In this document: piece after piece, positions 1 through 64,000 of the stretch | Position numbering within the stretch: position 1 is the first letter of the stretch | Layout of the letters: the number at the start of each line of letters is the position of its first letter | Assembly (NCBI GenBank): GCA_013239625.1 | Contig: MU057344.1 | Location: 1,118,276 to 1,182,275 of the forward strand | Length of the DNA stretch: 64,000 bases | Direction: 5' to 3' | Origin: Lama guanicoe | Taxonomy: Eukaryota | Program-made: the position numbers and the translations under genes | Notes under the pieces: model-generated | Database searches by the model: none | Told to the model about the DNA's origin: nothing | The model's input: only the letters and a program-made list of their open reading frames with translations

Positions 1-33
1 GGAGGCTGTGACTGTGCCCTGCCCCGCCCGCAG

Positions 34-277
34 TCTCCATCGACTCCATCCAGGAGGTGAGCGAGGGGCGGCAGTCAGAGATCTTCCAGCGCCACCCCGA
101 CGGCAGCTTCGACCCCAACTGCTGCTTCAGCATCTACCATGGCAGCCACCGGGAGTCGCTGGACCTGGTCTCGCCCAGCAGGGACGAGGCGCGCACCTGG
201 GTCACCGGCCTACGCTACCTCATGGCCGGCATCCGGGACGAGGACAGCCTAGCGCGCCGCCAGCGCACCAGGGACCA
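34..277 (+). CDS. PLCH2: PLCH2 exon (PH domain, ISIDSIQEV...RQRTRDQ), 244 nt
   Basis: Acceptor CAG 31-33; ends at a non-GT donor ATATCCTT (278-285, U12 type). Confidence 0.93.
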
Positions 278-3200
278 ATATCCTTGGGCGCAGGGCAGGC
301 CCCAGGACGGGCACCCCTGTCCAGCGCGGGTGGGGCTCCCGGCCCTGGCTGGCCCACGGATCTGGGGGCGGGGCTCTTTCCTGCCCGGGGAGAGGGGGGT
401 GGCGGCCCTGCTGGACCCACGTTGGCCCCTAACTTGGCCCCAAAGTGGCTGAAGCAGACGTTTGACGAGGCCGACAAGAACGGGGACGGCAGTCTGAGCA
501 TCGGCGAGGTCCTACAGCTGCTGCACAAGCTGAATGTGAACCTGCCCCGGCAGAGGGTGAAGCAGATGTTCAAGGTGAGGCTGGTGGGGCTGCCCGGGGC
601 CGAGGCCCAGGGATACTGCGCAAGCGAGGGCACCTGGGGCGCAGCTGTGTGTGTCCAGGAGCAGCTGGCCCGGTCCCAGCTGCAGCAAGGGGCGGGGGAG
701 GCAGCTCGGCCAACCATCCTGGGCCTCGGGGGGCGGGCGGTCGGATGCCCCAGGCTGCCACCTCTTGCAGCTGTGCAGGCACCACTGTAGCGGCTCCCAG
801 GGCCTCCCCAGGCCAGTGGCCATCTGGGCAGGCACGGGGTCAGTGAGGGAAGCCACCCACAGGAGGCTGCACCCCTTTCCCGCCCCTCCTACAGCTGCCC
901 GGCCGTCGTGGGCTGCACCGGCCCTGCCCTGTGGGCCGCAGCTCCAGTTTCCCATCCCCGGAGCCTCTGGCCCCCAGCTACCCTGGTGTGAGCACCTAGG
1001 AAGACACATCCGTTAGCTGAGCAGCAGCCCTTACTGTCTGTGATCAGCTTGTCTCGTTCTGGAACCCTTGCTGGAACGGGGGTGGGGGATGCGCGATGCT
1101 GTGTCAGCGGATCCCCGTTCATGGGACTCGGCCAGCAGACCCTGCTCTCCGTCCTCGCTTGTCTTGCTGCTGCCTGGAAAGAGTGTTCCGTGAGCATGAC
1201 CCAGGCCCCACACCCCGACACACACACACGCACGCTCGCTTGCACACACAGCCAACTGCTCCACCGGGCGTGGCCCCTGGAGGCTCCCTCCTGTGCTCTC
1301 ATGATGGGCAGAAGGTCATGCTCAGCTGCTCTGAGCCTCGGGTCTGTGTGCACACGGTGGACTGTGCGGAGGAGCAGGATGCTCTCAGACTGCTGCAGCA
1401 GGACTGGGCTGGGGCTCGCAGGGCCCCTCCTGGAGGCCCCAGGGAGCAGAGCCTGTCTGGGCAGTGAGGAGCAGGCAGACGGCTCAGGCCCACAGAGCAG
1501 CCCACCAGTTCCCTGCCTCCCCTGCCTCCAAGGGCAGCTGTGGGGTCAGCAGCCCCTTCCAGGCCTGTGAAGCTGTGCTGGGCAATAGGCTGTCTTAGGA
1601 CCCGGGGCTCAGATGAGCCTCGGAGGCAGGATGAGAGATGAGGGCCCCTCACAGAGAGGGTGTGAGCCCTTGCTGCCTCCTGGGGCCTGAAGGTCCACTG
1701 TGAAGTCCTGGCTTGAACATGCCCCCTTGGGGTGGGTGTAGCTCAGCGGTAGAGTGCGTACTTAGCACACACAAGGTCCTGGGCTTAATCCCCAGCACCG
1801 CCATCTAGAAAAGAGGGGGAAGCAAATAAACCTAGTTACCTCCCTCCTGCCCCCTCCCCAAAAGTGGTGGAGGTGTTAGTGACGGAGTCTCGACTATGCT
1901 GATGGTTTCACCGGTGCAGACGTCTATCGAAACGCATCAAGTTGTACCTCTGAATTATGTGCAGCTTACTCTGCAGGACTCATGCCACAGTAAAGGTATT
2001 AGAAAATAAATAGCGTGGGAAAAAAGAAAGAAAGAAAATGCCCCCGGCCGGGAGCCCTGGGAAGCCCCTGCCCCTCCTGTGAGGAGGCTGGACTTCCTTC
2101 TCGTGCGCTGTCTAGGCACGGGGGGCTCCCTCAAAGCCCTCTGACCAGCTCCAGGCCTGGCTGTGTCTGGGCTGCATGCAGGCCACCTGGAGGAGGCCTC
2201 TGGGACCTGCAGGCGGGCCAGCTCAGAGCCGGCCCCCGAGAGGCGCGAGCAAGGGCCTGTTGGCCAGGAGCTCCTGACCCCAGACCCTAGGCAGGCGTTG
2301 TCCCCGGTGGCCCCAGGTGCCTAGGCCTCCCTGCCCGTGGGCATGGCTGCCCCTGCAGACACTCTGGAGCCCAGGGACGCAGGGGAGACCTCCAGCCGGC
2401 CAAGTGGCTCTGATAATTAGCATCAATTTTATTGTCGAGAAATCTCAGTATCGTTCCCCCTGCCTTGAGCTGCCTAATCAAAGGAGAGGTCACTGTGGTG
2501 GGCAAAAGGGCGTAATTTTGTTAAGTCTAAAACCCCAGTGCGGGGGAGGCGTGGCCTAGCCTGGCCCTGGCCCTGGCCCTCACCCTAGTGGGTGCCCTGG
2601 GCCGGCTCTGAGCCCAGCTCAGCAGAGCGGCTCCGGCCGGTGGGTGCTTTCAGCCGTGGCGGTCTCCTTTGTGGGGAGAAGAGCGCAGAGCCTGTGGAGG
2701 GTGTTTCTGGGGCTGAGGGGCCAGGTCCGTCCTCTCGGGCTCCTGGGGGCCTCTCATCACAGAGCATTTTGAGTCGCCGCCTCGGACGTGCCGCTTGCAG
2801 AGCCCAGTGGGAGGCCGGGGCGGCCTGCGGGCATCTCTGCCCAGCTCCAGCCACGGCCCCCGGGGAGGGCTACCAGCCCGGTTCTGTCCCAAAGAGCCCT
2901 TGACCCTCAGTGAGGGCCCTTCCCTGTCCATCCTGCCAGCTCTTGGACACAGGGCTGCCCTCAAACCTGGAATGGATACTGGGGTCCTTGTCTGGCCTCT
3001 GCTGGGCCCTGGAGCAGGTGGCTGTGGGCCAGCCCCTCCTACCACCTGGCCCTGTCCCAGCCTCAGCACGGGCACCTGGAGAGGGCACTCCGGCCCTGGA
3101 GTGAGACGCTGGGGTCCTGCTGGGTGCCCACCTCAGTGCCAGGCCACAGTGCGGGGCAAAGATGGCAGCCAGGAGCGCCTTCCAGGGCTGGCCTTCCAGG

Positions 3201-6200
3201 GAGCCTCTCTGGGGTCGGGGACATGGGGCTGGCTGTGGCCTTCCGGCTTCGACGCAGGCTGCCCTCGGGAGGCTTGGAGGCAGGCAGGTGGGGTCTGTGT
3301 TAACAGGTCACTCAGTGGCTCCTTGGTGGGAGAGTCAGAGGGGAGCCCAGTGCAGACGGCACTGCGGGGCTTGGCGAGCACCCATGAGCCCACGACGTGG
3401 GTAGTGACATTGGAAGGGGGCGGGGGCAACGTGACTCAGGGTGGACCGGAGGCCCCCTCGTGGTCGGGGCCCAAGGTGGGACACTTGGGGACCCAGAGGC
3501 CTCCCCTTACAGGAAGCAGACACGGACGACCAGCAGGGGGCGCTGGGCTTCGAGGAGTTCTGCGCCTTCTACAAGGCGATGTCCACCCGCCGGGACCTCT
3601 ACCTGCTCATGCTGGCCCACAGCGGCCACAAGGACCACCTGGATGCTGCCGACCTGCAGCGCTTCCTGGAAGTGGAGCAGAAGGTGCGGGCTCCCCAGCA
3701 GGAGCGGTGGTCCTGGGGGACGTGGCCTCACCTCATTTGGGCATTTGCGTCCGTCCGTGGTGTGGCTGAGGGCTGGGGGAAGGGTGGGCACCAGCCTGGC
3801 ACTCGAGGTCCCCTTACTGGACCTGCCTTGCTTCCCGTTGTGGCCCCGCCAGCCTGTTCCAGGGTGTGTCCCACAGGAGCCACGAGCAGGTGGGGAAGGT
3901 GGGCGGCCCAGCCTGACCGTGGCCCCCTGGAGCTCCCAGAGGGGAGCCCGCGGTCCTGTTTTAGTGTTGAGCATCTCCTGGGACCAGGGTTCCATGGCCC
4001 AGCCTTCCCACCAAGTCCTGCCATGGGGGCCCAGGTCACGCCCAGAGCCCTGGGCCCACTCCCCTCAAACGCTTGTCCAGCAGACACACAGAGGGCTCTG
4101 GGGCTGGCAGGGTGTCCTGTCTATTTCCCTTGACTCTGAGCTGCTTCCTGGGCTCTGCCTCTCTTGTCCTGGGCCTGGGCAGTGACCAGGTCCTGCCCAT
4201 TCCGGTGGACGGAGGCTGGCAGTCTGTGGTGGGGGAGGGGAGGCATGCTCAGACCTCAGACAGCATGCGGCCCTACCCCCAGGCTGAGAGGGAGTAACTC
4301 CTGGGACCCTCACCGACCCACTTTTGGGTGAGAGTGGAATTTAGGGGCAACCTTCAGGCCCCCCGCTGTCTCTGGGAGCAGACAGCCTCGGGGGACTGCT
4401 CAGGGCCCTCCACCGCTCCCTTCGCCTCCACGGCTGCCACTGGGCCCCTGGGCAGGGCTGGGGGCTGGGCACTGGGAGCAGCGGCTGGACGCTGCGGGAC
4501 CCAGGCTGGTCTGGGTGCTGTCTGTCCGGGACCTGCCCTCACCAGGGCCCCACGAGGCCGCACCAAACCCAGGGCCTGACTCAGGGGCTGTCTCCCCAGA
4601 ATGTGCTTTCAAGGTCCCTCAGTCTTCTGGGGCTCTGTTCCTGTGGCAGCCCACCTGCCTCCCCCCAGTCGTGCTTGCCCAGGTGGGAGATGCTCAGGGC
4701 AACTCGCTCCCAGCCTGGCCACTGGAGTGCGGCTGGGGGCCTCTGTCCCAACAGCTGGTGCACTTAGGGTGGGGAGAAGGAAAGCGGCTTGGTTTGGGAC
4801 GGGCAGAACTGACCCACCCGTTGCTCCCCGACCTTCGCCCTAAGCTTTGCAGAACTACCCCCCCAGTCTGCGGCCAAAGCTGTCCACCAGCTGGGTGGCT
4901 GGAGCTCTGACCCCTGGACTCTGGACCTCTGGGGGCCACAGCTGCTCCGAGCTCTGGCCTCATTTGCCCTTTCGCCTCCACTGCCCATACCCACCCCCTC
5001 ATTCCTGATGGCCAGGAGGCCCCGTTGGTGGGCCTGCCTCCGGGAGCTGGGGGCTCCCGGCCTGGGCTGCACTGCGGGGCACTGGGAGGTCGCTCAGCCT
5101 CTGATGTGCAGATGGGCACAGCCGCTGTGGCTTGGCTGCCACGTGCAGCCTTCTCGCCGGGGACTTGGGCAGGCAGCAGGGGGCCAGGAGAGCCGCCCGG
5201 GTTCTTCCAAGGTGGGCTGTGGGGCCGGGCTCTCCTGCGCCTTCTCCCACCAGGCCTGCTCCCTGCTGGCCCACCCTGGTCCACGGTTCTCAGGACCCCT
5301 CACACAGCGGGGTGGGGGGTGGCCCAGCTGAGGAGGCCACAGACCCCTCCCCTGCCGAGGACCGCAGTGGCGCCAGCTCTTCCAAAGCCATGTGACCCAC
5401 TGGTAGTCTGCTGGCTCCTGAGTCTCTGGTGACGATGAGGGTGGCCAGTGAGCCCCCAGAGCGGGTAGCACGCTGCAGCGACCAGAGCCTCAGCCTCCTG
5501 TGGTCAGCCCCATGCGATACGGTGGTCAGAGAGCAGGCGGAAGGCAGTGGCTGTTCTGGAGCAGGGTGAGGGGCTACCTGGGGCTGGCCAGGGCCAGAGA
5601 TGGGCCAGCCTGGGCTCAAGCCCCTTCTCTGGCCTAGATGACGGGTGTGACTCTTGAGAGCTGCCGCGACATCATTGAGCAGTTTGAGCCCTGCCCAGAG
5701 AACAAGAGGAAGGGGACAATGGGCATTGATGGTGAGTGGGTGCGCGCTGGGCCAGCCTTCCTGCCGGGCCCGCTGGGTGCTGATGGGCGGCCTGTGTGCA
5801 AATCCACGTGGCGTGGGGTGGGGGTCCTGGGATGAGCCCGGCGGTGGGACCGACATGCAGGGGCTGAGCCCCTTCGCGTCCTGCTGTGTTCCCTCGGCAG
5901 GCTTCACCAACTACACACGGAGCCCCGCCGGCGACATCTTCAACCCAGAGCATCACCACGTGCACCAGGACATGACGCGGCCACTGAGCCACTACTTCAT
6001 CACCTCCTCTCACAACACCTACCTCGTGGGCGACCAGCTCATGTCCCAGTCGAGGGTAGACATGTATGCCTGGGTCCTGCAGGCCGGCTGCCGCTGCGTG
6101 GAGGGTGAGTGCTGCGGGCTCTGGGATCCCGCGCCCCCTGTCAGCCCAGGGGGCTGGGCCTGGGCCCTGGGCCGACATCTCCTGTGGGAGGTGGGGCGGC

Positions 6201-9200
6201 CCTGAAGAGCCCTCTGGAGTCTCTGGGCAGGGGCTGGGATAGGCTTCTCCTGCCGAAACAAGGGGCTGCCTCCCACTAGAGTCCACAGGCTGGGAGTCTC
6301 TGGGGGTTGGCGGTCAGGCCCCTGGAGCTGACCGAGGTCTGCCTGCCGACAGTGGACTGCTGGGATGGGCCTGATGGGGAGCCCATTGTGCACCACGGCT
6401 ACACCCTGACCTCCAAGATCCTATTCAAAGACGTCATTGAAACCATCAACAAATATGCCTTCGTCAAGAACGAGTGAGTGGTGGGCCTAGGGGGCGGGCC
6501 CAGGGGGGTGGGGGGAGGGGCGCCAGGGGCTCTTCCCACCCCTCCCCCACGTCCTTTGGGGCAAGCAGTGGCTGTAGTGGCCGAGGGGCTGGTTACTGGG
6601 TTTCTTGTTGAGGATGAAGGGCAGGGAAAGGTAGGCGATGGGTGCTGGAGTAACAGCATGACAAGCTGGGGCCATACAGAGTGTGTGTCAGCAGCCCCCA
6701 TCCACACCCACGTCGGGGCAACCCCTGGGGTCTGATGCCTGCAACATGGTGGCTCTGGCATGAGCTGCCCTTAAGAAGCTACATCCAGACTCAGTTTGCT
6801 GTGGCTATAGGCCCCGTGGGACAGAACCCAGTTTCATTTCTGGAAATAGAAGATGGGCTTCCCTCACTGTTAGTTGCCTCCAAGTCTGCTCAGCGAGGCC
6901 AAGAATGAAGGAGGGAGGAGAAGCAAGGCTGAATTAAGAAACAGAAACAGAGAGGCCCCTCTAGGAGGATCCGGCCCAGGCTCTGGGAGTGGGAGAGAGC
7001 CTGGCCTCTGGAATTGCTGGTGAGGGGGGCATCTCAGGGCAGGGGGCTGGGACCCACAGGTCTCCTGTAGCTGCCGAGGAGCCAGGGGCCTGCTGGGGTC
7101 TCAGGGTGGGGCTTGTGCCTTACCTGCCAGCACAATCTTCTCAGGCACGGGGTTCCCCCGGACCTCAGTCCCTTGCCTGAGAAATGGGGAGATGAGCACC
7201 TTTGCCCCACGCCCTGCCTCTCTGTATCACGGGGCTCGCCCATCTCTTGCTCTAGTTTATGACTTGTAGGTTGGAGTCACTTACCTTTTCTAAAAGTATC
7301 ACATTGCTTTTTGGCAAAACCCCAAGTAAATGTACACATGGCTGAAAAAATAACTGAAGAAGTTATCATGAAAATCCCCATGCTGCACTGCACTCCTCAT
7401 CCTGTACCATGCAGGCAGTAGTGGTGTTCCCCCCAGATTGTGTGTGCCAGGCTATGGGGGGCCAATGTTGGGACCCCAGGGCCATGCACAGGACAGTGTC
7501 TCCAGTAACTAGGTGAATGGGATTATCTTTCTCACAGTTGATCCATTGTTCCACGTTGCGCCTCATTTTAGTTCACATCATTTTTAAACCCTGACTTGCT
7601 TGAATGCTTCCTTTAGTTTTTCACGGAGTTTCTATTGCCTTTGTTTTTCTCATTGGGAGGAGTGCACGTCTTCTTCACCCACCCCTAAGATCTCCCAGCT
7701 TCCTTCCCACACACTCAGTTGCTTTTGAAAGCCATGACAGCCCCCTCCCAGAGTGGCTGGCAGCCCCTTCTATCTTGGGCTCCTGGTGAAGATCCCTCCT
7801 CATTCAGTGGTGCAGGTGGCCTGGGGTCCTACATCGGTGGGGCCTAGCCTTCCCCTGGCCTCACCCTGCTCCTTCCACCTTGGGGCCAGGTATCCAGTGA
7901 TCTTGTCCATTGAGAACCACTGCAGTGTCATCCAGCAGAAGAAGATGGCCCAGTATCTGACCGACATCCTTGGGGACAAGCTGGACTTGTCATCAGTGAC
8001 CAGTGAGGATGCCACCATGCTACCGTCTCCACAGATGCTCAAGGGCAAGATCCTGGTGAAGGTGAGCCCCTGCCTGCCCCTCCCGGGGCTGAGCCTCTGA
8101 CCTCTGACTGGGGACCTGGGGTCAGGTCAGGTGTAGGACCTTGCTCCAGCCAGGCTAGGGTTCCACACGACCTGTGGTAGATTTGAGGGATCAGGGCAAT
8201 CCCTGCCCCTGGCCTGTCTTCAGTCTCCCACGGTGACCACTCAGTCTGGGGCCCTCCTCCGGACTCCTGGCGTTTCCCTTCCTGCCATAGGGAGGTGTGG
8301 GCTGGCCCTGCCCCGGCCTGAGATCCACAAGGAAGCTTGGCAAAGGCTCCTACCCTTTGCCGCTGCTCCCGCACTTCCTGTAGGGCCCCTCCCATGGCCC
8401 ACCTCCTCCCCCAGGGCAAGAAGCTGCCCGCCAACATCAGCGAGGATGCTGAGGAGGGCGAGGTGTCTGACGAGGACAGCGCAGATGAGATCGACGATGA
8501 CTGCAAGCTCCTCGATGGGGATGTGAGTGGGGGCGGGGCCTCCTTGAGGGCAGGGGAGCTGTGGCAAGGCTGGGCGAGGGCCACTGGGCAGATTCTGAGG
8601 GTGATTTGCAAGCTGCCAGACTGCTGGGCGTGCACTGGGCCTGGGCCTGGCGCCCCTGCCTGCGTCCCCCACTCTGTCAGGAGCTCCGAGCTGCTGGGCC
8701 GGGGCTGGGAACTGCGCTCCGGGCTGTGGAGTCAGCAGCAAAGAGCTGGAGGGGCCCTCTAGTTAGCATCTTCCCTCCTCTGGGCGCTGTAAAGGCATTA
8801 TTTCTCCCTGAGGGGCCATCGGGTGGGAAAATCGCCGTGCAGGAGCGTTCCCGGCCAGACGGGCTGATTGTTTTAGAAACTGAGGCAGCAGACCCGTCCT
8901 GCTCTGGGCGTGCCTGCTCGGTCTCTGCCGGGCCGGAGGCGAGGTAAACCCCTCTCTGTGATGTGCACCTCGCACCCACTCCAGCCTGGGCGTACCCTGG
9001 GCTCTGCCTGGAGGAGTCCAGGTTTGTCAAGGCCACACTGGGGGCTGTCTCAGACAGTGAGGGTGCCTGGAGGCTCCCCAGGCCAGCCCCTGGCACCGGC
9101 CCACCAGGCGGGCTGCACCCACCCCCATCCATCTCCTCGAGGCACATAGTGGCTGGTGGGGGGGTTCCCAGATCCTGAGCTCCTAAGCAGCTCTCAGAGC

Positions 9201-12200
9201 CCAGAGTGGCCGCCGGGCGCCGATGAGCGGTCTGCTGGGCCCTATGGGCAGCACTGTGCAGCCCGGGGAGGCAGGTGTCAGGGTGGACAGGCCTGGGCCC
9301 AGGGCCTGCTCAGCACCATCTGTGGTCCTGGGGGCAAACCACATCCCGAGAGGCAGATGGCGTGAGGACCAGCAGCGGGACGCAGGTAGGAGTCGGTGGC
9401 CAGCGCGGGTGTCAGTCCAGGTGGGATGGCGCTGGCCCCGCTCCCAGCAGGCCCCTGCGGCCCTGCCCGAGACCCCAGGGTCTGTCGCCACTGCTGCCCG
9501 CATGGCTGAGCACCGAGGCTGAGCCCTGGCTGGCTGGCTTCTGCAGGGCTCCACCAATCGGAAGCGCGTCGAAAACATTGCCAAGAGGAAACTGGATTCC
9601 CTACTGAAGGAGTCGAAGATTCGGGACTGTGAGGACCCGAGCGACTTCACCGTGTCCACACTGCCCCAGCCTGGGAAACTCGGGCACAGGGCAGAAGCCA
9701 AAAAGGTGAGACCTCTGAGGCCAGCGGGGTCAGCCCGTGGCTGGGCCGGGCCCTGGGGCACACGGCCTGTGCACAGCTACGCCCACACGCATACTGGAAC
9801 CTGTATGGAACCCGCACGCACACACCTGCCCACTGCTGCTCTTTCTGCCCAAGGACCCCCTGAACACCTGGCTGTTCCGACTCTCATCATGAGGGACCCA
9901 CAGCCGTCACCGTGTCACAAGGCAGGTGGCCAGGCAGGGGCTGGCCGTCTGTGTGGCTGATGATCTGACCTCTGGAGGCCTGCACCCTCCCCTAGCCGTG
10001 GGCAGGAGAGGCGGCCACAGGGTCCTGCCCCTCCTTGCAGAAGAGCCTAGAGCACAGCCTGGGGCCAGAGGCCAGGCCCCACCCACCCGGGAGCCGGGTC
10101 AGTCCTGGGCCGCTGTCCTGATGCTCCTGCACGGAGGCCCCCAGGGAAGCTCTGGGAAGGACCCCCATGGAGAGAGTGCTGTGGGGCTGTCATGGCAGGT
10201 GTGAAGCGTGGGGCGCCTCGGGCTGGGTCAGTGACACTGAGCAGTTGGGGTGCAGCTGGAGGGGGCCCAGCAAACACCGAAGGGCGGTCAGGTTAGCTGA
10301 GTGGCCTCAGGGGTGGTGGTGGGTGCTGGTTGGCCCTGCAGACCCCATTTTGCAGGTGAGCAGGGCTGGGGAGTGTTGCCCTGTTCTTGGGGGGCCCGGT
10401 GGTACCTCTAGTGCGACCCCCCATTGTCCAGGTTCTGGGGGGCCTGGGAAGGTGGCTTCTCCCGGGCTGGGTGAGTAGGGTGCTGGGTGCCTCCAGGACA
10501 GTATTTTTGGATGTGGGTGTTTGTGTCCCACCCATGGGGGCACAAGGGGTAGCTGGCACCCCCGGAAATGTGAGGGTGGCTGTGTGGTGGGTCCCGCTGG
10601 CCCCGTGCCGACGGGCGGTTGGTTATTTTCAGTCCCGCGCTGGCTAGGCAGGTGAACGCAGGGCGCCTGTGGCCCTGGCGGGCAGGCGGGCAGCATGTGC
10701 GGCATGGCGCGGCCGGCCGTGGGGACGACGTGAGGTCTCTGCTTACACCCGGCTCGGGGCGTGGGCACCCAGGAGGGCAGTCTGGACCCAGGACCTCATG
10801 TCTGTGTGGCCTCCTGTGTGCGGGACAACGGGCGCTCAGGGAAGCTACCAGGTGTGGGAGCTGACTGGGCAGCAGGGAACCCCACCCCATCCCTGCCCCC
10901 ACAGCATCACCAGCCACCCCTCCACCCTGCTCGGACAGGGGCAGAGGGGCAAGGGGGCTGGAGCCACGGGGTTCTCTGAGGGGAGCATCTGGGCAGCAGG
11001 TTTGTGGACACGACCCGAGGCCATGGCCCCCCTGTCCCTGGGCCCTAGTGAGGGTCCCTGTGGGAGGGGGCAGGAGGCCCGGGGTGCAGCTGGAGTGGCT
11101 ATCTGGAGGCAAAGAAGCAATGGACGGGCAAGGGATGGACGCCCGTCTGCAGTGCCGGGCACAACTCCAGGGGACTTTGGTGCTGTCCCAGGAAAAGCCC
11201 GCTCCTCTTTGGGGGACCCAGCCCCCAGGTGAGGTCAGGACTAGACCGTCTCAGTCAGAACGCGCCTGCCGGGCCTGGCCCCGCAAGCTGCCCTCTGTCT
11301 GAGGCGCAGACACTTCTCGGTGAGCAGAGGTGCCCTGGGCGCTGTGTCCTGGGTGGGAGGGCCCTGCTGCCTCACCCCCTGAGGGGGGCGAGGTGGGGCC
11401 CGCCTCCCCTGCCGGCTCGCTATGTGTGGGGCTGACAGCGGATTCCAGCCATGGGCCCAACACTTCCTCAGGATGGTGGTGGTGCCCAGACTGATGGGTG
11501 CTCGTGTGCATTGTGACAGCGATGCTTCAGGCGATGGTTAAAGGGCTGAGAAGCATGTCCACCTCTTCCGGTGCCAAACTCACCGTGAACAGGGCCTCCA
11601 GCACCTGCCAGCAGCGGCGTTCCCCTCTAGGCATGAGGAGGGAAGCCGGGGGCCCCGGGAGAGAGACAGCCCTAAAAGCAGGTGGAAACACACGCATGTG
11701 GTCCTGGGTTCAATACCCAGTGCTTCCATTAAGAAAGAATAATCATAGGAGGAGAAAAATAAAAGGAGAGAAAAAGAAGCAGGTGGGACCGGACAGTCCT
11801 GAGCACGTCGGTTATGGCACCTGTGCCTCGGGCTCCGGACCAGCGCCTGTTCGTGCAGCACCAAGCCCGAGGGGCACGGCGGGGCAGCCCGGGTCCGAGG
11901 TAGGAGCCAGAGAGGCGCCCGTCCTGACCCCGCAGAGGGCAAAGGATGGGAGTGAGCAGCGTGGGCTGAGCTGCTCCTCAGAGCGGGAGTGGACAGGGGT
12001 CCGTGGAGTGGTGGGAGCTCAGGGTTGGCAGACGCTGCCAGGCATTGTCTCGAGCCAGGTCCTCCCTTTCCCAGCTTGTGAGCTGAGGAGATGTCCAGGT
12101 AATGGGCCCTGTGGCTGCCCCGCCCTCTGCCGTCGGGACAGATGCTGACGCCTCTGCTGGGCACAGGGCTGGGGGGAGGCGGGGCTGGCATCCCCAGCCC

Positions 12201-15200
12201 AAGCTCCAGGCTCTTCTGCCAGGCGACTTGAACCCAAACCTGAGGGGCTCTGCTCCTCTGCTGGGTGGGAGGCCGGCCGGGCGGGGCTGTGGTCAGGGGT
12301 GTGCAGGGGCGTCCACGGGGGCGAGTGCAGAAGCTCGCAGAGGTGCAGGTGGAGCGTGTATGCAGATGTGTGTGCCCCTGGCTAATGGAGAACTTTGGCC
12401 ACAGGTGCCCGGCTCCCGGGAGCCTGAGGGAAGCCAGCTCCCGCCCTGGTGGGCACATCGTGAGCAAAGTTGGGAGAGTTTGGGGGGCATCTGGCGAAGG
12501 TGGGGGGGTGGCTAGTGGCAGTGGCAGTGGCCTCGGGGACCCTGGCACAGGCTCCCAGCTGCTCCAGGGGTGTGACGAGCTTCAGGATGGACGAGGGGTT
12601 TGTGCCTTGGCCCCAGAGGGGGACAGGCTGCGGTGTTGCCAGGCCCGGGGGCCCCTCGGGCAGGGGCAGGGGTGCCAGGAGGGGAGCCCCTGATGCGCGA
12701 GTTCTCTAAACGGCAGAGAGGAAGGCTCAGCCCTGAGACTTCAGGAGATCTGCCGCAGCCCTGAGTGTGAACAGTAAACGGCCACCACTCTGTGGGGAGC
12801 AGACCCAAGTTATTTGTCTAATTAGGTAAAGAAGCAGGCCAGGACTCCGGGGCTGCAGGGCCCTTGTGTGAGGGTTATATAAGCAGGCAAGCTGAGGAAT
12901 GTTCCAGATGCACAGACAACATTCATTATGCAGTCACCATGCACGGGAAAAATAGTCAGAACTGGGAACTTAATGAGTTTAAAACAACACATCGCGGGGA
13001 GCTGATGCGGGCGCGTGAGCGAGCGTTTCCACTGGTCCTCGCCTTGGCTCTCAGGCCCCTGCTCCCGGCAGCTGCCTGTGCGCACCCAGGGTGGGCTGGA
13101 GACGGTGCCACCAGGGCCTGGGGCAGCAGCCAGCCCAGGGCCCGGCTCCCCCTTCCTCCCGCTCTTGGTTCTCCCTCCTCCAGGAAGGCTGCCTGGGGCT
13201 GCAGGGAGGAGCTGCCTGGTCTGAGGCTGGGCTCACCCCGTCCCTCTGTCTCCTCTCCTCCCAGGCCGAGGAGGACGTGGAGTCCGGGGACGATGCTGGA
13301 ACCAGCAGGCGGAACAGTCGGCTTCTTATGGGCAGCTTCTCCAAGCGCAAGGTCTGGGGGCTCCTGGGCGGGGCCCTGCCAGAGCGCAGCATGCATCTTG
13401 CCCCCGAGTGCACCAGCTGCCCCTGTACCAGCCAGAGGTGGGGGGGTCTCCTCCAGCCTCGAGGGCCCCTGGGATTCCTGGCTGCATCTCCTGACTGCAG
13501 GTGCTAGGTTTGGAGTGCTGGTCAGGGCTGGATGGAGTAAGTGGCCTCACACTGGCCAGTGCCCAGAGCTCAGGTCACCCAGTGCCCAGGCTGCGCAGGG
13601 CATGGCAGAGGACGGGGCAGGCAGGCCTGCAAGGTGGGCGCCCGGACCCACGGACGGCAGGCCCACCTCCAGCACCCTCCCGGGCTCTGCTGATGGCCCG
13701 GCCAAGCCTGGAGCTCCGCAAATCCTGACTCTGCCCTCGTTCTGCACAGAAAAAGAGCAGCAAGCTAAAGAAGGCAGCCAGCGTGGAGGAGGGGGACGAG
13801 GACTTGGACCCCCAAGGCAGCCAGAGCCGAGGGTCAGTGCCCTGCCCCCACCCCGGCCCCTGGAAGAAACAGCAGTGGGGGAGGTGCTGTCCTGGCAACA
13901 GCAGGAGTCAGCCGCGCAGGCTCGGGGACCACACAGTGGGGAGGGGGCGTGGGGGCCCGGGGCATGGACCCCGGAGCGCAGGGGCTGGACTGGCCGGTGG
14001 GTCCTGTGCTCGTTTCGTAGCCCGTCACGGTCAGTGCCCTTTGGTGGGCTCAGCACCTGCCCCTCCCCACCGTGTCAGCTCTCAGCGTGACCACTGCGTG
14101 TCCCGACACCTGGAACACAGGGGCGTAGTGGACGCCTGATGGACATTCAGCATGAATCAGAGCCCGGCCTGCCTGACCCCGTGCCCGCCCTCCCCGCAGG
14201 GCTGCCCGGCAGAAGAAGACCATGAAGCTGTCCCGGGCCCTCTCGGACCTGGTGAAGTACACCAAGTCCGTGGGCACCCATGACGTGGAGACGGAGGGTG
14301 AGGGGCCAGCAGGGCACGGGGCCGGCGGGGTGGGGGGCGGGGCCCGACGGGCTGCCCCTGACGCCGCCCGTCGGCGCCCGCAGTGGCGTCCAGCTGGCAG
14401 GTGTCGTCCTTCAGCGAGACCAGGGCCCAGCAGATCCTGCAGCAGAAACCGGCGCAGTACCTGCGCTTCAACCAGCACCAGCTGTCCCGCATCTACCCCT
14501 CCTCCTACCGCGTGGACTCCAGCAACTACAACCCCCAGCCCTTCTGGAACGCCGGCTGCCAGATGGGTGCGTGCCGGCGCGGAGCCAAGGCTGCTGGGCG
14601 TGGTTGCCCCGCCTGGGCACCCAGCCCTTAGGACCCCAGGGCGAGGGAGCGGTGACGCCGGACCTGGGGGCAGGGTCCTGCCGGGATGCCCCGGCGCACG
14701 TAGGCGGATGAGGGCTCGTGGGCAGCGTGCAGGCTGACCTGGCCGCCCCACCGCCCTCCCCACAGTCGCCCTGAACTACCAGTCGGAGGGGCGGATGCTG
14801 CAGCTGAACCGGGCCAAGTTCAGTGCCAACGGCAGCTGTGGCTACGTGCTCAAGCCCCAGTGCATGTGCCAGGGTGAGGACACAGGCCGGGATGCGGGGC
14901 GGCCGCATGAAGACCGCAGGGGGCACAGGGCGGGCCCCCCACCCTGCTGGGACTCTGGAGTCCCCGGCCACCCCTGCCCTGCCCGCTTCAGCGTTCCCTC
15001 TGACGTGCTGAAGACCACTTGTGGATTTCTTCCCATTCTACCCCTGGCCTCCCCACACCCCTCTTCTGTCTGCACTCACCTCTTCCAGCTGTGAACGTGA
15101 ACAACGTGCTGAGACCCATGCCTCACTGGTGGGAGGGGACGACCTGGGCCCACGTCATAGGGTGGTTGCAGAGGTGACCGGTGCACAGCCACCTGGCACC

Positions 15201-18200
15201 CGCCGCACTGCAACGCTGCCTCCCTCCTCCTCCTGGGCCCGGGCCCCCGTCCAGTGGATGGGGTAGAGGCAGGGGAGGGATCTCCACCCTGGAGAGTCAG
15301 TGGGGGGCTCACCCCTCCCCACTCAGCCTCACACCCTGGCCCTCTAGGTGTCTTCAACCCCAACTCTGAGGACCCCCTGCCGGGGCAGCTCAAAAAGCAG
15401 CTGGTGCTTCGCATCATCAGTGGGCAGCAGCTCCCCAAGCCACGGGACTCCATGCTGGGGGACCGAGGGGAGGTAGCGGGGCCTGGGCACACACAGGGAG
15501 GGGGCTGGGGAAACTGCCGGGCCCTGGTGCCACTCTCGCTCTCTGTGGCAGATCATCGACCCCTTCGTGGAGGTGGAGGTCATTGGGCTCCCCGTGGACT
15601 GCAGCAAGGAGCAGACCCGCGTGGTGGACGACAATGGTGAGGGTCCTGGCCCAGGCAGGCTGCAGGGGGCTATGGGCACCCAGGTGCCAGCCTGTGCCCC
15701 CAGCGCCATCACAGCTCCTGTGCTGGTGCTGCTAGTCAGCTGGGAAGGGAAGGGTGAGGGCCCCCTCCTGTGACCCAGGTAACCGGCCAGCCTGCCCCTC
15801 GCCCCGACTGGAAGCCCAGTGATGGCCGCCCGGCCTTTAGGTGTTGCTTGCTTCTCTCTGCCGGGTGGCCAGCCCAGGAGGAGGCTCTGGGAGAGGGCAT
15901 GGGCCCAGCTGGCCTCCCGGCTGGAGCTGTGGTGGGGACAGGCCCATCTGTGAGGTGGCACTGGGGCAAGAGGTGACACTTCCTCCTGGTGATCTCCAGG
16001 ATTCAACCCCATGTGGGAAGAGACCCTGGTGTTCACGGTGCACATGCCCGAGATAGCGCTGGTGCGCTTCCTCGTCTGGGACCATGACCCCATTGGGCGT
16101 GACTTCATCGGCCAAAGGACGCTGGCCTTCAGCAGCATGATGCCAGGTGGGCAGGGGGCCACCGTGGGAGCGGTTGGGGAGGGCAGAGCCCTGGGTCAGC
16201 ATCCCCTGCAGGCCAGCAGAAGGCTCCAGCACAGGGCAGGGCTCAGCCTCCTCCAGCGAGTTGACTCCTACCACGGGTGGACATGGGGACACGGAGGGAG
16301 CAGAGGAGGAGGGTGCAAGACCACAGCACTCCATAGACAGGGTGGGGGAGGGGAGACCCAGCTGCGGAGTCCCCCGGTCTCCAGGAAGAGGAAGAGATCC
16401 CTGCAGGCCACAGCAGTACCAGCAGGCTTCCTGGAGGAGGCAGAGGCCCCAGGACTGGACTCACAGGTTGTATTCAGGGCCTTAGGAACTTTAAGTAGAG
16501 TGTGGGGGACATGGGCAGGTAGGAGCTGGGGTGAGCTGTGACCCAGACTGTTTCAGGCTATCGGCATGTGTACCTGGAGGGGATGGAAGAGGCCTCCATC
16601 TTTGTTCACGTGGCCGTCAGTGACATCAGTGGTAAGGTGAGTGCCACCTGCAGGGCCACTTGCTGCCCAGAAGGGGCGCACCAGCGCCAGCCCCAGCCCC
16701 ACCCGATCCACGCCCCCAGGGCCATGAGGTCTAGCGGTCCCCTCGCTGGGACTGTGTCTCCACCTGCGAAATGAGTGGCTGGGCCCCTGGCACACCTCTG
16801 CCAGCCCTGACCACGTCCTGGGGCCACTGTGGCCATCGGGAGATGGACACCACAGCCCTTCCTGGGCACCCCCTGCCCGCCTTCCATCTCTCCTGGGCCT
16901 TCCCTTCTACTTCTCAGGGTCCCCAGGTTCTCCATCCCTCCTCGAAGGCGTCTGGCTTTGCCCCAGATCCCCACCGGTCCCCAGCAGTTTACCCAGGATG
17001 GGGGTCTCGCTCCAGCTTCCCCAGTCTGCAGAGCCCATGGGTCCTGGGTTCTGTGCTCAGGGCCCAGCAGGGCCATAATACATGGTGGTCTGTCAGGCAC
17101 ACGTTGGGGTCCTCGCAGGCCTAGCACTAACCGTCTCTCTCCTGCCTTGCTCCTTGGCCCCGAGGCTGGCTGGACGTGGGCCCCCAGGCCTCCCAACTCT
17201 GCCGTGCATCTGTCGTCCGTCCTGTCTGTCCTGTCTCCGTCTCTGCGGCTCCGTGCCCGCTGTCGGTGTCTCACGGCCTCACTCTGTCTCTTTGGTCTTG
17301 CAGTGGGCTTCTCTATGTCCAAAGTCTACTTTTAGAAGCACAGCCCTGTTAGGAGCTTGAAGGTACCCCAGCACCGGGGTGCGCGGCCTGCCGTCCCCAC
17401 TGCATGCTCAGGCCGCCCCCTTAGCATCTGTGACTCCTGGTAGCACCTTGGAGACTGTCAGCTCATGTGACATGGGTTGGAACGTGATTCTGGGTCCCCT
17501 GGGCCATCCTCAGGCACAGAGCAGCATTTATGAGGCAGGTCCAGGACTTCAGCCAGGCCTCCTGCATGTCCTGCCCAAGGTCTGGCCCGTCTCCTCCGGC
17601 CCCTTGGTCTTTCCAACTCCCGTACCTCCTCCCTGCCCTGTCCTTCCCTATGTCCGGGCCCCTAGCTGCCGGCACCCTATTCCCTCTCCCCTCCCTTCTC
17701 TCTGTGCACCCCCACCTGTGTGCCCCTCTGACTCTGTCTGTGCCAAGGGGTGAGGGGGAGGTCCCAGGGACCAGGAGCTCCGAGCTTGAATTCTGGACCT
17801 TCTTCTAAATGACTTTCCAGCCGACTTTGACCAAATTGCTCTGGATTTGGGATCTTGAATCGGGCAGCTGATTCAAGTGCTGGCCACTACCGCCTCTGCG
17901 TAGAGGTGCCTCTGTGTCCCTGGGGAGCCATGGCTGTTTTTAGGGTCTCTGCATGTGAGGACCCTGCTGGCCTCTCTGGGGTTGACCCAGGCCGGTCATG
18001 GGGGCCCCTGGCTACCCTCTTTGGGCAGGGAGGCCGCAGGGAGAGGCCTTGCGCAGACCTCCTGGGCCTGGCTGTCCGGGAAGGCCCTGGGCGAGCAGTG
18101 GTTTGGGGGCACCAAGCCAGCGGGGGCCCTGCTCTTGAGGCCCCCTGACCAGAGTGCAGGGTGAGGCTGGGAAAAACTGCCTGGCAGGAATCCAGAAGGG

Positions 18201-21200
18201 CTTCCTGGAAGAGGCAGCCTCTCCAGGGGAATGGGCCAGGCAGGAGCATGGGCTAGCCGACCGCGGTCTGCACCTGGCTGTGCTTGCTTCCTCGGCCGCG
18301 GTGCCTGAGGCCGGGGGAACCTGACTGGTGCTTGCTCTGTCCGGTCCTCGGCCGTCCTCCCCTCCACACCAGTGCCTGGGCCAGCCTGCTCTGCCAGAGC
18401 TGGCCGCTGAGGGCTAGGGTCGAGGTCCTTGCTTGGGCCTGCCCCATCCAGCCCTCCCTGGCACACCTGCTCCGAGACCTGCAGCCCTCCCGCCAGCGCC
18501 CGCTGGCTCCCTGCCGCAGCAGCCGCTGTCCCTGGTAGAGCTGCCATGGGGACCCTCTCCCTTCTGCACAGCCCTGAGTGGCCCCAGCCTGATGCAGCCG
18601 CCGGTGCCCTCAGCAAGCTGGCCCCTCGGGCTGCAGCAGGCCCAACCCAGGCCGCTCCCTGCTGGAGCGTGGCTGGACTGGGCTGGGCGGTCCCCGGCCC
18701 CGCTGCCCGGCCGTCCGCTATGTGTCTCCTTCTCTTGCAGGTCAAGCAGGCTCTGGGCCTAAAAGGCCTGTTCCTCCGAGGCCCAAAGCCCGGCTCCCTG
18801 GACAGTCATGCTGCTGGGCGGCCCCCGCCCCGGCCCTCCGTTAGCCAGCGGCTCCTGCGGCGCACAGCCAGCGCCCCAACCAAGAGTCAGAAGCCAGGCC
18901 GCAAGGCCTTCCCAGAGCTGGTCCTGGGCATGCGGGACGTGGGCTACGAGGGGGAGGCCGGCGACAGGGCACCCTCCAGCCCCGGCCCTGCTCCCGAGGC
19001 CCCGGCCCGGGAGGAGCCCGGCCGCCGCAGCCCCCGAGGTAAGGCGCCAGCGGAGAGGAGCCCGGTGCAGGAACAGCCCCCGCGTGCGCCCGAGGGCCCT
19101 GGGCCTGCGGGGATGGCCGCCACCTGCATGAAGTGTGTGGTGGGCTCCTGCGCTGGTGAGGACGCCGAGGGCCTGCGGAGGGGGCGGCTGCCCAGCCCGG
19201 GGCCCGAGGGCGGGCAGGTGGCTATCAGCCAGCAGCCCCGTGCCACCTGGGCGGACTCGCTGGGGGCCCCCCGAGCCGCCCCTGGAAGAAGCAAAGGGGC
19301 CCCCAAAGGCCCCAGGGCCCAGCAGCGGGGCCTGGGCAGCAGCGACTCCGTGTCCTCGGACTCCAGCAGCCCGGGCAGCCCTGAGGGGGCCCCCTGCAGG
19401 CCTGAGGACGCCCACAGGCAGGCGGGGGCCCTGCAGAGGGAGATGAATGCCCTGTTCGTTCAAAGGCTGGAGGAGATTAGGAGTAAATCCCCCGTGTTCC
19501 CCACCGGTAAGCCCAGACGCTCCTCTGCAGCGCCCCGTGCTGGCCCCACCGCCCTCGCATGGCCTGGGCCAGGAGTCCCCGCTGCGCTTTGTGTCCGGAC
19601 CATCGCCTCCATGTGCTCTCTGTGCCTTCGTTCCCTTTGCTCCACTGGCTGGTCCCGTGGGCCCCTCATCTGACCCCCAGAGGGGCTGGGGAAGTGAGAG
19701 CAGGTCTGGCCACAGGCGTACTCACCCTGGAGCTTCCCGCCCGGCTTGGGGACTGCGCAGTCTGAGGGCCAGGCTGTGCTTGCTGAGGCCCACAGCCCAG
19801 AGCTGGGCTTCTGGACATGGGCCCCAGTACCTGGGCCGAGTCTCCTTCCCCGGCCTGACCGCTAGGACCCGGGGGCAGCTTCCAGGCCCTCCTCCCACCT
19901 CCTTCAGGGCCAAGCCGCAGGCGTCCCAGCTCCCGGCCAGCACCACGGTCCCCTGGGAAGTCTGGTGTGGGTTCTTGGACAGGGCTCAGAGCCTCAGTGG
20001 GGCCTCAGCTCGCAAAGTGCCGAGGGGAGCAGATCGCATGTGCACTTGGCCCTACGGACTCAGGCCTGCAGGCCCAGAGCAGCTCTGTTCTGGAAGCCCC
20101 ACCCCTTCCCAGCTGGGCGTGACAGAGAATTTGGGGGCCCCCAGAACAGGGAGCGGATCCAGCCTGGGGAGGGCGGGCTGGAAGCTGAGCCCTCTCCCGC
20201 TCTGTCCCTGCACCCGCCCAGCCTTGCCTCTGTCTGTCCCCTGGCCAGCCCCACCCCCACGCTGGCCAGCCCCACCACCACGCTGACCACGCTGTTCTCC
20301 TTTCTGTCCCCACGCTGCCTCCCTAGTTAGGAACTGAGCGCAGCCAAGTGCCAGGTAACGGGGCCCGGCCCCACCGTGTGTCCTGAGCTGCCCCAGCCCC
20401 CTTGTTGGCCGGCCCGGTAGACCCTGCCTGTGGGCACAGGGCCCGTCTCCCTCCTGCATCCCCAGCAGCTGTGGAGCTGGAGGGCAGGGCGGGGGACAGC
20501 TGTGTGGACATGGAGGGGCCTGATGGCTGGGGGGTCCTGTGGGCATAGGAGCCACAGGGACGCCCCCGACACACTCCTCTCTCTCCCCTACAGACACCTG
20601 CCCCTTCTCTGTGCAGAGGTCGGTCTCCTCCCTGTGCAGCCTGGAAACCATTGCCGAGGAGCCAGCCCTGAGTCCTGGCCCACCACCGCTGGTGGCTGCC
20701 GCCCCTAGCCACTCCCCTGGAGGGCCTCAGTGCTCCGCAGGTCCCAGCACCAACTCGGCGAGCCCTCCAGGGCTGGCTCTGGAAACTTCTGGGCCCCTCC
20801 AGCTCAGGACCTGGGGCCACAGGAACCCCGAGCCAGCCCCTGAAAGCAGGCAGTGGGCATGCAGCGGCGGGGGCGCTGGTAGGGCAGGCCAGGGGGCCCC
20901 CAGCAGCCAGACAGACAGCAGGGGCCACCCCCGGACCCATCTGCCCAGAAGGGCCAAGAGTGAGGCGCAGGTGCCCTCAGAGTCCCCGGGTGGGCGGTGG
21001 CCCCTGGCTGGGCCCTGTCCCACCGTGTACTCAGATGCCACAGGCAATGACCGGCTGTGGCAGCGGCTGGAGCCAGGCAGCCACCGTGGCAGCGTGTCTT
21101 CATCCTCTAGCGTGTCATCCAGTGACACGGTCATTGATCTCTCCCTGCCGGGCCTGGGCCCAGGCCGTGAAAGCCTCACAGGGGCCCCAGCAGGACGTCT

Positions 21201-21867
21201 CCCCCTGCGGACCTGCTCAGCCTCAGCCGCCCACTTGGACCTGCCCACTGTGACCAAAAGCAAATCCAACCCCAACCTGCGGGCTGCGGGCCAGCTGCCT
21301 GTGGCGCCCGGAGAGCTACAGTCCCGCCCCCTAGCTCCTAGGCTGCCCTGGGGCCGCCTCCCCTTGGTGGGCCTCTGGGACTGCACTGTGGCTGCCAAGT
21401 CCAAGAGCCTCGGGGACCTGACCGCCGATGACTTTGTCCCCCGTGTGGAGAGCCTGGGCTGCAGCCTGGGCCTGGCCAGGGAGAGGCCAGCAGGGCCGAG
21501 TGCACGGCCGGACACCCTGACGGAGCAGCTACGCTGGCTCACAGGGTTCCAGCAGGCCGGTGACATCACGTCGCCCACCAGCCTGGGCCCAGCTGGGGAG
21601 GGGGTGGCAGGAGGCCAAGGCTTCCTGCGACGCTCCTCTTCCCGCAGCCAGAGCCGCGTCCGTGCCATTGCCAGCCGGGCCCGCCAGGCCCAGGAGCGGC
21701 AGCAGCGGCTGCAGGGCCCGAGGGGACCCCCGGAGGAGGAGCGGGGCACCCCTGAGGGTGCCTGCTCCGTGGGCCAAGAGGGCTGCGGGGATGTGCTGGC
21801 CCCCACCAAGGGTGCCGCTGACCGGCCATCAGGTGCTGCCGTCCCCAGCCTCCTGCTCAGACTCTGA
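34..21867 (+). CDS. PLCH2: Phospholipase C eta 2, spliced multi-exon CDS span, 5'-partial (first exons lie upstream of the window)
   Basis: Exons join in phase to give PH (part), EF-hands, X box (SSHNTY, IVHHG catalytic His motifs), X-Y linker, Y box, C2 and a long C-tail ending in the PDZ-ligand LLRL. Sequence closely matches recalled mammalian PLCH2. Confidence 0.97.
278..444 (+). other. PLCH2: U12-type (minor spliceosome) intron with AT-AA termini, 167 nt
   Basis: 5' site ATATCCTT; U12-like branch CCCCTAAC 426-433; frame requires the join CA|G TGG CTG AAG (QWLK), so the intron ends ...CAAA at 444. Confidence 0.85.
445..574 (+). CDS. PLCH2: PLCH2 exon (EF-hand, [17 protein letters not shown]...KQMFK), 130 nt
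   Basis: EF-hand loop [12 protein letters not shown]; donor GTGAGG at 575. Confidence 0.94.
1727..2033 (+). mobile_element. tRNA-derived SINE (camelid Vic-1-like) followed by an old L1 3'-end fragment, within one target-site duplication
   Basis: A box TAGCTCAGCGG, degenerate B box, AAACCTAGTTACC tail; TSD GAACATGCCCCC 1715-1726 and GAAAATGCCCCC 2034-2045. Confidence 0.8.
3513..3683 (+). CDS. PLCH2: PLCH2 exon (EADTDDQQG...LEVEQK), 171 nt
   Basis: AG 3511-3512 and GT 3684; phase 0-0; EF-hand region. Confidence 0.95.
5638..5731 (+). CDS. PLCH2: PLCH2 exon (MTGVTLESC...MGID), 94 nt
   Basis: TAG acceptor, GTGAGT donor, phase consistent. Confidence 0.94.
5901..6104 (+). CDS. PLCH2: PLCH2 exon (GFTNYTRSP...SSHNTYL...GCRCVE), start of X box, 204 nt
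   Basis: PI-PLC motif [19 protein letters not shown]; canonical AG/GT. Confidence 0.96.
6353..6473 (+). CDS. PLCH2: PLCH2 exon ([16 protein letters not shown]...FVKNE), 121 nt
   Basis: X-box DCWDG and HHG motifs read directly from DNA; AG 6351-6352, GT 6474. Confidence 0.95.
7890..8061 (+). CDS. PLCH2: PLCH2 exon ([11 protein letters not shown]...LKGKILVK), 172 nt
   Basis: X-box motifs; AG/GT boundaries in phase. Confidence 0.96.
8415..8522 (+). CDS. PLCH2: PLCH2 exon ([15 protein letters not shown]...LLDGD), 108 nt
   Basis: Acidic X-Y linker; AG/GT, phase 0-0. Confidence 0.94.
9547..9705 (+). CDS. PLCH2: PLCH2 exon ([10 protein letters not shown]...GHRAEAKK), 159 nt
   Basis: CTGCAG acceptor; AAG|GTGAGA donor; phase 0-0. 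Confidence 0.9.
11686..11776 (+). mobile_element. 5'-truncated tRNA-derived SINE
   Basis: B box GGTTCAATAC, A-rich tail, TSD AAGCAGGTGG at 11676-11685 and 11777-11786. Confidence 0.8.
13265..13351 (+). CDS. PLCH2: PLCH2 exon ([10 protein letters not shown]...FSKRK), 87 nt
   Basis: Polypyrimidine tract plus CAG; GT 13352; phase 0-0. Confidence 0.9.
13750..13832 (+). CDS. PLCH2: PLCH2 exon ([15 protein letters not shown]...QSRG), 83 nt
   Basis: CAG 13747-13749; GTCAGT donor at 13833. Confidence 0.9.
14200..14297 (+). CDS. PLCH2: PLCH2 exon ([20 protein letters not shown]...ETE), start of Y box, 98 nt
   Basis: LSDLV motif; AG/GT in phase. Confidence 0.95.
14384..14566 (+). CDS. PLCH2: PLCH2 exon ([12 protein letters not shown]...RIYP...WNAGCQM), 183 nt
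   Basis: Y-box motifs [17 protein letters not shown]. Confidence 0.97.
14766..14873 (+). CDS. PLCH2: PLCH2 exon (VALNYQSEG...[11 protein letters not shown]), 108 nt
   Basis: Y-box VALNYQ and GYVLKP motifs; AG/GT. Confidence 0.96.
15348..15472 (+). CDS. PLCH2: PLCH2 exon ([10 protein letters not shown]...IISGQQLPK...DRGE), start of C2, 125 nt
   Basis: C2 motif IISGQQLP; TAG/GT. Confidence 0.95.
15552..15636 (+). CDS. PLCH2: PLCH2 exon ([12 protein letters not shown]...VVDDN), 85 nt
   Basis: C2 motif DPFVEV; AG/GT. Confidence 0.95.
16000..16146 (+). CDS. PLCH2: PLCH2 exon ([10 protein letters not shown]...FSSMMP), 147 nt
   Basis: C2 motifs GFNPxW and DFIGQ; AG/GT. Confidence 0.96.
16557..16636 (+). 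CDS. PLCH2: PLCH2 exon (GYRHVYLEG...DISGK), end of C2, 80 nt
   Basis: GYRHV motif; AAG|GTGAGT donor, phase 0. Confidence 0.95.
17304..17362 (+). other. PLCH2: Candidate stop-containing cassette exon in PLCH2 ([18 protein letters not shown]), 59 nt
   Basis: Long AG-free pyrimidine-rich tract ending TTGCAG; AAG|GTACCC donor; TGCATG motifs downstream; see findings. Confidence 0.55.
18741..19038 (+). CDS. PLCH2: PLCH2 exon, short-donor form ([11 protein letters not shown]...RRSPR), 298 nt
   Basis: TTGCAG acceptor; strong donor G|GTAAGG at 19039; phase 1 fits the final exon. Confidence 0.93.
19039..19506 (+). CDS. PLCH2: PLCH2 alternative 3' extension of the same exon (long-donor form, ...[25 protein letters not shown])
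   Basis: Frame stays open; second donor G|GTAAGC at 19507 in the same phase 1; C-terminal splice variants of PLC-eta2 are established. Confidence 0.8.
20327..20354 (+). CDS. PLCH2: PLCH2 alternative 28-nt microexon encoding V-R-N-stop (TGA 20335-20337)
   Basis: Branch-like GCTGAC, polypyrimidine tract, TAG acceptor, CAG|GTAACG donor; matches a recalled short PLC-eta2 C-terminus. Confidence 0.75.
20594..21867 (+). CDS. PLCH2: PLCH2 last coding exon (DTCPFSVQR...KSKSLGDLT...LLLRL*)
   Basis: CAG 20591-20593; PLCH motifs [23 protein letters not shown]; PDZ-ligand end. Confidence 0.95.
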
Positions 21868-22310
21868 GCAGACCCGGGGAACTTGTGTGCCCTCCCTGCA
21901 GCCCGGCGCCTGGGCAGGCCGGTGTTTGCGCAGGACACAGCTGCTCGCTCCCAAAGCCACCGCCTGTCCTGGTGCGGCTGTGCCCCTGGGCCCCCAGCCC
22001 CACCTCCCGAGGAGGAAGGGAGCCCGCCCTGGGCTTTAAGATCTGTGTATACAGAGAGAGATACTTAACTTTTAGAGACAAAACTTCTACAACACAAAAA
22101 CGGTGCCGTGTCCTTCTCCACTTCCACCTGGTTTTAGCTGCGAGGGTGTGTGCCGGCGCGCGTCTGCTGGCCCTGCCACGCGAGGCCCCTGGGGATGCTT
22201 GTCGTGTGCCCAGGGTGATCCAGAACGTTGCCTGTGCCCCCACCCGGACTGCAGCTTGTTCTGCACAAACCCTGCTCTGTACGGGATGTTTTAGACTCTT
22301 CGTAAACTCC

Positions 22311-22316
22311 AATAAA
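22311..22316 (+). terminator. PLCH2 polyadenylation signal AATAAA
   Basis: Canonical hexamer about 440 nt after the stop codon. Confidence 0.85.
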
Positions 22317-25040
22317 CACGCTGACGCTTGCTCCGCGGGCGCTGCTGGCCCACTCCCTCCGTGGCCGTGTACCCAGTGTTCCCGGGCCAGAGTCTGTGCC
22401 GCACCCAGAGGACCACTGACCTCTGCCCACGGAGGGCTTAGCTGGACTGGCACCCCGGAGCTGGAGCCATGAGCCCCAGCATACACCCTTGTTCCTTCCC
22501 TCTCTCCCAGTCCCGCTTTTTGGGGACAGACCATGGCCCTGGGCAGGGACTCCAGGCCAGAGGACCACCAGCTGTGGGGGCTGACCTCCCCTGAAGTCTC
22601 ACTGCACACAGTTCCTGGACTGTCCCTCCCTAGAGAAACTAGGGGCTTGGCTGGGCCATAAGGGGGGGTCTGTCTGCTACCCCTGGGATCTGGCCTCTAC
22701 AGGAGCCACCTGACGTGTCAGAACACCCCAAGTACCTCTGTAAGGGACTGCGCTCTGGGTGCAACTGGCAGGGAGCTTGGGGCAGTCCCCCCCATGGCTC
22801 AGCTCGGGGAGGCCTCGGGCCTCTGCTCCAGGATAAGCCCTGTCTTCGGGTCAGAGGCCCTGGGCACCACGTCTGAAAGGCTGGATTGGTGGGTATGGGT
22901 GCTGAGTTGGGGGGCTCTCCCTGCTGTGTCCCTCACAGGCCCCAGGGACCTGTGCTGACCGCCTGCCCAAATTCACAAAGGGGCCTGGGGGGGGCTCTGC
23001 CGGGGACCCACCCCACCCCTCGGAACCTAGGAAGCCCCCCTCCTTCCTCCACTGTGGGGCGCTCAGTCTGGGGGAGCTATGGCCCCATCCTGACAGGGAG
23101 TACCGAGGCGGGGTGTTTGGGCTCCTGCAACCTCGGGTGCACTGAAGGGGTGGACTGCCTGCCAGTGGCGGGGCCGGGGCAGGGAGGGACTCGGCCTGAG
23201 AGGTCTGAGCCCAGGAGGAGGGTGAGGGCTGACTGCCATGGCTCAGAAGAAATGCGGGGACGGGAAACCTCGCCCAACCCTGGGTGGGCGCCATCTCCTG
23301 GTGCCCAGTTACCGTCCGGCGGCTGCCCTCAGCTCCCAAGAGGCCCAGAGCCTTCCTGCTGCAGCTGGGAAAGGGGTGGGGGGACACAGGAGGGGGACCA
23401 GGGGGCCGGGGAGGTTTCAGGAGCCTATGCTCAGAGCCCTGGTGCCCTGTTCACAGTGTGGCCGCCGCAGGCTCCCAGCCTCTGCCCAGGACCCCCAGGG
23501 AGGGGTGCTGAAGCCCCCTCCTGAGGGCCGGGGCCCGACAGGTGAGAGCACCCACCGAACGTCACAACACAGGCTGAGCTGGACTCTGGCCGGGACTCTG
23601 GAGCTCCCCTGGGTGTCAGGGCCAGGCGGCCTGTGCACCGAGAGCCCCAGACCAGCCAGGCCAGCGCTGATCCACCACCAGGGACAGAAGACACAGAAGA
23701 GCCTTGGCTGAGGGGGGGCCAGGCCAGGCCTCACGAAGGTGGCCGCAGGGAGCTGAGCCGTGTTGCGGTGCGGGCTGATGGCAGCACAGGGCCACACCGT
23801 GCTGGGGTCAGAGTCAGGGCATGCTCACAGAGAAGGGACCACAGGGACTACCTGCTAGGCAAGCCCGGCCCGGCCTGGCACACGGCCATGCCCCCTGCTC
23901 CCCCTGGCGGCCGCCCACAGGAGGACCAGGCCTCTGCCAACGAGCAAGTGCTTTGGGGTTGGTCTGGGAGCCACTTGCAGGCAGGACTTGGGGTGCAGCA
24001 CAGGGGTCCCCCGGGGGCTGGCGGGGTGCAGGACCTGTCACACACTCTCCGAGGTTCAGTGCAGGCCCCACACTGCTGAGCACAGGCTCCTAGAAGGGGG
24101 CCCAGCAGGACAGCGGGTGCAGGGCGGGTCTGGGTGAAAAGGATGGTAGAAAGACCAGTGGGGAAAGGGCCAGATCAGGTCCCCACAGGCCACAGGCCTG
24201 CTAGCCTCCCCTTACCCAGCCTGCCCCCGCGTTCCTGGGCTCTCCAGAGGTGAGGAGGGCCTGGGCACTGGGCTGTGGGGTCTCCTCAGTGCTCAGGGTT
24301 GGTCCCCAAGGCCTGGGGGCCACAACAGCAGGTCCCCTGCGTAGCTTTGTTCCTGAGACGGATGGCGCACAGCTCACCCCGAGGCCAGCTCTCCTGTAGT
24401 GATGGGCGTCTGGGGCTCAGGCCCACACCCTGAGGGGCACGCCCAGCTTGGGGGGAGCCCCGCCCTCTCCCAGCACCCCCAGGCCGGGCCCGGTGAGCTC
24501 CCCCACCCGCTTGTCATGGCCGTGGTGACCAAACCCATGCAGCCCGACACGCTCTGAGCAGGAGAGGGTACCAGCCACCAAGCCCGAGAGCCCTCAAGGG
24601 CCCTCCGAGCGAGCCGAGTCAGGAGTGCTGCTCAGAGCCTTGTTCTGTCCTCCTGTGTGCTGCGGGGCCCGGGAGGGTGGGGGACGCAGCAGGAGCCTCC
24701 CCAGACAGACGCGTTGGGGCGGGAGCCTGAGGGAGCAGGGGCAAGGGGGTGGGACAGATGACGGAGGCCACGCGATGGGGCAGCAGTCACGGCCCACAGG
24801 CAAGGTGGGCCTAAGACTTCCAGAGGCAACTAAAGGGAGGGAACCCCCTCTCGGGTTCCCGGACAGGGGTGGGCAGGGCCTGCCTGCAAGCGCCCAGACC
24901 GAGCAAGGCTTCCCGGGCGCGCTGCCTGCTCTCACACCGAACAGCGAAGGCAGAGACGGCTCTGTTCTCACTCTGGAAACTATTTGGTGCGTGCCCGAGC
25001 CTCCCGTGTCCTCCGTCAGAGGCATGTACGTATATATTTA

Positions 25041-25046
<6 letters not shown>

Positions 25047-25072
<26 letters not shown>
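25047..25072. repeat. (TA)13 microsatellite in the PANK4 3' UTR
   Basis: Directly visible TA run inside an AT-rich patch 25031-25097. Confidence 0.95.
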
Positions 25073-25325
25073 AGACTATTTAACAGTTAAATATATTCCA
25101 ATACGAACGTCTCACGGGACAGGAGTCGTGCCTCCCCACCACGAACACGGCAGCGTTAAAGAAACACCGAGCCCGAGCCACGAGCGCCCAGCCCACGCCC
25201 GGGCGCGCCCGGCTCTGAGTCACGGAAGCACGACATAAATACTCCGATCCGAACGCGGACGCCCTGTCCAGTCGCGATCCGTCCCTGACAAGTGACGAGC
25301 AGAGCGGTCCGGCGTGGCAGGCGCC

Positions 25326-37327
<12,002 letters not shown>

Positions 37328-39599
37328 TTATTTGCCTGAAACACATTTCAGGACAAGTTAAAAAGACCCCAGAGCAGTCCTCTCCAAGGAAGAGCTCTGG
37401 TGAGCCCCTCTTTCGGGTCAGGACGCGCTTGTGTGGCTCCAGGTAACCCACAGCTGGGAAGGCCCTCGAGTGGCAGGGCAGGGAGAAGCAGAAGGCTTAG
37501 CGCTGCAGTGGCCTCGGAACAAACGGCCCTTCCCAGGAAGCTCGACAAATCACGGCGGAAAACCCTGGCTGTGAGGAGGCGGCTCAGGTTACTAGCAACC
37601 GCTGCTCTGTGACAAGATACTAGGGGAACATACGAGAAACGCTCAAGTCAGAGAACATTTGGAAACACCGAGGTGTCCGAGGGCCAGAGCTCTTCCAGGT
37701 AACAGGAATCAAACCTCCGTCCCCGAGATCAGTCACACCTGTCCTGTCGGAGCTGCCCGCCTGGCAGCGGACAGGCCTCTGGGGATGTTCTGCAGCCCAC
37801 CCCGTTGGGCCGCAGAGGGGCCCATGACGTCACGGGCTTGTGCTCAGCCCCGGACCACGAGCTCAAGATGCAGGACCTGGTCTTAAGCCTCCTTCTCCCC
37901 CCTCCCCGCCCCCGGTCCTGGCCTGGCCCAGAGCGCCTTTCGCTGAAGCGCTCGTTGCCCGACTCACCTCTGTGAATGAACAGTTTCCTAAACAGACAGG
38001 CAACACAAAGGGATGAAGATACATCTTAAGAAGCTCATCAAAAGTTCCCATCAACAAAGTCCTGGGTCACAGAGATCCAATTCCAGAGGATGTGTTCTGT
38101 AAGTCAGCTATAAATCACAAGTGAAGCACAAAGCACTGGGGTGTGTGGGGGGCCGTGGGCGGTGAGCTGGTTTCTCTGCACCACAAATCACACACCCCAA
38201 GTGGGGCAATGCCCAGCACTGCCCAGACGCCTCTCCCTATGCCCACCAGGAAGTAACAGACGGAGGTCTGGGGTGCAGGTGGAGCAGGGTGGTCAGCTGG
38301 GACCGGAATGAACTCAGAGAGCAGACAGCAGGAGTCTGCAGCGGCAGAAGAGCTCTTCTGTTCTCAGGATCCCTTGGAATTAGAGCAAATGGCAACCGGG
38401 CCCCGGCCCCTGCGCGTCACACCAGACCAGGGCAGTGACCAGGCGAACAGGCACAGCCCCATCCTCTCTGGTGGACACCACAGGCTCTCCTGTCCTGCCC
38501 ACGCTCCACCCCAGGACCAACAGCATCCCTGACTGACAGGAGGAGCCTGGGCCAAGACCCTCCAGGTCATCCAGACCCACGGGGGCCTGGCACGGGGCTG
38601 TCTTTCCAAGCCGGACACCAGCGGGGAAACGACCCCTCAGCGCACATCACCGCCCTGTGGCCCCTTCGGCTTCACCTGAGGGATCCTCCCCTCCACCCAG
38701 GAGAAACCTGGAGTCAAGTCAGCTTCAAGTCTCTTGAGACACGAAACATCCCCGAGGCTCCAGAGGAGGGAAGTCCCCTAGCGGACATCCGAGGGGGAGA
38801 GCAGCTCAGCTGAGCTCTCCCGGATGGAGAGGCTTGGGGAGGGAAGAGGAAGCTGGGAAGCCTGCTTTTAAACCACTCTGCTGACAAGCTTTGCGGATTC
38901 CTGGGTTGAGGACTCCTGCCCTAAGCTGTGACTTCCCAGCAGCTGCACTAACAAAAGTGTAACGAACACGTCCTTTGAAGAACAGGAGACAAGAGGACCC
39001 AGACCCAGGGTGGTTTCAGAGGAGGTAAATACTGAGGCTGAAAATATCCCTTTGGGTGCCCTTCTGCCAAGGAACCCGGACAAGTCTTGGCCCGGAGGAC
39101 AGGCAGGCCCTCCTTCCTGCACAGCTACAAGCTGGCCTCTGGGGACCACGCAGAACACGGGGCTGAGTAAGCCCTGTGGCCGCAGGTTTTCTGCACACTT
39201 CAGACTGGTTGGAGCAGCACCCCCAAGGGTTAGGGAGGCAGAGCACACACCTGTCGACTGCGTCACATAGGGGTGTCGGCAGAGCTGGGGGTGGGGGGCA
39301 GGGGCTGACCTGAGCCCCCAAGCTGGGCCTCCACGCTCACCATCTCCGGCCCAACGCCCAGCCAGGGGCCACTCCAGCAGGCTCCCTCACGGAGCGACGA
39401 GCTGGACGCTTCCAGCGCAGCCCATGCCCACCCTCTGCCTGGCTCTGCCGGGCCTCCAGGCCAGTCCCCTCGGAGCACCCGCCCTCTGAGCCGTTTGCAC
39501 GTGTTCCCTCTCCACCCTCCACTTCCCTGGAGGCCACCCTCTCCCAAGCCCTTGACTCGAGTGACCCCAAGAACAGGGGAGCAGGGCGGCCCAACCCCT

Positions 39600-40560
39600 C
39601 TGGGGATTCCTGCGTGTGCTGAGCGGCCACGACGGGCCACGCGAGCTGGGGCCGCGACTAGGAGGTGCGAGGCCGTCTCGCCGGTGAGCTGCCCTCGGGA
39701 AGCCCGCCGCCCCGGCCCGCGGGCAAAGCGGCAGCGACCGACGGCTGACCGCTGACCAGCCGGGTCCCCGCGCCTCAGCGTCCTCATCTGAGAAAGGGAG
39801 GGAGGCGTCAGCGCGTCGGGGTGGGACACTGGGGGCTTTCGACCTGAGGTCCGCGCCCAGGTCGTCCAAACTCCCTGCCCCAGACATCGGGCCCCGGATC
39901 TCCCGCGGGCGGGACGAGGCCCCGCGCAGCGGCCGACCCTCCTGAGGCAGGATGCCTGAGCGGCCGCCGGGCCGCCTCTCCCGCGGGACTACGAGGCCCG
40001 GCATACCACGCTCTGGCCGCTCGGCGCCTGCCGGGAGCTGTAGTCCGGCCGCCGCAGCGAGCCTGCACGTCGGCGGCCCGAGGACTACAGAGCCCGATAG
40101 GCTGTGCGCGCCGGCGGCCGCGGACTACAAGGCCCGATAGGCTGTGCGGGTCGGCGGCCCGCGCCCCGCCCTTCGTCCTTGCCGCCGCCCCGGCCTCCCG
40201 GCCCCGCTGCCCTCGTCCCCGCCCTCTCCCTCTCCCGCCGTCCCGCTCTCCGCGCCCGCCCGCGGCGANNNNNNNNNNNNNNNNNNNNNNNNNNNNNNNN
40301 NNNNNNNNNNNNNNNNNNNNNNNNNNNNNNNNNNNNNNNNNNNNNNNNNNNNNNNNNNNNNNNNNNNNNNNNNNNNNNNNNNNNNNNNNNNNNNNNNNNN
40401 NNNNNNNNCTAGCCTCATCAACCATGGAGATATATGCGCATATATTTGACTGCTAAACGCCTCCCGTGCATATATTATGCTAATAAGCTCTCGGGCGGCC
40501 CCGCCCCTCAGTGGCGGGAGGGCCGACTCGGTAGGGCCCGGGCACGGGTCTCAGAGGCCC
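39600..40560 (-). promoter_or_regulatory. CpG-island promoter of PANK4; exon 1 is presumed inside the gap 40269-40408
   Basis: Dense CpG, GC boxes and ACTAYRNNNCCCR motifs upstream of exon 2; the N-terminal exon is not found elsewhere. Confidence 0.85.
40071..40160. repeat. About 40-bp tandem duplication (GGACTACA..GCCCGATAGGCTGTGCG) in PANK4 intron 1
   Basis: Units with cores at 40082-40108 and 40122-40148. Confidence 0.85.
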
Positions 40561-41149
40561 TACAGCTCAACACAAAATATCTGGGCTGTCGTCGTCTCTG
40601 TTCTTTCACTGAGCTGGCCCAATGATGCTGACCTTAGATGATCTGAGCTAGTGCAGAGCGGACACCTGGGGCTTTGCAGACCACCAGAGAACTGCTCCTC
40701 CAGTGAATGCGGCTGTAAGCCTGGCACCTGCACAGGAGGGTCCAGCCTGGTTCTCCAGGAGCGCAGGACTGTCGGTGCTAAAAGTCCCATGCAAACAGGG
40801 GCAGTCGGGGACTCCGCCCTCTAGGAGTCCAACCCCCGCCAGAGGTAGGAGATGCCCCTGCAGCTGGGGAGGATGTGTACTTTGATGGTGAGATCCTCAG
40901 AAAGTGCAGTGGAAAGCAGGGGGGCCTGCCTGGAGGAGGCCGCTTTCTGGCAAAACAAGGAGTCTATGGGAATTTGCAGGGAATGAGCTGAGAAAGCTCC
41001 TGTGTGGTGTTGGGGAGTGATTTCCAGGACAAGTCGCTAGAAAACCCTGGAAGGTGTGGAGGCTCTTAAGGGATGTGTACCCATCAGAGGCACTTGGCAC
41101 TCTGAGAAGGAGCTCAGTGCTGGAGGCTGACAGAGGGCCCCTAGGGTGG

Positions 41150-41225
41150 CCTTGACACCTGCCTCCTAGGTCACCCTGGGCCAGTTACTTTGAGTCTCTG
41201 GACCTCAGCCTCCATCTGAGCATGC
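41150..41225 (+). mobile_element. MIR SINE fragment
   Basis: GTCACCCTGGGCCAGTTACTT...TCTCTGGACCTCAG. Confidence 0.5.
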
Positions 41226-42114
41226 CACTAGCTGCCTGGCAGGGCCCCTGGGGGCGCAGGACTGTGAGCAGCACAAATTCAGAGCTCTAGGGGTGATTCA
41301 GGGGAGGAGAAGGTGCTTCAGCACACCAGGCAAGGCTCGGGATGGGGGAGGCAGCCTTGCAGGTCAGCCTGGCCAGAGGGACACCCGTGAGGGCAGGACC
41401 TGCCTGCCACACAAGCAGTAAATGTGTGGGATGGGGGAGGGGCTTCCCTGTCCCTCGCTCACCATTCTCAGGGCTCAGCAGGGACCCCAAAGGCCCCTAG
41501 CAGCACCATGCTGGCCTGGAAGGGGTGCTGTGGACAGAGGGATGGGAGGCCGAGGGAAGTGAGGTGCCGAGCAGGAAGGGGGGAGGGCCAGCCGGCGTGC
41601 ATCCAGTTTCCTGCAGACTCAGCCAACACCCAGTGGCCTGTCTAAAAATAGATACCCTTTCTGAGGCATGGGCCTGGCCTTGACAGGTTCATCACCAGCA
41701 CTGCCTGTTCAGCCGTGGTGAGTGGTCAACCTGCAGGGCAGGGCAGCCACTTGTGGGCCAGCCAAGGTGCCCCAGGAGCTTGTCCAGGGACAGAGGCTCT
41801 GGCTGTGCGGGGAGGGCCCTGGTGGGGCAAACATCTGTGTTTGACCCAGTTAAAACTATTTTGCTGCAGCAAGAGTTCCACTGCAGGCTATGGCTTTCAG
41901 GTCTCTCTCAGTTGGACAGTGCTGGAAGGTCCTGTAGCATCATTTACCCCCCTCCCCACTGCAGGAGCTAGCCAGAGGTTTAGGGCGGCAACCCAGGTCT
42001 CTCATCCCCTCCTACTGCACCAGGGAAGCTAATGTGTCCACAAGGCCCTCTCTGCTTCCAGCCTGCCTCTCCCCTGCTTCTCTGCCTCTCACTCCAATCT
42101 CCTCCCTTCCTCCT

Positions 42115-42132
42115 CCCCCCCCCCCCCCCCCC
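42115..42132. repeat. Poly-C run (18 nt) just downstream of the HES5 polyA site
   Basis: Directly visible. Confidence 0.9.
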
Positions 42133-42324
42133 GATCCCTCCCTCTGTCCCTGAGCCGGTGCCTGGCTATTCTTCCTGTGTCTAGAGGGTCCCTGGTAAGG
42201 ACACCTGTGTCCTTGATACCACGATAGTGCCCACTCCCCTTCATCCCTGCAGCCCCGCCTGCCTGATGCCAAGGACATGAGTGAGGCACAAGAGACGGAC
42301 TATGGAGGGGCTGAATAGTCAGAT

Positions 42325-42330
42325 TTTATT
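42325..42330 (-). terminator. HES5 polyadenylation signal AATAAA
   Basis: TTTATT on the + strand, about 700 nt past the stop. Confidence 0.85.
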
Positions 42331-43029
42331 AGAAGCCTGCAGAGCAGTCCCGTGGCTCCCACGTGAAGGAGAGTTCACATTCTGAGTACCAACTCGTGCC
42401 CATGTGCACCCACCCACACAGAAATTCTTTTTGTGGGAGGTGGAGACCCCCACCCTTCCCACACAGCCCACTGAGACCCCACCAGACAACCAGGCACGTG
42501 CAAGGGCTCTCTGCCTCAGCTCTGCCTGGCCCGTCCTCACCCATCCAGGCTGACACTTTCTTTCCTATGAGGATACACCTTGAGTTTCGCCTTCACAAAA
42601 GGCAAATGTGCCCACGGCACGGCCTGCGCCAGGCCCACTGGCCGGGCAGCACCGGACCTGAAGAAAGCCCTCTACGCGTGGGGTGCCGGCTGGCTGAGCC
42701 CCGCCGCCTACAAATATCATAGAACCCGGCAGTGGGGACTTCCTAGAAGTCACTTGCTGAAATGCAAACACAGAGCAACCCCATGGGGTCAGACATTTGG
42801 CAGAAGATGGGCCTTGATTGTTCTAAACAAGGACGCTGCGCGCACATTCTCTGAGAATGTTCCTCCTGCTGGCCCGCCAGCTTGGGGAGAGAGCCTTCCG
42901 GAGAAGGGGCCCGTCCAAGCCGGGGAGGGGGCGGGCGGGACAGACTACGGGAAGGCCCTTCCCCAGGCCAGGGGATCGCGCTGGCCCTCTGGGCCTTCCG
43001 GCAGGCAGCCTGTCCGCAGCTCCCGCGGG

Positions 43030-43301
43030 TCACCAAGGCCGCCAGAGGCCGCAGGCGGGCTGGCGCACAGCAGCGGCGGCCGCCTTGGCGGGGGTGGGCG
43101 CGGGCGCGGGGCCCGGCGCCTTGGGCTCCTTGGCCGGCGCGGCCGGCGCGGCCGCGGGTCGCTGGAAGTGGTAGAGGAGTTTCATCTGCGTGTCGCTGGC
43201 CGCGTGCAGCGTCAGGAACTGCACGGCCTCCTGCAGGCACCACGAGTAGCCCTCGCTGTAGTCCTGGTGCAGGCTCTTCGGGCCGGCGGCGGCGGCGAAG
43301 G
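43030..43301 (-). CDS. HES5: HES5 exon 3, coding part (Orange, Pro/Ala-rich, WRPW), 272 nt
   Basis: CAG acceptor; TGA directly after WRPW. Confidence 0.97.
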
Positions 43302-43690
43302 CTGCGGGGAGCGGAGGGGAGGCGGTGAGTGGGGCCGGGGCGCGGGGCGCGCGGCGGGGCCGGGGCCGGGGCCGCCCGAGCCGGGCTCACCTTTGCTGTG
43401 TTTCAGGTAGCTGACAGCCATCTCCAGGATGTCGGCCTTCTCCAGCTTGGAGTTGGGCTGGTGGCGCGCGAACTCCTGCTCCAGCAGCAACTTCAGCTGC
43501 TCGATGCTGCTGTTGATGCGGTCGCGGCGCATCTTCTCCACCACCGGCTTCCGCAGCTGTGGGAGGAGGGGCGTCAGCGCGGCCGCGGCGGCGCGGGGTC
43601 GCGGGGGTCGCGGGGGCAGGCTGCGCGCGCACTTACTCGGTTTTTCTCTTTGGGGCTCAGCAGCTCCACGGCCACGGTGCTGGGGGCCAT
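43030..43690 (-). CDS. HES5: HES5 bHLH-Orange repressor, 163 aa; join 43690-43637, 43556-43391, 43301-43030
   Basis: [18 protein letters not shown] / [22 protein letters not shown]...[11 protein letters not shown] / Orange domain [12 protein letters not shown]; C-terminal WRPW; canonical GT-AG introns. Confidence 0.98.
43391..43556 (-). CDS. HES5: HES5 exon 2 (bHLH), 166 nt
   Basis: CAG/GTGAGC; basic-region proline (RKP). Confidence 0.97.
43637..43690 (-). CDS. HES5: HES5 exon 1, coding part, 54 nt
   Basis: ATG at 43690; donor GTAAGT. Confidence 0.96.
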
Positions 43691-43769
43691 ACCTGGCGCG
43701 GGCGAGGCGAGTCGGCGCGGAAGGAGGGAGCGGAGCGGGCGCGTCCCGGGCTGGCGCCGACCCCGGCCC

Positions 43770-43777
43770 CTATATAG
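43770..43777 (-). promoter_or_regulatory. HES5 TATA box (CTATATAG)
   Basis: TATATA in a GC-rich context about 80 nt upstream of the ATG. Confidence 0.8.
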
Positions 43778-46399
43778 GCGCGGGCGGCGGGCTGNNNNNN
43801 NNNNNNNNNNNNNNNNNNNNNNNNNNNNNNNNNNNNNNNNNNNNNNNNNNNNNNNNNNNNNNNNNNNNNNNNNNNNNNNNNNNNNNNNNNNNNNNNNNNN
43901 NNNNNNNNNNNNNNNNNNNNNNNNNNNNNNNNNNNNNNNNNNNNNNNNNNNNNNNNNNNNNNNNNNNNNNNNNNNNNNNNNNNNNNNNNNNNNNNNNNNN
44001 NNNNNNNNNNNNNNNNNNNNNNNNNNNNNNNNNNNNNNNNNNNNNNNNNNNNNNNNNNNNNNGGGGCAGGAAGGAGCGGCGCCCCTCCCCTCCCCTTTTC
44101 TCTCCCTTCTCCCCCCTCCCCAGCGACTCCCCGCTGCTGGCTGGCAGAGGCCACGAGCGAGCAGATAAGGGAAAAGCTTTAGAATGCACAAGAGCAGCAG
44201 CTTCCAGGGGCCACGCACCCTCCCTGTTGGACCTGCGGCTCCCCTCCTCTCTGGGGCGGAGAGGGAGGGGACAGGGGAGGCCACACTTCACCCGAGCAGG
44301 CATAGCCAGCTCCCTCTGCACAAGTGGAAGAGGGGCCCAGGCTCTTAGGCTCAGACCTGCTGGCATATGTATTAAGTCCCCAAGCTGTCACCTGGGACAC
44401 GTGGCTTCAGAGCTAGAAAATGGACTGCCTGCTGTGCCTCCCTGGCTGGGCTTTGGGCAGTTTTAGGGAGCCAGGGTGCCTGAAATGCCCAGCATGGAGC
44501 CTGGCACCTAGGCAGTCCCCCCAGGAGCCACTGCACCCCATCCTCCAGCAGCAGTTTATCAGACTGTAGCATCTGGGGAGCTCTGAACCTTCCAGGGCCC
44601 CACCCCACCCCAATCTGGGTGGGAGTCCAACCATGGCCGTCTGTGGAGCATGCAAGAGCGTGTGGCTTCGGACATGCTGGATACAGGTGTGTGGTCACTG
44701 CTCCTGCATGACTGGGGGGAAGCCTCGGCTGCATGCTGCCCTCCGCACAGCCCTGTGGGCACTTACAGGGTTTCCTGTCCTTAGGCAGTTTGCTGGTGGT
44801 GGAGAAGGGAGCACCATGGGGGCAGACGTGAGGCTCCTGCCAGGAGCCCATACAAATACTGTACCAGCTCAGACAACCCCCTAGGGACCCACTGGAAGAA
44901 CTGATGGTCCTGGTACCTAGACAGCCCAGCTGAGGCCAGTGGATGCTTGGGGGCCATGAGCGCCACCCTGGGTCCCTAGGGGAGGGCCTGCTGGGAGCCC
45001 CCCACCGCCACCCGGAACACTTTCCTCTGATTCTCTGCAGCCAGGAATCTAGTTCTGCCAGGATAGAGGTAGGGGGATGGAGATGGGACAACTTCTAGGA
45101 GCAGGGCGGAACACAGCCAGGTTCAAGGGGCAGGCAGGGCTTCAGCCAGGGGACCCAGCAGCTGGCATCAGGGTTCTTTAATCAGAGGTAAAATCCAGGA
45201 GTGCAGTTCCCTGGCCGACAGCCACATCTGAGCATGGCTGGGAATTGAAGGGCCTTAACAAGAGGCTTGGCAGTGACTCATGGTGATGAGCGGCCTGTTT
45301 GGTGGGCCTGCTCAAGAAGTCTGAAGCACAGGGAACCTTGGGTCACCCAGAGAGGGGTCCGTAGGGAAGCAGGAGGAAGGTGCCAGGGCAGGCGTGGCTT
45401 GGAGCCAGTGCAAGGCAGCCCCCGAGCCAGCCGGCCACCTGCTGGGGTGGGCGAGGCCTGGGGGGCTCCTGAGGTGGAACTTTCAGGTGACTCTGGAAGG
45501 GGATGGAAGGCAGCCCCTGTTCACCCTTTGGTACCTGCTCCCCCCCCCCCAAGCATCTCTCTTGAAGGGAACACAGGCCCCAGGCTGGCTGTGGGAGGCA
45601 AGTGACACTGAGGTCTTGAGTAGGCTCCCCCTGAGCCTGGGGTTCTCTCTGAGCAGATGCGACCCCACGACAGATATCTAGCCCTCATTTGGAGCAAAAG
45701 AGCAGAGGGCACCTGGGCAAACTGGGGAGGGGCCTGCCCCGCCTTCTGCTCTACAGCCCCAGGTGTTGACAGTGGCTGGCAGGTCCCACAGGTAGCAAGG
45801 GGGACCCAGTGATGCTCAGTGGAGCCATTTCTGCAGCCAGAGTGGGGCTGGTGCTGGGCAGCTGGCACATTTTGGCGGGTTCCTCACCTGCGTGTGGGTG
45901 GGCTCTGGAGGGGAGGGCAGGATGACTTAGGTGCCAGTTTCCCTGTCGCCCACACCCTGCCAGCCCCACACCTGCACTCAGGAGGTGCTCTGGCCGAGGC
46001 GGAGGGAAGGCAGGACAAGGGGCAGGCCCCACTGGCAGGAAACGAACCTGAGCACGCATGTGCCTGCCCGTCCGGCTGCTGGCAGTGGCGGTGGGGGGGC
46101 AGGTGTCTGCCCAGAACCAAGGGCAGCAGGCAGACCAGGCCTGTCCCCCTGCCCCCAGCTGCGGAGGGGGCAGTTGGCTGGGGCGTGTGTCCTGCCCTGG
46201 CCGCTTCCCCCAAGCCAGCTCTCAGCCCAAGTAAGACACGTGCCAGGAGACGTGGTCCAGCCCCCACCCCACCCCGAGCTGCCCGCGTGCCCACCCGCAG
46301 CGGGCTGGCGTGGAGGTGAGGGTTGGGGGGAGGGGGCCAGGGGGCTGCTCCTCCCCACCTCTTCGCCGTCCCCTTTGGCGGGGAGCAGCTTTGATCCAA

Positions 46400-46600
46400 T
46401 TTTGAGTTGTGGGAAATATGAAATGAATGCTGTTAAGTCCCAGCCTGGCCGGATGAAAGGCGCGTTCCCTCCCCGAGTGCGGGCCAGATGGCAGCGCGGC
46501 CTCCAAGGCACACGCCTGGCCTTTGTGGGCCGTTTAACACTGTGAATGGGGCCAAAGTGTGGGAAAGTCGCTGGGCTCCCGGCTCACACGTCCGAGGTGA
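46400..46600. promoter_or_regulatory. Candidate Notch-responsive HES5 enhancer
   Basis: TGTGGGAA at 46408 and 46558, inverted CTCACACG at 46583, CAGATG E-box at 46485, SOX-like CTTTGT at 46521. Confidence 0.6.
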
Positions 46601-47096
46601 GTGGCCCAGCAGCCTGGGAGGGCTGCGGAGGAGGGAGGGGAGGGGAGAGCTGCAGGCTGCTCCTGGCTGGCAAGCTTTGCGCAGAAGGATCCTAGAATGT
46701 AGAGGGGGGTCAGATCCTCCGCCTTGTCTGTCCCCAGAAGCTGGGGAGGGCGTCTTTCCTCCAGCTAAGGCTTTAAGGAGGAGGGAGCATCTGTCCTACC
46801 CCCGTCCTGAAGAGCTTGGTAAGTCTGAGAGGCAGAAGGTTCCGGTGGGGTGTCTGGAGGTGGTGATGCCCCCCGCCAGAAACACCCTTTGAGGCGAGGT
46901 GCCTTCCTGTGGACATGGGAGCAAAACCACTCATGGGTACAGTGATGCTAGAATTCAGGAACCTGGGATCGTAACCCACACCCCTGACTCCACCCTTCCC
47001 AGACTGGCTGCAAAGCAAAGGGCACCTTGGTCAGGATGGGAGTGTCCAGGGACATTTGCTCCCAGTGTCAGTTGAAGACTTCTGGTTGGGAATGAC

Positions 47097-47604
47097 GCTG
47101 TGGAAGCGTGTGGTGGTTCCTCAGCATCAGAGTTACTGCGTGATCCAGCAACTCCACCTGTGCTAAGAACCCAACGGAACTGAAAGCAGGGTCAGAAGAC
47201 ACCCTTGTCCACTCACGTTCACAGCAGCATGGCTGGCACTCACCCAGAGGGGGAAACAGCCCAAGGGTCCATCAACAGAGGAGTGGATGAGCAAAGCGTG
47301 TTATATCCATATGATGGAATATCATTCAGCCTTGAAAAGGGAGGAGGTTCTGACATCTGCCGCATGAGTGGCCCTCGGGAACCACCCACTGAGCACAGTC
47401 AGCCAGTCGCAGAAGGACCAGTCCTTCCCGTCCCACCTCTGTGAGAGTTCGGGAAGGTGAGAAGGTTCTGGAGGTGACGGTGGGGCTGGTTGCACAAAAC
47501 AGGTGAATGTGCTTAATGCCCCTGAGCTGTGCCCTTGAAAACGGTTGAGGTGGTAACTTTTATGTTATGTGTTTTTACCATGATTTTAAAAAATAAAAAA
47601 AAAA
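47097..47604 (+). mobile_element. Old LINE-1 (L1MA/MB-like) 3' fragment
   Basis: Recognisable L1 ORF2-end and 3' UTR phrases (GATCCAGCAACTCC, TTCACAGCAGCA, TGGAATATCATTCAGCC, TGAATGTGCTTAATGCC) and an A tail. Confidence 0.8.
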
Positions 47605-50600
47605 GAGGACTCCTTGGAGAACAGCCACACACTTCCTCCCACCAGCACTCCCCCGTCCAGCCCCAGGCCACCCTGCTCCAGACCTCCCAGTGCCCTGCAG
47701 GCAGGACTGGGCTGGAGGGACACTGCCTTACCCACCCTGCCTCCACCCCCGCCCAGACAAGAGAGTCCCCAGAGCAGGCGGCGCCATCCCCGGGGTCTCA
47801 TGGAGCACCAGGCTGTCCCCTGCCTGGGCGTTCCTGGTCCCAAGAGGGTTTCTTTCTTGGAGTGTGGGGAGTGGGCAGGCTGGGGAGGGTTAGGTGCGAG
47901 GCTGGCCTTCTAGTGGCCAGGTGGGACCCCTGGAGGCACCAGAGGGGTGGCGTCTAGGCTGCCGAGTCTGGCTGGGGGTTGGGAGGGGGTTAGGGTCTCT
48001 CCTTGGGGGTCCAGGCACGAGTTGGGTGGAGGGGAGGTAAGAGTCTCAGTTTTCGAGCACCCACTACGCACCAGGCAGGGAACACGGAGTCCTCCTCGGA
48101 ACTGTCCTGCAGGGAGTGCCCCGCCCCACTTCACAGGCAGTAGTCAGAGGGTCGCAGAGGTCCTAGGTCCTCAGGGACAGCTGGCACGGGGATGACGATA
48201 AGCTGACATTTCTGAGGGTGAGGATGACACACTGGGCAGGGCACAGGGCTCTGGTCTGTTTACCAGTGTAGGCAGGGTAGACCTGAGGACAGTAGCCTTT
48301 CCCCAAGAGCCCACTGGCACAGAGAGGTTGCTGAGGCCAGAAGCTGGGGGGGAGGGCGGGNNNNNNNNNNNNNNNNNNNNNNNNNNNNNNNNNNNNNNNN
48401 NNNNNNNNNNNNNNNNNNNNNNNNNNNNNNNNNNNNNNNNNNNNNNNNNNNNNNNNNNNNNNNNNNNNNNNNNNNNNNNNNNNNNNNNNNNNNNNNNNNN
48501 NNNNNNNNNNNNNNNNNNNNNNNNNNNNNNNNNNNNNNNNNNNNNNNNNNNNNNNNNNNNNNNNNNTGGGACTTCAACCTGCGGGGGCGGGGGGGAGTGG
48601 GGGGGAAGGAGTGTGCAGGGCCCAGGCTGGGGGCCCTGGGCGCTGATCGGAGTGGAGCCTGCCCGGAGACTGGACCCAGGAGGGGTGATGCGAACTCCGG
48701 GTGTTGGGGGCCGGCCGCATCGATCCCCTGGCCGGAGCCAAGCTCCAGATGGCGGGTGGCCAGGACAGTGGACAAAGGGCGGCCGCAGCTCTCAGGCAGC
48801 CTGCGAGGCATGCGGGCTGCCTTTGTCCCTGCGAAGGCAGAGAGCCCAGGGTGTGGGAACCTCCGGCCCCCGGAGGAAGAGGGGAGCACCATGGTGGGGG
48901 CCCTGGAGGAAGGGTGCTCTAGGGGGCAGCGGGGAGGAAACCCCGGCCCTCGCCCTCCACTCCCAGGCCCCTCCACCTTAGCTCCCGAACCCAGACCAAA
49001 GAACTGGATGCAGAGGGGTTCTTTCCTCCCCCACCCCCCACTGTAGGACACTTCCCTTCCCTGGGGCAGCAGACACCTGGGGACATCTGGGCTGAGAGGG
49101 GACTGAAGTCTGGCCCCTGCCCTGGGGGGTTGAGGCGACCGGAGGAGGGCTGAAATTGGGGCTGGGGAGACCCTTACACGGAGGAGGTAACTTTGGGGAT
49201 ACAGTTTGGTCCACAGTGGAGGTACACTGAGAACAGGCCAACTCATGGCCAGAACGCCCACCTGACATGGCAGGGAGGTGGAGGGACATCTCCCCATTGC
49301 CAACAGTTTTGGGGCAAAAATTCGATTCATTTTTCTTGTGTCTGTATTCTCCAGATTTTCTTGAAGGAGCACCTCCTACTTGTATAATTTCTAAAAGGGA
49401 ATCTATACGTTTCGGCTCCTGCAGGGGCCCTGGGGAGCACGTGGGCATTTTGGGGAAGGCTGAGACACTGCTGCTTTTCAGAAGAACTGGACTTAGGGGG
49501 ATGAAGGGAAAGGCAGGGGTGCCAAGGGAGGGCTTCTTGGAGAAGGTGATGCTTGAGGAGGCCCTTGAAGGGAGACTGGGGGTGTCTCAGGTGAGGAATT
49601 CTGGGAAGCTTTATCCAGGCAAAGAGAATGGTGGCATATGGACTTGGGGGTGAGCTGAAGCAGGAACCGGAAGTCTCCAAGTCTGGTTGGAAGAGGCTCC
49701 CCTGCGTATGTGCCAGTATGTGTGCCCAGGTGTGAGATCTGGGCTCTGGAGATGAAGGGCCTGGCATTGTGCCCCAGACCCTCAGCCTGGCCCTCTTTTC
49801 TTGGCGGGTCAGTGTGTGGACACATCTTAGGCACCCTTTCCAGCCCTGCCCCACTGCCCTGCCCTGCTGCCCGGCCATTAGTGATCCCGACTGGAGGAGC
49901 CCCTGAGCTGGGGCCATGCCACCCCTCCTGGAACAAGTGGGCCCCAGGCCCCAGGGAGAGTGTGGGGACTCCCTCTGCTGACCTCCTGCACCATCTGGGG
50001 TCAGTGCCCTGCCCAGTGCAACACCATGGCTCTTCTGGGCCTCCAGCCATGTTCAGAGGCAGGAGAGATTATCCCCATTTCACAGGGAAAACCCAAGAAA
50101 GCTGAGGTGACAAGAGTGCAGCAACTTGCTAATGGGACGGTGCCACTGCCGGCCACCTCCCTCCCTGGGAGGGGGCCTTGGCCTGGGGCCACCTGGCTGG
50201 TCAGTCAACAGCAGAGCCAAGAAGGGGATTGGGGGCTCAGGATGGCTGGGGAGGGGCCTTTCCCCCAGCATGGCCCTCAGTGCTCAGCCCCAGTCCCTCC
50301 TCCCCAGGGTCATGCTAGACCCAGGAGACGGACTTGGGGTGCCTGGAATCTGGTGACTGAGGGGGGGTACACAGAGCAGGGAGCCCAGGGCCCTGAGGAA
50401 AGGCAGGCAGGGGCTGGTGGCAATAGTGGGGTCGGATGACTTCTCCTGCCCCCTCAGCCTGGGGCCCCCATAACGGGGCCGCCTCTGCCCAGGGCAGCTG
50501 GGGTTCCACAGTTGGGCTCCTCAGCTGAGTCTGGGTGCTGCTGGCGGGGGTTCCTGGGCGCAGACTCCCTTTCGCCCCAGGACAGAACGCTGGCTGCAGC

Positions 50601-52199
50601 AGGTGACTTGGGGAGGAAGCCTGCGCTCCTGTCTCCACACCCCCGACACTGAGTGATCGCCTCTGTTGGGGGCTGGGCATCTTGTCACCCCAGGCAGATG
50701 CCAGTCAACCCCAGAGGCCAGGCTGCCCGTCGCGCACACTGCCTAGAGGAAAGCTGGCCTTCCGCGAGCACCTAGCGCCACCGAGCCCCAAAGGAGGGGC
50801 CTCGGCACCCTGGGGCTTAAGGGCAATTGTTACCAGGTCCATCGCACAAACATGGAAACTGAAGCTTCCAAAGGGGAAGGGACTGGGCCCGAGGCTGCAC
50901 AGTGAGCCAGCAGGCAGGGGCCTGCAGCTCCTCCTGCCCACAGGGCAGAGGAGGTGCAGGCTGGAGGGACAGGGCGGGGGGTGGGCAGCCTTGTCTTCTG
51001 CGCTCACCTCCTTTCCACCTACCCATGAGCCCCTGCCTCTGTTTCTCCTCCTGTGCCCTGAGGCCCAGATCCCCCCGCCCAGGTCCGGCCCTGGGGTCAG
51101 ACTCCCAGCTGCTGTCTTGCAGAGGCTCCCCAAGGTCCGAGTTCTCTAGGCTGGGCACCCTCCCTGGAGACCTCACTTCCCCATCCAAAAGGGGTGATTC
51201 CTGAGGGCGTCGCTGGGGGCACAAGCAGCTCTGCTGATGGCACTTGGCCCTGTGCTGAGCAGGCTGAAGTGGCCTCCAGCGACGAGCCTCTCTGCAGCCG
51301 CTGCTGGTTTCCGGGGTCTGCACCGCGCCCACCCGTGCAGGTACGGACCGTCCTCCCGGAAGGAGGTCTCCCTCGGGCCTTTCGGCAGTGCGCCGGGAAC
51401 TGGGTCCTGGGGGAGCAGGGACTGCAGGGATGGGTGCAGGGTGTGGAGTCCAGGCTGAGTCTGTGCTCTGCCCTTGGCTTTCTGGGCCTCAGTTTACCTG
51501 GATAAGATTGGGCCTTCCCTGCCAAGATCACCTGACGGAGGGACTGGTTCCAGGTTGCTGGAGGTGACTGAGGGTGGCCAAGGAGGGGCTGGGGTGTGGT
51601 CACTAGGCCGCACCACCTAGAAGGAGCCCCCATTGCTGGGGGTCACTGCCAGGGGCCGTCTGTGATTCTCACCTGAAATTCGACCAGTGCACTGAGTCAG
51701 GGCCACCGAGTCAGGGGACAGGGCCCTCCATGCCACCCTCCACTGGCCATGCACCAACCTCACCCTCTGCAGTGGGGAGCCAGCGGGAGCTCTGAGCAGA
51801 GAAGAGAGGCTCAGGAAGGGTCGTGTGCAGGTGCCCAGGAGGCAGACCTGGGTTGGGCTGGGGCAGCAGATGTCTGTTTCCTGGGCCTGCCGGGCTGGGG
51901 CCTGGCCACTGGGGGTCAGGTCACAAACATGGAACTCAGTCAGACTCTGTGATTCCAGGATGCTTGGACCCTTTCCCTGAAGCTGTTCTCGGATGGCCCT
52001 CAGCTTCCCCCAGCCTCCCTTCCCTCGTCTGGTCAAGGCCAGACTCTCCCCTGGGACCTGACTGGGGTTGGGGCAGGGTGTGGGTAGATATGAGGGACTC
52101 CTGTCCTCCACGGAGCGACGGGGAGTCAGCCAGAAACTGCAGGCCTGCCAATCCCCCCTCGGACTTGGGGAGCCCAGCTTTTGTGGAACAGGCCAGGCC

Positions 52200-52920
52200 C
52201 GACGTTCCAAAAAGGGCCTAGCGGCGGACTCCGAGCTGCCTGGGCACAGGCCCCAGGCCCCGCCGGCCCCAGGTGCGAAGCGAGGCCAGGGCGGCGGCGT
52301 CAGGGATGCGCGGAGGTGGGCGGTGGGAAAGCGCGGGGTCCGCGCGTCTCACGGGCGCCTCCGGATTAGGGGCCGCACGCCCACGTGGCCTCGCCCCGCC
52401 CCCGCCCCTCGAGGCCGGGGCAGGGCCGNNNNNNNNNNNNNNNNNNNNNNNNNNNNNNNNNNNNNNNNNNNNNNNNNNNNNNNNNNNNNNNNNNNNNNNN
52501 NNNNNNNNNNNNNNNNNNNNNNNNNNNNNNNNNNNNNNNNNNNNNNNNNNNNNNNNNNNNNNNNNNNNNNNNNNNNGCCCTCATTCATTCGGAGGCAGAC
52601 CCCGGCACTAATGCCGCGGGGCGCAGGCACGCTTCCGTGGCCGCCGCCGCAGTGTGGGAACCGCCGGCCGCGCGGACCCGGCGCCAGCGCCCGCCGGGAG
52701 GGGCTGGGGCGGGGGCCCCCGGCAGACCCTCCCGGGGGTCTCTGCGGTGACCCAGGGCAAGGCACTAACCCTATCCGCGCCTCGGTCTCCTTATCTGTAA
52801 AGCGGGCAGATGCCGGGGCCCGCCTCCTACGCTTTGGAGAATCAGCGTGTAAATGTAAAGCGCTTAGAACCAGGGTAGGCGCCGCGCCCTCGGCCGTTTC
52901 TGCGCCTTCCGAGAAGGACG
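52200..52920. promoter_or_regulatory. Intergenic CpG island with RBPJ sites
   Basis: CpG-dense; GGTGGGAA at 52322 and TGTGGGAA at 52653; GC boxes; contains gap 52429-52576. Confidence 0.6.
52745..52872 (+). mobile_element. MIR SINE fragment embedded in the CpG island
   Basis: GTGACCCAGGGCAAG...CCTCGGTCTCCTTATCTGTAAAGCGGG...TGTAAAGCGCTTAGAAC. Confidence 0.65.
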
Positions 52921-55189
52921 TTGTTCCATTTTTAAATCCTTGAAAACACATCTGAAGAAGAAAAATATTTTGAGACACGTGAAGAGGAGATGAAATTCAA
53001 ATTTCAGCATCCATAAATAAAGTTGTTTTGGAGCGCAGCCAGGCCATTCCCTCACTCTAAGGAAGGCTGCTTTCCTGACACAAGGCGGGGTGGAGTAGGT
53101 GGGACACAGTCCCCTCAAGCCCTACCACACTTACTAAGGGGGCACCTTTCGGAGGACGTTCGCCCCACTTGCCGTGTAGAGCAGCACCTCCAACCACGGA
53201 AGCTCTACACCGTCCCTGTGTTACCTGCTGTCCTTCCCACCCCCAGGGCGGCCCCGCCCATCCTTCTAGCTTCCAGGGGGCTGGTGTGGGAGCTCCGCTC
53301 AGGAGTGGCCTCCTTGCCGGGGCTGGGCACCTTCGTGCCCAGTGTCCAGGTAAGCAAACTGAGGCTCAGTTGGTACCTCAGGCCAAGCAACTAGTTGGTG
53401 GCTTAGGCCAGCTGGACGCTGGGTCAGGGCAGATGGGGCACCAGGGCGTGTTCCTGGATCCGTTCCTACTTTGTTACTCAGCCCCCAGGCCCCAAGCTGT
53501 GCTTCCTCCTGGCCTGGTGGGGCCCTTCCCCCTGAGTCACCCCCATCAGGTGGGCCCGTGCCCCGGAGCAAGTGTGCAGCTGTGCAGGTGGGCAAGATCG
53601 ATTCTGTCCTAGCTGCTCCCTCTGGCTCAGTTCACCGTCCTGCCACCTGCCCCTCCTTGTTCACTGGGAGCCTGAGACTGGCTCACTGGGAGCCCCTTCC
53701 TCCGCAGTGCTCCAGCTCCCGGCCTGCTGGAGAAGCGGCAGCCCGCCCTGGGCCTCATTTTCGCCATCTGATTGTCAGGGGGTTGGCCTGGCTGATCTTT
53801 AAGGAGCTCCCCTGCCACCTGGTCAGGTCACTGGGGCTTGTGAAACAAGCATGGGGGTGGGGGCACCCTGCAGTCTTAAGGGGTAGGAAATATAGGAGGG
53901 CAGCAGCTCAGAGGAAGAGGGCTTTGGGGGGATGGCAAGAGAGGACAAAGGGCCCCATGGGGGGACTGCCCACTGGTGGGTCAATTACAAGGGGTGGGGG
54001 TGGCCAGGCTCAGCTCTGGGGTGCTGAGTTTGGAAGTCCTTTCTCTTTGCTTCACTGGACTGACACAGAGCCCACTCCTCACCTAGGACGGCAGAGAGGA
54101 GAGGGGAAGCCCAGCTCTGCGGGAACCATCCCAGCCGGGACCCTCTGCTCCCCGAAATTATGGGGACCTGAGGGGTCACAGATGTGAGGTTCAGGCTCCA
54201 GGCTCCTCATAGTCATTTCTTTCTAATCCTGGGACTCTCCAGCTCCTCTCCAACCCCCTACAGGACCCTTGCCCTGACTCCAAACAACAGACTTCATCAA
54301 CATCCCCTTTGGGTACCTGCTGGGGCTCCCACCTCCTGCAGACCCCTTATTATAACTGGTAGTGAGAGCCAGGTGTCAGGGGCTCAGGGTTTCCAGCCCA
54401 TTCTGGGGACCCCTCTGTGAGACTCACCACGGCCAGTGAGCTTCCCTGAGCCCCAACCCCACCCGTGTCCCAGGGCACACCTGATGCTCCCCACAGCCAC
54501 TGGTCTGGGGGTCTCCTTGGACCCACTCAGTGGGGCAGGAGACCTGACACCCTGGTTCACGGTGAAGGCAAGGGAGGCCAGAGCAGTCCTGGGATCCCGG
54601 CTGGCCACAGGCTTAGGGCAGGAGGCAAGATGGAGCCTGATCACCCCTAGTTAGACAGTAATTACCCACTTTTAATGGTTGCTATGTGCCAGGTTGAGTG
54701 CCCAGAGCCTGGCCGTGGGGTGGGACTTGGGGAGGTGACAGGTGAGGGTACTGGGTAGAGGAGAGGGCTCTGAAATTTGGCCCTTCCTACTCTGGTTGCC
54801 CCCCAAGTCTGGCAGTGACCTCACCTTCAGTCTCCTGCCCCTATCTTCCAGGACTCAGAGGGCTCCTAGTCTCAACCAGGGGGTCGAGCAGGCAACCACC
54901 TGGGCATGCCCAACAGGCTCTGGACCCCAAGGGGAAGCCGCCACCTCCCCTGGAGCCCGCTCTCCTCAGGGAGTGAGGATAGCCCCAGTCAGCCCCCAGG
55001 GGTCTGTCTCTCTCGTGCTGGGTGGCGGGGTGGGAACCTCTGAGGTCTCGGGGCCCTGCGGACCCCGTCTGTCCGATGCCACTTGAGAAGGCCCGAGAGT
55101 GTGGGGCACAGAGGGTGTGCGCTACCATGGCTCCTGGCTCCCTGGATTCTTTCCAGGCAGCGGCCACACAGCCCTGCCCGCCCCACCAT

Positions 55190-55450
55190 CCGGCGGGAAT
55201 TTGGGCGGGAGGCCCCGCTCCGGGTGGCTTCCCACACCCCGCCCCCCGCCGAGGACATTCATCGAGCACAAAAGGCGCGTGCCCGGCGACAAACTCATTC
55301 ACAAGTGCCGCCTGGCTTTGTGTGCGGAGTTGCCGGCCCAGGGGCCATCTGGGGAGCAGTCGTCCCAGCGGGGCGGGGCCCCGGGCTGCCTTTGAAAGCT
55401 GGGAAAGCCGCAGCAGCCCCGAGCGAGGAGCTGAGGGCCACACATCTGGC
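55190..55450. promoter_or_regulatory. Candidate RBPJ/SOX/E-box enhancer
   Basis: TTCCCACA 55229, ACAAAAG 55268, CTTTGT 55316, CATCTG 55346, CTTTGAA 55390, TGGGAA 55400. Confidence 0.5.
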
Positions 55451-55614
55451 CGGCATTGCCTTCCTGTCCCCCAGCCCCTGGGTGTCCTGTGCCACCCTGG
55501 CCTGGAACAGCCAGGCATGACGCGGGGGCAAGGGGCCTGCCTCCCGCCCCCACCCTTTCAGATTGCTGCTACCCCTTGGGTGCACCTGCGGGGGCCTTCT
55601 GGAGGCAGCAGCCT

Positions 55615-55715
55615 GGGGACAGGGCTCAGGATTCAAATCCAGACACTGCCACTTGGTAGCTAGGCTCTCTGGACCTCAGTTTCTTCATCTGTAAAATGGG
55701 GCTACTAACAGCTCC
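55615..55715 (+). mobile_element. MIR SINE fragment
   Basis: Core CCTCAGTTTCTTCATCTGTAAAATGGGG and TTCAAATCC. Confidence 0.75.
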
Positions 55716-56474
55716 CCACAGGCATGGGCTGAGGAGGAAGGGAGTGAGTAAAGGCAGAGTATACAGGCAGCCTCACAGCCTTTGCCTCCACCCACCCCAC
55801 TTCCTCCAGGTTCCTGGGTGGGTAGTCCCTGCCCATGTCTGGGCTGCCTGGAAGTCGGCTGATGGAACAGGAGAAGGCTGGGCACTGGGGCCAAAGGCGC
55901 CCGGAGTGGTGTGACTTCAGCAGGAAGCTCGGCCCAGGTCTGTCCGCCGTTCAGTGGAGTAGGAGTGGTCCTGCCTCCTTCTTGGGATTCCAGGCAATTC
56001 CAGGGAGAAGGTGTACATCCTACTCAGCCTGCATGCAGTAGGCGCTAAATAAGTGTGCCCGCCTTCCCCATCCAGGCCCCCTGAGCACCCTCGAGTCTGG
56101 CCTCAGCCCCGGGCCTGCCTTGAGCGAGCCTGGCTGTGGGCCTGGCCCCGTGAGCAGGGTTGGGTAGGGGGCTGTCAGCCCCAAGCATCCCCTTGTGCTG
56201 ACCAGTCACCCAAAGGGCCAGGGGCCTGGACAGTCAGAAGGCAGAGCCCCGTGGGGCAAGGTGGAGGAGGGCTCTGGAAACCCCGGACTGCTGGGGGCAG
56301 GGAGCAGGGTGTCAGGGTTTCCACTCAGGGGACCCTTCCTGGCCAAGGGACTTGTGGGGCCAGGGCTTGGCAGACAGGACCGCTGTGGCGGTGCCCTGCC
56401 CCCACCCCTGCTGGGAGGGATGTCCTTGAGAGGGTGTCCTGCAGGCCCCGAGATAATCCCTGCCTTTGAGAGGC

Positions 56475-56505
56475 TGTGAGAGGCTGGCCCGGGGACTTTC
56501 CCACA
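56475..56505. promoter_or_regulatory. NF-kB site GGGGACTTTCC overlapping a paired RBPJ-like site
   Basis: GGGGACTTTCC 56491-56501; TGTGAGAG 56475-56482, 15-nt spacer, TTCCCACA 56498-56505. Confidence 0.5.
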
Positions 56506-59500
56506 GCCCCACATAAAGGCCGGGCCGCCAGCTGCTCTCCCACAAAAGACTCCCAGCCTTTCAGGGCCTGGAGACGGGCGGGGTGAGCAGAGGCACGGCC
56601 ACAGCCTACCTGGCCACCCCCAGGCACCGCCCGCGGCCACAGGGGCAGCGCCTGCCCGCTGACCGCTGAGGGCCCTGGAGGTCCCCAGGGCTGGGCGCTT
56701 GGGAGAGTCTTGCACAGCCACCCAGCCCGGCCACCTGCCCCTCCCCGCCACTTGCCCAGGGCTGGCACAGCTCCTGGGCCTCCCATCTCCCGGCACACGG
56801 CACACGCCCCACGCCCGCCAGCCCCTCCCCCGCAGCTCTGGCCTCGCCTCACTTCCCAGCCCCCAAGCCCGCCTGGGCCGCTCTTACCTCCCGCTTACAT
56901 CTACCCCTCACTGCCCCCCGCCCCGCCCAGTCTGCCACACGGTGCAGACCGCAGGACGGGGACGTGGGGAGGGCGGAGGGCTGGGCAAAGCCTCCTTCCC
57001 GGGGACCTCAGCTTCCTTATCTGAGATGTGGGACAGCACTGCCACTTTCCTGGGCCAGTCGGAGAGCTCCCTAAGGTTAGCTGTCTAAAAATACCGGGTC
57101 CTGGAGAAGCGGGAGGCCGGCAGGACCCCTGCCCCCAGGAATCAACTGCCCAGAACGCATCTGATGATGACCTTGTAATACGGGGACCAGCCTGGGGGAG
57201 GGAGGGGGAAGTCAGGGGAGCTTCCTGGAGGAGATAGCAGCTGGGGTCTGGCTTCTCAAAAGCGGGGGGAGGGTGGGAACGCTCAGGGGCAGAGGCTCTG
57301 GCTGACCCCTCTGCGCAACCCTGCTGGTCAGGACCCTCCTCTGATTCAGCTTGTGTCTCCACGCTGCCCTCACATCTTGGATGGCCCCTGCAGCCAATTT
57401 TGTCACCCACTGAGAATGGCCAGGCCCAGCAGGTCCCCTGGCTAGGATTGCTCTTGGTCATGTGTGAGGAGCTGGAGACGTTCATAGGCGGGACCAAGTG
57501 TGTCACCGGTGGACAGGCTGGTGGTGATCAGAGTGGCCGGTGGGGACACCTGTCTGGAGGACAGGAAGGTGGTATCAGCGAAGGAGCTGCCCTGGATTCT
57601 GACCCCCCAGGGAGGACACCACCCCAGGCCCTGCATTCTGGGCAGGTGGCTGGACCATGTGGCAGTAGGGGCGGGTACCACAACCCCGCCCACAACCCCC
57701 GCTGAGGGTGGAGGCAAGTCGTTACCCGAGCCCACAGCCTCTGCCATCAGGAGATTTGTCCAGCTCTGGCCGCCGACTGGCTGCTGGATCAGGGAGGCAC
57801 ACTTGCCCTCCACCTCACTGCCGCCTCCTTCACTCTCGTGGCATAAAGGCACTGTCACCGCCGCCTTCCTGCCACCCTCCTACACCAGGTGCTCCAGCCC
57901 CTCGTGCCCGGCAGCAGGTGTGGCCCCCTGAGTAGCCCCAAAGTGAACCCCGATCAGGGTCTGTGAGACAGAGGCGCAGGGGCGGTCCGGCAGGGTCCAG
58001 CGGACGCCCTGCCACCGCTCCGCTCTCCCTCCTGTTTGAGAAGTTTGCGTGGCGCCAACCCAGCTCCAAACTGGGGAAGGGAGATCGGGGAGATGGAGGC
58101 GGGACTGTCCAGGGTGAGCGAGGCGCCGGCCTGGTGGGGTCGGGGCCCTGTGGCCCGTGCTACCCTCCAGCTCCCCTGGCGCCGCCGCTGCCTTCACCGT
58201 CCCCGCTCTCTCCTCGCAGCCTCTCTCCCCCGCCCCCACTGCGGGTGAGTCCGGGTATGGCTTCAGGGAAGGTGTGGTGCCTGGGAGAAGCCTTCCCGAC
58301 CTCTCCCTTCACCAAGTGAGGATGGAGACTCAGGCAGAACTGAAGCTTGCAGAACGCCCCACCCTGCCCCCGCCACCCCAGGTCAGCGTGCTCGTGCAGC
58401 CCCCTCCCACAAGGGTCCAGCTGAGGCCCCGGTGGGGAGTTTGCCAGGCCCCTTGGTCCTAAAGGAGAGGGCCTGGGCTGGCCAGCCACTCCCCTTGAAG
58501 AAGGGAAAGTGTTTCCCCTCCTTTTCCTGAACAGGTGGGGCCGTCAGTGTGGGCCTTGCCAGGTCTTCACTTTGAAGGAGGGGTCCTGGGACAAGAACTT
58601 TGTACGTTACAAAGGCCGTAAGTGGCCGAGATTGTCTGTGGTGGGGGTGGGGTGGGGCAGCGCCTCGGCGGTGCTGGTGTGTCGGGAGGGCACCTTGCAG
58701 CTGGACCTCTGCTTCTCCCAGGCTGGGACGGATGGATACTCTATGTTAGAGCCAGAGCCGGGTGGGGGGTGCTGTGCTTCTGAAGGGCGTGGCCGCCTGC
58801 TGGACACTGGCGGGGGTGTGGTACAGGGGAGCTCTCCGGGGGATCGGTCATGGTCAGTGTCGGACGTGCGGGGCACATACAGCGTCTGCCTCAGAGGTGG
58901 ACTATGTAGGGCTTGGATAAAGTGCTGGTCCGCAGACTTCCCCTGGGTCTCCGCCCGGCCCCCAGCGGAGCACCACCCCGAGATTCAGGGTCCCTGCCCA
59001 GTGCATGGGAGGGATCTGGGCCTCCTTAGGTGGGGCACCGTGCCAGGATATCGTGGGCTGGACCCCCGCCCTGGATGCCTCTTCCCTGGAACCGTGGTCA
59101 ATGCTCCCAAAGGGTCCCCTGGTCCCCAGTGACAAGGAAGACCCTCAGGACGCTCTGAGCCAGGGATAGCTAGTTCCCGCCAAGGCCCTCCTGGGAGGGG
59201 GCTCCCCTTTATGTGCGCCCCCCAGGGGCCAGGCAGTGTGCTAGATGCCCAAGTCATGGGTTCGGAGGCGGAAACGCCATTGTCCCCAGTTCACAGAAAA
59301 GCAGAATGGGACCCTGGTGACTCAGGCACCCTGCCAAGGACACACCGGGAGTTGGGGGTGGGCTGGAGCCCCTCAACAGTGAGGCTGGCCTCCTCTGCCC
59401 CCACCGTGCCCACCCCTCCTGGCTGCCCAGCAGAGCAAGGAGTGGGGCTCCCCAGCGTAGCTCTTCCTGGTCCCCCAAGTCTTGCCCTCCCACTTATTCC

Positions 59501-60954
59501 CTAAGATAAGAGTCATCTCCTCCCAGGCTGGCTGCAGGACTGAGAAGTCACTTGGTCCTGGGCACAGTCAGGGTCCCACACTGAACTGGGGTGTGGGGTG
59601 GGAGGGGAGCAGCGGCCTGCATTTGCCTGAGGCGGGGTATGGTCACAATCCCAAAGGGAGTGTGGCCCCAAACCCCACCCACCACCCACCGGCTCCCAGA
59701 CGCTGAGGTGGAGGCCGAAGACCACCCAGGAGGGACCAGGACCGAGGGCTGGGGTTTGCTGCCCCCTGGTGTCATGCGGCAGGTCCGCGGGGCAGGAAGC
59801 CTGGCCCGGCCACCTGGCAGCTCCTGGGAAGAGAAGCTCTGAGGCCTTCCCCGGGCAGAGGTGGAGGAGGAGGGTCCCTCGGGCGGGCGGGGCACAGTGG
59901 GGACTGATAACCAGGGAACACCTGGGCCTGGGGGGAACTTCAGGCAAGTTCTGGGGAAGAGGGTGGGGAGATGCTGAGAGCCAGACGGGAGCTATCTTCT
60001 GGGGAAGCACCGCCCCATGGAGGAGGGCTAGGGCCCAGCCTCACGGGGATGGGAAGCGAGAGGGCCAGGCAGCGGCCACAGCAGCCTGCGGCCGCCTTGT
60101 TAATGTGGCTGCTGCTTCTGTGCCTGGGGCAGCTCCAGCTCCTGGGGTCATGAGCCGCCCCCCCCACTTCACACTCAGCATGATGTCACTCCTCTGTGGG
60201 AGGGAACAGCCCCAACAGCCATCCCTCAGCTCCATCCCCTGGTATGCAGCAGGTGCTTAATAAATGTGGGCTAACCTGAGCATGGCTTCTGAGGCCTGAG
60301 GAGCCTGGACTCAGGGTAAGGCCCCGCTGGCTCAGGGCCCTCCCGGCTTCCCCATGGCGGGGGGCAGGTAGAGGCCCTCAGCCATGCAGTGACCACCGCG
60401 TGCCTGGGCAGATGCCCCCTCGTCTTCTGGCCAGGCTGATCTCAGGGCCTTTGCCGAGGGGCAGGGCTGGGGCTGTGGACATGGCCCTCTGCTTCCGGTC
60501 GCATGGGCTGTTGGTCAGCATGGCTGGCTGGCAAATCCAGGGAGCTGATTTGTCACCTGCAGTCTTGAGGGGGGTCTCTCTGACAAGATAGCTTCTTTGG
60601 GGACAATTGAGGGCTTGTGCCGAGGGCCTTCGGTGGGACATGGGAGTGCAGACGTGGGGACGGTTACCGAGTGAGGGGCAGCAGCCAGCAACCGGCCCAG
60701 GTGTCCCCGCCTCTCTAGCCTGCGATGAGCGTCAGGTGTCCCTTCCCATTTGGGAGGCAGGGTGGGGACCCAGGCCTGCCCCATGAATGCTGCTCGCAGG
60801 GGCCAGAGTACATGAGTGAGAGGGTGGGGCCTCTCATCACACCGACATCTCCTTCGTTCTTCCAGGTCTTTTTGTGACAACACATCCTGTGGCCAGGTGG
60901 GTGATGATGATTCAGGGGCAAAACATGATTACGGCTCACACTGAAAGAAAAGAA

Positions 60955-61000
60955 AAGAAACACACAACATTGCAAATCAACTACACTTCCATTAAAAAAT
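60955..61000 (+). mobile_element. Short L1 3'-terminal fragment
   Basis: ACAACATTGCAAATCAACTACACTTCCATTAAAAAA resembles the laurasiatherian L1 tail. Confidence 0.55.
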
Positions 61001-64000
61001 GGACACAAAAAAAGGAGCTACGGCTATCCCACACATCCTTCTGCTGAGAGCACTCTTCCCACCCTCCACAGGGCTCTCATCCTTCAGAGCCCTACTTGGC
61101 ACCTGCCACCCAGAAGCGCGCTTTCACCACATGAAGCCACTCCGGCTTGTGGACACAGCTTCCTCACTAGACCACGAGCCCCGGGGGGTGAGGACCCGGC
61201 TGCTTCGCTTCCAGCCCCACTTCCAGCCCAGGGCTCACACGGAGCAGGGGGCGCTGCGGCCAGCCTGCAGGCCGGGGAGAGGAGGGGGAGCCTCCTCCCA
61301 CCCCCAGGACGGGGCTTAGGCGCCGTGGTTCTCATAGTCTGTCTCCAGCTTCAGTGCCCTGCAAACCTCCCTCCTGAGAGGAAAGGAGAAATGTGATCAG
61401 ACTTCCAGAAAGTCTACCGGGAGATGTCTTGACAGGGTGGCCGGGTGCTGCGTGCCACAGTGGGACAGGCAGCCCCCTGGAAGGCACAGACGGGGCTGCG
61501 GGGGACCTCGAGAGGACAGCAGGCTGGTGGAGGCTGGGTGGGGGGAGATCGGCCTCCTCTTAGGGTCTGGGATCCTGACCAGGCACAGCCTCAGTTTCCC
61601 TGTCTGTGCTGGGGGAGGCGTGCGCAGGGCGCCTCTAAACCTGCTGCCCGGCTCCCCCCGGGCCTCAGGGAGTGGGCACCTGCAGGAGCAGCCTGGGGGT
61701 CTCTGAGCACAGTCGGAAGTGGGGAGAGGGGCCCCTGGGTCCCAATGGCCAAGTCACAAGGGGCAGCGGAAGGAGAATGGGCTCTGCCTTTGCCTCCCAG
61801 GTAAGATTGGGTGCGGGAGCCCCACAGAGTCTCAGACAGGCACGGGGCTCCCTAAGGGCTCTCCCTAGTCTTGCCCTGCTCTCTGATCCTGGGGGCCTGG
61901 GGCCAAGGGAGGAGAGGGAACACCCGGCAGGTGACAGCCAGCGACAGGGACACCTGGTGGGTGAGGAGGGGCCCCGCCGCAGCCTCCTCCTCCTGTTTCA
62001 CTTCCTCACAGGTGAATCCTGCGCCCAGAACGGGGCCAGCCTGAAAAGTCGGTGCTGAGGAATGAATGAGTGAATGAATGAGTGCATGATGAGTGAGCGA
62101 GTCAGTGAGTGACGGTGGCTAACAGTGAGCTCTGGAAGTCCGTCTTTTCCTATGCGCGCAGTAGACGCCCAGCACTGACCGTCAGAGTCTGCATCAAGGA
62201 GGCAGGGCAGACAATGAACACACAAGACAACAGGGTCACAGGGCAAGAGGAGGGAGCGGGGGAGTGGCTGTAAGTTCAGCAGTCGGGGAGAGCCTTCTGG
62301 CAGAGGCCATGTTTTAACAGCAGCTGGGCAGACAGCATGCCGGGTACGTGGCCCCTCACCCCCTTTGAGGCCGGACACTCAAATCCAAGACCTTGAGACT
62401 TGATGTTGGGGTGTGGTGGTGGGGCGCATGGGGAGGTCCAAAAGTGCGCCTCCCCATTCAGGCTGAGACTCACGGATGGGTGGTTCCGAGCCCTTGCTGG
62501 GCCTCAGTTTCCCCACCTGCCATGGGCGGGTGGAAGGAATGATCTCTGAGGCTGTCTCAAATGGGGGGTGGGGAAGTTGAGAGTCAGAGACTGGGGGTGG
62601 GTCCCAGGGCCCTCACCAGGTGTAGGGAGGTGGTCTAGCCCTCGGGAACCCTCCGGCCCACCCCCATCTTGAGAAGCATCCTGGGAGCTGGGAGGGCGGG
62701 AGGGCATGGAGTGGAATGGGGCGGGCCCAGCAGCCCAGACCGGGCCCTAGGCCCCTGCTGTGTGCTCCGAGGCTCCTGTGCACTAGCAGGTTTCCAGAGC
62801 ATTCTAGAGCACCCCTCAGCTCATCAGGGCTGAGCAGAGGGTGCACTGGGAGCCCCCAGTGGCCTGCAGGCAGCGGGGAGTGGGTGATGTGTAGATGGCA
62901 GGCCTGGGCTGCTAATCGTCTCCCTGGGGCTCCCAAGCTGCCCTGCCTCAGACCCCTGGCGTCTGTGGGGCTGCGCTGGGTGTCCTGGGGGGTAGGGGCC
63001 AAGGGTTAACTCTGCCTCTGAGCACAGGGACAGTGGTCAGTCCCCGTGCCAATCGCCAAACCTGCATCCCTGTCCTGTTCCTTCCCCAGGGTCCCCTGGG
63101 GATGGAAGTAGGTGGTGACCATGAGGACACGGTTCGACCAGCGTAACTCCTGCCTGATGACATCCAGGCAAACCCGGCTGATCGCAAGTGCCTGCAGCCT
63201 GGGGACTGTGAGCCTCCGGGTGGGTCCCTGCCCCCCTGGTGTCCTGCTCCAGCGTCATGAGAGGTGGTGCTGTTCCGTCCTCCTCCGGCCCAGGGGCCCA
63301 AGAGGGTGGGTATGGTGGCCCCCACCCCCAAGCCGGCCCCTGTCCACCAGCTCTGAGGACAGCAGTGGAGCTGAGAGGCCCGGGCAGGGAGGGCCCCAGA
63401 CTGGGCTTTGGGTCCGAGCGCAGCTTGCTCCTGGGAGCCTCTGGGCAAGGCCTGTCCCTTTCTGAGCCCCTGGCTCCCCTTCAGTGAGACGGAGCCTGAA
63501 TGTTACCCAGCCCCATCCCTCTCCAGGAACAGGTGGGCTGTGGGCACAGTGGGAAGCCCCCTGGGTGATCCAAGATGGCAAAGTACACCCTCCCTTGCCC
63601 CCACAGGGGACTCAGGGTGCCCCCCTAGCGTCCTGTGGTCAGGGAGGAGCCCCCCCCCCGCAGAGCTGTGCTCGGGAGCACGCAGGGGGCAACAACCAGA
63701 GCTGCACCAGGCAGAGGGGCAGACCCGCCTGGGGCACACTGATGGGGGCCGGCCTTCCGTGCAGGGCTGGCCGCCTGCTCCTGCAGAGGCTGAGACCCCA
63801 AGCAGAAGCCGAGCTGGGCGCCTTGTTTGCTCAGTGCTGTAGGGAGGCAGCGGGTGGGTTCTCTGGGTGTGGCAGAGCACAGTGGGGAGAACATGGACTT
63901 TGGGGGGCCGCCCACTTCTCTAGGAGCTGAAATGATCCTGCCGTTGAACGGAAGAGGGACCAGGAGGGTGGGCTCAGTCCCAAAGCTGGGCTGGCTCTGT

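Follow-up and report, generated by a model that had tools for sequence, protein, structure and literature searches.

The guanaco PLCH2 gene carries, between the exons encoding the end of its PH domain and its first EF-hand, an intron with the rare terminal dinucleotides AT and AA, which we interpret, with a probability of about 0.85, as a U12-type intron whose removal by the minor spliceosome is an ordinary and mostly constitutive step of PLCH2 expression. The intron is already known, being catalogued in human and mouse, and AT...AA ends are likely in the guanaco mRNA as well, as predicted from the reading frame and the annotation of human RefSeq transcripts. The analysis covers a 64,000-nucleotide stretch of Lama guanicoe contig MU057344.1 (hereafter the window) and follows up a first-pass annotation of that stretch; the features discussed are collected in Table 1.

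Table 1. Features of the PLCH2 intron, its flanking exons and the paralogous PLCH1 intron (window positions unless a locus is named)
Feature	Position	Strand	Remark
PLCH2 exon, C-terminal part of PH domain, ending in split Gln codon (phase 2)	34..277	+	
A-type (AT-AA) U12-class intron, 167 nt	278..444	+	Sequence; human ortholog AT_AA and MIDB minor intron
U12 5′ splice site ATATCCTT	278..285	+	U12 consensus
Weak U12-type branch site CCCCTAAC	426..433	+	12-mer 423-434 identical to human and mouse
AAAG, candidate 3′ ends AA 443, AA 444 and AG 445 in succession	442..445	+	Only 444 keeps the frame
PLCH2 exon encoding first EF-hand	445..574	+	tblastn match 443-574
Out-of-frame TGA, reached via retention or AG445	450..452	+	More than 100 nt upstream of next exon junction
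PLCH1 intron of this genome	L002:1728 to L008:1499		G000:C6476:13689970-13697785

The PLCH2 locus and the signals of the intron

Camel PLCH2 (P0086) matches the window in 20 tblastn segments spanning positions 33 to 21,864, one of them covering the upstream exon (33-281, 97.6%) and 18 lying downstream of the first-EF-hand exon. The residues of the upstream exon are identical at 66 of 66 positions in four camelid records and at 59-63 of 66 in five other mammals, and these matches together support the gene identity assigned by the first-pass annotation. Direct reading places the upstream exon terminus at GAC CA (277) and the downstream exon start at a G (445) followed by TGG CTG AAG from 446, with an ordinary GT donor at 575, right after that exon. 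The next intron contains what appears by eye to be a tRNA-like SINE-type sequence (1730-1800). Parts of the window occur in 24 sequencing runs, among which RNA runs reach 0.33 of its words, and the camelid PLCH2 protein clusters are singletons with no transcript-derived member.

The donor ATATCCTT is the sole RTATCCTT in the 64-kb window on either strand, against an expectation of 0.11 per strand under an order-2 Markov model, and it sits exactly at the split codon. U12 signals were assessed through the published MIDB scores of identical 12-mers: the donor 12-mer (275-286) equals the human one, which scores 99.2, and the mouse donor scores 100. One other ATATCCT lies at 59051 on the minus strand. 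The putative branch site CCCCTAAC offers adenines at 431 and 432, of which we take 432, 12 nt upstream of the intron end, to be the branch A; this distance falls within the 10-16 nt seen in seven homologous introns. By itself the hexamer is unremarkable, with an expectation of 7 per strand, and the branch 12-mer, identical to that of human and mouse, scores 68.5, compared with 82.7 for PLCH1. Only TTGGCCCC separates the branch from the AAA of the CCCCAAA that closes the intron at 444, and the final 30 nt hold 18 pyrimidines in a C-rich stretch with no U tract, bearing out the earlier reading that a polypyrimidine tract is missing. Donor consensus, branch motif, absence of a U tract and the listings in MIDB and in Cologne 2019 all agree on the U12 class that had been proposed.

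The catalogue entries are explicit on position. Olthof 2019 (PMC6717393), in the MIDB data, lists the minor intron of PLCH2 for both human (205 nt; chr1:2479978-2480182, hg38) and mouse (186 nt; chr4:155006732-155006917). The human intron shares gene, position, donor and branch 12-mers and AT-AA ends with ours; the mouse intron shares gene, position and branch 12-mer, and the guanaco intron (167 nt) differs from both in length only. The supplement of de Wolf 2021 (PMC8280824) annotates the human intron as AT_AA on NM_014638.3, NM_001303012.1 and NM_001303013.1, and Table S3 of Cologne 2019 (PMC6800510) lists it as U12-type. The vast-tools column of that table also gives a second, longer PLCH2 intron (hg19 chr1:2411417-2418611) that runs from the same U12 donor over 7.2 kb to its acceptor, so that exons would be skipped.

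AT-AA ends are scarce even among U12 introns. The accessible part of Sheth 2006 (PMC1557818) counts three in human and four in mouse and describes them as often mis-mapped; PLCH2 is absent from its Table 3. The AT-AA introns reported there (RASGRP4, FLJ21106 and MSH3) resemble the present one in their AT-AN ends, U12 donor and a last base that varies from species to species. These features are likewise shared with the CENATAC-dependent A-type class of de Wolf 2021, where PLCH2 itself is put in the U2 group. Minor introns are reported in 60% of phospholipase C genes (PMC6865273, in part). Our search of main-text literature found no paper that discusses the PLCH2 intron or the PLCH1 minor intron, the listings being confined to supplements. 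The supplements of PMC11347168, PMC10853781 and PMC13049632 yielded no PLCH1/2 entry and those of PMC8034651 only PLCH1/2 expression rows; searched for minor-spliceosome dependence, the supplement text of these four sources and of PMC6800510 yielded no PLCH2 splicing row.

Established U12 biology suggests how the intron would be removed: U11 would pair with ATATCCTT and U12 with the weak branch CCCTAAC; the 3′ end would be set just behind the branch without the help of a pyrimidine tract, and 277 would be joined to 445. The available text of PMC8329584 describes conserved U12 sites, treats the pyrimidine tract as a feature of U2 introns and covers the proposal that minor splicing is rate-limiting.

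Choice of the 3′ end and the protein record

From the donor at 278, seven AA, AG or AC acceptors lie within 436-462, of which only 444 (AA), 453 (AA) and 459 (AC) keep the frame. The end at 444 is the only one to do so without residue loss, producing D-Q-W-L-K; ends at 453 and 459 lie 22-28 nt from the branch and would delete W-L-K, and we rejected them. A TA...AG cut (279-445) also keeps the frame and was set aside in turn: it breaks the U12 donor and contradicts the RefSeq label. The AT-AA assignment accords with the frame, with the human RefSeq annotation and with the protein records considered below.

The first-pass annotation had recognized 444 and 445 as candidate ends, correctly, and had overlooked a third, the AA at 442-443. 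It had also held that branch distance selects the 3′ end, a claim that proved too simple: ends at 443, 444 and 445 lie 11, 12 and 13 nt from the branch, all inside the 10-16 nt spanned by homologous introns, so distance is not the whole rule here. A contact between the first and last intron bases that tolerates an A-A pair would be the likely extra filter favouring 444 over 443 and 445.

As had been noted, retention reads into the TGA at 450-452. Use of AG445 stops at the same triplet, and use of AA443 shifts the frame to a stop at 463-465. Each of these stops is separated from the next junction by over 100 nt, with 18 exon matches beyond, so transcripts of this kind would be expected to decay under the usual 50-nt rule (PMC6717393, in part). 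We considered a special role for the TGA at 450-452 and discarded it, since this triplet is a by-product of the L and K codons and the V-K codons of PLCH1 yield the same TGA.

Among the best 120 of 1,531 protein matches to the PLCH2 EF-hand exon, 59 read D-Q/W (the slash marking the junction), 32 are open through the end of the intron, 25 carry an insertion beginning with Y-P, three have residues missing and one begins at the exon start. The residue before W is K in all 32 read-through ORFs. Its codon includes the two final bases of the intron, where AC would encode T, AG would encode R and AT would encode M or I, so the intron must end in AA in each; these ORFs are 90%-identity clusters with near-identical exons, presumably from mammals, and do not represent 32 independent species. 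At the branch, 31 of the 32 read P-N and one P-D. All four Logan-only ORFs that join the PH domain to later domains without the intron read D-Q/W. They are 526-1,402 aa long, none of them camelid, and they probably represent spliced transcripts, because their contigs measure 1.8-4.9 kb and the PLCH2 gene 22 kb; like all protein records, they fit a 278-444 cut and a 279-445 cut equally.

The prediction that gene finders would mis-model this intron is borne out: within the same best 120 matches, 55 of 84 records from annotation sources read D-Q/W and 29 depart from this junction, including one Camelus dromedarius record. The commonest insert, Y-P-W, is the product of a forced GC288-AG445 intron, and the current C. 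dromedarius record reads D-Q-Y-P-W/W. The statement that the region offers no usable GT was too strong, in that open, in-frame GT-AG pairs exist (GC288-AG445 is likewise open and in frame, adding Y-P-W, and GT330-AG445 adds 17 aa); those donors are weak and not conserved.

Homologous introns and competing classifications

An intron with U12 signals occupies the same phase-2 position in PLCH1 of the same genome, where it spans 7,816 nt and ends in AA followed by G. Human PLCH1 has a U12 intron (chr3:155586195-155593940) at the same split Gln codon, with an ATATCCT donor, classed as U12 and AT_AC in the supplement of de Wolf 2021 (PMC8280824). The PLCH1 introns are much longer than that of PLCH2 (7.7-7.8 kb) and have a stronger branch, and they end in AC in human and in AA here; the guanaco PLCH1 end is possibly an independent C-to-A change. 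In the same genome, PLCD3 (L005, reverse strand, intron from 1716) has a 343-nt AT-AC intron and PLCD1 (L009, reverse strand, intron from 83) a 4,596-nt GT-AG intron, both with U12 signals at the same codon position. The two remaining paralog matches, which we take to be PLCL-like, read straight through this position.

A metagenome scan returned 80 loci, of which L010-L016 were inspected and L010-L013 used, the others being unrelated EF-hand matches. L010 (PLCH2-like, 93%) and L011 (PLCH1-like) both show AT-AC ends and a canonical branch, L013 (a distant PLC) has GT-AG ends with U12 signals, and L012 has an AG end, its donor lying outside the locus. Alignment of orthologs and paralogs, which had been put forward as a check, thus finds position and class shared by human, mouse, PLCH1, PLCD1, PLCD3, L010, L011 and L013. 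Eight read-through-like PLCH1 records among the best 120 of 1,326, counted after leaving out two odd gene models, carry T (4), M (2), K (1) or S (1) before the junction, suggesting that the last intron base drifts in PLCH1 and looks fixed in PLCH2. In most bird PLCH1 records (P0129-P0240) the split codon encodes H instead of Q, as it also does in PLCD3 here, so the opening base of the downstream exon tolerates substitution. Judged from these sequences, the intron would be older than the split between PLC-delta and PLC-eta, and its distribution among homologs, read with no tree, points to AT-AC as the older state; the last base would then have changed from C to A in the lineage leading to mammalian PLCH2 and been kept.

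Three other accounts of the intron can be weighed against this record. That it is a major-spliceosome (U2-type) AT-AA intron, which we regard as very unlikely, draws on the U2 A-type label that it bears in two supplement sheets of de Wolf 2021 (PMC8280824) and on the weak branch score (68.5 in MIDB). The donor, however, is a U12 consensus scoring 99-100 and not of U1 type, homologs at the same position bear U12 signals, and both MIDB and Cologne 2019 call the intron U12. According to the accessible part of Sheth 2006 (PMC1557818), U2 AT-AC introns need a U1-type donor, first base aside, and a pyrimidine tract; the PLCH2 intron has a U12 consensus donor and no U tract. The U2 label is likely a misclassification.

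Equally little weight falls to a true product made by the major spliceosome from GC288-AG445 (Y-P-W) or GT330-AG445 (17 aa). Both pairs are open and in frame, and 25 of the 84 annotated records, including Camelus P0099 and P0100, carry a Y-P insertion; yet the inserts vary in length by species, with 10 different endings, same-genus records P0086 and P0103 read D-Q/W, and the insert is found in none of the four Logan-only spliced-type ORFs. The contexts of the GC288 and GT330 donors also match the U1 consensus poorly. Least credible of all is an assembly error concealing a C at 444, and hence an ordinary AT-AC intron: such ends do occur in L010, L011, PLCD3 and human PLCH1, but the human PLCH2 ortholog is annotated AT_AA and all 32 read-through ORFs imply AA.

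Retention, decay and possible dependence on the minor spliceosome

Because its ends are A-type and its branch weak, the PLCH2 intron is somewhat likely to be CENATAC-dependent. In the supplementary data of de Wolf 2021 (PMC8280824), its retention is 0.53 in CENATAC-mutant lymphoblasts vs 0.068 in healthy cells (nominal p 0.011), at a base mean of 2.2 reads and with no adjusted p; the HeLa values are uninformative (base mean 0.08), and the PLCH1 U12 intron shows no significant change in these patient cells (0.125 vs 0.065, p 0.49). The PLCH2 intron sits among the U2 A-type controls of that study, yet shows a nominal rise in retention in the mutant cells.

The first-pass annotation had gone further, proposing that the intron throttles PLC-eta2 output by dividing transcripts between productive splicing and nonsense-mediated decay. 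We judge it unlikely that sluggish or inaccurate minor splicing diverts PLCH2 mRNA into decay in regulated proportion, whether by retention or by a one-base slip to AG445 or AA443. Several observations are in its favour: A-type introns as a class show higher basal retention (PMC8280824, in part), short minor introns are retained more (PMC6717393, in part), AT-AG outnumbers AT-AA by 11 to 3 among the non-canonical U12 introns of human (accessible part of PMC1557818), both one-base slips yield early stops, and the mammalian read-through ORFs keep the AA and sub-optimal branch, whereas the ortholog-like L010 has a canonical branch and AC. Against it, the supplements of PMC6717393 list 150 mouse minor introns for which every replicate of a tissue shows retention, with no Plch2 entry, and PLCH2 is likewise missing, for mouse and human, from the alternative events above 10%, although such steady-state lists could miss fast-decaying forms and a further 105 introns retained in only one or two replicates could include Plch2. 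Plch2 is absent from the retained list despite a high cerebrum expression value of 44.9, and the human intron is retained at only 0.068 in healthy cells (PMC8280824, in part). The outcome of retention is moreover not conserved, since intron length modulo 3 differs between species (guanaco 167 nt, human 205 nt, mouse 186 nt); retention preserves the frame in mouse (186 nt, 3n) and is in-frame and stop-free in P0012, P0014 and P0054. The proposed throttle is therefore unsupported, and keeps a small probability because steady-state data can miss fast-decaying forms. A more elaborate version, in which the weak branch and the AA beside a decoy AG make mammalian PLCH2 a tuned, slippage-prone acceptor, PLC-eta2 output is sensitive to CENATAC and U6atac, and the AA/G of PLCH1 is convergent, strikes us as slightly less plausible still. 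Were one-base slippage to prove both frequent and under regulation, disorders of the minor spliceosome would become connected to calcium signalling in neurons.

Constitutive removal of the AT-AA intron by the minor spliceosome remains our preferred reading, and its relevance lies mostly in annotation, in that some one in three of the annotated PLCH2 records considered (29/84) depict the junction differently, most of them with extra residues inserted after the PH domain and ahead of the first EF-hand. One homologous intron bearing GT-AG, AT-AC and AT-AA ends in the PLC-delta and PLC-eta paralogs of a single genome constitutes a natural series for the study of last-base choice.

Follow-up and report, generated by a model that had tools for sequence, protein, structure and literature searches.

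PLC-eta2, the product of PLCH2, is a neuronal calcium-signalling enzyme, and its C-terminal tail sets it apart from PLC-delta. An earlier note on the PLCH2 locus of Lama guanicoe proposed that a short stop-containing exon, with a coding exon of PLCH1 as its paralog, is hidden at the junction between the enzyme core and this tail. An unannotated switch at that site could set the amount of PLC-eta2 or remove its tail. This raises the questions of whether the element is an exon, how it is related to PLCH1 and what its inclusion would do. The window, that is the whole stretch of 64,000 nucleotides of L. guanicoe DNA analysed here, contains the 3' portion of PLCH2, which is encoded on the plus strand and the tail of which matches a Vicugna protein with 98% identity and Camelus proteins with 97%.

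An exon-like element between the C2 and tail exons of PLCH2

The last C2-domain exon of PLCH2 (16557-16636) ends in DISGK in phase 0 at the donor AAG/GTGAGT, where the slash marks the exon boundary. An alternative donor, GTG/GTAAGG (16632-16637, boundary 16631/16632), lies 5 nt 5' of this main donor. The C-tail exon (18741-19506) also starts in phase 0. Donors are present within and at the end of the tail exon (19039 and 19507), and a frame that stays open on read-through extends from 18741 to 19670; both agree with the varied C-termini among the database isoforms.

Between these exons, on the same strand, lies an exon-like element of 59 nt in phase 0 (17304-17362). It is preceded by an AG-free, pyrimidine-rich tract of 114 nt (17188-17301) with branch-point-like 5-mers at 17270 and 17278 and by an acceptor region (17280-17303) that ends in TTGCAG, and it is followed by the donor AAG/GTACCC (17363-17368). 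In phase 0 it encodes 18 residues and then a TGA codon (17358-17360). The AG-free tract, the acceptor, the donor and the reading with its stop are placed as the earlier note described them, and the splice-site features sought in a poison exon, an AG and a GT, a pyrimidine tract and a branch-point candidate, are all present. The donor is weak and agrees with the consensus at 5/9 positions, as compared to 7/9 in the neighbouring main donors. As had also been remarked, the sequence AG/GTACCC recurs at two minus-strand sites (34608 and 26184) behind PANK4-like reading frames, which we take to be PANK4. The GC content of the element is 0.46 versus 0.66 in both flanking introns, and a genome search identified a single copy of it in its own genome. 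No AG-free run in the window is longer than this tract, N stretches excepted. Runs of at least 114 nt were obtained in 97 of 2,000 local Markov resamples of the two pyrimidine-rich introns (P about 0.05), and the run alone is only suggestive of an exon.

The motif CACTAAC is located at 17125-17131, as reported, and had been interpreted as a branch point or a QKI-type site. It is unlikely to be the branch point of the element acceptor, since it lies outside the AG-free run and two AGs (17163 and 17186) intervene before the acceptor; a QKI-type site or a decoy appears more likely. In the segment 17125-17187 the motif is followed by a pyrimidine tract of its own and by these two AGs, which could represent a decoy or an alternative acceptor, and the translation around it (LTVSLL) recurs in several homologues.

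The downstream intron of 1,378 nt contains three TGCATG motifs on the plus strand versus 0.28 expected (P about 0.002), while the upstream intron contains none. The three copies are found where the earlier note had listed them. The first (17401-17406) is placed 38 nt past the donor and starts a conserved intron block (17400-17520), the second (17563-17568) is apparently lost in the homologue P0196, which has Val in place of Met, and the third is at 17950-17955. RBFOX sites located up to about 200 nt downstream are described as promoting exon inclusion (PMC13542418). A conserved (U)GCAUG at this distance, as looked for in an RBFOX-activated exon, is present at 17401. Together, the weak donor, the long pyrimidine tract and the downstream (U)GCAUG fit a pattern of default skipping with RBFOX-promoted inclusion (PMC13542418).

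Folding of 17250-17450 and 17780-17890 gave z-scores of -0.5 and -1.5, on which no claim of RNA structure is made, and a search of 16640-18740 against Rfam gave two matches, both far below threshold. A segment of the downstream intron at about 17788-17870 matches the end of the rat-like homologue P0224; its two small hairpins (z -1.5) correspond to no family in Rfam. Metagenome contigs scanned for exact patterns gave zero loci.

Relationship to the 60-nt exon of PLCH1

A search of the same genome with the C2 exon identified a second locus with 88% identity, which is taken as PLCH1. This locus contains a separate exon of 60 nt (L008:2127-2186) in phase 0, which encodes WSPLILNPSYTILHFLGATK, is bounded as TTGCAG, 60 nt and GTAGTC, and is separated by 1,533 nt from the last C2 exon upstream and by 434 nt from the tail exon downstream. 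The PLCH1 segment of 20 amino acids that the earlier note had described is found at the same junction. Both the PLCH1 exon and the PLCH2 element start with CTTGCAG/TGG, have the block TAGGAGCT near their ends and finish with AAG/GTA. The residues W1, L4 and L16-G17-A18 are in register, and 5/18 residues and 26/54 nucleotides are identical. Among the 128 AG sites in the intron, the element scores highest against the PLCH1 20-mer (BLOSUM62 score of 22, with 2 for the runner-up). Scores of at least 22 are reached by 2 of 10,033 AG sites in the window, of which the element is the second and an unrelated site, with a score of 26, the first. In anchored DNA identity to the PLCH1 exon (33/64), the element ranks at the top of 10,024 sites. 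The shared junction, phase and residue register identify the element as the PLCH2 counterpart of an exon of 20 codons still encoded by PLCH1, as judged from the sequences of the two loci. The PLCH1 intron past the 60-nt exon (L008:2187-2620) contains GCATG at 2196, 2246 and 2449, that is three copies in 434 nt versus 0.46 expected, which suggests that the paralogous exon may be regulated in the same way.

A profile search against 1.84 billion representatives yielded 23 matches: 14 of PLCH1 type, 7 of PLCH2 type and 2 (P0237 and P0239) that were excluded as repetitive chance matches. Among the 14 PLCH1-type 20-mers, ten are identical and the other four have conservative changes; in 13 the next residue is Val, as is needed for a GT donor. 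No PLCH2-type copy could be placed outside the mammals among the 23 matches of this search, which sees called open reading frames only. The PLCH1 exon is under strong protein constraint, and the PLCH2 copy is diverged, length-variable and almost unannotated.

Conservation and reading register in other species

Homologous readings of the element were obtained from 35 database sequences, which are frames called on genomic contigs that cross it and, apart from the window, represent about five lineages independent of one another. Since they were retrieved by their likeness to the element, the conservation peak is partly built in, contrasts with the surroundings are overstated and decayed copies are missed; the counts of 59 and 60 nt in other species are derived from one-frame translations rather than from DNA.

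In 30 of the 35 readings the element ends in G-A-R/Q-R-Y-P, which corresponds to the 59-nt register with a sense codon at the position of the TGA in the window; 29 of these 30 stop-free readings fall within four close clusters. Another four readings, including the rat, end in G-V/I-S-K-V-P, which corresponds to 20 codons followed by GTA, and are 60 nt long and open as in the PLCH1 register. This group includes a named rat protein, the 20-mer of which is also present in P0197 and P0224 (P0197 has no match to a Pfam family). The remaining reading stops at G-A like the window, so that the TGA is restricted to the window and, as judged by its end point, P0235. Hence, neither the stop nor the frameshift is conserved across the mammals, since 4/35 readings, including the rat, have the open 60-nt form. 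Because the position of the TGA is a sense codon in 30/35 readings, the TGA is incidental, and the shortfall of one base is confined to one branch, with 59 nt in this genome as well as in its nearer relatives. The description of the element as one base short and with a stop is consequently accurate for this lineage but not for PLCH2 in general, and a poison reading would be limited to one mammalian branch.

The place and orthology of the element are fixed by P0231 and P0235, whose reading extends from the last C2 exon across all of the upstream intron and into the element. In all nine homologues compared, 13-17 of the 18 exon residues are equal to those in the window, versus 30-59% further upstream; the copies P0231 and P0235 have drifted (13/18 and 14/18). 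In the seven homologues that span the acceptor region, 7/8 or 8/8 translated positions are equal. Relative to the P0193-P0196 clade, which also has the 59-nt form, the window has 8/8 acceptor positions and 17/18 exon residues in common, versus 52-59% upstream. The donor register (R-Y-P or K-V-P) is maintained in 34/34 readings that extend that far, while the next 30 nt are divergent. A TGCATG located 36-40 nt 3' of the donor is compatible with all 34 readings that extend past it, and the T of CAT in the first TGCATG is fixed by a second frame in four of them. In the block 17400-17520, 19-33 of about 41 positions are kept in the six homologues that reach it in frame. The splice signals and the flanking intron are thus conserved across species, as seen in translations of homologues whose retrieval favours conserved copies, and the splice sites are kept from this genome to the rat, in line with the earlier expectation of splice-site conservation.

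Use of the element in gene models

The use of the element was examined in 325 listed PLCH2 gene models of at least 450 residues that contain the last C2 exon. Among these, 313 skip the element and none joins it at both ends. The rat RefSeq model XP_038967300.1 (isoform X4) splices DISGK onto the element acceptor in phase 0, and then continues through the donor to an end of 77 residues. RefSeq models of this kind generally rest on RNA alignments, although this is not specific to the junction. A second rat model, XP_038967301.1, is in the register of the donor located 5 nt 5' of the main C2-exon donor, which gives a frameshifted, tail-less product. In the window, the combination of this upstream GTG/GTAAGG donor with the 59-nt element leads to a TAG at 17333. 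The felid GenBank model P0020 has its end inside the element, which it reads in the +2 frame (MSKVYF, followed by a stop), and was rejected as evidence of expression, since its junction is resolvable only with the DNA. Nine non-standard models do not contain the element (P0025, P0057, P0065, P0067, P0114, P0127, P0132, P0148 and P0151) and represent neither skipping nor inclusion.

None of the camelid, ruminant, pig, horse, carnivore, bat, pangolin and human models listed includes the element. For the 59-nt form, an absence from the protein sets is to be expected if the transcripts are degraded by nonsense-mediated decay (NMD). The 59 rodent models listed consist of 57 that skip the element, one that reads through the donor and one that uses the upstream donor. 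Inclusion in rodents would be in frame and annotatable, yet it is found in 0/59 models, which leaves the donor without direct support and is a real point against frequent use of the element as a cassette.

Predicted outcome of inclusion and alternative explanations

If both splice sites are used in the window, the TGA at 17358 ends translation; in its absence, the frame would remain open up to a TAA 20 nt into the tail exon (18760-18762). Stop codons that precede a later junction by more than 50-55 nt are subject to NMD. Either stop lies about 280-300 nt or more 5' of a later junction (donors at 19039 and 19507), so the usual distance rule for NMD holds. A protein ending at the element would have complete PH, EF, X, Y and C2 domains and lack the tail, which accounts for 523 of 1,413 residues in P0117.

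We consider the element to be, on present sequence evidence, a real, conserved and nearly unannotated exon that is open in rodents and has a coding exon of PLCH1 as its paralog. Its history is most likely that of an old coding cassette that has turned into a poison exon in a single branch of the mammals. The exon would predate the duplication of PLCH1 and PLCH2; this branch would then have lost a single base, and the TGA could subsequently arise at no cost. With its weak donor and pyrimidine tract the exon would be skipped by default, and RBFOX bound at +38 nt may promote its inclusion in neurons or muscle, where degradation of the included form would trim the levels of PLC-eta2. A repression by PTBP through the CU-rich tract is a guess. 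We modestly favour the reading that the element in this lineage is a regulated poison exon of low inclusion, the inclusion of which would lead to NMD. A broader version, which we put forward tentatively and consider less likely than not, would describe a single exon of vertebrate age that now exists in three states. In PLCH1 it would be a 20-residue insert under constraint, and in rodent PLCH2 either an insert with an open frame or a tail switch that works by read-through. In another branch of the mammals it would be an RBFOX-driven poison exon that after the loss of a single base kept its old regulatory circuit, with message decay or a tail-less, PLC-delta-like enzyme in place of a protein variant as its present output.

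The poison-exon reading has to be weighed against three others. It is rather unlikely that the element is a fading relic, that is an ancestral coding exon, maybe still coding in rodents, that is effectively never included in the 59-nt branch and is kept by slow decay or by an overlapping regulatory element. The lost frame, the TGA in the window and P0235, the drift in P0231 and P0235 and the lack of an inclusion model among the listed camelid-to-human models are all in agreement with a relic. However, the acceptor and exon are kept at 8/8 and 17/18 positions relative to P0193-P0196 while the upstream sequence has fallen to 52-59%, the GC content of 0.46 stands out within an intron of 0.66, and three TGCATG motifs are present; moreover, NMD forms are not expected in protein databases. 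Least probable by far is that a chance pseudo-exon merely resembles the PLCH1 exon, an idea that is already largely refuted: the same intron, phase and length, the top DNA match of 10,024 sites, the open 60-nt form in the rat and the rat model that uses the acceptor all speak against it, even though identity is low (5/18 residues), an unrelated AG site of the window reaches a score of 26 versus 22 and the AG-free run has a P of about 0.05.

It is also unlikely that the acceptor is used and the weak donor mostly is not, in which case the element would be an alternative last exon or part of a retained intron, and the product a stable, tail-less PLC-delta-like enzyme. The difference between 59 and 60 nt and the TGA would then hardly matter. 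This explanation draws on the gene models, since the sole listed model with the phase-0 acceptor, XP_038967300.1, reads 77 residues through the donor and stops, P0020 likewise ends inside the element, though in another frame, and XP_038967301.1 loses the tail via the upstream donor; the tail-less product with its full set of domains is also compatible with it. On the other hand, neither AATAAA nor ATTAAA is present in 16600-22310, so that the canonical polyadenylation signal looked for in an alternative last exon is lacking ahead of 22311. The donor register is maintained in 34/34 readings while the following 30 nt diverge, and the read-through models may derive from partly spliced RNA.

Taken together, the earlier interpretation is partly supported, by the paralogy, the conservation of the splice sites and the use of the acceptor in the rat, and fails with respect to the stop as a general feature of PLCH2. 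If the poison-exon reading is correct, the element would provide a clean case of a poison exon that originated by loss of frame in a regulated coding exon, with the paralog and the rodents as controls. It would also serve as a warning that rodent models may splice PLCH2 unlike other mammals.

Comparison with known systems

A full-text search of the literature, in which the Greek letter eta could not be matched by name, returned no description of the element exon. The strings PLCH1 and PLCH2 are likewise absent from the NMD and splicing supplements of PMC11188260 (file 13 excluded), PMC8091538, PMC13247117 and PMC10123112, in which tables keyed by gene identifiers would be missed. Zhou and colleagues are said to have described C-terminal splice variants of PLC-eta2 in 2005. 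An alternate-terminator event in PLCH2 is mentioned in one study (PMC9485890), and an alternative 5' site of PLCH1 in FTLD-TDP in another (PMC12143990). The known PLC-eta2 variants resemble the element in that alternative processing takes place past the C2 domain. However, the PLC-eta2 variants in the databases differ inside or after the tail exon, while the element precedes this exon and would remove the whole tail.

The closest counterpart is the 60-nt exon of PLCH1, which has the same junction, phase 0, the TTGCAG/TGG start, the block TAGGAGCT, an AAG/GTA donor with 5/9 consensus positions and GCATG motifs downstream. It differs in that 10/14 readings of it are identical, while the PLCH2 element is diverged and length-variable. 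A tail-less product would instead be comparable to PLC-delta1 (PDB 1djg). The chain end of PLC-delta1 aligns with residue 862 of P0020, five residues ahead of the junction, so a truncated PLC-eta2 would share its set of domains, and the suggestion of a tail-less, PLC-delta-like core is upheld in that the whole core is kept. PLC-delta1 is a normal gene product, however, while the truncated PLC-eta2 is a predicted one.

The neuronal poison exons 20N of SCN1A and 18N of SCN8A (PMC13542418) are also small conserved intronic exons whose inclusion introduces a premature stop far ahead of a later junction. They have been demonstrated with RNA data, while the element is known from its sequence and from gene models. 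Unlike in these exons, the stop in the element is lineage-restricted, and a coding counterpart is present in the paralog and in rodents. Unproductive splicing, the likely role of the element, is of an already known kind, and it is the lineage-dependent frame that makes this exon worth testing.
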